Source: Octopus vulgaris
Lineage: Eukaryota
Reading direction: 5' to 3'
Length of the DNA stretch: 64,000 bases
Assembly: GCA_951406725.2 (NCBI GenBank)
Contig: OX597815.1
Coordinates: forward strand, 65,906,001 to 65,970,000
Shown one piece after another: positions 1 to 64,000 of the stretch. The translations under genes and the position numbers were made by a program. The notes beneath the pieces are model-generated. The model was not told the DNA's origin. It saw nothing but the letters and a program-made list of their open reading frames with translations, and did no database searches. The stretch's first letter is position 1. Each line of letters opens with the position of its first letter.

Positions 1-224
1 GATACAAACACGCTCACTCACACACATTCGGGTGTACACACGTACTCTTACTCTCTCATTCCCGCCCCGCTACTCCCTACACAGTTTCTTCGTCTTGGCA
101 TGTTTACATGTTTATGTGTTATGCATATTACACTCTCCAGTTACCACAAAAACAACCTCCCCCCGTTAGAATCTCCCCAGGACGGTATTGAGTAAAGTTA
201 TGAGCAAATAAACAATTCTAATAT

Positions 225-300
225 ATACATGTGTATATGTATATGTATGTATGTCTGTATGTATGTGTATATATATATGTGTGTGTGTGTTGTGTATGTA

Positions 301-332
<32 letters not shown>

Positions 333-486
333 CTCATATGCTTGTTTTCTTGTGATTTGCTTTGGATTTATTGCGCATTGTTCCGACTTAACCACAAATT
401 TTATATTATATTACATTATATATATATATGTATGTATGCATGTATGTATGTGTGTATGTATGTATGTATGTATGTATGTATGTATG

Positions 487-541
<55 letters not shown>

Positions 542-572
542 ATATATATATGTATATATGTGTGTATGTATT

Positions 573-605
<33 letters not shown>

Positions 606-612
606 TTTATAT
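225..612. repeat. Compound (TA)n/(TATG)n microsatellite, representative of dozens across the window
   Basis: Directly visible; source of the spurious YI/MYVC ORFs. Confidence 0.95.
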
Positions 613-726
613 ATTTTATTGCTGGCGAACGACTGCGGCTGCGCAGTAGATTTTGAAAACGTTTGGATGTATAAATAAGGGGCAGTTAGTTTGATCGTGC
701 CGTGTGTATACGTTTAACCCTAGGTG

Positions 727-802
727 TTCCTGCTGAAGACGATTGCACCTGGCGGGTTCATTTACTCGTTAAACTAAAATCAGAAACCAATTGGTCCAGG
801 AA
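727..802 (+). ncRNA. Minimal type I hammerhead ribozyme motif (PLE-terminus type)
   Basis: ttcctg-CTGAAGA-c-gatt...aatc-a-GAAA-C-CAATTG-G-TC-caggaa: 6-bp stem I, palindromic stem III, GUC site. Confidence 0.8.
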
Positions 803-945
803 ACTAGATGGTAAAATGATTTTATTTTTCCTTTCGTTCCTGTCGAATTTTATCCCTAATTTTTGTGGTTATAGAACCTAGCTGTTCTTTCTAGCGTGTT
901 GAATCCTATGACTGAATTCGTCATGTGTTTAAATATACAGTGTAT

Positions 946-992
<47 letters not shown>

Positions 993-1034
993 GAAAGAAT
1001 GGAGTCGAACGAAGATGTTAACAAAATTCCTTTA

Positions 1035-1110
1035 CTCTCGACATATGTTTCGAAGGCAACATGGTTTCATTCCAAAGGAATAAAGGGTGCATTATGCAAT
1101 CTTCTCATCA
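1035..1110 (-). ncRNA. 5'-truncated hammerhead motif
   Basis: Minus: TGATGA-gaag...cttc-GAAA-C-ATAT-G-TC-gagag; first core C and 5' strand of stem I missing. Confidence 0.6.
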
Positions 1111-1447
1111 TATTCTCTTCTCTAAAGTTCCCCTTGTAAACACACTCATAGAAAAATCATACAAATGTAAACACTGGCAGAAACATACTTTCTACTCATA
1201 TAAATGATAACGATAGTCACTGTGGTTTGAACAATTAGCTTAACGTGCACTCCACTTCAATAGCGAAATTCTTTCCTAAGCCTTCGAACATTCTTTCAAT
1301 CAACGTACCCTTCCCTCTCCACTTGTTCCCTACCTATTATTCCTTTAACCCTACTCTTCCTACTATCTATCTTTGACGTCAATTCTTCTAACTGTTTTTT
1401 TAAAAACACTCATTGTCGATTTGTTTACCATACATATATATATATAT

Positions 1448-1510
<63 letters not shown>

Positions 1511-1548
1511 TATACATATATATATATATATGAATATATGTATGTGTG

Positions 1549-1625
<77 letters not shown>

Positions 1626-1888
1626 ATATGTATGTATATATTATTTCATTTAATTGAAAGAAACAAATGCTTCTTGGTCTTGATGTATTTAATCAAGGTA
1701 ATATTTCCTTTCATTATTGATAACATAATCTCATCAATTTGGCAAACTGTTGATCCCTTGAGTGTAAATTTCTTCAGATTTCAAAGCAAAGAAATGCTCA
1801 ATATCCTTTTTAATCTCGTTGCAATTAAACTACTTCCCCTCAAAATGTTGCAATGATTCGAAATTATGATAGTCAGATGGAACAAGCT

Positions 1889-1960
<72 letters not shown>

Positions 1961-2014
1961 CAGTAGTAGTAGTAGTACGAGGAGGAGGAGGAGGAGGAGG
2001 AGGAGGAGGAGGTA

Positions 2015-2760
2015 TAAACTCCCATATCCAGTGTCATAACTTTTCCTTGAATAACTTGGGCAATATAAGGCCTTGCATTATCGTGTAAGAGTAACGCGTC
2101 TCTACGATTGACCAATGATAGTTTATTTGCATGCAAAATTTTGTGGAAAGCTTCCAATTGAAGACAGCACTTTGCATTAACTGCATCGTTTTAGTTTAAC
2201 ACTTCCTACCGAACACAGAACGTAACATATTTTGATGTGGACCTAGTTTCATCATTGGGTGCTAAAAATTGTCGCTTTCGTAGCATATGGTTACAGAGCA
2301 ACTCACTTTCCGTCACTTGCAAAGATTCTTCCCAGCGAATATTCGGTAGCAAGTTTATTCTTCAATAACGAGAAGAGGGCAACTCTTTGATTAAACTGAG
2401 TCAGATGATAAGACATCCACTGACCGAGTTTAAATGCTTTTCCTTATTTATAAAGGTGTTTTATGATTGTAGTACGACTTGAACTTAACCTTTTTGCTAA
2501 TTCTCGTACAGTTTCCATTGGATTTTCCTCAACTACTGAATATTAGCTGATATTGTTCGTCCAAATCGAGGGGAATCTGCGAGAGCAAAAATTCCCCTGG
2601 TAACTGACCAAATTAGTTTTGGTATGTCTACAGGTGGAATGAATATCTCTTGTCGCTTCCAATGCAGAAGAGCCTCTTTTGAATTCATACTGAATTCAGT
2701 GTCTAATATGGGTCTGATCTAAACTCATTTTAAAGGAATGGAATCGATACGAATTAAATC
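2015..2760 (-). mobile_element. Degenerate mariner transposase fragment
   Basis: LLLHDNARPY motif in ORF 1873..2157; frameshifts and stops. Confidence 0.7.
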
Positions 2761-3013
2761 ATCTAATCATTATGGTGAAACGTAACCTGCAAATAAAAAT
2801 AAACCCATAAGTATATAAAGATTAATGCTTATTTTATCGTGGGTGTTGAAAACGTAACCTTATATACATTGTATAAACATTGTATAAACTCTGATTCACG
2901 CATATTTTCCCTCTTCAATATCAGATACACAGACACACACACACATACACATACACACAAACATACATGCATACACACACACACACATATATATATATAT
3001 ACACACGCACACG

Positions 3014-3055
<42 letters not shown>

Positions 3056-3274
3056 CACATACATACATACATACATACATACATACATACATACATACAT
3101 ACATACATACATACATACATACATACATACATACATACATACACGCATATATCACTTAATCATTATAGTGTAAAGTAATTTGCAAAGAAAAAACATATAA
3201 AGATTAATGCTTGGGTGTTGAAAACGTAACCTAATATACAATGTATAAACTCTAACGCATACATATTTTCCGTC

Positions 3275-3342
<68 letters not shown>

Positions 3343-3346
<4 letters not shown>

Positions 3347-3733
3347 CGCAGGAGTGGCTGTGTAGTAAGTAGATTCCTTACCAACCACATGGTTTCGGTT
3401 TCAGTCCCACTGTGTCGAACCTTGTGCAAGTGTCTTCTACTTAGCCTCGAGCCGACCAAAGCCTTGTGAGTGGATTTGGTAGACGGAAACTGAAAGAAGC
3501 CCGCCGTGTATATGTGTGTGTCTGTGTCTGTGTTTGTTACCCTACCATCGTCTGACAACCGATGTTGGTGTGTTTACGTCCCCTTAACTTAGCGGTTCGG
3601 CAAAAGATGCCGATAGAATAAAAGTACTAGGGTTACAAAAAATTAGTCTTGAGGTCGATTTGTGCAACTAAAGGCGGTGCTCCAGCATAGCCGCAGTCAA
3701 ATGACTGAAACAGATAAAAGAATATAAGAAAAG
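3343..3733 (+). mobile_element. tRNA-derived SINE family A, full length
   Basis: Head taggcgcaggagtggctgtgtagtaag with A/B-box-like motifs, CORE-like ccttg(g/t)gcaagtgtctt, tail gcggtgctccagcat..ccgcagtcaaatgactgaaac; more than 12 copies in window. Confidence 0.85.
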
Positions 3734-3737
3734 TATA

Positions 3738-4935
3738 TAGAGTGCGATGGATAAATTGTCGCCATTTTATATTTTTTTAATTTGCTCATACACATTCCTT
3801 TTGATTTTGTCGACTATACAGTATAGTAGGGTTAGTTGGGCACCGTCTGTGAGAAAAAACAGCACCATGATGCAATTCATTCAGCCAGAAATTTGGAAAC
3901 GACATGCTGTACTGCTTGGCATTTGCGCTGGAAACTCCAATACGAACATTTCAAAGTGTTCGGGTGTCAATCTGTGGACACTGCAGAGGATTTGAAAAGA
4001 GTTGGATGAGCCTAATGATGATTACGAAGGTACGGCAGCTCGGAAAACTCACTGTGATCGTTCTGATAAGAAATGACTATCTTAATTTGTTGGTGAGATC
4101 CAGGCAATAATTGACGACGATTCCTCCAATTCAATCAGGTCCATCGCCAGGGACATGGGAATGTCTGAGTTTCTTATCAGGCATGTAGTGCATTAAGACA
4201 TTCGGTATTCCTCATACAAGATGAGAAATGGCCAATTTTTATCCCAAGCCATCACAGACAATAGGAAAGACGCGCTATGATGCTTCTGAACAAACTCAAG
4301 CATCCCCTCCGAATAACAATTTCTCTCACGAACCGCCACCATCTTTATTTAGATCTGTCAGGATCAGATGGTGAACACACAGAACAACCGTTGGCTTGCC
4401 GTATCCCCAAAACATGTACCGAGAGTGATAAAAATCAAACATCTAATCAACATTATGGTGTTTGGATTGATCACTAGTAATGGCAGCGTTATGCCTCCAT
4501 TCATCTTATCACACGGCCGCAGACTCAAACCAGAGGCCTACATCAAGTGCCTGGAGGAGGTAGTGCTGCCCTGGGGCAAGAGGGTGGCTGCTGGAAGACC
4601 CTAAGTCTGACAACAGTACTCTGCACCATGCCACACAAGCAGGAGAACCCAATCATGGCCATCATACAATTTCTGCGACCACATCCCCCCTGACATGTGG
4701 CCACCTAACCCCTCCCCCCAGTCTACAATCCCCCTTGATTATTATGTGTGGGGCGCAGTTGAGCGAGAGACCAACAAAACTCCTTGTAATACCAAAGATG
4801 AACTGAAGGCAAGGATTATGGCAGCATTCACCATATTAAACAAGGAGACCGTTCAGAAGAATTGCAGGAGATTTCGAAGTTGTCTGGAGGGTGTGGTTGA
4901 AGCCAATGGCAATTTTATTGAATAAATTTACTCTT
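3738..4935 (+). mobile_element. Tc1/mariner element, DD37D (maT-like) transposase pseudogene
   Basis: Reconstructed QQ(D)SAPCHTS...MWPPN(S)P..PLDYYVWG with about 37 aa between 2nd and 3rd D; left end matches the TIR of the copy at 7742-8631; stops and frameshifts. Confidence 0.85.
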
Positions 4936-5149
4936 CAAGGCAGTGCTCCAGCATGGCCACTGTCAAATAACTGAAACAAGTAGAAGGATAGTATTTTTGT
5001 TATCATTTAATATTAGCAACAGCGTTATATAATACATCAGAAGAGCACTATAATACAATAAAGGAAATAACCGCTGACACGATTAAATTTGAAACTTAAT
5101 CCAAATAACCTCAAATTCCCGTCACCCAAAACATATTGTATCATGTTTC

Positions 5150-5221
<72 letters not shown>

Positions 5222-5360
5222 AAAATTAATCAAAGGACATAATAATTATATCTACCTTGTTTAAATCGTCAAAATACACTGATAATGACTACAGAAATCA
5301 ACCGTCCGAAGGCAATCGGGCTAAGACAATCTCCCAACGTACATTTAAGTATTTGGACTC

Positions 5361-5412
5361 ACGTGGACTGGTTTCTGCACTGGCAAAAATAGCCTCAGCT
5401 TCCTCAGCACGC
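5361..5412 (-). ncRNA. Minimal type I hammerhead ribozyme motif
   Basis: Minus: gcgtg-CTGAGGA-a-gc..ggc-tattttt-gcc..gc-a-GAAA-C-CA-G-TC-cacgt. Confidence 0.75.
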
Positions 5413-5527
5413 GTTACTATGATAGAGACTCCTAACTCGTCGATACACTAGATAATAACAGAGTTTAATGTTCGCAAATTAATTTTTCGTGAATTATTTT
5501 TTCTTGTGAATTAATTGCGCAGTATTG

Positions 5528-5575
<48 letters not shown>

Positions 5576-6157
5576 TACTTTAATTGTTCCACCTCCTTGC
5601 GTTGTTGTCTTTTTTGTTTTCTGTTTGGATTAACTTTATATATATATATATATATAAAACTCTCCTTCCCGGCCACCAGGAGAGACACACCCCAAACACC
5701 TATAAAAAAACGTCATAAACAACATCCCTTTAAAAGGAATTCAACCATAAAACACCATCTCACAATTACCTTTATCTAATCGTATGTGCTCCCCAAACCC
5801 CCAACCCCACCCCCCTAAAAAACAACCATTACAGATATCCTCTTGCAATTCTGACCCTTCTAAAATAAAGAATTTACCACCATTAAATTAACCCTTGTAT
5901 ATACCTTTGTTAAGATTGCATCCTCCCACGAAATTACAACCCACCCCTGTTCGTACCCCACCCTGCATCACAGCTTATTTGTTAAACAAGGTTATATGTC
6001 CTTGATATACCTATTGTTACATCTATAGGTGTCCATGTTAGTTTATTACAGCAGAATATCATTGTTACTGAGTATTTGTTATTATGTACACGCCCACATA
6101 CAACCCATATATACATACATATACATATATGTATATTTTCGTATATATATATATGTA

Positions 6158-6251
<94 letters not shown>

Positions 6252-6284
6252 GCATTCAGCTCTGTTCCCCATACATGGCTGCTG

Positions 6285-7450
6285 AAGCGTCTATATTTGG
6301 CAAAAATATTTACATGTTGCTGCCATTGGAAGGCTCACAAAAGTCTGACCAACAATTCTCACGCTTACAACTGAGAGTAGAAAGATCATCTCTAATATTA
6401 TAAATATTTCAAAAGAAATATTCTGAGCAGATAGTTGTTCTAAAATTGTGTTCATTTTAGCATTATATCCAGTATCATTCTTGCTGCAAAAATCAAATGG
6501 TTACATGCTAGGATCTACAGCTGCTAGAGATATTAATGTAGCCCATAATTTCTTTGTGCATGAGCTGAAGATTTATGCTAAAAATGTTAACAATAGCATA
6601 AATCAGGAGTTAATAACATATACATCTGACATAGCAATGGAATAGTAAATGTTAGTATCTGACTGTATAACGTGAAAAATCAGTCCGCTAGACCCAAAAC
6701 CGTTCACCAACGGACTCTGTCTCTCCTGTTCTACACAAAGAATGCTACAAATACCTAAGCATTGATGAAAACATATCATACGAAGTTTCTGTGAATCAAA
6801 GTAGAGTGACCCGAAAATATTATACTAGATTTAGATAAATATAGCTGTCGGAACTCTCCTCTTAAAAGAAAATATCCCACATTGCACTTGCAGTGCCTGT
6901 GCTGATTTTAATATTTGGGATACTTGATTGGTTTGTAGAGGAAATCCCCTCCGCAAGATTTTGTCATCAACTGGGAACTTCTACAGAACCAGTGATATCG
7001 ACAGGCTTTTCCCAAGAAGAGATGAAGTAGAACAGTGCAGCCTTCGAATGTCGTTGAATACTGAAGAGTCTCTCAGGAAGCACTCTCATCTTGATGACCT
7101 CCTATACAACCCTCAAACATCGAGACTAACATACTTCAAACGTTCAGTATAGCAAAACAGACTATGTATAGGTATGTTTACCGAAGACGTGAACATAGTA
7201 ATATTAACATGAAGTGCAGCATCTCTTGGACTCATGACCGCTACAGCACATCTAACTTTGAAGGCTGTGCATTTGCAATCCAAGAACTGGAGACTGCTAC
7301 GAAATCCCTAGTAAACAATAGAGACAGTATATCTCTTGGAACCCGAAGAAACAACTGAAAATGTAGGTTATGTTATATTTCTGTGGAAGACCACACATGT
7401 AATTTGCAGCTACCCAAAACTGTACAATGCCATTCGAAAATAGGAGTATC
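6285..7450 (+). mobile_element. Highly decayed R4/Dong-like retrotransposon RT fragment
   Basis: Remnants HNFFVHELKIY (like HLFFVDDLKLY), YKYLSIDE, SDIDRL. Confidence 0.55.
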
Positions 7451-7703
7451 CTGAAATAGAGAATCCCAATATTATTGAATACAAGCACAAACATAAACAA
7501 TGCGACGACCACACGCTACATACATTCCTTCCAAGCATTGATGTAAACAGTGAAAGTGAGCTAGGACGTTAAAACTTAGTTCAACAAGTGCAATCTGTGT
7601 TACGCGGCTTTACTCTGTGTGCTTTAGCAACAGTCCGGATACTTATTGATCAGACCACATATATATATATATATACGCACGCACACACGCACGCACCCAC
7701 CCA

Positions 7704-7741
<38 letters not shown>

Positions 7742-7744
<3 letters not shown>

Positions 7745-8631
7745 AGGGTGCGGTGAATAAACTGTCGTCGAAATTACGCAAAAATGAAAATAACACTGGC
7801 ATCTCATTTTAACAGATATATTTACCAAAATTACATAAAAATATCTTGAACTACTAAAGAGTAAATTTATTCAATAAGATCACCATTGGCTTCAACCACG
7901 GCCTCCATACAACTTCGGAATCTCCTACAACTCTTCTAGATGGTATCTTTGTTTAATTTGGTGAATGCTGCCATAATCCTTGCTACAGGTCATCTTTGGT
8001 GTTACAAGGTTTTGTTGTTTTCTCGCTCAACTGCGCCCCACACATAATAATTAAGGGGTTTGCAGTCCGGGGAGTTAGATGGCCACACGTTAGGGATGAT
8101 GTGGTCGTAGAAATTGTCTGACGGCCATAACTGCTTATGTGATATGGTGCAGAGTCCTGTTGCCAGACATAGGGTCTTCTAGTAGCCACCCTCTTGACAC
8201 AGGGCAGCACTACCTCCTCCAGGTACTTGATGTAGGCTTCCATTTTGAGTCTGCGGCCATGTGGTAAGATGAATGGAGGCATAACGTTGTCATCACTAGT
8301 GATCACTCCAAACATCATAATGTTGACTGGATATTTGAATTTTATCACTCTCGGTACTTTTCCTCAGATTGCACTGTCCTCAGATTGACACCTAAACACT
8401 CTGAAATGTTTGTATTGGAGTTTCCAGCGCGAATTCCAAGCGTTAAAAAATGTGCAGCAGTACAGCAGTACAAATCTCTGGCAGATTGAAGTGCGTCATG
8501 GTGCTGTTTTTCTCTCAGACGGTACCCAACTGACCCTACTATACTGTGTAGTCGACAAAATCAAAAACAGCGAATGTGCATGTGCGAAATTAAAGATATA
8601 AAATGGCGACAATTTAGCCTCGCACCCTCTG
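7742..8631 (-). mobile_element. Internally deleted DD37D (maT-like) element with both TIRs
   Basis: TIRs cgaagggtgcggtgaataaactgtcgtc and revcomp cagagggtgcgaggctaaattgtcgcc; YVWQQDSAPYH; deletion junction near 8357; homologous to 3738-4935. Confidence 0.85.
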
Positions 8632-8953
8632 TGTGTGTGCGCGCACGCGTGTCTGTGTGTGTATGGATTCATTGAGATATTAATGTAATTTTCTAAGAAA
8701 GTTTAAATGAAACGAATAAAAAGTCTTGCTGCTCACAACTTTATACAAAGTATAGGTATATCACTAATGCCAGCCATGGTATATTTATATATTGATACGC
8801 CTTTCTGACCTATGGCTTTCTCACTCCTCTTGGCTCGTTAATTTCTTGCAGCCTTTATTCAGAAGACAATTTTTTGAGAGGATTTATGTCATTGTAGTAG
8901 ATATTAATACTATGATACTAAAAGTGCATCAATGTTTAGAAGAATACATACAT

Positions 8954-9014
<61 letters not shown>

Positions 9015-10094
9015 TAGAGATAGAGAGATGTATGTATAGTGATATATATTTATATATATGTATATGTATATAAATGTGTGTGTGAGCTTGTATTCTGAAT
9101 TGATTTATGCTAATGCAAGTCATCAGAAGTATTTATTGTTGACTTCGTGTATTAAATTATATTCATCTTCTAACAAATCAACAACAACTATCACTATGGT
9201 TATGAAACGAAAGTCTCTACTCTCATTTTCAGCAAATTTATTAACCATTTTTCCGCGGTCATCTTTCTGTTTTTAGAACCAACGGACACGATCGAATTCA
9301 CTTTTTCTCTTCATTTTTTCTTGTAATCTCTCTTTCATAATTTTTCTCATATTTCTTTCTCTAAATATTATATTTCAAATTAAATATCACAGCTTCTTCT
9401 ACTCTGGAGACTCTTTGACATGTCACTCATTTATTTATTACTTTCATTCCTCTCCTTTGTCAATACTTGTAGCAAGAAAATTTTTTCCATATTCATGATG
9501 GTAGAAGGCTCAACTGAACACATCCTGTGATTTATATTTTCGGTTATGAGAAACAAGAATGTTTGTTTACTAAATACTTTCTGCCAGAAATACAGAAGCA
9601 TTCTAAAAATCAATCTACATCTAGAAAACTTAATTTCGGCGAGAAAATTGATAAAAAGGTTTGATATACAGGACTAGAATTTTATGATATCATTAAAATG
9701 ATTCCGAAATTCACTTATTTTTTATCACTCTAGAAGGTATATTAAACATACTAAATTAATTCAGAGTCCAGTAATAAAGCAAGGCTAGTTTAATTGTCTC
9801 AACTCATTTTCCATCCCTTGCAGGTAAATGATACTCGTCCAGGTAAACCATTATTATTGCATGCAAAATTTGTGCTTAGAATTCAAATTACACACTAAGG
9901 GCAATTTTTTCGTGCGGACTTCCAATATCAGTAATATGTTTTACATATATTCTTTTATTCGTTTCATCCATGCGGCTGCGGTTATGCTGGAGCACCATAC
10001 CTACACATAAAAACAGACGCCTTATTATCGCAAATTTAAGCAAAAAGCCAGCGGTTTTAGAGAGAGAAGATTTGTTGATTACACTGAACCCAGC

Positions 10095-10228
10095 ATTTGA
10101 CACGTATTTACTTTATCGGTTTCTAACAAGATGAAACGCAAAGTCAACGGCGACGGAAGTTAAACCCAGAACGTAAAACAAGACGAAATCATGTCCGGCA
10201 AATAAACTATTCAGCCAACTCGTCGCCT

Positions 10229-10230
<2 letters not shown>
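10095..10230 (-). mobile_element. SINE family D fragment
   Basis: Similar to 62116-62495; abuts (AAT)n. Confidence 0.6.
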
Positions 10231-10356
<126 letters not shown>

Positions 10357-11229
10357 GAAACATTGGAAATTAATCCGGTTTTCAACAACAGAAATATAAG
10401 AAATGAAAACGGGAAAAAAGAAAACCCCGAAACATGGTATCTGTAGGAAGAATGGCCAGATTTCTGTTTCTCCAATAATTCTCATTGGAAGACGAGCATT
10501 AACTTGATATATTGCCGACTTAATTAAAGAAGTCTTGAGATTTTTCGACAGACGTATTTGACTTTTTGTCTTTTTGCCACACAGAGTTTGGCAGAAAATC
10601 TTCCCATACTGTTTTTTTCTGCCGCACCCGGCCGCTAACGAAGTAAGGCAGGTGGTAAAGGTGTCATCGTGCAGCTAATGTCTCTCATTTTTCTTTTTTC
10701 TGTCTTTTTTTTTTTGTACACTGTACATTTGCTGTTGAAAATGCTAATCAAGAATGGTGAAAGGGAGGGTGTTTTTGAAGCACACTGTAACACAAACATC
10801 AATTATTCCGCTGTTTTCTGTGTGTGTGCAGTAACGAGATGGGTGTGGCTTTTATGGTGGGGCGAGAAGAGATAGCAAACACCACAACCTTCCTGGCAAA
10901 GAAAAAAATCAAATAAAACAACATAAAAACAACAACAAAAAAAAACAAGCTATTTTCACGTCGCAGCGATTTTAGACAATTATTACCTGCCTTGATTTCC
11001 GTTAAAGCTACGATATCGTATCATATTATCCCGTATGTAATATCCAAACGTCACGTTTTCTTCTTATCCAAATATAAACACTAACCAGGTATTATCAATT
11101 GATTGACTTACAATAGCCTCTACCTCACTGCCTCTTCTCACGAAACAAAATGGTGTATTTTTCAAACAGCGCTCGTTACTTCGCTTCTCAATAATTTTCT
11201 GCTCAAATTACAATTACACTTCTTGTGTT

Positions 11230-11451
11230 GCTCGTTTTACACTTTTACTTGTTTTAATCATTGGACTGCGTTCATGCTAAATGCGCTGCCTTGAAGGGTT
11301 TACTCGAGCAAATCAATCATACTTCTTATTTTCAAATCCGGTACTTTTTCTTTCGAGCTCTTTTGTGAACCCTAAATTACGATGACGTAGAGAAACCAAC
11401 ACCGGTTGTCAAGCGGTGGCGGGAAGACAAACACAGACACGAAAACAAATG

Positions 11452-11530
<79 letters not shown>

Positions 11531-11765
11531 GTATAAATATATTTCCTCTTTTATCTTTTATTGTTTCAGTCAGTGGTCGGCGGCCTGCGTGGGGCACCAT
11601 CATGGAGAATTTGAGTCGAACAAATCAACCCCACTACCTGTTTTTCAAAGGCTGGTGCTTATTCTAGCGGTTTCTTTTACCGAACCACTAAGTTACAGGG
11701 ACGTATACACACCAACAGCGCGGTTGTCAAGTAGTGGTGCGAACAAAAACAGACACAAAGACACA
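11230..11765 (-). mobile_element. Two tandem SINE A 3' halves separated by (CA)n
   Basis: Reverse complement of the SINE A body and tail, twice. Confidence 0.7.
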
Positions 11766-11809
11766 CATACACACACATGCATATATGTATGTGTGTATAT
11801 GTATATATA

Positions 11810-11882
<73 letters not shown>

Positions 11883-11883
<1 letters not shown>

Positions 11884-12175
11884 GAGGCGCAATGGCCTAG
11901 TGGTTAGGGCAGCGGACTCGCGGTCGCAGGATCGCGGTTTCGATTCCCAGACCGGACGTTGTGTGTGTTTATTGAGCGAAAACACCTAAAAGCTCCACGA
12001 GGCTCCGGCAGGGTGTGGTGATCCCTGCTGTACTCTTTCACCACTCTTTCTTCTGTTGGCCTGCTCGCTTAGCCAGCGGGGTGGCGTCATTCGAAGGCTA
12101 AAACAATGCGAACGCATTGTGACCAGCGATGTGTAACAACATCTGATGGTCTGGTCGGTCACGTGATCACGTGAT
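11883..12175 (+). mobile_element. tRNA-derived SINE family B, full length
   Basis: A box TGGCCTAGTGG, B box GTTTCGATTCC; 3' end repeated at 26733-26847 (-). Confidence 0.8.
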
Positions 12176-12226
12176 ATATATATATACCTGCTGAATACCT
12201 GCTGGCTCTGACATATCTTTGATGTA

Positions 12227-12269
<43 letters not shown>

Positions 12270-12270
<1 letters not shown>

Positions 12271-12610
12271 TACATCAAAGATATGTCAGAGCCAGCAGGT
12301 AATCACACTTTTAAAAGACAAAGAATACTGGTGAAACACCCCAATAAAAACGGCAATTCGGTGCAAACATTATAAGCCTGATATTGTTCTATGGGACAAG
12401 GAGCAGGTCATACACAGTTGCAGCAGTCAGCTGTGCAGCAGATGTGAATGTAGCATCAAAAGTCCAGGAAAAAGGAAACATTTACAGCTCAACGAATACA
12501 CCAACTCAACAACTTATTTACAAATACCGGGAACTCAATTCAATATGTCTTGCCGCTTTGTTAGGGACCGGCTTGAATTCTCGTAAGAGCTTAAATAAAA
12601 CTCAAAGAAA
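12270..12610 (+). mobile_element. R4/Dong-like restriction-like endonuclease fragment
   Basis: HYKPDIVLWDK...VSCAADVNVASKVQEK.NIY across frames. Confidence 0.65.
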
Positions 12611-12749
12611 AATTATACATACACACATCAATCCATTCATCCATCCATACATACATACATACATACACACAAACACATATACATGCATACATACATACAT
12701 ACATACATACATACATACATACATACATACATACATACATACATACACA

Positions 12750-13170
12750 TGATGGTCGCTTCCTTGTTCTCGAGTATAGGATGAATTTGCTTGTACGTCA
12801 AGTGATACCTATGCATGATGCTTTTTAAAGTAAAGTGAAGCCTTGCACACAATCAATCCCACTCTCTGAACAACGATGACAGATACCCCAAAGAGGAAAA
12901 CTAGTCAACATCATTGGCTGCCATAAAGTCGCAGGTTTTATCTTCTGGAGTGACATGCTAACACGAACTAGTGATCACTCAGTCCCATTAATGTGGTACA
13001 CCATGCCTACAGTCCCATTTTCATGGTCTTTTGCAGCCTGAACCTGTTGTGGCTTCCCGTTGTTGAAAACATATCAATCTTCTGCGCTGCTACTGTGTCT
13101 TCTACACCAACGTCACCAGTTTGCCGATGGCTACTGCAACAAAAAACGCTGACCATGAGAAATAACAGGA
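12750..13170 (-). mobile_element. Possible RTE-like LINE C-terminal remnant
   Basis: KWDCRHG resembles KWDWAGHV; weak. Confidence 0.35.
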
Positions 13171-13209
13171 TCATACATACACACATATATGCATGCATAC
13201 ATACATACA

Positions 13210-13241
<32 letters not shown>

Positions 13242-13806
13242 CATGCATGCATGCATGCACACATACATACATACATACATACATACATACATACATACAT
13301 ACATACATACATACATACATACATACATACATACATACATACATACCATACCAAAAGAAATTTGCCTTAAAAGGTAATTATATTTTGGGGTTGAGCTTTT
13401 GCATACTTATGATGTAGAAAAAAATTTTAAATAGAACAGTCGCGAGAATATTTCACTTTCAATATGTAGATCACAATATGATATAACAGTTACAACTGAG
13501 TTTTGTCTTTATTGGTCAGAATGGAAAGCGCATGACACAAGATAAGGTTTCATAAGATAAATACTTTAAAAAAATAGAGTTGTTAGGTTTTAAATAGATG
13601 ATAAGTTATTTTAGACTATGTGAATCTATTTTCTGATATAAGATAAGTTACATATCGCAGTAATGACCTTGCTCCATTTTCAACCAACGTAATTCGTCGT
13701 TTCTATGCGGGGTTAGAGAAAAAACGCAAAAATATAATAAAGTCTAAAACGACAAACAGATACACAGATAGACAGACCGACAGACACACACACACACACA
13801 CACACA

Positions 13807-13843
<37 letters not shown>

Positions 13844-13892
13844 ACACACAGACAAGCAAGCAGACAGAGTGAATGAGATAGATAGATCGATC

Positions 13893-13970
<78 letters not shown>

Positions 13971-14944
13971 CAGACAGATAGATATAGACCCACGCACACA
14001 CATACACACGCACACTCACACACGTATATGGATGTATGTATGTGTGCGTGTGTATGTATGTATGTATGTATGTATGTATGTATGTATGTATGTATGTGTA
14101 AGTGACTTTATAACTATTGATAATCAAGATTTATTTGAAGTCGGTTATCACGATATATTATCGTATCGCCTGTTTTCACCGCTGTTATCAATTCCTATCG
14201 TACTAAACCAGCTCTTATCCCAGTTTTACTTTATTTAAACGGTCAACAGATATTTGTCTACCTCTTAAGGATTGCACGCCATTTTGGCGACAGGTTTCAG
14301 TTCGTATAATGACATGCTTTAGGCCCTCAACTCCAGATGGAATTGTAGAAGCACCATTGTGATATGTGGCTTGTTTTAAGTGTATTTTGACCAAGTGAAT
14401 CCCAACCGAATACTCCCAGAAAAAGAACAGGAGAGAGAAGAGAGAGAGGGAGTGAGTGAGTAAGTTAGTGAGTCAGTGAGTGAGTGAGTAAGAGAAAATC
14501 GAACCAAGTATAGGACTGGTACTTTACTGACTCTGAATGGCCCAAAAGCAGTGTTGACTTCGATGGGATTTGAACCCAGAGTGCAGATAGTCAGAGTGAT
14601 TGATGCAGCAAAATCTACCTGACGTTCTAACGATTCTGCTGCTTGACTGTGTTTGGGTGTTGATTACAGTACTTAGGTTTCCTAAGAGATCACCCAGCTA
14701 AGTACTCACTAGATTCGAACGTTGCATTCAACGTAATATGGCCGAAAGCGATTTTCTCTACGGGGACATTTGTGTTCTGCACAGAATGCTAACTAAACAA
14801 GAGTCACTAATACAATACACAGCCGTCAACAGTTATGTGGCATACATTACGATTAATGAGACCAGCGATTATGTGGACGAATTATGTAAATGATTTAATG
14901 ATATAATGAGAACAAAAATATATTCTATGTTGCCGTAAGTTATT

Positions 14945-15400
14945 GTTTGTCATCTGTCCTGTGTTTGTCAATGTAAAGGACTGGCTGAAAGTGATATGGA
15001 AGTTATATATAATAGAAGAGCACGTGACATTACTTCCTCCAAATAGGTTCGAAAATTACAGTGTCTTTACTGAGCACGCACTTCGACTAACCTCGGATTT
15101 CATAGTGATGGGCACATCTAATGGGATGCTGCTACCGCTGTTACTAGGCGCACTGGCATCCTGGATTACATCCACAGAAGGGCCACTCAGCTGATTTGCT
15201 CTCCATCAATAATGGATACATTCCAGCCTCTGACACACAAGTATACTGTGTTCTCTCTCTACGTTTTTTTTTCTATCGCTATTGTAGTGGCTTCTGTGCC
15301 ATCCCTCTGTATTGAAAGAGACGTGCACATATTCTGAAGTCTTTCTACTTGCAAAATAATCCCCCACCAAAAAAAAAATACGAAACATTTCATCCACTAA
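14945..15400 (+). mobile_element. Decayed CR1/Zenon-like LINE RT C-terminal fragment
   Basis: LDYIHRRATQLI...FQPLTHK..V.SL..FYRY.SGFC. Confidence 0.6.
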
Positions 15401-15469
15401 AACTTTGTAATAAAATTTAGGGGAAACCGATTTAAAAACAACGACCGTTCACACCAAGAATTATCCATT

Positions 15470-16040
15470 GGGAACTTGGTGGAAATAATGGCCAAAAACA
15501 ATGAAAAATCAAAGATGTAGTATTACAAAATCCCAGAAGGAGTCACTGAAAATAAGGATTGCAAGATCCCATGGGATGCAATGATTCAGTGTGACCATCA
15601 GATTAGACTCTAGAAACCTGACATTGTTGTAGTGAACAGAAAAGGAAAGATCGTTTCATAATCTACATAGCATTCCTGGTGACAACAGGATCTAAGAGAG
15701 AAGGAATAGTGAACAACTATGATGAGCCGCAGTAGGAAATGTGCAGGTTGTGGTCAATGAAGAAAGTAGACATGATACCAATAGTGATTGGTGCACTTGG
15801 AAGTATCAGTTCCCAACCACTAACATAGCTTTAAAAGATTAGAACAAATGTAAAGATAGAACCCCTACAAAAATCATCATTGCTTGCAGCTGCAAGAGTA
15901 CTCTACAGGGTTCTTGAAGCATGATCAGTAAACAAGTGCCACTTTAGTCTGCTCTGGCAGCGGACAGCTGACATTTTTTCCATCATACTCAGCAAATTAA
16001 AGTTGAGATTTTCATAATAATAATAATAATAATAATAATA
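15470..16040 (+). mobile_element. R4/Dong-like 3' end (endonuclease, 3' UTR, (TAA)n tail)
   Basis: IPWDAMIQCDH..KPDIVVV...RLWSMKKVDMIPIVIGALG...LQKSSLLAAARVLYRVLEA*, then TAA repeats. Confidence 0.8.
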
Positions 16041-16577
16041 ATTGCCCTGATGCAGTACCAGGCACTGTCTCTCGTGGCTTCTGATCTTAACTGATTGGCA
16101 GTGTTATCATATACATATGAACTACAGCAAATATTATGGTCAATACTATATATTTGCTTGTCAGCTGTTTGACCTTAGCCAGTTGAGCATATCCCTTTGT
16201 GGCTGACGATATGTGCATCTCTGGTCACGAGCAGAAGTAGTGGGGGAGCATCATAGCCATGTGCTGAGAGGAATTCTTTGAGGTTTGGATAATTCACCTT
16301 TGGAAACGTGTGTGTGTCGTTCAACATCCTTAAACAACTCTTATTCAGGGATCTTTTGAGCGGGATGGGCTACTCAACCTGAAGAAAATTCTAACTGGAC
16401 CCCATCTGCAAAGTCATGCGCTGTTTATCTTGATATGAGATCACCATGTCGTGCACATATGGTTGTGATCCATGTGCCTAGTGTACCCTTATCAGACGGG
16501 TAGTCATGATGGGTATACTAGGCTTCGTATATTTTACCCCCAGTGTCACGTTGATGGCATGTACTGCTCTCTCACTC

Positions 16578-16579
<2 letters not shown>
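16041..16579 (+). mobile_element. Interspersed repeat family E, embedded in (AAT)n
   Basis: Homologous to 35672-36050; flanked by TAA repeats; class and strand uncertain. Confidence 0.65.
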
Positions 16580-16649
<70 letters not shown>

Positions 16650-17147
16650 TACAACAACAACAACAGCAATCAAAATAAAAGAGAGTTAGAGAGACTGAAT
16701 GACAGGAAAGTAGGAATAACTTTCCAGATTGACAATAAAATCAAATAAAACCAATGAGTATTCCAGAAATATCCATCGTTGAACAAATTAATAATGAGAT
16801 GTCGCTGAACGATATATGGCTGTTTAAATAATTAAATAGTTTATAATTATAACAGACGATGGAAGGCTGGATGACTGGATGGCTGACCGATTATATAGTT
16901 GGCTGTCTGTTTGCCTGGCAGGATTGATGGCCGGACGGATGCGTCGATGGATGGAAAGAGTGGGTCGATGGATGGATGGGTGAACGAGTGTGTGTGTGTG
17001 TGGATGAATGGGTGAATGATTGGATAAATGAGTGGATGGATGGATGGATGGATGAATGGGTACTTAGCGTTGTAGGGTATGCATGTAATGTATGTCTGAA
17101 TGAATGTAGGTAGATAGATAGAGAGACATACAGACAGACAGACAGGC

Positions 17148-17234
<87 letters not shown>

Positions 17235-17530
17235 CGTAGGAAATGAAGGCGCGTAGATTTGTGGTTAGGAATATGGGACTCATGATTGTAAGATTGTGCT
17301 TTCGATTTCTAGACCGAGCACTTCATTTCACATTCCTCACAAGTCCACTCAAGTGGCAAAAATGAGTATTCCTGTGATCGACCTGCTTCTTGAGCCTACA
17401 TGAATCGAGGAGTTTTATCCTTTTTTTATGGTATGTCGGAAAGAAAAATGATGAAATTGAAATTTATCTTAATATTCTTTCTACTCTACTTTACAATATA
17501 TTCTATTATTTATGCGCGCGCACACACATA

Positions 17531-17694
17531 CGAGGAGTTCTGAAAAGGGTGTCGCGAAAGGCCTGGTTGGAGGCCCAACCTTTCGAGTTCTTTTACAGGG
17601 CTTAGAAAAACTGAAGGAGTGCTGCAATAAGTGTGGGAATCTGAGAGGGGAATATGTTGCATGAAATCATAATTAACTTTTCAGCGCTCTCTCG
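17531..17694 (+). mobile_element. Mariner-derived MITE
   Basis: TA-flanked TIRs cgaggagttctgaaaag / cttttcagcgctctctcg; interior resembles the mariner C-terminus (CNKCGNLRGEYV). Confidence 0.75.
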
Positions 17695-18204
17695 TATAAT
17701 GAGAGAAATGAGAAAAAAGATGAGCTTGAACTTGTTACTTCTTCGTTTCAATCATCTGAACAATTTTTCAGACAGATAAACGAGATACATTTCTCGTGTG
17801 TCTACCTGAAGGCGCATTCGATTATGCATGCTGCCCTTATGAGGTGATCTAAGGATTGCATATATAGTGTGAAATTCATGTTACCTAATACTGAAACATA
17901 TGTAACAGATGAAATATAGGAATACTAAGTTCAAACCCATGTTCTTTTCTCTTATTATTGATGTGCCTTTTACATTATATTCATGTCGCCATTTGTATTC
18001 ACGTTGTACCAATTTCAGGCACGACTTTAGTCCACTTCAGACTGCGCAGGACACCGAGCGAACGCGCAGCGGTGGGAGGTTAACCTGCTTAACTATAAGA
18101 GCCGAAATCTGAAGGGAATAATTGTCGCACACTGAGCGCATCCAATCGAAGGCAAATGTGTGTGTGTGCGCGCGTGCGAGCGAGTGCGTGTGTGGGTGAG
18201 TATG

Positions 18205-18252
<48 letters not shown>

Positions 18253-18342
18253 TATACATAAGTGTGTGTATGTATCCATATATATATATCTACATATATA
18301 TATATATATATGTATACATATATTTTTATATACATACACACA

Positions 18343-18415
<73 letters not shown>

Positions 18416-18513
18416 AGCATTTCAGCTCCGCCTCTTGTTATTGAATACTGTACGGCTTTAACATGAAGATATGGCGAATGACGCATTGAGACGCCCGCAC
18501 GCACGCACACACA

Positions 18514-18579
<66 letters not shown>

Positions 18580-18593
18580 TGCACATAGATAGT

Positions 18594-18701
<108 letters not shown>

Positions 18702-19825
18702 CACATATACTTATGAGAGATAGCGAGAGAGGTAGGAAGAGATAGTGAGATAATGATGGAGATTCACTTAGAGCAGGTGATCTGGTTGAAGTATCCAACA
18801 TGAGAGAAAGAGGGTAGAGAAAAAGAGGGAGAGGAGCAAATAGAGAGATATTGAATGAACGAAAGGGGTGATGAGGTGATGAGGTGATTGATAAAGCAGG
18901 TGACGTGAGTGTCCATGTGTCCATATGTCAGTCGGAGGTGATATTACGGTGGATGGTGTCAGTTGTACGAGATGCTATTTCTCAGGAATCCGATCATAGA
19001 CAGGATACATTCGGTGGCAGTCTTGACATAACATTCACAGGATGGAGGAGAGAATTGACAGGTTGGCAATGGTGGCGGATTGGCGAAGTAAAAGGGGAGA
19101 GGGATGTTTGTGTGTGTGTGTGAGAGAGAGAAAGAGAAAGGGGGGAGAGAGACAGAGACAGAGATAGAAAGGCAGAGACAGATATAGAGTCAGAGAGAAA
19201 GAGATAGAAGGCTAACAATTGAAGGTGTGTGAAAAGAAAATTGACAGAGACGGGGATTTAAGGAATTAGAAGGGTGGAGAGATGTCTAAATGGTGAGTGA
19301 ATGTGTTTATGTTTGTGTTTATGTGCGTATGTGAGTGTGTGTGTGTATGGGTGAGAGATAGAGAGAGAGTGGGGGGGGGAAACATGCGGGGGCTGCAAAA
19401 TGAAAGTGTGAGGGCAGAAAATTGACAGAGGGGGTAGGTTCGTGAAATAGAAGACTGAAGTGATATCTAAATGTGTGAAGGTGGCTGTGTTTGTGTGTGC
19501 GTGTGTGCGTATGTGTGTGTGAAGTTGGGTATATGTATGTGTAATAGGAAGTGGTAGGAGCTGTCAAGTGAAAGCGTGGGAGGAGATGTAGTAAGAGTTA
19601 AGAATGAAGTGTATGAGAAAGTGGGTGGAATAAGAGTGAGTGTGAGTGGAGCCGACGTGAGAGAGGATAGGGTTGACTGATTGGTGAGAGTAAGTGCATA
19701 TGTGAGAGTAATGTTGAGAAAGGAAGAGCGAGTCGCAGAAGGAACATCTACTAAAAAAAGCAGCCAGTTCTGTTTCAAATCCCACCCTATTGTCTTTAAT
19801 AAATGTATAACAACTCATAGTTAAA

Positions 19826-19881
<56 letters not shown>

Positions 19882-20426
19882 TATAATGGCTTAAATGGTT
19901 ACCAAGTTCACATTGCAACCATGAGGACCCGGGTCGAATCCCCCGGCATGGCATCTTGGGTAAATGCCATTTCCTATATATAACTTTGGCTCGATCCATA
20001 CTTCGCGAGTAGAACTGGGTAGACGAAATTGTATAGAAGCCTGTCGGCTGGATTATAATTGTAATCCCAAAAGTATGACCTTGTCATACACTGGCTCCTG
20101 ATCATTCTGTCTGACATATTGCATTAATTGTACACGTGTCTACGGAATATTCAGCCATTTACACGTTTATCCAAGCTCATGTACTTTACTTGATCGAACA
20201 AAAGACGAATGCTAATCGTCAACCGACAGAGGTCCATTATCATGTATGCTTGCGTTGGGGTATGATATATGTGTGAAACGTTGCTAAACAAAGAAAAAGT
20301 ACTCGATACTATGAGGTGAAATAATGATCCCCAAATCTGAGTATAAAAGACGAGTTGGGGACGAAAACTGATTCGCTACTCACCTGCGACTAAATTACGA
20401 TTCCTACTGCATTGTCTATACATGTG

Positions 20427-20492
<66 letters not shown>

Positions 20493-20527
20493 ATAATAAT
20501 CTTTTTTCTCGGTAGATTTTGTGATGT

Positions 20528-20810
20528 ATTCTTTTATTCTTTTACACGTTTCAGTCATTTGACTGCGGCCGCCTTCAAGATTTTTTCTCGGTAGATTTTG
20601 TGATGTATTCTTTTATTCTTTTACACGTTTCAGTCATTTGACTGCGGCCGCCTTCAAGATTTTTTTAGTCGAAGAAATCGACCCCAGGACTTATTCTTTC
20701 TAAGCTTAGTACTTATTCTATCGGTCTCTTTTGCGAACCGATAGGTTACGTGGACCTAAACATACCAACATCGGTTGTCAAGCGATGGTGGGGGAACAAA
20801 CACAGACACA
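20528..20810 (-). mobile_element. SINE A 3' half
   Basis: Reverse complement of SINE A; tail duplicated. Confidence 0.8.
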
Positions 20811-21556
20811 CACACATACACACTCACGTACACACACATATGCATATATATATATCAAAATATGCAACAAGGATATCCAGAGGTAATGCAGTAAAACCGT
20901 TTCAAGTAACTCCATTTAATTGAACAATGCAATCATGACATCAACTTAAATGCAGAGCAATCCTCAGCTGCATAAAGACAGAATTTAATTAAATTAAAAC
21001 ATATGGACACATTAGTATAATTTTACCTAAAATCTCCAAGAAGGTAAGGAGATAGACAAAGAACATGCTGTCTTCACTTTAGCTTAGGTATTAGGAAGAA
21101 AGACTTGTTACAGATTTTGCTTGTCACTGTTTTACGGGGTCACTTTTAATCTATAGTCTAGTTTATCAAATCTTTGAATATTTAAGGCCAAAAGAACAAG
21201 GAACAGTGCCTGTTAAGAAGGGTGTTGAGGGAATCGACAGAAATCATAGTGGGTATAGTCATAAAAAACTATCAAGATTTATTTGAAGAAATATAATGAG
21301 ATTTGGTGAAGGAAATCTTGAATTAAGATGAAGAGGCAAGTCACTAGTAGACTATTGATAATGAAACAGGGGAAATTTTATCTTGAGGTACTATAGTTGA
21401 ATATTTTAAACAATATCGCCATATTGTATAAAGTTAAAATTTAGGGTTATTCAGGAGATTATTAAGAAGAATATTATAACAAAAGGGTAAAAAGATTTCT
21501 TGAATACTTTTGAATATATACAAACTTTTTATCCTATATATATATATATATATACA

Positions 21557-22667
21557 CACTAGCTGAATTATCTGGTAATACCCGGAAAAGCGGGGATTAT
21601 TTCCAGTTCCCATTTCCATTCCCATTACATTGTTTCATGACCTATCCCGTTCCATGTTCAGTTCCCATTTTAGTTCCACTCCCATTCCTATACCTAATCC
21701 TATGTCAATATATAAATTTTAGAATCAGTTAGGTGTAATTAAGCCATTAAATATTTTATTAACCTTTACGGTGATAGCTTATTGCTAAAACTAGGTATTA
21801 CAAACTATTAAAATCATTAGTAAGTGAATAAGGAATGTCTCTATATTATTTTAACAAACGATTTTGATTGAGATCCAATTTGCCTATAATTCAACTGGAT
21901 GCTAGGAACAAATAACAAAATCGGTTTCAACCTGGAAAATTATTTCAATATACCAAATTTGAAAATTTTGACATAATTATAAAATCTCACAATGTGACAG
22001 CAACAGGGAAGACCCTACAAAAGTAGAGACAGACAGTTTATAGGACATCACACACACACAAACAGTTACAAATGTACACACAGGTAATCACGAGTTTAAA
22101 ATGGTGTGTAGTAAACATATGTATGTATGTACGTATGCATGTATATATATGTTTGTGTGTGTGTCTGTGTGTGTGTAAGTGTTTCTTTGCGAGGGACAGC
22201 AGAAAAGCCACCTACACCTCTCTCCTTAAAGCTACGTATTCCTCACATCTACCTTTCTGTGTCTGTGTGTGCGCGTGCGTGTATATGTGTGCGTGTGTGT
22301 GTGTAAGCGTGTATATGTGTGTGTGTGTATGTGTTGTATCTATGTACTTACGAAAGTATGTATGCAGCGTCACCTGTATATGACAACTGTATTAACGTTA
22401 ACATCCCATTGCTACTGCTGTTCTCGCCTTCACTGATATAAGTCAACCTCACTCTGCTACTACCTTTCCCTCCGCCTAATACTTTTTGCAACCTTTTCAT
22501 TTTATCATATAATTCGCACATTATAGATTTTTATTGAAATCTAATTAGCTTATTATTGAACTGGATGTTAGTGTAATATGTATGCAAAGTTTCGTGAATA
22601 CTGGTTAGCTCGTTTAGGCACTAAGATGGTAACAGACAGGCAAAAATTGCCATTTATATATTAGATA
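21557..22667 (+). mobile_element. Non-autonomous Helitron-like (Lep1/HINE-type) element
   Basis: Starts ACTAGCTG...TACCCGG, ends aagtttcgtgaa...acagacagg...tttatatattagat, internal microsatellites. Confidence 0.5.
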
Positions 22668-22669
22668 TA

Positions 22670-22836
22670 TACGATGGGCTTCTTTCAGTTTCCATCTACC
22701 GAACCCATTCACAAGGCTTTGGTCGGCCCGAAGCTATAGTACAAGACACTTGCTCAAGGTACTACGCAGTGGGACTGAACCCGGAACCATGTAGTTGGGA
22801 AGCAAGCTTCTTACTACATAGCCATGTCTGCGCCTA
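22670..22836 (-). mobile_element. SINE A 5' half
   Basis: Reverse complement of the SINE A head. Confidence 0.8.
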
Positions 22837-23620
22837 CGTGTAGATTTTTCAGAAGTTTAAATTTTGTTATATCAAAGGTTTCGCAAACTTTTATTCCCGG
22901 AATACCCCTTCTCTTCTCCATGTGTTGGAATATCGGCAGTGTAGGAATATGCCTTGTAAATAACACAGCATAAAATGGTTGGATGCTATGGAACAAACAG
23001 CAGACATTTTTTGTTTTGTTTTGTATCATTATTAATTTAATTTAAAAAGTTGAAATCCTTCTGGGTCATCTTCCAGGGTTGATAAATCAATAAAATAAAA
23101 TACCAATCACGTATTGGTATCGATATAATCAGCAATTTCCTCCTCCTGAATTTCTGGCGTTATGCCTTAGTACGAAAAAAAAATCAATATCACTTTATTT
23201 AATGTTAAATTTTTAAAAAGTTGGATGAGCTCGGCTTTTCCTAACAAGTAACTCAGTTCTAGGCGTCAGAGAGCCACGCCCACTTACCAATCTCAAGTGA
23301 AATCAATTTTTGTTATAAACATTGCGTAGGTATGGCTATAGGCGCAGGAATGGTTATATGGTCAAGAAGCTCGCTTTCCAACCACATGGTATCGGGTTGA
23401 TTCCAACAGCAAGACATCTGGTTTGGCGAAGTAGTGGAAAATATGGAGTTCTCACTTAATGGTTTTTACCTCGTGCACTTTAAATAGGTACATTAATAAC
23501 ATTACGTGCGCGTGCGAACACACACAAATACAGATATACACACATATAATATATACATATATTCACATATGATGCATACATACATACATGCATACATACA
23601 TACATACATACATACATACA

Positions 23621-23652
<32 letters not shown>

Positions 23653-23907
23653 ACAGACGTTGTCACGAGCGTCGAGGCTTCAGGGTCATATAAACTACAT
23701 AGTGGCTGGCTTCCCCGTGTTAGCGATTGCTGCTTTACTTACAGTGGTTATTCACATAAGATGAAGTACTAGTACTTAAAAGCAACCACCGTGCGGTACT
23801 CTATGTACATTCGTAGATTTTTAAGGAAGTTGGCCATGAAATGTTTGCATGTTCTCTCAAGTAGAACCTCCATACACGTCCGGCAATTTTGAGGAAAGGT
23901 TTTAGTC

Positions 23908-24345
23908 CAGTGATTTCCAACGTGGAGCATACGCCCCACCGGTTGGGCCTTGGAAAACTGTGGTGAGGCGTGAGACGCAATTTTTTTTTTCTAGTGAGAC
24001 ATGGAATTGTGAAAATCTCTTTTTCACAGCAAACATGCTACACCTATACCCAGCCAAGCCAAACCAAACCTCCAGCCAAGCACACTGTCTCCACGAATCA
24101 AGGAAATCTGCTGTAGTCGCCAGGCACAAGGTTTTCATTAAAGAGATTTGCTTTTTTTTTCTTTTAGTCAATAATGCACTTCTTTTTGTGCTCAGTATTT
24201 AATAAAAGAGTTACCGGTATATTCTTTTGTATTAAATAATTGTGATAAAATATTAAAAATAATGTTTTTTTCCAACTACCGGTGGGACATGCATTTTTCT
24301 CGAAAGTTATAGTGGGGCCTGGGGAAAATAGATAGGGAAACACTG
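23908..24345 (+). mobile_element. hAT (Charlie-like) MITE
   Basis: TIRs cagtgatttccaa / tagggaaacactg; degenerate 8-bp flanks ttttagtc/gttcagta; internal QAHCLH resembles the Charlie C-terminus. Confidence 0.6.
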
Positions 24346-24349
24346 GTTC

Positions 24350-24723
24350 AGTAGTTTACATCAACCTCAGTACTTAACTAATATATATTTCATCGACTGC
24401 GAAAGGATGAGAGGCAAAGTTGAATTCGTTGAGGATTGAATACAAGGTAGGAAAGAATGCCGGAAGCTATTTTTTTCCATCTTAAACGATTCTGACAACT
24501 CGACACTCTTGTTTTCTGATTTAGGGACAAGGTTAGAAATTTTAGAACACAGAATTATTTGATTACATCTTCTTCAGTATGTGAGTGGTACTTTATCCTA
24601 TCGACCCCGGAATAATGAAAGGTACACTTGACTCCGATGGTATTTGAATTCAGAACGCAAAAGAGCCGAAAGTAATACTGCAAAAAATTTTGTTCGATAG
24701 CTAACTTTTCTGCCAGTTCACCT

Positions 24724-24725
<2 letters not shown>
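24350..24725 (-). mobile_element. SINE family D, two decayed units
   Basis: tcgac...gaaaggatga..ggcaaagt motif, reverse of 62116-62495. Confidence 0.65.
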
Positions 24726-24811
<86 letters not shown>

Positions 24812-24818
24812 CCTTTCT

Positions 24819-24960
24819 ACTTGACTGATGAAAGAAAGCCAAGAATGACTCGTCTTTTTTTTTTTTTGCCTGTCCTTCTAATTGTTGTTTCTCTTGTCCA
24901 CCTCTGTGTTGTCTATCAGTCCGAACGTTTTAATGCCCTCTATTCCATTTTTGTTCCACA
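24819..24960 (+). mobile_element. 5'-truncated copy of the PLE-type terminal repeat carrying the permuted hammerhead
   Basis: acttga-CTGATGA-aagaaagcc; homologous to the reverse complement of 32070-32205. Confidence 0.7.
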
Positions 24961-25094
24961 CACGTACATATATATGTACACATACATTTGTATATCTATC
25001 TGTCTATATTTCTATCTATATATGTGTGTGTATGGATCTATGTATATGTATACATATATCTATGTACATACACACACATGTGTTTAGAGTTGAC

Positions 25095-25267
25095 TGACTA
25101 GTCAATTACATAGACGCCCAGTGTTTCACTGGTACTTAATTTATCGAGCCCGAAAGGATGAACGGCAAAGTCGACCATCGGCTTAATTTGAACTCAGAAC
25201 GTAATGGCAGACGAAATGCCGTTAAGCATTTTACCCGACAGGCTAACGATTCTGCCAGCTCACCGCC

Positions 25268-25269
<2 letters not shown>
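25095..25269 (-). mobile_element. SINE family D
   Basis: Reverse complement of the 62116 head and body. Confidence 0.75.
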
Positions 25270-25365
<96 letters not shown>

Positions 25366-25376
25366 AATAATAATAA

Positions 25377-25407
<31 letters not shown>

Positions 25408-25677
25408 ATTAACTGCAACAACAACAGAAATGAGAAGAAATTTCTTTTTAAAACCTATCCCAATATTTCAGTATTATCACGTGATAAATGACTTTAATGA
25501 CAATGCTTTTGCAGTTATTAGGTCATGTTAAAGCTCGCCTTGTTCAACAATTCTTAGTAACTTTAAGACGTGATGTAGCAGACGAGATCAACATGTCAGG
25601 AATTCACCCTTATCACAACTTGCTAAAAGCAGATGGGAACAAACGCCGTTGGTAATAATAATAATAACAACAACAAC

Positions 25678-25748
<71 letters not shown>

Positions 25749-25947
25749 TGATGATGATGATGATGATGATGACGAAGAAGAATTATATGTCCATGCATGC
25801 AGTCAGCGCTAATGAGGTATGTATATATATATATATGTGTGTGTGTGCGTGTGTGTGTGCGCGTGTGTGTGTGTGTGTGTGCGTGTGTGTGTGTGTGTCT
25901 AATAACAGCATAAATAAAATATGTGTATATGCATATATACATACACA

Positions 25948-26026
<79 letters not shown>

Positions 26027-26050
26027 GTCTGTATGTCTGTATGTATGTAT

Positions 26051-26356
26051 ATATGCATATATGGGTACAGGACGTCACAAGACGTAAACAACATGAAATA
26101 CGAAAACGACATGGATTACGAAATACGAAAGCAACATGAAATACGAAGGCAAGTCTGGGTATGCGAACATACTCTGATGAAGGGTCGTTCTTTATGTTAC
26201 TTGTCTTGGTTTTCTTTTGTTTCTCTCGTTGTTCGCATATCTAGACTTGCCTTCTTATTTCATGTGGCTTTAGTGTTACGTAATCCATGTCGTTTTCGTA
26301 TTTCATGTTGTTATGTTGTTTATGTTTTGTGACGTCTTGTACCCATACATGCATAT
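26051..26356. repeat. Fold-back (about 120-bp inverted arms) of a PLE-type terminus
   Basis: Arms 26051-26169 and 26230-26356; spacer carries CTGATGA-aggg at 26174. Confidence 0.85.
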
Positions 26357-26366
26357 ATATATATAT

Positions 26367-26702
26367 CGGAGATCCCCTTCGGTCACGACACATACCATGG
26401 GATTGCACCTAGAAAGTTACCCTCCTAGACACAAGTCCGGGCGAGGTTGTTTATGGAAGACCAGCAGTCGCCCTTGCATACCAGCCTCCCCTCTCCACGC
26501 CACCAGTGTTATCCAAGGGAAATACAAAGGTCGATACAGCTTGGCACCAGTGACGTCGCAACTCATTTCTACAGCTGAGTAAACTGGAGCAACGTGAAAT
26601 AAAGTGCCTTGCTCAAGAACACAACACGCAGTCCGGTCCGGGATTCGAGCTCACAACCTCACGATCGTAAGCTCGACGCTCTAACCACTGAGCCATGCGG
26701 CT

Positions 26703-26706
<4 letters not shown>
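26367..26706 (-). mobile_element. tRNA-derived SINE family C
   Basis: Minus: TGGCTCAGTGG A box, GCTCGAATCC B box, then cttgagcaaggcactttatttc; decayed copy at 53335-53525. Confidence 0.8.
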
Positions 26707-26732
<26 letters not shown>

Positions 26733-26733
<1 letters not shown>

Positions 26734-26847
26734 CACCGTGATCAACGTGACCGACCAGTCTATCAGATGTTGCTACACATCGCTGGTCTCAATGCGCTTC
26801 GCATTGTTTTTTAACCTTCAAATGACGCCACCCCGCTGGCTAAGCGA
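26733..26847 (-). mobile_element. SINE B 3' fragment
   Basis: Reverse complement of 12064-12175. Confidence 0.8.
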
Positions 26848-26915
26848 CTGAAGAAGCTGACCTTGGCAAATATATATTTTGTTTGTTTGCTGAAAATAGT
26901 TAGAAACCGTCGGTC
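26848..26915 (+). ncRNA. Hammerhead motif lacking the 5' strand of stem I
   Basis: CTGAAGA-agctg...tagtt-a-GAAA-C-c-G-TC-ggtc. Confidence 0.55.
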
Positions 26916-27016
26916 TGGGATATAGTTGAGATGGTAAATGTTTTTAATTTTCATTCCTTTCATGAATTTATTCCTTTTTGTGTTCTAGCACAACGTTTCC
27001 TTATTTGGAAGCCTCT

Positions 27017-27074
<58 letters not shown>

Positions 27075-27274
27075 GTGCGTATGTATATATATATATACAC
27101 GTATATATCTAAGTATATACATATATATATGTGTGTATATATGCATATATATTTTTTATTTATATTATTATATGATTGAACGCCACGCATTCATTTCCAA
27201 GTAAGTTTAACTAATATATATATATACACATATAATTCTTCTTCGTCATCATCATCATTATTATTATCATTTCC

Positions 27275-28613
27275 TTGAAGAAAATAACCCAGCATGGATT
27301 TCGACCAGGTAGAAGCTGCCTAACACAGCTCCTGCAACACTATGACTGGGTGTTAAAACAGCTACTAAATGGCTCAAATGTGGATGTAATATATCTCGAC
27401 TTTGCAAAAGCTTTTGATAAAGTCGACCATGGTATGATCTGTCACAAACTGCGTGGTCTCGGCATAGGCGGGAAACTTGGAGAGTGGCTGCACAACTTCC
27501 TAAAAGACAGAAGACAGGCAGTTGTGAGCAATGGAGCCACCTCCAAGGAAACACAAATAACAAGCGGTGTTCCACAGGCCACTGCTGTTCATAGTGGCCC
27601 TTTCAGACATGCCTTCAGCTATGCAGATGACACAAAAGTCTCCCACACAATACAAAACCCTGAAAATATTGCGCATCTGCAACAGGAATTGGATACAATA
27701 TACAGGTGGGCTGAGGACAACAACATACAGTTTATTGCAAGTAAGTTCCAGGCCCTTCGCTACCGGCACACAAAGGTAAACGACGTGCAGGCTGGATACA
27801 CTGGCCCAGGAAGAATTGCAATCCCTGAGTCAAAATCAGTGCATGACCTGGGCATTGACATGAGCAATGATGCATCTTTCCAAGTGCATATTACTAATCT
27901 GGTGATAAAATGCAGACGGCTAGCTGGATGGATTCTCCGAACTTTCAGAACAAGAGAGAAGGAGACACTGATGGTCCTATGGAAAACATTCGTCCTCAGC
28001 CGCTTGGACTACTGCTCCCAACTATGGTCACCACACAATATAAAACTAACAGCAGAACTCGAAGCAATTCAGAGAAGCTACACAAAGAAGATCGTCTCAA
28101 TGCAAAATATCAGCTACTGGGAAAGACTGAAAGTATTAAACCTCTTCTCCCTAGAGCGGAGGCCGGAGAGATATGCGGTGATATACATCTGGAAAATCTT
28201 GGAGGGTCTTGTCCCAAACTTTGGCATTCAAAGTTACCCCAACCGCAGAACGGGGCGCCACTGCATGGTGCCAAAGATTCCAATATCACCATCAAAATAC
28301 AGGTCCAGATACTGCAACAGCTTGGGTTTCAGGGGACCACAGCTCTTTAACATCCTCCCTAAATGCCTGAGAGACTTACATGGTGTGGATGTGGGTTTCT
28401 TTAAAACAAAACTGGATCTCTTCTTGTCGGGAGTCCCAGATGAACCTACCTCACGATAGGAGACGCAGATGCGGGCAGCAGCATCGAACTCCCTTGTTGA
28501 TCAAGTGCCACGTATCAGAGGTGGATTCACATATTAGTGTAGCTCATTCAGCGGTGGTGCCCCAGCATGGCCGCGGCCTTCGGGCTAAAACATTTTTAAA
28601 GATTTAAGGATTT
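27275..28613 (+). mobile_element. 5'-truncated CR1-group LINE with reverse transcriptase ORF (27275-28459) and 3' tail
   Basis: QHGFRPGRSCLTQLL, YLDFAKAFDKVDH, SGVPQ, YADDTK, SRLDYCSQLWSP; local deletion/frameshift after SGVPQ. Confidence 0.92.
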
Positions 28614-28619
28614 ATATAT

Positions 28620-28885
28620 ATGAGTGGATTTAGTATACGGAAACTAAAAGAAGCCCGTCGTATATATACATATGTGCGTGCGTGTATGTAAATGTGTCTA
28701 TGTTTGTCCCCTCAACATTGCTTGACAACCAATGCAGGTGTGTTTATGTCCCTGTAAGTTAGAGGTTCGGCAAAAGAGACTGATAAAATAAGTACTAGGC
28801 TTACAAAGAATAAGTCCTGCGGTCGATTTGCATGGCTGCAGTCAAAATGACTGCAACAAGCAAAAGAATAAAGGAATAAAAGAAT
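28620..28885 (+). mobile_element. SINE A, 5'-truncated
   Basis: Matches 3465-3730. Confidence 0.8.
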
Positions 28886-29490
28886 ATATATATATTCCAT
28901 AGACATACCTATCCTAAATATAATTCTCAGACAGGCAGAATCAGTGTGACGCAATTTTATAAAGCTTCATCTATTGAAATCCCCTTACCATCCATTCAAA
29001 AGTTCTCATTACTGTTCCTGTCCGTCCAGTTGTGAGTTGACTCGACGCTATCAAAAATAACATTTGCCCAAGAACCTATGCATCGTAATTGCAACCAAGT
29101 CTTAATGATTGCGAATAGAACTTCTTAAACCATTGATATTCATAACAAGACACAAGTACTCCATATAGTACATCAAAATTAGTATTAACGAGGTAATTTT
29201 TGACCAAAAGGGCTCAACGAATCTCCATAAAATTTATAATTTTCTGGAGCTATGATAATGAATCTATATAGTGAAAGAATAAACAAAAAGAGTCACTTCT
29301 GATATACTTTTGATAAATCTGTAGCACATAGGTGATATGCTGCATAATCAATTGTCATGCATCACAGTTGTAGAATGCACCTCTTCAGATGACTTTTTAA
29401 AAATAAGTATCTCGCCATATCTTCACTCCACTTCACTTTGCCTTATAATAACCTATAGCTGGGTAGGTGTTGCATTCCAGCATATATGTG

Positions 29491-29541
<51 letters not shown>

Positions 29542-29782
29542 TGTGAAAATAATAAGGGTAGAAAATTCAGAAAAATTTTCATACCGGTGGCTAACATGCG
29601 TTATAAAGTCATTAGACAACATATTTTCATATATAATAGTGTATAAACAATTTAAGTATTTATACACGAAAGAGGTGACCTTTGACAGGACACTTTCCAT
29701 GCCAGACAGGGTAGTCTAAGCCCAAACCACGGATAAAAGCAATTTCAAAGGGAATGAAAATAAAAAAGATTTTTGTAGTTAC

Positions 29783-29849
29783 CCTCAGACTCGTGTTTCT
29801 GTATCAATGTGCAATAAATTAATTTGCCATCTGTACTTCATCAGTGAGG
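29783..29849 (-). ncRNA. Minimal type I hammerhead ribozyme motif
   Basis: Minus: cctca-CTGATGA-a-gta...tac-a-GAAA-C-ACGA-G-TC-tgagg. Confidence 0.75.
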
Positions 29850-30099
29850 TCGCTAAAATTAATGCATATTTATGCAGCAAATAGCACCGAAAACACACAT
29901 GATGCATGCTTATACATTATAATTTTCAAATCCACCGCATAAGCGCAGTTACATTCGACAGCAAATGATAATAAAAAATTAAAACTGCATACCAGAAAGG
30001 CTTTGAAATTACGAAATTTTTACTGTGAAAATAATAAGGGTAGTAAATTTAGAAAAATTTTCATACCGGTGGCTAGCATGCGTAATAAATTCAATAAAC

Positions 30100-30908
30100 A
30101 TAGGATATGAAAGTGGAACTGGAGGGAAGACTACAGTTTCCCCATGTCATCCATACAACCCTGAGCAAAGAAAATAATCTTGATCGAGTCCCTTTCGAAA
30201 GTAGGGTGTGATCACGCTTCCTAATTCAAAGCTGTCTACTGGATTACAAGGAGAAGGGATGTCAATCATGGATTTTCCCTGTCAAAGTTGATTGCAGGGA
30301 ATTCCCTGCCCAGCCGGTATGAGAGGAAAAAAGTGAAGGGCGGATGAGCGCAGGATGTGAGAGACAGCAGAAAGAGCTTCTTGCTGGTTATGGAGTAAGA
30401 GAGAGAAGCTAAATGCCAAGAGATGAGGAACGCTGGATACCACTTGATGACATTAGTTCTTCCTGGCCAAAGTTCCATTCACTTTCAGATCTAAGAACTC
30501 TACCATACTGCTGAATTCTAGATCTGAAATTTTGGCGGTTGTAAGCATATGACTAAATTCCTGCTGACGAATTGGAAAGTACTACCCTCTCCGGGTTGAG
30601 AAGCTGTACCACAGACTCTAGGCTACTATCTTTTCAACCTTATATTTTACGGTCAAAGGGGAAATAACCATAATTCACCCACTTGTGATTTTTTTATCTT
30701 CCTCGTTTTCTGGTTTTTCAACCTTCTACTTTTTATATCTACCTCTTTCTTGCCTTCCTCTTTTCTCGCTTTTCCTTCATCATATCGTCCTATTTTTAGC
30801 TTGTTATGTGTGTACTGCCTGAAGATTGCGCTGAGACACCGAACATGCTAAAAAATACTGTCTAGTATTCTTTCATCGCATGAAACTAATAGTAGCACAT
30901 AAAAACAT
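30100..30908 (+). mobile_element. PLE 3' end (Naiad-type GIY-YIG C-terminus, UTR, hammerhead)
   Basis: LLNSRSEI/(frameshift)GGCKHMTKFLL at about 30508-30575; CT-rich UTR; ends in (TA)n. Confidence 0.65.
30816..30897 (+). ncRNA. Minimal type I hammerhead ribozyme motif
   Basis: tgc-CTGAAGA-t-tgcg...cgca-t-GAAA-C-TAATA-G-TA-gca. Confidence 0.7.
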
Positions 30909-30923
30909 ATATTGTATGTGTGC

Positions 30924-30994
<71 letters not shown>

Positions 30995-31998
30995 TGTATG
31001 TATGTATGTATATATGCATGTATGTATGTATGCATGTATGCATGTATGTATGTATGTATGTATGTATGCATGTATGTATGTATGTATGTATGTATGTATG
31101 CATGTATGTATGTATGTATGTATGTATGCATGTATGTATGTATAACACATGTATATGTGTGTGTGCGCGTATGTATGTATCATATTCGCTTTGTCAGTAG
31201 TTTACCATATACATATATAAAAACACAGATTTACATCCATATAAAACACTCTTACACATACGTGCGTGGATGAATATTCGCATGTACATATGGTATATAC
31301 GTATGCATTTACAAACACGCACACGCACGCACGCATTCACACACACACACGCACACACATACACATACACGCACACAGACACACACATATACAGCAGCTA
31401 AAAAAAGTTTCTAAAATTACACAGAAAAATAAATGATAATAAGTTGATGTTAATTAGAGCAGAAAATCTCCGAATACTAAAGTAACTAACAATCTTTCGC
31501 CGGAACGCAGTGTTTCAACTAATTTTAACACGGACAATAAATATGTTTGGTTGTTTGAATGAGGGGTTCAATTGAAAACATCTGGCTAGATATTTGACGT
31601 GTGTAAAAGGAGATGTCAAAAACAACTAGATACTACATGTGGGATGATATGATATGGGATAATAAGGCATAATATGATAGGATATTTTAATAGCATATAC
31701 GATAATATGAGAGGCCTTTATTGTAATAGCTTCCACACAGAAAACAGACACGAGATAAACATCTAAAATTCCTGTGTCAAGCAAATAATGCCTTTTATTT
31801 ATTTATTTATTTATTTAGGTATCCATCTATTTAGATGTTTTATTTGTTTATTTTGTGTGTTTTATTTACTGGTGGCCTTTAAAAGTTGGTTGATATTGTC
31901 TTCCTCCATGAAAATTCAATATCAATCAACCTATTAAAGCATGAAAGCATAGAGATCAAAAAAGAGAACAAAAAGAGGATTGATGGAGCAGACTCTCT

Positions 31999-32072
<74 letters not shown>

Positions 32073-32192
32073 GGAACAAAAACGCAATAGAGGACAAGAA
32101 AACATACGGACAGATAGACGATACAAAGGCGGCCAGGAGAAACAACAATTAGAAGGACAGGGAAAAAAGGACGGATCACTCGTAGCCTTCTT

Positions 32193-32264
32193 TCTTCAGT
32201 CAAGTTACCAGATGTCGTTACCGTTTCGGGCAGTTACACTTGAGACAGTTCGATCTGGTTGCCT
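32193..32264 (-). ncRNA. Strand-permuted hammerhead-like motif, copy 2
   Basis: Minus: ggca-accagat-cga-actgT-C-tcaagt-gtaac-tgccc-GAAA-cggt...atctggt-a-acttga-CTGAAGA. Confidence 0.65.
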
Positions 32265-34162
32265 ACCAAAAAGTCTAAGCTAAGAACATATTTTTTGTAA
32301 GAAAGCTAGCGAATGTGTACGGCAACAAGGACAAAATACGGAGAACATGGTACACAATTACAAATACAAACAAGTGTCTTTCGACTGAAAACTAATCAAA
32401 TTGTCCTCCCTCCCTCTGCCTCTCTCTCTCTCTCTCTCACTGAATCTCTCTGGCTTTCTTTTTGTCTCCTATCTATCCATGCGTCTCTCTGTTTTTCTCT
32501 GTTTCTGTCTCTCACGCTGTCTTGTCCATTCTTCTTCTTATACTTTCTATTCTGTTTCTGAAATCTGATAATTTTTCGTTATTTATTTCCAGAGGTTTGT
32601 TTCGTGTTGCGGATATTTTTCGCCAGAGAACAATTACAAATCGCTTCCTGACAGTCAGTATCGATCCTTCGTTGAAGCCAATTCTCTTTACTTGCACCAA
32701 TATTGATCTGTAGAATACCATGATTTCTACAATTCACCGGTAACAGACCCCTGCCAAATAATACAAACATATATGCCAAGACAAAGAATCCAAAATAGAT
32801 ACAACTGCGAAGCTTTGGGAATCACATCACATACTTCACTAATGCTCGTGCGAAAGGCATGAACGTTTCATCGTACTGCTCGTTTTTTGAATAAATTCAG
32901 CCTTTAATTTTGTGTAATAAATTATTAATTTCTGAGATTGGCTTTGAGCCAAAATATTAGAGGCGGAGAGGAGGGTTATAGTGTAATAATTTGGCACCAT
33001 TATTTGCCTGGTTTTTATCGATTTCAGATCAATGAAAAGCAAAAACAGCTTTGTAATTATTTGATCTCAGAGTATAAATACAGTTTGACAAGCATTGTAA
33101 ATAACTCTTACCCATAGGGACAATCACTTCTCTGAATAACAAATTATTGTTACTATTTTTAATGTCGAGAACTTGGTAAGTGAGTTTCCGATTAGATTTT
33201 AGTTCTGACTTGGAATCACTCGATTATCTTTTCTTTCGCTAATCCTTGTAATAAAGCATAATCCGATGTAATCCAATAATGAAGGTCTCAGGGTTGCTGT
33301 TGTTGCTTTTTTTTTTCTGTTAAAATATGTTACAGTAACGTCGACCGCTTAAATTGGTAAAGTACCAAACACTGTACCAAACTAGCTTCCAGTATTTAGT
33401 TCCAGCCGTCTTTGTTCCAATTTAAAAATTCTTTAGCTGAATTCGACATCATTTTATCATGCGACGCAGATACAGTAAAGTACCAATAATATATTGTGAC
33501 TGATTCAATATAAATTTGTTTTCAAAAATATTGGCTAGTGGATTAAATAAAATAAAAAATACTGCGACTTAGTGGATAAAAGTGTTGGAATCTTGCGAGA
33601 AATAAATATTCACAAACTTTAAACATCAACCTTCGGAAAACAAATGTAGCCTCTGTCAATGAACGAAGATGAAACAATTTGAAAGGCATTGTTTTGCCCA
33701 AGAGAAAATACGAACATCAATACCAGAGACACAAATTCCATATCACTGTTGTTGACAAATAAAATAAATTGGTTTGTCTGTAGTAAATTTAGTTGAAAAA
33801 CAGCTCAGCAGTTAGGCAGTTATGTATGTTAATTGTATCACAGAAGTCGTTTTAGTTATCATAATAACTAAAATTGCCGCCTTTTTACATTCCAATGAAA
33901 AAATATCATACTAAATAGTTCTGAAACTGAGTTTAATCAAATTTCTGAATAGCAGACTATTAATTAAATTTATCTGAATAGCAGCTGGTTGAATGAGTGC
34001 GTCCGTGTGTACTTACCTCTATATAAAAATAACCGATATAAATGTTGGTTGTTTGTTTGTTTGGTTGGTTGGTTGGTTGGTTGGTTGGTTGGTTGGTTGG
34101 TTGGTTGGTTGGTTGGTTGGTTAGTCCACTAGGTTTTTCATTGGAATAGATTATGATTATCT

Positions 34163-34389
34163 TTTTATCTTTTACTTGCTTCAGTCATTAGACTGCGACC
34201 ATGCTGGGGGTACCGCTTTGAAGAATTTTTAGTCGAATAAATAGACCTCAGTACTTTTTTTAAAGACTGATCTCTTTTACCGAACCGATAGGTTGCGGGA
34301 CGTAAACACACCAATACCGGTTGGTAAGCAGTGTGTGGGGGACAAAAGAAAGACACAAAGAACGCACAAACACATAGATATATATATAC

Positions 34390-34459
<70 letters not shown>

Positions 34460-34648
34460 CATACGTAAACAGAGAAAGAGATACAACGGGATTCTTCCAA
34501 TTTCCGTCTACTAAATCTACTCGCAAGGCTTTGGTCGGCCTGAGTCTATAGCAGAAGGCACGTTCCTAGGATGTTACACAATGGAACTGAACGCGGAACA
34601 ATGTGGTTCGGAAGCAAGCTTCTTACCACACAGCCACGCCTGCGCCTA
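34163..34648 (-). mobile_element. SINE A, full length with expanded internal (TA)n
   Basis: Head to tail matches 3343-3733. Confidence 0.85.
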
Positions 34649-35344
34649 TTATGTTGATATAATTTAGAAAAATAATGACATGTATTTATTCAAAATATAC
34701 AAATGAGAAATATGCTTTACTTAATTTTATTTTAAGGTAATAAATAATACTTTTTCTTTTGAAAATGAATATTGCTTACCACAAAGAAATTTGATAAAAG
34801 TTAAATTATAATTATTGTAAGTATGCAATATTTCCTAATATTAGCAATGATTATAAAAGGATATACTTACAAGGTTACCCGTCATATGACGAGTAACACT
34901 CCAGTCCATAAATAATATTAAAATCGTAACTGGAAAACTTCTAAGATCTAAAATCGCAGTCAGCCGAGTTGTGTCACAGCACACAAGCCGCCATGTTACA
35001 TGATTCATAACCCCTCGGCAACAATCCAATATGTACGCGTCTAAGGGATGGTGTAAGATTATGTGACTGCTACTAGATATGGTGGTACAGATCAGTTGTA
35101 TAAAGAGCAGGAATATTGTCTTTTTCTGTTTGACGTATAGATGTGAATTATTGACATAAGTAGAGCTAGAAGCTGTTGATGGGCCCTACCACGCTGATTG
35201 CTACTCTCAATACTATTCATGACAATGAAATCATAGTCCTTTTTTGATTCCACCCTGCTTGAAACCATCCGTGATCCAAATACAGACTTACTATTTTAAA
35301 GTGGTGTAAATTATAACCTTCCATTAAAATTTTCAAGCTCACAC

Positions 35345-35663
<319 letters not shown>

Positions 35664-35671
35664 AAGTAGTG

Positions 35672-36050
35672 GTTTTCATGGCTTTTGATCTTAACTGATT
35701 GGAAATGTTATCATGTACATTGTTTTATCTTGGTATAAAAGATGGGCTACAGCAAATATTCTGCTCAATATCTCAGATTTGATTGGTAGTTGTTTGACCT
35801 TAACCAGTTGAGCATGTTCCTTAGTGGCTGACGATATGTGCATCTCTCATCACGAGCAGAAGTAGTGGTGGAGTATCATAGCCATGTGTTGAGAGGAATT
35901 ATTTATTTATCTTGGTATGAGATCACTATGTCGCGCACATATGTTGGTGATGCTGTACCCTTATCAGACGGGTAGTCATGATGGGTATATTGGGCTTCTT
36001 ATATTTGTACCACAGTGTCACTTTGATGGCACGCGTTGCTCTCTCACTCA
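35672..36050 (+). mobile_element. Repeat family E, second copy
   Basis: Homologous to 16074-16579 with an internal deletion. Confidence 0.65.
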
Positions 36051-36086
36051 ATGATAATACTAATTAATGTCTGGTCACTCTTGAAC

Positions 36087-39000
36087 GCTAATGGTAACAT
36101 GTAACCCAGTACAACCTATCGCATGGTCGAGTCGTCGGCGACTAAACCGGCAACCCCACCAAGCTTGCATGGTGAGGAGACCCTGCGAGGAGGACACCCT
36201 GCAAGATGAACACAAAACCCATGAAAGGGCGTAAGAACGTAGGAGAGTCAACGGCCATCCAAAATGTTTGTAATATCTGCACCTGCACAGGATAGTTCAG
36301 TTCAATTTTATGGTCTGAGGGCCCCTTAAAGTCGTATACGTTATACTCAAGAGACAGTGTATTAAAAAAACGGTTACGGTGGAACCTTTAAACCACTAGT
36401 CCCAATGAGTGAAATGAATCAAAGTAATTATCTATACAAAGACGTGAATAATGGAGCTTCTAGTGAAATTGCATCGTCCGGCAAGTGTACTGTAGGTGAG
36501 CGGCACAGACCATGACGTCATATACTACTGCCAGAATGAAGCGGAGTAAGGAGGTAATAGAGTGTTATTTTAGAACCAAGCCTGTGAATGAAAATGGTGT
36601 GCCAGTTAGAGGATATAGACTCAAAATGCTACGAGTATGGCACGAGACAAGGCTCTTTGAATCAAGTGAACATAGGATTCGTGATCATGCAAAGGCAATA
36701 CGCAAGACGGATGGCTATCTGAGATGGAGATGGAAATGATAAAGGGAAAGATAAGCCAAGGGGATGAGGAAGCTCAGGATGTTGGAGACCTAAATAGAGA
36801 TGAGAGTATGGATAGGGTAGAATCCAGCAGGAAGAAGAGGAAATGAAAACTCGAGAGGATGAGGGAAGTAACATTAACATCAATGAACTAAAGGACATAT
36901 CGGATAAAGACAGACGGATGATTACTAATATAGGAGATCTATAAATCAGGAGGCAGTAATTAATTTTTGTTTAAAGCAAACCAAAGTCAGCTATAAGAAA
37001 TAACTAACAAAGTAAACAACATCCTTGACAAGGTGCCAACTAGAACCATCGCCGAAACAACAATATCATCAGCACTACAAGGAACCTTGGTGGAAAAGGA
37101 GAACTGATAGGGACATCAAAATGCTTAAGAAAGATATAGATATTCAAGAAAGGACAAAACGAGATGAATTAAGAAAAATGGGTAAGACTGAACAACTTGC
37201 AGAGAAGTACAATACTAGAAGAAAGAAGAATATTTGGTAGTTGAAAAGCTGAAACAAAGACTACTTGCCAAAACTGCAAAGATCAAGGGGAATGAACAAC
37301 GGGTCACGTACTATAAACAGAATGTATTTTTCCAACCAAATCAGAAGTTGAATGGTATGGTTAAGAATGTAATCCATGATGTGGATGAAAGTAAGAATTT
37401 TTGGAGTTATATCTGAAGTGTAGGAAAATAGCACAATAGAAGTATGGAGTGGTTAACTAAAGTAAAAAAGGATATTGGGGATAATCACCTGGAAGAAGTA
37501 GCGATAACATCTGATATGGTAACTATCCAGTGTAGAAAGATGCCAAATTAGAAAGCTCCATATAGAGACAGGGTACAAGGGTTCTGGTTGAAAAATCTGA
37601 GAGCCCTTCGTGGGAGAATTGCAGAGCAACTGAATAAGATTTTGAATGGAGTAGAGAGGTTGCCAGAATGGCTAATCTTTGGGAAAACGATCTTCTATTT
37701 GGAGAAACACAGCAAAGGAAATGCAGTTGAAAACTTTAGACCTATCTCTTCCCTTATGTGCAAGCTTATGGCAGGTTTCATTGCTGAGGCAATATATGAA
37801 TATCTGGAGTAGACACAGCCTGAAGAGCAGAATGGTAGCAGGAGAAGGAGCAAAGAGACTAAGGATCAATTGATTGGTAAGGCAATCCTTAAAGATTGTA
37901 AAAGGAGACGCACAAACCTTGCCATGACCTGGATCGATTACAGTCAAGCTTATGACATAATGCCAGATAATTGGATAATGGAATGTTTGGAAATGATTGG
38001 CATACTGCAACTAACGTTAGATAGTTTCTGGTAAACAGTATGGATAGTTGGAAGACTGAGCTGACATCATGTAGACAGACATTGGGAGTTGTGAACATCA
38101 AGAGAGAAATATTCTACGGAGGCAGCTTTTGATGTTTGCATTAGTGATGAGAAGGGCAAAGGCTGGTTACAAGTAGGGAGGACGTAAGTTTAAGATAAAC
38201 CACCTGCTGTTCATGGATGACCGAAAACTCTTAGAGCAATCCTTTGAACAGACTGATACCCTTGTTCAGGCAGTTCATACATTCACCATGGACATTGGAA
38301 TGGTATTTGGCATTAAATAAATGTGTGGAGTGCTACTACTGAAGCGAAGTAGAGTTATAAGATGGAACGAATTATACTACCAGAGGGGCAAATTATGGAG
38401 GAAATGGATGACAACGAGTATAAGTACTTGGGCATCCTGGAAAAAGACCAAATGAAAGAGAAAGAAATGAAAGAGTTGGTATCAAAAGAGTATAAACGGA
38501 GACTGAAATGAAATGCATGTGGAATCTGAGGGAAATAATTTGGCATGGTATATAAAGACTTCAAAGGGGAGATTGATGGCATGAGTAAGAAAGATAAAAG
38601 TCCTAAGCAGTGATGAAGCAAAGGAAAAGGGAGAATTTTAATAAATGGAAAGAAGAAAAAATGTAGCGTAAATTCTTGCGAAAAATGTTCGAGAGGGTTG
38701 ACAAAACTAAAGATCTGAGAATGGACTAGGAAAAGCGACTTGAAAGTTGAAACTGAAGCACTTATCTTCGCAGCTCAAGAACAGGCACTAAGAACGAGCT
38801 ATATCAAGTTCAATATTGACAAGTCTGTGACTTTCCCACTTTGTAGGTTGCGTGGGGAGAAAGGTGAAACAACAAGCCACATCATTAGCGAATGCAAGAT
38901 GCTTGCACAGAAAGAAAACAAGAGAAGGTACGACAACATTGCTAGATGGGTTCACTAGAAGCTCTATCATAAGTATGACATGAGCAGATGTGAGAAATGA

Positions 39001-39150
39001 TATGAGCACCAAACCAGAAAGGATCGCTGAAAACGAAAAATATAAGATATTGTGGGCCATGACCATCCAGTGTGACTAGAAGACCTGACATTATTGTCAC
39101 AGAGAAGAAGAACAAAGCAATCATTGTGAAGATTGCTTCATATATGAGTA
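36087..39150 (+). mobile_element. Near full-length decayed R4/Dong-clade non-LTR retrotransposon
   Basis: [80 protein letters not shown] (CCHC knuckle), RPDII; many stops. Confidence 0.9.
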
Positions 39151-39419
39151 TACAGGTTGTGAACTCAGAATCTACATGCTTAGATGTGTTTAGATTTATG
39201 ATGCTGCTGTGACTTCAAGCACTGCCTTTCGAGGTAATCATGAATAAGTTTCGAAAGGTGAAAATGAAGGCTGTTTTTAAACCATATACATACGTACATA
39301 CATATATGCATATACACACGAACACAGACACAACCATACATACATTCATATATATATCAACCACGCGTTCTTGTCCCATTTTGTATTTTTATATATATAT
39401 TTTTATACATATATTATTG

Positions 39420-40255
39420 CGGCGTAACGTACACCTTGTTCTCTTCTATGTATGTAAGCATCCCACTACTGTACGACTTCTACACACGCTTTCTCTATAC
39501 TTCACTAGTCTCTGTCTTTCTCTTTTCTCGCCTCTGATTCTTTGGTCTCCTCTTCCCCCACTCTCTCACATTTCTCTGTCTTTCTCACTTTGCACCTCAC
39601 TGACCCTGCCTTTCTGTTGTCAAGCCAATCCTTGGCACGCTCTCTTTCTTCCCCCTCTTTAATTCCTTCTTTCTCTCTCTTCTCCCCTCTTTGGTGCCTT
39701 TGTCCCTCTTTTTCTCTCTCTCTTTGATTCTTTGCCCCTCTTTTTTCTCTCTCTTCTCCTCTCACGTGACCGCCGGTCAACTAGCCTTTCGGCTTCTGAG
39801 CACCGCCACGACAACATCGATTTCTTCGTCTGCCGTAAGGCATTATTTTCCAAATACGCCAGCTAAGCTAAGTTGAACTGTCTAAAGTCGTAAGACACCC
39901 GCTGTTTATGTCCTGTTATTATTATTATTGTTTTTTGTATTTATATTCGTGTGACATCGTCCGTTTTTCTGTCCTTGTTTCGTATATATTCGATCCTTTT
40001 TCCAAGAAATCTAATGCTCGTAGCTTAGTTTTTCCTTGGGGCTGGCTGGATCGGAGCGATCTCAAGATTAATCAGCCGAAATTGCGAGGATGATCCGGTT
40101 CTTGACTGAAGATTAGAGGCTTCGAATGACCCGTCCGTTTTTTGTGTCGTCTATTTGAATGTTTTGCGTTCTTGTCCCAGCGTCCAATAATACTATATTT
40201 TTTCCACGTCCTCGCGTTGTTGTGTTTTTTTGTGTTTTCTTGTTTGGATTAACTA
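39420..40255 (+). mobile_element. PLE-like terminal region (CT-rich tract plus structured terminal repeat) between (TA) runs
   Basis: Homologous to 32070-32360 (-) and 24819-24960; carries hammerhead core motifs. Confidence 0.55.
40040..40112 (+). ncRNA. Strand-permuted hammerhead-like motif, copy 1
   Basis: ggctg-gctggatc-gga-gcgaT-C-tcaaga-ttaat-cagcc-GAAA-ttgc...gatccggt-tcttga-CTGAAGA. Confidence 0.65.
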
Positions 40256-40484
40256 TATATATATATATTAATAAATGAAATAAAACATATGCATATATAT
40301 AAACATATATGTACGTACCTACCTCTACATGTACATATACACGCATATATGAGTACAGGACACCAAAGGGACGTCGAACACAATGAGAAACGAAAACATA
40401 GACACAAACCAAAGGAACTGGACATTTTTTAAAAACAACAAAAAAAATAGAGTACAGGACAATTAACACAAAGAAAAAACCCCT

Positions 40485-40536
40485 TCTTCAGTCGCTATGG
40501 TTTCATCTACTTTACGTTTCGAAGGATAAAAGCGAG
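40485..40536 (-). ncRNA. Strand-permuted hammerhead-like motif, divergent copy truncated at the predicted cleavage site
   Basis: Minus: C-tcgct-tttat-ccttc-GAAA-cgt...agcga-CTGAAGA-agggg. Confidence 0.55.
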
Positions 40537-40603
40537 TACATACATACATACATACAAACACATACACGCGCATATATATACACAAACATACATGTATGTA
40601 TAC

Positions 40604-40640
<37 letters not shown>

Positions 40641-41909
40641 CATATATATATATACGCTTCAACACACATATCCACATAAATGGAGAGAGAGAGGGGGTAA
40701 GAGCAAATGTAGGAATGAAGGCGATGTTATTAGCATATTTTCATTGGTCGGTTATGATTGTCTCAATAAATAATTAGTGGAAGCATTTCATCAATTTACA
40801 TGTTGGTTTATACTTATAAGAAATTATTTAAATCCATACAACGATCGGTTAAGGCGCGACTACTATCTCTTCAAACCACATTTTATTAGTAATACTGAAG
40901 TATATTTCGAGTTATTTCCGATAAATACAGTGAGAGATAGTAGAGTTCAGAATATCAGGGAAATAAATTAAACAGCAGGTTTTTACTGCATCGTGGACAT
41001 ATTTCAGTTGATAGATAATGAAGATAAGAGACATAGCAGTTTCTTTCATTTGATGTAGATCTAAATAGCTAGTACTACCGGCTGTAGTAGATCAAGAGGT
41101 TGTCAAATTTATTGTTTACATCTATATTAGTGGTGTGAAAGGAATTTAAGAGATAAATTGAAAATTTCAAAGGTGTCAGCAAAAGGAGGAATACTAGTAT
41201 TGAAGAAAAAAAGAAACAAGGAAATATTAATGAAGAGATAAAATTCGGAAGAAATGGGAATGGAATAGAATAAATGTACCGAAAACTTCATACCCTATCT
41301 CAGTACTCAAGTCTAGAATATTAGGTCATCTTTAATTAATATAAATAAACATTACATTAAAATTAAATCTCATGCATTAGTTAAAAAAGGGGGAATGAAT
41401 GGTTGGTTACACCAGAAAGAATTATTCGTATGGGATTTGAGAGAATGAAGAAAGCAGTACTATTTGAATTGAATATGTTATTTAAATTAGATACGTGGAA
41501 ATTTCAATGGGTAAGTTTAAGAAAGTTTTCTTGTGTACAAAGAAGTGGGAGTACCGGATCAATGATTAATTATTACGCTCAGTAATAAAATTAGATCTAC
41601 ATTTGAGAACTTCTGTTGCTTCTACGGAGAATTTTAACTATCGTCTGCCTCTTTTATGGAAAGAACTACCTATAATCAATTACAAAATTGAATAATTGAT
41701 ATTCTTTCCTTGAGATCCCACATAAATTTAGACAATGAAGTACTGTGTGCCAATGAAGTAGCGTGCCATTCTCTTATACTGCATGGTGGTTATGCGGTAA
41801 GTTTGAATTTGGATGTTATCACACTTATATAATAATGGACTTTATTAGATGTTTAACAGAATGCACATACATGCATACATACATACCATACATATATATA
41901 CATACACGC

Positions 41910-42045
41910 ATGTGGTAAGAAGCTTGCTTCCCAGTCACATTGTTCCGGGTTCAGTTCCACTGCGTTGCACTTAGTTGCACAAGTGTCTTCTACTATAGCC
42001 TCGGACCAGCATGACCGCAGTCAAATGACTGAAACAAGTAAATAC
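41910..42045 (+). mobile_element. SINE A, internally deleted
   Basis: Head fused directly to tail. Confidence 0.7.
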
Positions 42046-42055
42046 TAAATGATTG

Positions 42056-42121
<66 letters not shown>

Positions 42122-42126
42122 TTATT

Positions 42127-42239
42127 TAAAAGCAGCAGAAATATCACAAAAACTGTTACTCAGAGTTTCACATTCCAGGAACGGGAACGGGAACGTGAAA
42201 CTCTAAGTAACAGTTTTTGTGATATTTCTCCTGCTTTTA
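42127..42239. repeat. Fold-back of two hammerhead 3' halves
   Basis: About 45-bp inverted arms; acg-ggaa-cgt-GAAA-C-tctaa-G-TA-acag. Confidence 0.85.
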
Positions 42240-42319
42240 GATAAAGCATATTACTCTACCTATGGTATTTGAGTACTCTTTTTCCACCTTGTTTCACATT
42301 TATGTGCTAACTCCAGTAT

Positions 42320-42416
<97 letters not shown>

Positions 42417-42539
42417 CATACACACACACATACAGAGTCGCATATCCTTTACGGCCTCTACTGAACAGTCGTCTTGCATTCGTCAGACACAAATCAGCAT
42501 GCGTAATTACGTATATATAAAACATATATGCGCATGTCT

Positions 42540-42747
42540 TCTATCATTTACTTGTTTCATTCATTTGACTGCAGCCATACTGGGGCACCACGTTGAAAAT
42601 TTTAGTCAAATAAATCGACCCTAGCCCTTTTTTTTAAAGCATAGTACTTAATCTACCGATAACTTTTGCCGAACCGCCAGGTTACGGGAACGCAAACACA
42701 AGAATACCAGTTGCCAAGCAGTGGTGGGGGACAAATAAACACAATGG

Positions 42748-42783
<36 letters not shown>

Positions 42784-42949
42784 AACGACGGGCTTCTTTC
42801 AGTTTCCTTCAACCAGTTTTCTCACAAGGCTGTGGTCGGCCCAAGGCTATTGTAGAAGACACTTACCCAAGGTTTCACGCAGTAGGACTGAACCTGGAAC
42901 TATGTGGTTGGGAAGCGAGCTTCTAACCACACAAGCACGCCTGCACCTA
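42540..42949 (-). mobile_element. SINE A, full length
   Basis: Reverse complement match to 3343-3733. Confidence 0.8.
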
Positions 42950-42951
42950 CT

Positions 42952-43972
42952 CAGGGGTTGGACAAAATAATGTAAACACCTACATCACAATATCATAATT
43001 TTGAAATATTTATAAAACTGTCAAAAGCTTATCTATTTTTATGTTTTTTTTTTATCTATTAGTGTTGCTTAATATGTTTTGCTAAAATTGCTGTTTCTTC
43101 TCAGACATCATCAGAAAAAGGACTATCAGGACTTTCAAAGAGGTCAAATTGTTGGTGCTCGTATGGTAGGCGCAATGTAACGAAAACAGCCAAAATGATT
43201 GGTGTATCAAGAAGTACTGTCTGGAAAGGTATGACAGCCTTTGAGAAAGAGGGAAAAACTTCCTCGTCGAAACAAAACTCCGGAAGAAAACCAAAACTTT
43301 CAGATAGGGTCCGTCGGACTCTTACGCGAATTGTTAGAAAGGATCACAAAAGTACAGCTCCCAGAATTACTGCAGATCTTAATGACCACCTCGAGAACCC
43401 ACAAAAAACTGTTCGCCGGGAGTTGCACAAAGCCGGACTTCACGGGAGGGCTGCAATCAGAAAACTACTACTTTCAAAAACAAAAGTTGCAAAGCGTTTA
43501 GAGTGGAAACAGCTAAAAGAAGCATTTGACCCAGACTACCTTCTTCCGACTGTTAAACATGGAGGAGGATCAATAATGATCTGGGGTGGGGGTGGGGTCT
43601 ATAGCTTGGAAATCCGCCGGCCCAATGGTTTCCCTTCATGTCAGAATTAATAGTGAAGACTATTTAAGCATTTTATCTGATCAAATTCATCCTATGGTTG
43701 CGGAACTGTTTCCGGGGGGAAGCGCAATCTTTCAGGATGATAATGCACCAATTCACACAGCTAACGTTGTTGTTGAATGGCACGAGGAACATTCTACTTA
43801 TCTGGTCACCAAGGTCCCCAGATCTTAATATTATTGAACATTTAAGGTGCATTTTAGAAAAACAAGTAAGGAGTCGATATCCTCCACCATCATCACTACA
43901 AGAACTGGAGACTGTTTTAGCTGAAGAATGGACAAAAATTCCTTTGAAAACAATTCAAACTTTGTACGATAA
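42952..43972 (+). mobile_element. Tc1-like (DD34E) transposase pseudogene with left TIR
   Basis: TIR caggggttggacaaaataatg; SGRKPKLS, PTVKHGGGSIMIWG, FQDDNAPIHTA, SPDLNIIEHL. Confidence 0.9.
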
Positions 43973-44369
43973 GATGTAGACAGATAGATACAGAGAGGGA
44001 GATAGAGATAGAGATGGATAGAAAGATATAGATAGAGAGATATAGAGAGATAGAGATACGCGTGAAAAGCGATACGCACACATCTTTATTTTATATATTA
44101 GATGAAATTGTGATAATATTTTGACCAATGGATGCAAGGGAGACAACCAATTTCTGCAGGTTGCTTCGCAAAGAGTTACCTCGTTTTTCCACGTAACCCA
44201 GGAACGGGTATTTTCTGCCTGCAGGGGGCCCGTTACTCATTATGTGAAAAATCTTAAGAGTCTAAAACCATCTCTGGAACATAAATATGTTACCAGTTTG
44301 GAGAAAATCAATTGAAAAACACGGCCCTTATAATCTTTTACACATACATACACACACACAAGCAGAACA

Positions 44370-44484
44370 GGATTTGGTTCAGTCCCACAGCGTGGCACCT
44401 TGGGCAAATGTCTTCTACTATAGCCTCGGTTCGACCAAAGCCTTGTGAGTGGATTTGGTAGACGGAAGCTGAAAGAAGCCCGTC

Positions 44485-44487
<3 letters not shown>
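44370..44487 (+). mobile_element. SINE A 5' part
   Basis: Matches the SINE A head. Confidence 0.75.
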
Positions 44488-44534
<47 letters not shown>

Positions 44535-44582
44535 GTATGTGTGTATGTATGTATGTATGTATGTATGCATGTATGTAACTTT

Positions 44583-45058
44583 CGAGTGCTACTGGTAACA
44601 TGTAACCCAGTACAACCTGTTGCATGGTCGGGTCGTTGGCGACTAAACTGGCAACCCCACCAAACTTGCTTGGTGAGGAGGGTGTTTATTGGACAACCTG
44701 CGGGGTGAAAAACAAAAGCCGTCAAAGGGCGGAGGAACTCTCGAGAGTCAACGGCCATCCAATAAATGTCTTAAGGCTGTATCATGCGCGGAGACATAGA
44801 AATAATCGGACTGAATACCCGATCGCGCGGTTAAACCATTGGGAGTGAAGGACTCCTAGCGGCTGTTAAGGCATCTTTCTAGGAGAAGGTAACTCAGGTA
44901 ACTGGGATAACTCCGACATAAAATCTGCGGCTCAGTGGTCCTTTTCGGATTATGGCTACTGTTCCTTAGTGAGTGGGACAGACTCAGTGCACAGCCTTTC
45001 CTCACTTTAAAAAATATCTTCTTGCACAGGCATTGCATGATAACAACATTCATTAAGC
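44583..45058 (+). mobile_element. 5' leader of a non-LTR retrotransposon, homologous to the R4-like leader
   Basis: 44588-44762 aligns with 36088-36262. Confidence 0.7.
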
Positions 45059-45059
45059 T

Positions 45060-45124
45060 TAGCCTCGGGCCGACCAAAGCCTTGTGAGTGGATTTGGTAG
45101 AGGGAAATTGAAAGAAGCCTGTCG

Positions 45125-45190
<66 letters not shown>

Positions 45191-45371
45191 TCCCCCTAGC
45201 ATTGCTAGCGGTTCGGCAAAAGAGACCTAGCGGTTCGGCAAAAGAGACCGATAGAATAAGTACTGGGCTTACAAAGAATAAGTCCCGGGGTCGAGTTGCT
45301 CGATTAAAGGCGGTGCTCCAGCATAGCCGCAGTCAAATGACTGAAACAAGTAAAAGAGAAAAGAGCAAAAG

Positions 45372-45375
<4 letters not shown>
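45060..45375 (+). mobile_element. SINE A, 5'-truncated
   Basis: Body and tail match. Confidence 0.8.
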
Positions 45376-45418
<43 letters not shown>

Positions 45419-45455
45419 AATATAAAATATATGTGTGTGTGTATATATATATATA

Positions 45456-45489
<34 letters not shown>

Positions 45490-45715
45490 TGTAATTAGTC
45501 ACACGCTTCATACATACCAGATGCATACAGGTATACATATGTGTATTAACGTATACATAAATACATGTTTTTCAGCAAGGACCCCCTCCAACTCTACAAC
45601 TAGTAATGAGAACAAGTATTTAACTGAATGTAAAGAATGACAATGGATGTATTAGCATGTACTGTTGTGTTGTTTTGTGTTTAAAGTATATATGCATGCA
45701 TCCATGTTTGTGTTT

Positions 45716-45746
<31 letters not shown>

Positions 45747-45767
45747 CTTGTGTGTGTGCGTTATATA

Positions 45768-46982
45768 CCAGAAAGCTCGTAGACCAAGATATTCTCATAA
45801 AATGTGACCAAATGAGGATTAATTTTCAACATAGCCTCCCTTGCAGTCCACATACTTCTCCCACCGGTGCTTGGATCCCATTGTTAAAGAAGCTTTCATC
45901 CTGTTAGTCAAAAAAAGTCTTTAGCAGTAGATATGACGTCATCGTCACTGCGATACTGGTTCCAATCAAGTATTTTTTTCATATTGATGAACAGATCATA
46001 GTCATATGGGGCCAACTCAGGAGAATACGGCGGGAGTGATCAACCAGATCAAAGCCATAGTCATGCATAACAGCCATTGAAACCAATGACTTTTGTTGGA
46101 TGAAACAAGACCCTTTTCATCAGTTTTTTCTGGGCCTTTGGTCTTGATAACCTCTCGTAACTGCCTCATCAAGTTGGCATTGTGCTCTCCATTGATGATG
46201 TAAGCCTTTTGAAGATAGTCAATAAGCACAATATCTTTTGCGTCCATCACCTTTCCCGAAGGTGAAACGACCTTGGCTTTCTTTGGAGCAGGTAAGGAGA
46301 AGTGTTTCCACTGCATGTATAGTCCTTTATCTCTGACTCAAAGGGATGAATCCAACACTTATCCTGGAAACTAACTGGACCAACGTCAGATTTTCCCGTG
46401 GTGTGATCAGGTTGTTGCGCGTTTGATCAGATATCAGAAAACGTGACATCCACTGAGCAGAAACCTTTTTCGTGTCAAGTTCATTGTGCAGAATATTCTC
46501 AACTCACTTATTGGATACGCTAATAGCATTGGTTATTTGATTTATAGTCAGTTGCTTCTTATCCATCAACATGTAGTGAACACAATCAATATTTTCGTCG
46601 GTGACGGCAGCTGCAAGACACCCAGACGTTGAGTCATTTTCACGACTCTGTTTTCCCCCTAAATTCAGCAGCCCATTTTTGCACTGTCGATAAAGCTGGA
46701 GAGTCAACCCTTAGTGTAGCAACCATGTCAGTAGGAATGTCTTTGGAGGTTAAACCCTTTTTCTGAAGTACTTGATAACACGATAATACCAAATGTTGTC
46801 CTTTTCCAGAGAAACTGCTACCAGTTACTTTTGAAGTCTCCTTTAAACAATCAGATGTCAGTTTACCTGGAAAGAAACGATGAAGTTATTAATAAGAAGG
46901 GCTGAAATTAATACATGCAAAATTTAACAGCTCGAACATCACCCTTTCATAGTCAGCCTATGAACTTTTCAGCCCACCTACG
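45768..46982 (-). mobile_element. Mariner transposase pseudogene with one intact TIR
   Basis: TIR cgtaggtgggctgaaaagttcataggctgac followed by TA; QWKH..PAPKKAKVV..GKVM, IDYLQK..ING. Confidence 0.85.
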
Positions 46983-46983
46983 T

Positions 46984-47068
46984 ATACATACATACATACA
47001 TACATACATACATACATACATACATACATACATACATACATACATACATACATACATACATACATACA

Positions 47069-47101
<33 letters not shown>

Positions 47102-47195
47102 TCATACATACATACATACATACATACATACATACATACGTACGTACGTAGTACGTACAAACATACATACATACATACATACATACATACATACG

Positions 47196-47229
<34 letters not shown>

Positions 47230-47252
47230 CATACATACATACATACATACAC
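46984..47252. repeat. (ATAC)n microsatellite
   Basis: Visible. Confidence 0.95.
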
Positions 47253-47525
47253 AAATGTATATATGCGAGAATTGTATTTATGCACGTGTACATGTGTGTG
47301 TACACACACGTAAATATATTATGTATGTGTGTATTGTGTATGTGTTAGTGTGCGTGTGTGGGTATGGGTCTTTGTATGCATACATATATATATACACGAA
47401 TATACATATGCATATAAGCCTAACGCACACTAATATGTCATCATTAATATATGTACACACAAACATATATAGATATACAAACATATATCTATATACACGT
47501 ACATATATATACATATACACATGTG

Positions 47526-47620
<95 letters not shown>

Positions 47621-48194
47621 TGTATGTATGCATAAATGCAGGCTTTCTTAAAAACATGTATGCATACATGTTACCTATCCCCATATGCATAATCTATACA
47701 CATCTACATATATGCGGGTACATTTAGCACTTTCACACACACACACACACATATCCATACACGCGCGCGGGCGCGCAGACAAATATTGTATGTAATACTT
47801 TAGCTAAGCGCTATCCTCTAATGTAGTAGGGACTATTTAATTAGTGACAAACACACACCTACCCCAAACTATGAGCGTGTTGTAGCATTTTAACCGGGTA
47901 AACAAGGGGAGGGGCGTTGCTAAGCTTAGTGGATGAGGGTGGGTAACGGAGCCGAAGTAGAGGAAGAGGAGGTAAGTAGAAATGGGTGGGTTAGTAAGTG
48001 ACAGATACAGAAGGTGGTGGTAGCAGTAAGAGAAGACATAGTTGTGTATATGTGTATAGGGGTGCTGGGGGTGAGTAAACGTTGGATTATTTACATTATT
48101 ACACAACACGTGTAGGTGAGCGTGCTTGGTTTGGGGATTTTTTTCCCATGTCCATTCAAAGAAGTTTTCCTTTCTTACTGAGAGCTATTACAAG

Positions 48195-48590
48195 CGTACC
48201 ACCACGATATTCACCACCACCGCCACTACCATTACAATCACTACTACCATCTCCATCATTATCACCGGTAATCATCAATACCAACACCAACACCACTATC
48301 ATTACCGCTAGCTCCAACAATAATACCATCAACATCATCACTTACCATCACACCACTCTCTCCACCACCACCATCATCATTACCACCATCACTATTTTCA
48401 CAATCACCTTTCTCTCACCACCATCACCATGACCACCATAAATACCACCACTAAAACCACCACACCATTACCCCACCACCATCACCAACACCATCAACAT
48501 CCCATCGCACCCCGATTTTCACCATCGTCTCTTACGACAATCAATAACACCACCACTACCATCTCCACCACCACCAACACTATATCAAAT
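48195..48590. repeat. Degenerate (CAC/CAT)n low-complexity tract
   Basis: Visible. Confidence 0.8.
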
Positions 48591-49017
48591 AAGATAGGAG
48601 AAGGGAGAGATAAAGGAAAGGAAGAGAGTTGTTTTGTTGTCGTTATTGTTGTTTAACACTAGGTCTACACTAACCAAAGAGCCCACTGATCAGAGACGTT
48701 CCAACCGTTACAATTTCGCGTATTTTTTGTAAACTCTGTATCTAAGACTACATTATTCAAAGTCTCCTTTAAAACAGTAATGTTTGAGTTGAAGATATTT
48801 TGGTTGTTATTTCTAGCAAAACGAGAGGCTACATAGTGGTTCATTCTACGGTTTGTGCGGTGTTTTTCTTGTGATAGCAATGGGTTGGTTTCTGTAGTTG
48901 GGCAAAGAAGGATCCATTACCTCTGCAACAGTATCCACTGTATTTGTCCTCTATCTCTATCTATCTGTCTCTCTATGTATCTGTCTCTCTCTCTCTTTTT
49001 TTTCTCTCTCTCTCTAT

Positions 49018-49077
<60 letters not shown>

Positions 49078-49155
49078 TTTAGTTGAATTAGGTACTTAAA
49101 TTGAGGCACCTTGCCAGTTCGGTATAGACCGCGCAGCTCGAATTTAGATGAATAA

Positions 49156-50294
49156 AAAGCAAATAAGTATCAAGGATGTCCAGGTATCAGTGCATTACAG
49201 CCGTTTCGAGCGGCTTCATTTGATCGATCAATGAAAACATTACATCAATTTGAAAGAAAAATCTCTCCTCTGAAACAGACGACCATATAGATTTCCAATA
49301 TAAAGGATAAACCGTTTTTTAGTACAATTTACATCAGTACTAGAAACCAAAATAATTAGATTGATTGATTGATTCTAGTTTCAGCTTATGAACTGTGGCC
49401 ATGCTGGGGCACCGCCATTTAAGATTGTTTCCCTTTACTATGTTTGTGGCAGAATGAATTTAGGGAAAAATGTATACATATCTAAAACCTACTATAATTA
49501 AGAGAGTAACTGGGGGAAATAGTGGGGGTCAAGAAAAAGGAATGATGAGCTAGTTAATTTACCTTTATTTTATTTTATGCAGTATATAAGCTACAACTCT
49601 TTAGAGTTAAATATATTGGGAGTTGACAGTTAAGTTCCAGTTGATGGTGATAAATTAATTAACGTCGGATACTCTCCCCGACCCTTATTTTACTGGGACC
49701 AAATATCTCGCTTTATCTACATAAAAGGATATGTCTCAGAGCTGCTAGTAAGAGAATGATTGATGGAGAAGAGGGAGCGCGGGGTGGTTAGTACATATTT
49801 AGATTGTGAAATAAAAGGGGAATAAAGTTGAAAACAAAAGAGATCAAAATAAGTTCTAATGGAGGGAATTAGAACCTAGGGTTACAATGTGTATCATAAC
49901 TTAGCCAATTTAATGTATTAAAAATTTAGAAAAATATTTTAGAACAATATAAAGGAAAAAAGGATAGGTAAGTAAACCTTAAAATGGAGTACTTTAATAT
50001 ATAAGAGAACGTTCATAAGGCCTTTCCTAAGCATGTTGCTAAGGTGGTCATGATAAAACTATTCAACAATGAATTTATAAGTAAATTAAATTATCATCGG
50101 AGTAGGAGTACATAGTTTATATTAAATCAAAACCAGGATAATTATCCTTATTACAAGTGAATGAGTAGAAGATATCTAAAATATAGGATCGATTGTAAGG
50201 TGTAATTAAATTAAAGGTGAACTAACTGAAATGGAGCCGCTTGAAACTGTCGTAATGCATTGATCCCTGGATATCCTTGTTACTTATTTGCTTT
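49156..50294. mobile_element. Decayed element bounded by about 66-bp inverted termini, probably PLE-derived
   Basis: 49156-49221 is the reverse complement of 50229-50294; a related terminus lies at about 20864-20916. Confidence 0.55.
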
Positions 50295-50493
50295 ATATAT
50301 ATATATATATATATACTATAAAATATTTAGACACTAATACGAGCGATTATATATACTGTATTTTGACATAGTAGCATAAAATTCAATAAAAAAAAAATTT
50401 CTCACGAACATATATATGTCCAAAATAGTATTGTATTAAAAATATATGTAAATTATATGAAACCTGACAGTTTAAAAATTTATTAATGAATGT

Positions 50494-50583
50494 ATCTTAC
50501 GATCGTTTCACGAAAGTATTTTCATTATATTGGAATCCATTATTGATACACATTGACAGACAATACATCCTCTCGTCAGAGAT
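50494..50583 (-). ncRNA. Hammerhead motif, possibly with a core deletion
   Basis: Minus: atct-CTGACGA-gagg...ctttcgt-GAAA-C-GATC-G-TA-agat. Confidence 0.65.
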
Positions 50584-50806
50584 GGAAAAGATAAAGTTTT
50601 TATAATATATCGAATGTTGTTTTAAAATTAGAAAAATATATGAGAAAGTATTTTTGAAAAATAGATTAAAATTTACAGGTTTAGATTTATGCAGGTAGAC
50701 TTTGGTAAGAAAATTTAAAGTTTGTATATATATCCTTGGTAAGTTCATTTCAGTAATTTATGGCCGGTTTTGATATATGCAGGTAGACTTTGGCAAGAAA
50801 ATTTCA

Positions 50807-50882
<76 letters not shown>

Positions 50883-53559
50883 TATCCTTGGTAAATTCAT
50901 CTTGGTAATCCATGACAATTTTGTGTAAACACTACCTTATCCTGCATTCCATATTTGAGATGTAAAAGGTTAATCTTAGCTGAACCTAGATAAGTTGTTT
51001 ATGTACGATTTTTCTGTGGAAACTTTAAGAAAGTTTTATTGAATAAGCGTATACGACGGATTAATAACTGATCGTGCTGACTAATTGAATTAGATCTACA
51101 ATTAAGAATTTAAATTACAGCTACCACTGCCTGCTTAGTAAGAAAGAGTACTACCTACAATAGACACCGAAATATCATATTCAAGTGTTTATTTGCTACT
51201 GACCAGCATCCGTACTGTCTTACGGCATGGGTAGGCTGGGCAGTTATTCGAATGTACTACGGTTCTTGAGGGGTTCAATATTATGTATGCTACAGCTGTG
51301 TGTAGGGAACCCATTGTTTTACTCAGGGGCTTGTAATGCTATAAAGAATGCCCTGACTTGCCCAGTAAACTTCATATCCACTAGGATGGATAACCTTGCC
51401 GGCCCTTTCAGGTAATAATAACTATTTTGCCAATTGCAGAACTGACCAGCAAATATTCATAGAGGAACGCATGCTCACAGACGCACGCACTAACTGCTAC
51501 CACATACACGGACATATATATACCAAGGGATACACATACACACAACACACGGCTACACACACAGGCACATAAACAGGCACATACCCGCAGATACACACAC
51601 ACACGTACACACACACACACACAACACATCTACACGCACACCTAAAAACTCCCAGCTACACACAGATGCGGTGATATAGAAGAATTTTAAGTACTTTAGG
51701 ATATATAAATGTAGCATTAAGTTATAAATATTTAATTTCTAAATAGCACTCATCAAATAGGTACTGTATATGTATTTATGTATGTATGTATGTATGTATG
51801 TATGTTTTATATATGTATGTATTATGTATGTACATACATAAAACATACATACATACACACATGCACACATGCATACATACATACATACATACATACATAC
51901 ATACATACATACATACATACATACATACATGCATACATACATACAAACATACATAAATACATACATACATACATACATACATACATACATACATACATAC
52001 ATACATACATACATACATACATACATGCATGCATACATACATACTTCTGTAAAGTACGAATAATTAATAAATATTTGTTGATGATTAAATAACTAATTAT
52101 GTAAAATGTGTGACGGAAAAGGAATAACAAATAAATAATAAAGAAAATACAAATCTTCTTCCATATTTTATACAGTCGCTGATGTGCTAATAGTAAAACT
52201 AGACAAGTGGTAATGGTATCTTTATGTAGCTAATGTTTATTTTATTTTATTTCTTTCAGTTACCTCCATGGTTTACACCTGTGCACATTATGCGTTTGCT
52301 ATTCAAATATTTATCAAGAATAGGTTTTAGCCGCACCCTATATGAGTTGTAAATGCAGTTATTGAGTGATAATGTGTACACGTTGATAAATATAGCGGTA
52401 ACCATATTTTGGTCTTGCAAGTATACTAGCGGCCGTGAAAGTGACTTGGGATATTAAGTTATGTAACTTATGTTCTGAGTTCTAATCGATAAAATACTCG
52501 AGTCGATTTGACTGTAGCCACCTTCAAAATATGTGATCTTGTGCTTCTCTTAGAAATTGCACTTCATAGTATTAGTTGAAAGCTTTATTGAGCAAATCTG
52601 TGATTAAAGGTGTTCCACTCGTGACCGTTTCGTCTATTTTTTTTTTTCAAGAGACTATATAACTAGAACTGCATGTGTCTCTCTTTGTTTCAGACAACAG
52701 GGAGTGATTTGAAGGAGAATTGGCTACTATTTCTCTCAAATCGAGCAATCTCGTAGAAGTTTTATTGATAAGTGTTGATGGCAGTGATCGACAGAATCAA
52801 TCAGTAGAGCGCTCGGCAAAATGAATTACGCTACAAGTTCAAACCTCGTTTTGGTTGTCTTAGTATTTCATCTCTCTTGAGTCGATAAACCAATCAGACA
52901 AGTACTGGAGTTGTTTTTATTCAATTAGACACAGTCCTTTCTGCAAACTGTTTTAAACTCATTGTTGATTAACACAGAGCAGTTAATAGATAGAGCGTCG
53001 AACAAAATGTTTTGTGTTGTTTGTTGTGGCCCTTTCCATTCTGCGTTCAAATTCGACCCATGTCAATTTTGTCTTTCATCCACCCCTACAAGGATAGATA
53101 AAATGATTACCAGTTAATTACTTAAGTTGGTTTGATCGACTGTACTCCTACCCACCCAAACTTCTTGTTCTTTCTCAAAAATAATTATTACAATTACTAT
53201 TTAAATACGATGTCAGGAGTAAAACGGTAGTAGTTGCTGGTATGCGAATATGACTTAGTCACATATACTCTGCTTTCGCGAATTGTTTTAGATGACTGTG
53301 TAGTCGCTAGCAGACATAGACACCAAATTGGTCCGGCAGAACGTCGATGATGTGACTGCTGGTGAGAGCAGAACTGGATACACCTGCACTCAGCTGGCTG
53401 GTAGACATTTCAAGACATGAAATGAAGTATCTTGCTCAAGGACACAACGTGTCACTCGGCTCAGGAATTGAACTCTGGACCTTGTAATCTCGGGTACAAC
53501 ACCTTAACCACTAGATCATGCGATTTTATTGCCACAGGTAGAAGCTAATATATAATATT

Positions 53560-53965
53560 AATTTCAAATTTGACACGAGGTTAGCAATTGCGGGAGAGGG
53601 GTTAAGTCGATTACATCGATCCCAATGCTCAGTATGTAATTATTTTATCGACCCCGATAGGATGAAAGGCAAAGTCGATCTCCGCGGAATTTGAACTCAA
53701 AATGTAAAGACGGACGAAATGCCGCTAAGCATTTTGCTCGGAGTGCTAACGATTCTACCTTAAGCTAATATATTTTATATTAATTTCTAACAGAGATACA
53801 AGGTCTCATATTTTGGATATGATTACAGTAGTTCAGATCGACTACAATACTAAACTGGAACTTATTTTATCGACCCCTAGAAGTATAAAAGACAAAGTCG
53901 ACTTTGGCGAGATTTGATACCAGAACATAAAAGTACGTTGCTCTACCAATTCTGCAGTCCACCTC
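53560..53965 (-). mobile_element. SINE family D copies
   Basis: Reverse complement of 62330-62490. Confidence 0.75.
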
Positions 53966-54140
53966 ATTATATATAATGTTAGAACATACGGTTAGAAACA
54001 TAATATGGTGAATAAATAAACTACAATTAAGAATAAACACCCATTGATATATAGCAATTACTTAATGTCTGACCTATAAAGATAACATATGCATATACAG
54101 TATAATGTATTATATGTACTAAATGTGTATACGTGTGTAG

Positions 54141-54175
<35 letters not shown>

Positions 54176-54206
54176 GTCATATTCATATATGTATGTGTAA
54201 ATGTGT

Positions 54207-54257
<51 letters not shown>

Positions 54258-54779
54258 AGAGAGAGAGAGATGCATGCACGTATGTATGTATATATGTATG
54301 CATGTAAGCATGTATGTATGTATGTATGTATGTATGTATGCATGTATATATGTGTGTATGTATATATTTGTTTATGTATGTGTGCATGTGTTTGTGAGTG
54401 TGAATGAGCTCTTGTTTGCGTATGAGTATTTAGGTTGGTATGTATTTGGTGTGTAGGTAATTATGTCGGTATGTATATACTCTCTTATACATACATACAG
54501 TATGTATACTCTGTGTTTATACATACAGTATGTATATATATATATACATACATACATACATACATACATACATACATACATACATACATACATACATACA
54601 TACATACATACATGTATATTTAACAGAAACAACAGGGTCACTCAAGGGCCGGGTTTCGTGAGTAGGAAATTATATTGTATGTATTTTTTTATTTGTTTCA
54701 ATCATTTGATTGTGGCCATGTTGGAGAACCACCTTAAGTCGAACAAATCGATCCCAAGGCTGGAGTGTATCTAAGACTA

Positions 54780-55560
54780 CATCATCTAATATGTATCCCT
54801 CCTACTTTTAAGACGATAAAGAGTGGTTTGGGGTGTATTCGGCTATTATTTTTGGCAGGTTTAGCGACCATGTTGAAGTCCCTCGCTGTATTTAATGAAC
54901 AAGTGGATATAAATTTAGTTGATGTGAATTGTGAACGGCGTGCATTCACTAGAGATAAAAACATGTTTGAATGGACATCGCAGGTTACCCGATTGCTATA
55001 GATCAAAGAATTAGGTAACAAGACGGGAAAATGAAACAAAATAAAATTAACATAGAAGAAAGGTAAAACAATCAGACCAGGATTAATACTTCAAACTATA
55101 GAAATCTCTGCCCTGGGATTAATAGAAACGATACCTCTGCAATTAAGTACATGCATATCAACACCAGGAATTTTTGTGGAACTTTCCTATCAAAATTATT
55201 AGGGGCAGAAATTAAGGGTTTTGTACAGTTACCGAGTTTAGTTGCTCTGCAGATGTGAATATCGCTTCCAAATTCAGCAAGAATTATCCAAACTCCAATG
55301 ATAGCATTGGACAGTTGCTTTCAAATCTGCAACTCTTCTAACCCGATTGAAAATTGACATTTCTACCAGTAATCATTGGTGCACTTGGTTATATTAATAA
55401 ATATCTAAGCCATAATCTGGAAAAGCGAGGATTTTCAAGAAAGAAAAAGAGCTGCCAATACAAACCGATGCAACCTATAAGTGAAACAGTAAAAATAAGC
55501 AAGACTGTCTTAAAGTTTAATATGTAACAATCACTGTTGTTATCCAAACTACAATGATAG
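54780..55560 (+). mobile_element. R4/Dong-like 3' fragment
   Basis: LPVIIGALGY...ISETVKISKTVLKF; similar to the 12270 and 15470 fragments. Confidence 0.6.
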
Positions 55561-55617
55561 CATTTTTGTTTATTTGTCAGAAACCAGATTCTACATTCTA
55601 CGAAGGATATTAACATA

Positions 55618-55849
55618 TAGGTGTAGATGTGGCTCTGTGGTAAGCAGCTTGCTTCCCAGCCAGATAGTTCGGGGTTCAGAACTACTGCATGGCACCTTGG
55701 CCACGACTATAGCCTCGAGCCGACCAAAGCCTTGTAAGTAGATTTTTGGCAGACAGAAACTGAATGAAGCCCGATACCTGCTTGTTCATACACCTGTGTT
55801 CGTCTTTTGTTTTTCTACCAATATCAACTATATGTATATATATATATAC

Positions 55850-55895
<46 letters not shown>

Positions 55896-56062
55896 TCCAT
55901 ACATCCATACATACGTATGTATGTATATATCTATGTGTGTATGTTTTTTTATGTCAATGTTTAAACCCTACGACCGCTTGTTGGCGTGTTTACGCCCCCA
56001 TAATCAAGCCCCTGCCCCAGCATGACCATAGTCAAATGACTGAAACAAGTTACAGATAAAAG
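55618..56062 (+). mobile_element. SINE A, decayed
   Basis: Head and tail motifs. Confidence 0.7.
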
Positions 56063-57644
56063 ATGCATAAAATGTAATACATATCATACATATATACGTG
56101 CATACATACATATACACAAACATAACGAGAAGGTTGGTGCTTGGGTGTCTTTTGATTATATGCATGCATGATCAAGGCTGACCTGTGGTTAAACAACAAC
56201 AGCAACAACGCAAACTGTAATTTTCTTTCGTATCATGACTAACAGAAAAATAAATCAACAAACACTAAAATACTTGAAAAAAAAAAGATATTTTAATAAT
56301 CATTAATCACAGCTATTGTCGTATTAATCTCTTTTCCAGAGAAGTGTTTACAGCGCAGAAACAAACGAACAATAGCAACAACGACAGCAGCAGCAGCAGC
56401 GGTGAGGACATTTTCATCTACATCCTTCGCTCTTGATGGGTTTTTATTGTTATTTATGATTGTCACCAGTTTATGCAGTTATTATCATTATAGTCGTCGT
56501 CGCCGCCATCATCATCATTCCTGCATTTTCCCCATCGTATACGTATATATAAGTGTACGTTGTGTGTGTGTGTGTGTGTGTGTGTGTGGATTGTGGGTGT
56601 ATACATATATATATCGTCATACATACTTACTCATATACATATACAGCATAGCCGCAGTCAAATGACTGACACAAATAAGAGAATAAAAGAATATATATGT
56701 CTATAAATATATGTATGCAAATATATATTAATGTATATGTATGTATTTATAGAGGGATAGATGACATAGAAAAATAAAATACACACGCATACATAGATTT
56801 ATATGTACATGTACACACGCCTATACTTATATGTACACACACACATATATATATATACATATGTGTGTGTATATATGGATAAATATCATTATGTAAGTAT
56901 GTATGTAGATATATATATGTATATATATATACATGTCTCTATATGCATACATATTTATACACACACACATATCGATAGCAGGATTATATCCACTATGACA
57001 ACATGGAAATCGAGATAACCCCAGCCCCACCACAATCCGCCCACCTGTATACAAACCAGGATCACCAAATTCATTATAAGCACACCACCACCATAACCCC
57101 GTCACCATTATCGTTATCTTCATCAGCAGCAGCAGCAGTGGCAACACCAATGCTAAGCACCATTAACAACTCCACCCACACGAATTATCAAATATAGATC
57201 TCAAAGGTCCACGTACGCATCCAAACATCATTCATAAACTGCAAACTCTGATTATTTCCCTTTACAGAGGAAACTAGTTTCCGACAGAAACGTTCTGTAT
57301 AAAAGGGGTGTCTCAATGATGCTAGGCAATATATATACATATATATACAAATATATATATATATATATATATACGTTTGTTTCTCTGTGTGTGTGTGTGT
57401 GTGTGTGTATGTGTGTATGTGTCTGTATTTCACTGCTGTTTGAGTTTGTGGCATCATCCATGTTGGTTTTACTTTCGACATCTATCGCTTTCACCAGGTG
57501 TCACTTACTTCCGACAGTGAGGTTTATTGCTCCACTATCAATAGCTAAATAAAAAGACCATGCGCGCGCACAAACTCGAACGCACGTACATACGCACATG
57601 CACAAACGCACAGACTCAAGCACACAAACACATAAATACATGAG

Positions 57645-60348
<2,704 letters not shown>

Positions 60349-60361
60349 ACGTATATATATA

Positions 60362-61182
60362 TACTCTCCTCCCCACTTCATCTAACCTCCTCCCCTCGCC
60401 TCTCTCCCCCTCACACATACATCCTCCCACCCACCTCTCCTCTTTTGCTCCGACTCCTTCTTCTCTTCATTCCCACTCTCCTTCTCTCTTCTCTTCACTC
60501 TACCCACCTTTTCCTCCCTCCCTTCATCGTCACCCCTCCCTCGTAAACCCACCCCACCCCTACACATTCCAACCCCACCTTCCGTATCCATCCCCATCCC
60601 ACTCCTTACACCCACTCCCGCATACCCCCAACTTTACGCCTACACCCCCCCCCCACTTCTACCCCCACCCTCAGCCTAACCAACACCCATCTTTGTTTTC
60701 GCCACTCCCGCCTCCCCCACCTCCCATCACCATCACACCACACTACACACCACTACACCTTACACCACCATACCACACAACACACCGCCACTAACACATC
60801 AGCACTGACCACTTCCCAGACCCATATTTTCACACCTACACATACACACAAGCACACGTCAAGATCACCAGCCCTCTTCCACACGCACAAACAAACTCCC
60901 TTATACACACGCACGCGCACCTTCGTTTTCGGCTCATCACTACTTTGTTATCTCCCCTTCTCCCTAACTCTCTTGTGTGACCCTTCTGTCCGGCCTTCAC
61001 CATGATAGATCGCTAGCCACTACACATTCTTTATTGTCTCTCCTTGTTTCTTTCGGTGTTCTTTTCTGTGCATTAGCGTATGCTCGAAACGTTAAAGCCT
61101 TTCACACTTCCCGGGCGTTATACTAATACATCTGTTGTCTACACCACCTGTATTCGTCTTTGTGTTTTTTTTGTGAATTCTA

Positions 61183-61186
<4 letters not shown>
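60362..61186 (+). mobile_element. PLE-type 3' terminus in the opposite orientation, with a degenerate hammerhead at 61061-61097
   Basis: C-rich tract, then ctttt-ctgtgcat-t-agc-gtat-gct-c-GAAACGTT-aaag; flanked by (TA)n. Confidence 0.55.
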
Positions 61187-61222
<36 letters not shown>

Positions 61223-61344
61223 TAAAACGCCCCCCATCCAATGGACGGTGCTATGTTGTCAAACATTTAAACCAAATTTTCTAAAAACAACTTGTTCGAC
61301 CGTCCCATAGTCCTCCCCATTGAGAAACACTGATTTAACCTAAA

Positions 61345-61600
61345 TTTGAGACACCGTGCATTTTTCTCGCGTATGCGCAGTATAGATCGCAACAGCTGAT
61401 GTACTTGCGCGTACAAATGCACGTTCCCACGACTTTATCGATTGCATTCTCACCTGGAATCGATTTTTGTAATTTTTTCAAGACTTATACACGCCCTGAT
61501 ACCGTCGGTATCTACACATCAAATTTGAGCGCAATCGGATGGAGGATGCCCGAGATCCTAGAAGTCACACACACAGACAGAACGGATTTTATATAAGATA
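61345..61600 (+). mobile_element. Helitron-like (HINE/Lep1-type) 3' end
   Basis: aaatttgagcgcaatcggatg...cacacacagacagaac...ttttatataagat. Confidence 0.5.
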
Positions 61601-61610
61601 TGTGTGTGTT

Positions 61611-61664
<54 letters not shown>

Positions 61665-62115
61665 ATGTATGTATGTATGTATTTAAGTATGTATGTATGT
61701 ATGTATTATTTGATAGACACAATACATGTTTTAAAAGCTACTAATAGTTTCATGTGTTAAGAAAAACTTCAAACATATTCGTTAGGCACAAACCCTAAAA
61801 ATAATATAGAAGAAACGCGAAAAGTTGGGAAGGTTAAAAAACGCAGAAGGAAAATGAAAAACGGAAAACGAAGAAGTACATTATATACATACATAACATA
61901 ATACACACATACATACATACATACATACATACATACATACATACATGCACATACATACATACATACATACATACATAAATACATACATACATACATACAT
62001 ATATACATACATTCATACATATATACATACATACAAGCACACACATATATCATTTAATACAAACAATTACAAAAGAGCCACTAATAGTTTCATGCTTTTA
62101 ATATACATCAAATTG

Positions 62116-62495
62116 AAGGCGGCGAGCTGGCAGAACGAAATGCGTAGCCGTATTTCGTCTGCCGTTACGTTCTGAGTTCAAATTCCGCCGAGGTCAACTT
62201 TGCCTTTCATCCTTTCGGGGTCGATAAATTAAGTACCAGTTACGCTCTGGGGTTGATGTAATCGACTTAATCCATTTGTCTGTCCTTGTTTGTCCCTCTG
62301 TGTTTAGCCCCTTGTGGGTAGTAAAGAAATAGGTATTTCGTCTGTCTTTACGTTATGAATTCAAATTCCACTGAGGTCGACTTTGCCTTTCATCCTTTCG
62401 GGATCGATAAATTAAGTACCAGTTGCGTACTGGGGTCGATGTAATCGACTGGCCCCTCCCCAAAAATTTCGGGCCTTGTGCCTAGAGCAGAAAAG
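62116..62495 (+). mobile_element. SINE family D, dimeric, with about 16-bp TSD
   Basis: Two units of gtc(a/g)actttgcctttcatcctttcggg..cgataaattaagtacca; TSD aatatacatcaaattg / aatatacattaaactg. Confidence 0.85.
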
Positions 62496-62511
62496 AATAT
62501 ACATTAAACTG

Positions 62512-63110
62512 GCAGATTTATATAACATGCCATGTGTCTCTCAGCAATCTTTCAGGTTCAGTTTATAACGTTAGATGTATTTAAAGACCAGGGCGAGAAA
62601 AAGAAAATGAGAAGAAAAACAAGCGTGAAGAAGGTTAATGCAAAAAGTGGAACGAGAAGAAGGAAAAATGAAGTAAGAAAACCAAGATAGTCCTCTTCTT
62701 TAACTACAGAAACCATCATTAATGTAAGACAAGTAGGCCAAAGTCTGTGAGATAACTACTCAATCCGAAGCGGATGGCGTCCTCCAGGTCCACAAAAGAA
62801 GTCTGTCCTTGTGCTTGTATGTGGTAAACATTTCGGATCTGGAAATAAGTAGTGTGGTGGAATTCTTGGGCCTAAATGGAATGTGCGACCATTCAGCTTC
62901 ACCTAGCTTGCATCTCTTTGATCCATTTATATATGATTTAGATTTCTCCCCGATTCCCCACTTGATTGTATGTGGTGTGCATTTGGTCTTCAGAATTTAT
63001 ACATGGCTAGCCAACGTAGTGGCCTAACTTTTGTCAATGTGTCGGAAAGAAGGATGGTGGTTTGCATAACGGCTTTTAAAATTACCTTTACATCAACCAT
63101 CTTCAGGTAC
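62512..63110 (-). mobile_element. PLE 3' end with Naiad-type GIY-YIG endonuclease remnant
   Basis: FKSRYANHHPSFRH...TTLASHV*ILK...IKWGI.EK..SY.NGSKRCKL..AE...LL.SRSEM...KHKDRLLL. Confidence 0.75.
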
Positions 63111-63432
63111 TATCTTTTTATTTTTCCTTCTTGTTCTTTTCTTTTCGATTTTTTCTTCTCATTATTTCTTTCACTTTGTTTTTTTATTGTTTTTTTTTTC
63201 TCATGTTTTCTCATAGTCTGGCGTACTGGCAGCGGCGGCGGTGAGAATGGACTAGATGCATGAGAATGCACGGGTATGGAAAACATCGCTGAGGGGGTCA
63301 CAGATGTTTGACGAAAGACTGCCAGGCAATAGAAATACGATAAAATGAGAACAATAATAAATGAGTGAAGAACTAATATATAGTGCGTGTGTTTATTTGG
63401 CAAGAAACAAAAATGACCGTCCCGAACACACA

Positions 63433-63491
<59 letters not shown>

Positions 63492-64000
63492 ACACAACAT
63501 ATTACAGAACCTCTGGACTCATTTTATCAGAAGTTACAAAATCTTCACTTCTTTGAACGTCAGTTTTTAATATATGCCAGCATTTTCTGACATTCCTGGA
63601 AAATAGCTAGGCCCGCGTTGAATGTACCCCCATCAATCTTTTCATGGGTCCTGCTAATAATAATTACGGGCAAATAGGCTTAGAAACTTAATTTTACGGG
63701 CGAATTGACTTATAAGCAATGTCATTGACAAATATATGGAATGAAACTAGCCGCCATTTTTATAAAGACGACAGGGTGGCTTAAGATGTTTGCAAACCTA
63801 CCGTATCGATACTGCAATAGCTGTGTTTCTAAACAACAAAACTACATTCCGTACTGTCACTGAGATGACTCTAATAATGTCTTCTTTATCGGATGGACTA
63901 TTACTCTTAGTTATAAATAATTTAATCATCCGTTCTTATTCGCATTTGTTGACTGAAGCGAAACATCTCCAGAATTCCATTTAGCGCCAAATTGTCGAAC

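Follow-up and report, generated by a model that had tools for sequence, protein, structure and literature searches.

Eckert et al. (2023) divided the hammerhead ribozyme into three blocks, C, G and S, and found that the order S-G-C is natural (PMC10085705; here and below, the accessible part of that paper). In this type SGC, a 3-nt linker joins stems I and II while a helix ties the other ends of the two stems; the ribozyme cleaves at the expected site co-transcriptionally, and compensatory mutants showed that all four helices are needed. The authors took interruptions of block C at A9/G10.1 to amount to at most 1-2 nt, and in some SGC ribozymes the linking helix meets stem III without a spacer, a geometry that the authors left open. 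A second arrangement, type CSG, was published from only two metagenomic sequences.

Hammerheads are also found in retroelements. Penelope/Neptune elements with type I hammerheads and non-LTR retrozymes, so far as the accessible sources describe them, resemble the octopus families presented here in having a ribozyme in a terminal repeat and non-autonomous tandem units; their hammerheads are the circular permutation type I, whereas the octopus form has the reverse order and stems of 5-6 bp. Minimal type I hammerheads have short stems and cleave as dimers via a palindrome. The accessible part of a 2026 preprint on animal retrozymes deals with type I only. For Naiads, Craig et al. (2021) reported no canonical hammerheads, together with unexplained 'HHR_core' and 'HHR_half_core' annotations (PMC8557442, accessible part, as throughout).

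We examined a stretch of 64,000 nt of the Octopus vulgaris genome (contig OX597815.1; hereafter the window) that contains a hammerhead-like motif with non-circular strand order. Taken together, the data make it likely that this motif is a cis-acting split hammerhead with a reverse S-G-C cycle and a double pseudoknot, cut after C40061 and residing in Naiad/Penelope-like 3′ ends. The reversed order itself, at first thought to be an undescribed topology, is already known as type SGC, which cleaves at the corresponding site during transcription (PMC10085705). What looks new is the split CUGANGA block, the mass occurrence in a genome and the location in Naiad 3′ UTRs.

Architecture and covariation of the octopus motif

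All strands named in the original prediction were found between 39988 and 40127 on the forward strand (Table 1). The hairpin at 40002-39 and the long-range helix were confirmed in place, and the extra helix, counted before as 8 bp, has 9 bp including two terminal G-U pairs. From 5′ to 3′ the elements are P0a, Pa, II, linking helix, GA, III′-U-C40061, I, linker, II′-GAAA-III, GAG-GA, linking helix, I′-CUGAAGA and P0b, with stem III pairing 40056-60 to 40081-85. The CUGANGA, GAAA and UH nucleotides of the hammerhead core are all present, and the order S, G, C was seen both in the sequence and in a genome-wide pattern search. A helix connecting stems I and II at their other sides is present in both alignments described below (A1 and A2); with a linker of 5-6 nt it makes up the peripheral contact between these stems, with 4 pairs changed on both sides per alignment. 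MFE folding gives Pa, stem II and P0, the pseudoknots being outside what such folding can draw. Since block C is split, existing descriptors and Rfam models would miss the whole architecture; an Rfam search of the window at gathering thresholds returned 0 matches.

Table 1. Elements of the motif and related repeats, in window coordinates
Feature	Position	Strand	Remark
Outer helix, both strands	39988-92 / 40123-27	+	Alignment A1, helices 1 and 2 (outer, P0): 82% and 83% paired
P0 (long-range helix), both strands	39995-99 / 40115-19	+	Alignment A1 pairing; register less firm
Hairpin Pa, closing immediately 5′ of G10.1	40002-39	+	5/5 pairs change on both sides (alignment A2)
Stem II 5′ strand, G10.1-10.5, separated from CUGANGA	40040-44	+	Pairs with II′ 40073-77
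Linking helix ('I' helix of type SGC)	40045-53 / 40091-99	+	68% paired (A1), 73% (A2)
GA opposite GAG-GA, k-turn-like internal loop	40054-55 facing 40086-90	+	GA on both sides in 72/88 short-class copies
Block S: III′, C17, stem I strand	40056-60, 40061, 40062-67	+	Predicted cut 40061/40062
Linker, stem I far end to stem II far end, 5 nt	40068-72	+	~3 nt in type SGC
Block G: II′, GAAA, III	40073-77, 40078-81, 40082-85	+	
GAG-GA bulge strand	40086-90	+	
I′ and core CUGAAGA	40100-05, 40106-12	+	
Family A copy, non-coding Penelope-like element	39365..40179	+	801-bp unit 39379-40179 plus 14 bp of preceding unit
Family B copy, ~70% identical	32046..32403; CUGAAGA 32199-32193	-	Same architecture, near intact
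Family C copy	40254..40536; CUGAAGA 40491-40485	-	5′-truncated at C17/nt 1.1
Family B-like fragment	24819..24862	+	I′, CUGAUGA (24825) and downstream part only
Family E fragment	26174..26210	+	CUGAUGA and downstream part only; compared by eye with loci L204 and L237

The motif shares with type SGC (HRIMA-1 and variants; PMC10085705) the S-G-C order, the short linker, the tying helix, the double pseudoknot and the full core. In type SGC, however, CUGANGA runs into stem II and the RNA ends lie between C and S, whereas in the octopus form the ends lie inside C, with P0 and Pa at A9/G10.1. Type SGC was reported in metatranscriptomes only, without genomes of known organisms, while the octopus form occurs as a mass repeat of an animal genome. 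With type CSG the octopus form shares the reverse strand cycle, opened elsewhere, block C of CSG being intact and first.

To locate the stem II partner across copies, we examined 165 distinct copies, 128 of which keep stems I and III and formed the set for this test. A partner with at least 4/5 Watson-Crick pairs lay upstream of block S in 113/128 copies (5/5 pairs in 89), which upholds the predicted upstream position, and directly after CUGANGA in 1/128 (control window, 5/128). Among the first 30 genome matches, of which 29 are distinct and 18 keep both stems I and III, the corresponding counts were 16 upstream, 0 directly after, 5 downstream and 1 in the control. A contiguous block C with stem II at most 1-2 nt from CUGANGA, as in type SGC, is thus confined to that single copy; the motif would work like SGC but, with a block C that is not contiguous, is not classed as a member.

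Stem II could alternatively be made with GGCU at 40118-21, 5 nt past CUGAAGA, which would turn the motif into an ordinary type SGC. This 4-bp match is present in families A and B, and 4/5 pairs occur at one or other of 12 downstream offsets in 49/128 copies, yet 5/5 pairs occur downstream in none, against the 89 upstream. The downstream partner is 66% paired with its core-proximal pair formed in 14/26 A1 rows, compared with 87% and 23/26 for the upstream strand, and the GGCU match is missing in families C, D and E. The downstream partner was rejected because its pairing is inferior to that of the upstream strand across copies and A1 rows, and we regard an ordinary type SGC as extremely improbable.

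Stems I, II and III of the split form covary across families. Alignments A1 (26 rows) and A2 (14 rows, C/E class) were hand-picked among the 165 distinct copies for diversity and completeness, and three family D rows misaligned at block S of A1 were kept. In A1 the three stems are 87-91% paired with 4-5 double-changed pairs per stem, and in A2 they are 93-94% paired; the A1 covariation score was reached by 0/500 shuffles, a count that is not a probability because the rows are related. The 64 fully paired copies contain 7 different strand pairs in stem II, 12 in stem I and 18 in stem III. The search imposed CUGANGA, CGAAA and U16.1 and left position 17 free; in these copies it is C in 45, A in 15, U in 4 and G in 0, so that the NUH rule holds in 64/64. 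Absence of covariation had been named as a result that would count against a ribozyme; with covariation observed in all three stems, the core nucleotides present and the order S-G-C, both the hammerhead identity and the non-circular order stand. Judged from sequence, the split S-G-C motif is a real and probably active hammerhead.

In 83/113 copies Pa closes no more than 2 nt from G10.1, where shuffles predict 24, and the core is flanked by Pa and P0 together in 72 copies, with 17 expected from shuffles. P0 alone (G-U allowed) was no better than chance (37/88 vs 54/88 in a control window; 98 vs 93 in a second test), and what supports it is its placement: it follows A9 directly in families B, C and E, as it does in distant Naiads. 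Together with Pa and the core, P0 and stem II probably make up a four-way junction with strand exchange at A9/G10.1. The CUGANGA block, assumed to be indivisible, appears split by a hairpin and a long-range helix between A9 and G10.1, with the 5′ strand of stem II upstream, an arrangement that looks new. If the split form is true, CUGANGA and stem II can no longer be assumed to make up a single indivisible block, and the architecture would be an undescribed one: the catalytic core would form one arm of the four-way junction, with a kink-turn as the closure of the double pseudoknot.

The CChMVd(+) viroid hammerhead tolerates an extra A10 between A9 and G10.1, without a reverse order or two helices there (PMC3705267, accessible part), and the PK hammerhead has its stem II supplied by a pseudoknot, again without a reverse order or two helices at A9/G10.1 (PMC11300833, accessible part). 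The accessible part of PMC10162972 shows no precedent for added helices; that of PMC13725137 cites its ref. 13 for 'HHR variants containing additional helices', which could be a precedent. A literature search that covered mostly papers outside subscription yielded neither a hammerhead with helices inserted between A9 and G10.1 nor non-circularly permuted hammerheads in retroelements or animal genomes. Within the reach of that search, this would be the first family of non-circularly permuted hammerheads from a cellular genome.

The bent joint and cis versus trans action

Where stem III meets the linking helix, the joint has GA facing NNN-GA in 72/88 short-class copies and contains GAA facing AGUA in 17/25 long-class copies. 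We take the first to be the kink-turn consensus and the second that of loop E/sarcin-ricin. As in a kink-turn, the loop has a 3-nt bulge and then tandem G-A/A-G pairs, with a helix on either side; no k-turn-like loop is present in the coral, clam-shrimp and Clytia examples. A sharp bend at this point would turn the linking helix back alongside the III/II stack, so that it could reach stems I and II at their far ends, as a monomer needs; this suggests an answer to the geometry left open by Eckert et al., namely how the linking helix gets to stem III.

It had been proposed that the hairpin loop cannot reach its own base and that the motif works obligately in trans or as a domain-swapped dimer, with one RNA's loop docking into the junction of another. 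Such swapping is made formally possible by a double pseudoknot that is closed by a long-range helix; partial tandem copies do exist, and minimal type I hammerheads of Penelope-like elements are described as cleaving as dimers in the accessible literature. The argument from reach is not supported, since stems I and II of a hammerhead lie side by side, some SGC linking helices adjoin stem III directly, and here a conserved bent joint is located exactly where a monomer requires one. The co-transcriptional assays in which type SGC cleaves are described as cis kinetics (PMC10085705), so an obligate trans dimer is not needed. Docking between tandem units likewise finds no support in the repeats themselves: units measure ~800 bp, most copies carry one ribozyme, and upstream partial copies are usually without an intact one, mostly lacking blocks II and S. 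Since SGC is published as cleaving co-transcriptionally and the repeats form no short tandem arrays, the simpler reading is cis action; an obligate dimer is not supported on present evidence, and we consider it highly unlikely.

In the cis-acting fold that we propose, the open RNA ends would be placed inside block C of a reverse-cycle (S-G-C) hammerhead. Stem II would stack on the A9-G12 core as usual, with A9 continuing into P0 and Pa feeding G10.1. The linking helix would tie the far ends of stems I and II, the bent internal loop folding it back from stem III, and the predicted cut falls after C40061. The ribozyme would sit in the 3′ UTR/pseudo-LTR of Naiads and of non-coding Penelope-like repeats such as the 801-bp unit, where it would cut multimeric or read-through transcripts. 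Cut linear RNAs would then give rise to short copies starting at nt 1.1, and uncut or circularised RNAs to long copies with an intact ribozyme.

Copies in the genome and their 5′ ends

The window contains all core strands in two copies (40106+ and 32199-). The expectation of at least five copies therefore holds if fragments are counted (40106, 32199, 40491, 24825 and 26174) and fails for intact copies. A strict descriptor applied to 264 kb, made up of the window plus 20 stretches of the genome, gave 1 match, the 40106+ copy; the 5 shuffles gave 0 each. A loose GAAA-N-CUGANGA pattern gave 4 matches in the window alone, weak evidence given that 3/100 shuffles reach 4. Between 40179 and 40254, the family A copy, which is without the usual ~35-nt 3′ tail, adjoins a piece of another repeat, followed tail-to-tail by the family C copy; elements of the two families sit nested in each other's TA-rich ends.

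Across the genome (2.8 Gb, 227 contigs), the pattern CGAAAY-N21-25-CUGANGA had 31,467 matches, compared with 1,626 for a reversed-pattern control, and many covarying families of Penelope-like elements stand behind the GAAA-before-CUGANGA matches. On these sequence counts, the split hammerhead may be among the most abundant ribozymes of the octopus genome, with ~30,000 recognisable copies. Candidates number 2,532 for family A, 3,010 for family B and 1,901 for family C. Family A is young, the 40 of its candidates that were scored all being 98-100% identical. It consists of an 801-bp unit with a constant 3′ end and tail, variable 5′ ends, head-to-tail partial tandems, inverted 5′ pieces and TA-repeat flanks, and copies reach at most ~1.25 units. 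Non-LTR retrozymes carry a type I hammerhead in each tandem unit; the S-G-C order and the copy length place family A outside them. No attached ORF, and nothing coding of the Penelope-like kind, was found at 60 family A loci.

We then asked whether the predicted cut leaves a footprint in the 5′ ends of truncated copies, taken as junctions to TA runs on the reverse strand with one row per locus. Such ends number 96 at 40033-53 (4.6 per nt); at 40040-70 the count is 670, and at 40071-89 it is 418 (22 per nt). Among the 23 distinct loci listed for 40040-70, 20 start at 40062-70 (6 of them exactly at 40062) and 3 at 40050-51. Immediately 3′ of the predicted cut the density of starts is ~63 per nt, vs ~5 per nt on its 5′ side, a step that may be inflated in that 40062-70 is AT-rich, favouring microhomology, and the anchors span different subfamilies. 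For the C families, among ~28 loci listed, ~22 start at or after nt 1.1, 5 before it and 2 exactly there (by eye), giving a step at nt 1.1 with no sharp spike. Five upstream partial copies of family A (L020, L100, L101, L112 and L118) span the predicted cut, which fits uncut or circular templates. The step at 40061/40062 is an indirect sign that points to cleavage in vivo; RT stalling on structure should act further 3′, where helices are first met.

A structure derived from a hammerhead but no longer cutting, serving as a recognition signal for the RT/endonuclease or as a stability element, would sit well with the long copies, most of which come from templates uncut at the 3′ ribozyme, and the break between A9 and G10.1 might harm catalysis. 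Against it stand the NUH rule kept in 64/64 copies, a hammerhead core preserved from ctenophore to octopus (by eye, in the accessible part of the Naiad sequences treated below) and the rise in 5′-end density at the scissile bond, and we judge this loss of activity unlikely.

Two further mobile elements were recognised by eye from translations, a LINE-type RT fragment at 27235-28400 (+) and a Tc1/mariner-like transposase fragment at 43062-43650 (+). A separate repeat at ~60900-61180 (+), also seen at L002:170-210 and 1240-1270, has a minimal type I-like core in the order C then G; normal and reverse-order forms thus coexist in this genome.

Relation to Naiads and other Penelope-like elements

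The anatomy of family A, with tandems, inverted pieces and TA targets, is that given for Penelope-like elements (PMC8557442). Partial pLTR tandems, a tail of 30-40 bp, inverted 5′ copies and (TA)n insertion are found in family A as in Naiads, and the octopus families share with Naiads the 3′ UTR/pseudo-LTR site, the short 3′ tail, the partial tandem or inverted insertions and the (TA)n targets. Unlike Naiads, families A, B, C and E lack an ORF, and their DNA does not resemble a Naiad body (similarity compared for A).

We therefore read by eye, using no program, the last 300-420 nt of 53 of the 54 Naiad consensus sequences (PMC8557442). The split form was seen in 11/53 tails (Bfor, 3_Chem, Amil, Aacu, Anas, 2_Movir, Plae, EuTe, Obim, Ovul and Esco), stem I being short in Bfor and stem II imperfect in Esco; since the three Acropora and the two Octopus entries are near-identical, these amount to ~8 independent cases. 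Type CSG, apparently complete, was seen in 6/53 tails, all from nematodes (1-, 2- and 3_Nbra, Hcon, Hpol and Asuum), and two spider tails have the S-G-C order with an ambiguous stem II. No such motif was seen within the visible part of the other 34/53 tails.

A motif of a published Octopus Naiad had 267 exact matches in the genome (control, 0). Among 30 RT loci, taken with 1.3-1.5 kb flanks, the family D motif lies on the same strand 0.7-1.4 kb downstream of a Naiad-type RT, completely in 11 loci and partly in 2; Pfam RVT_1 matched this RT with E 1e-5 and 2e-4, below the curated cut-off. Naiads have a GIY-YIG domain N-terminal to the RT. A GIY-YIG remnant was found 2.1 kb upstream of the RT at locus L196, which aligns with the motif-bearing loci L143, L197 and L199, where the RT is followed by the motif. 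Family D of this genome is a Naiad 3′ end. Family A has the architecture and spacing of family D, yet neither such an ORF nor DNA similarity to the Naiad body.

The Naiads at the RT loci covered here are decayed, as is a Penelope-like element at 57800-60340 (-) with an RT as well as a C-terminal GIY-YIG. Intact relatives of the latter, with a 753-aa RT-GIY-YIG and an upstream ORF, are present at L183, L186, L187, L188, L194 and L195; the motif was not found in ~750 nt of 3′ flank at 7 loci of this element. No mobiliser of the young families A and C was found among the family A loci, the decayed Naiads and this intact element.

The split hammerhead is likely the missing ribozyme of part of the Naiad clade and would account for its apparent lack there, offering a direct answer to the puzzle of elements with no canonical hammerheads and unexplained half cores. 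More broadly, we lean towards the view that reverse-cycle hammerheads are old and widespread in the Naiad clade, with nematodes carrying CSG and a ctenophore, cnidarians, an acanthocephalan, a crustacean and cephalopods the split form, which would combine a four-way junction with a kink-turn and be active in vivo, in ~30,000 copies. CSG in nematodes and split SGC elsewhere would make a natural series for the interconversion of non-circular permutations, and the Naiad 3′ UTR slot may accept interchangeable ribozymes.

Other motifs were noticed as well. At L183, L186, L187 and L195, ~350-400 nt past the ORF stop, CUGAAGA stands between two complementary stretches, but a proper GAAA or UH is missing; this may be a hammerhead-like form that is degenerate or of a further kind. 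The Naiad-1_Movir and Naiad-4_Chem tails presumably resemble the twister ribozyme consensus. A different conserved motif, CGGG-UG ... GCAG ... GCUYAC ... CACCUG, occupies the same 3′ UTR position in the accessible tails of CGi, Sglo, Olur, Tgra, Pmar, Skow, Pfla, 1_Chem and 2_Chem and is possibly another ribozyme (PMC8557442). The bivalve tails Mgal, Bpla, Mphi, Scon and Mmer of the same collection share a third conserved motif.
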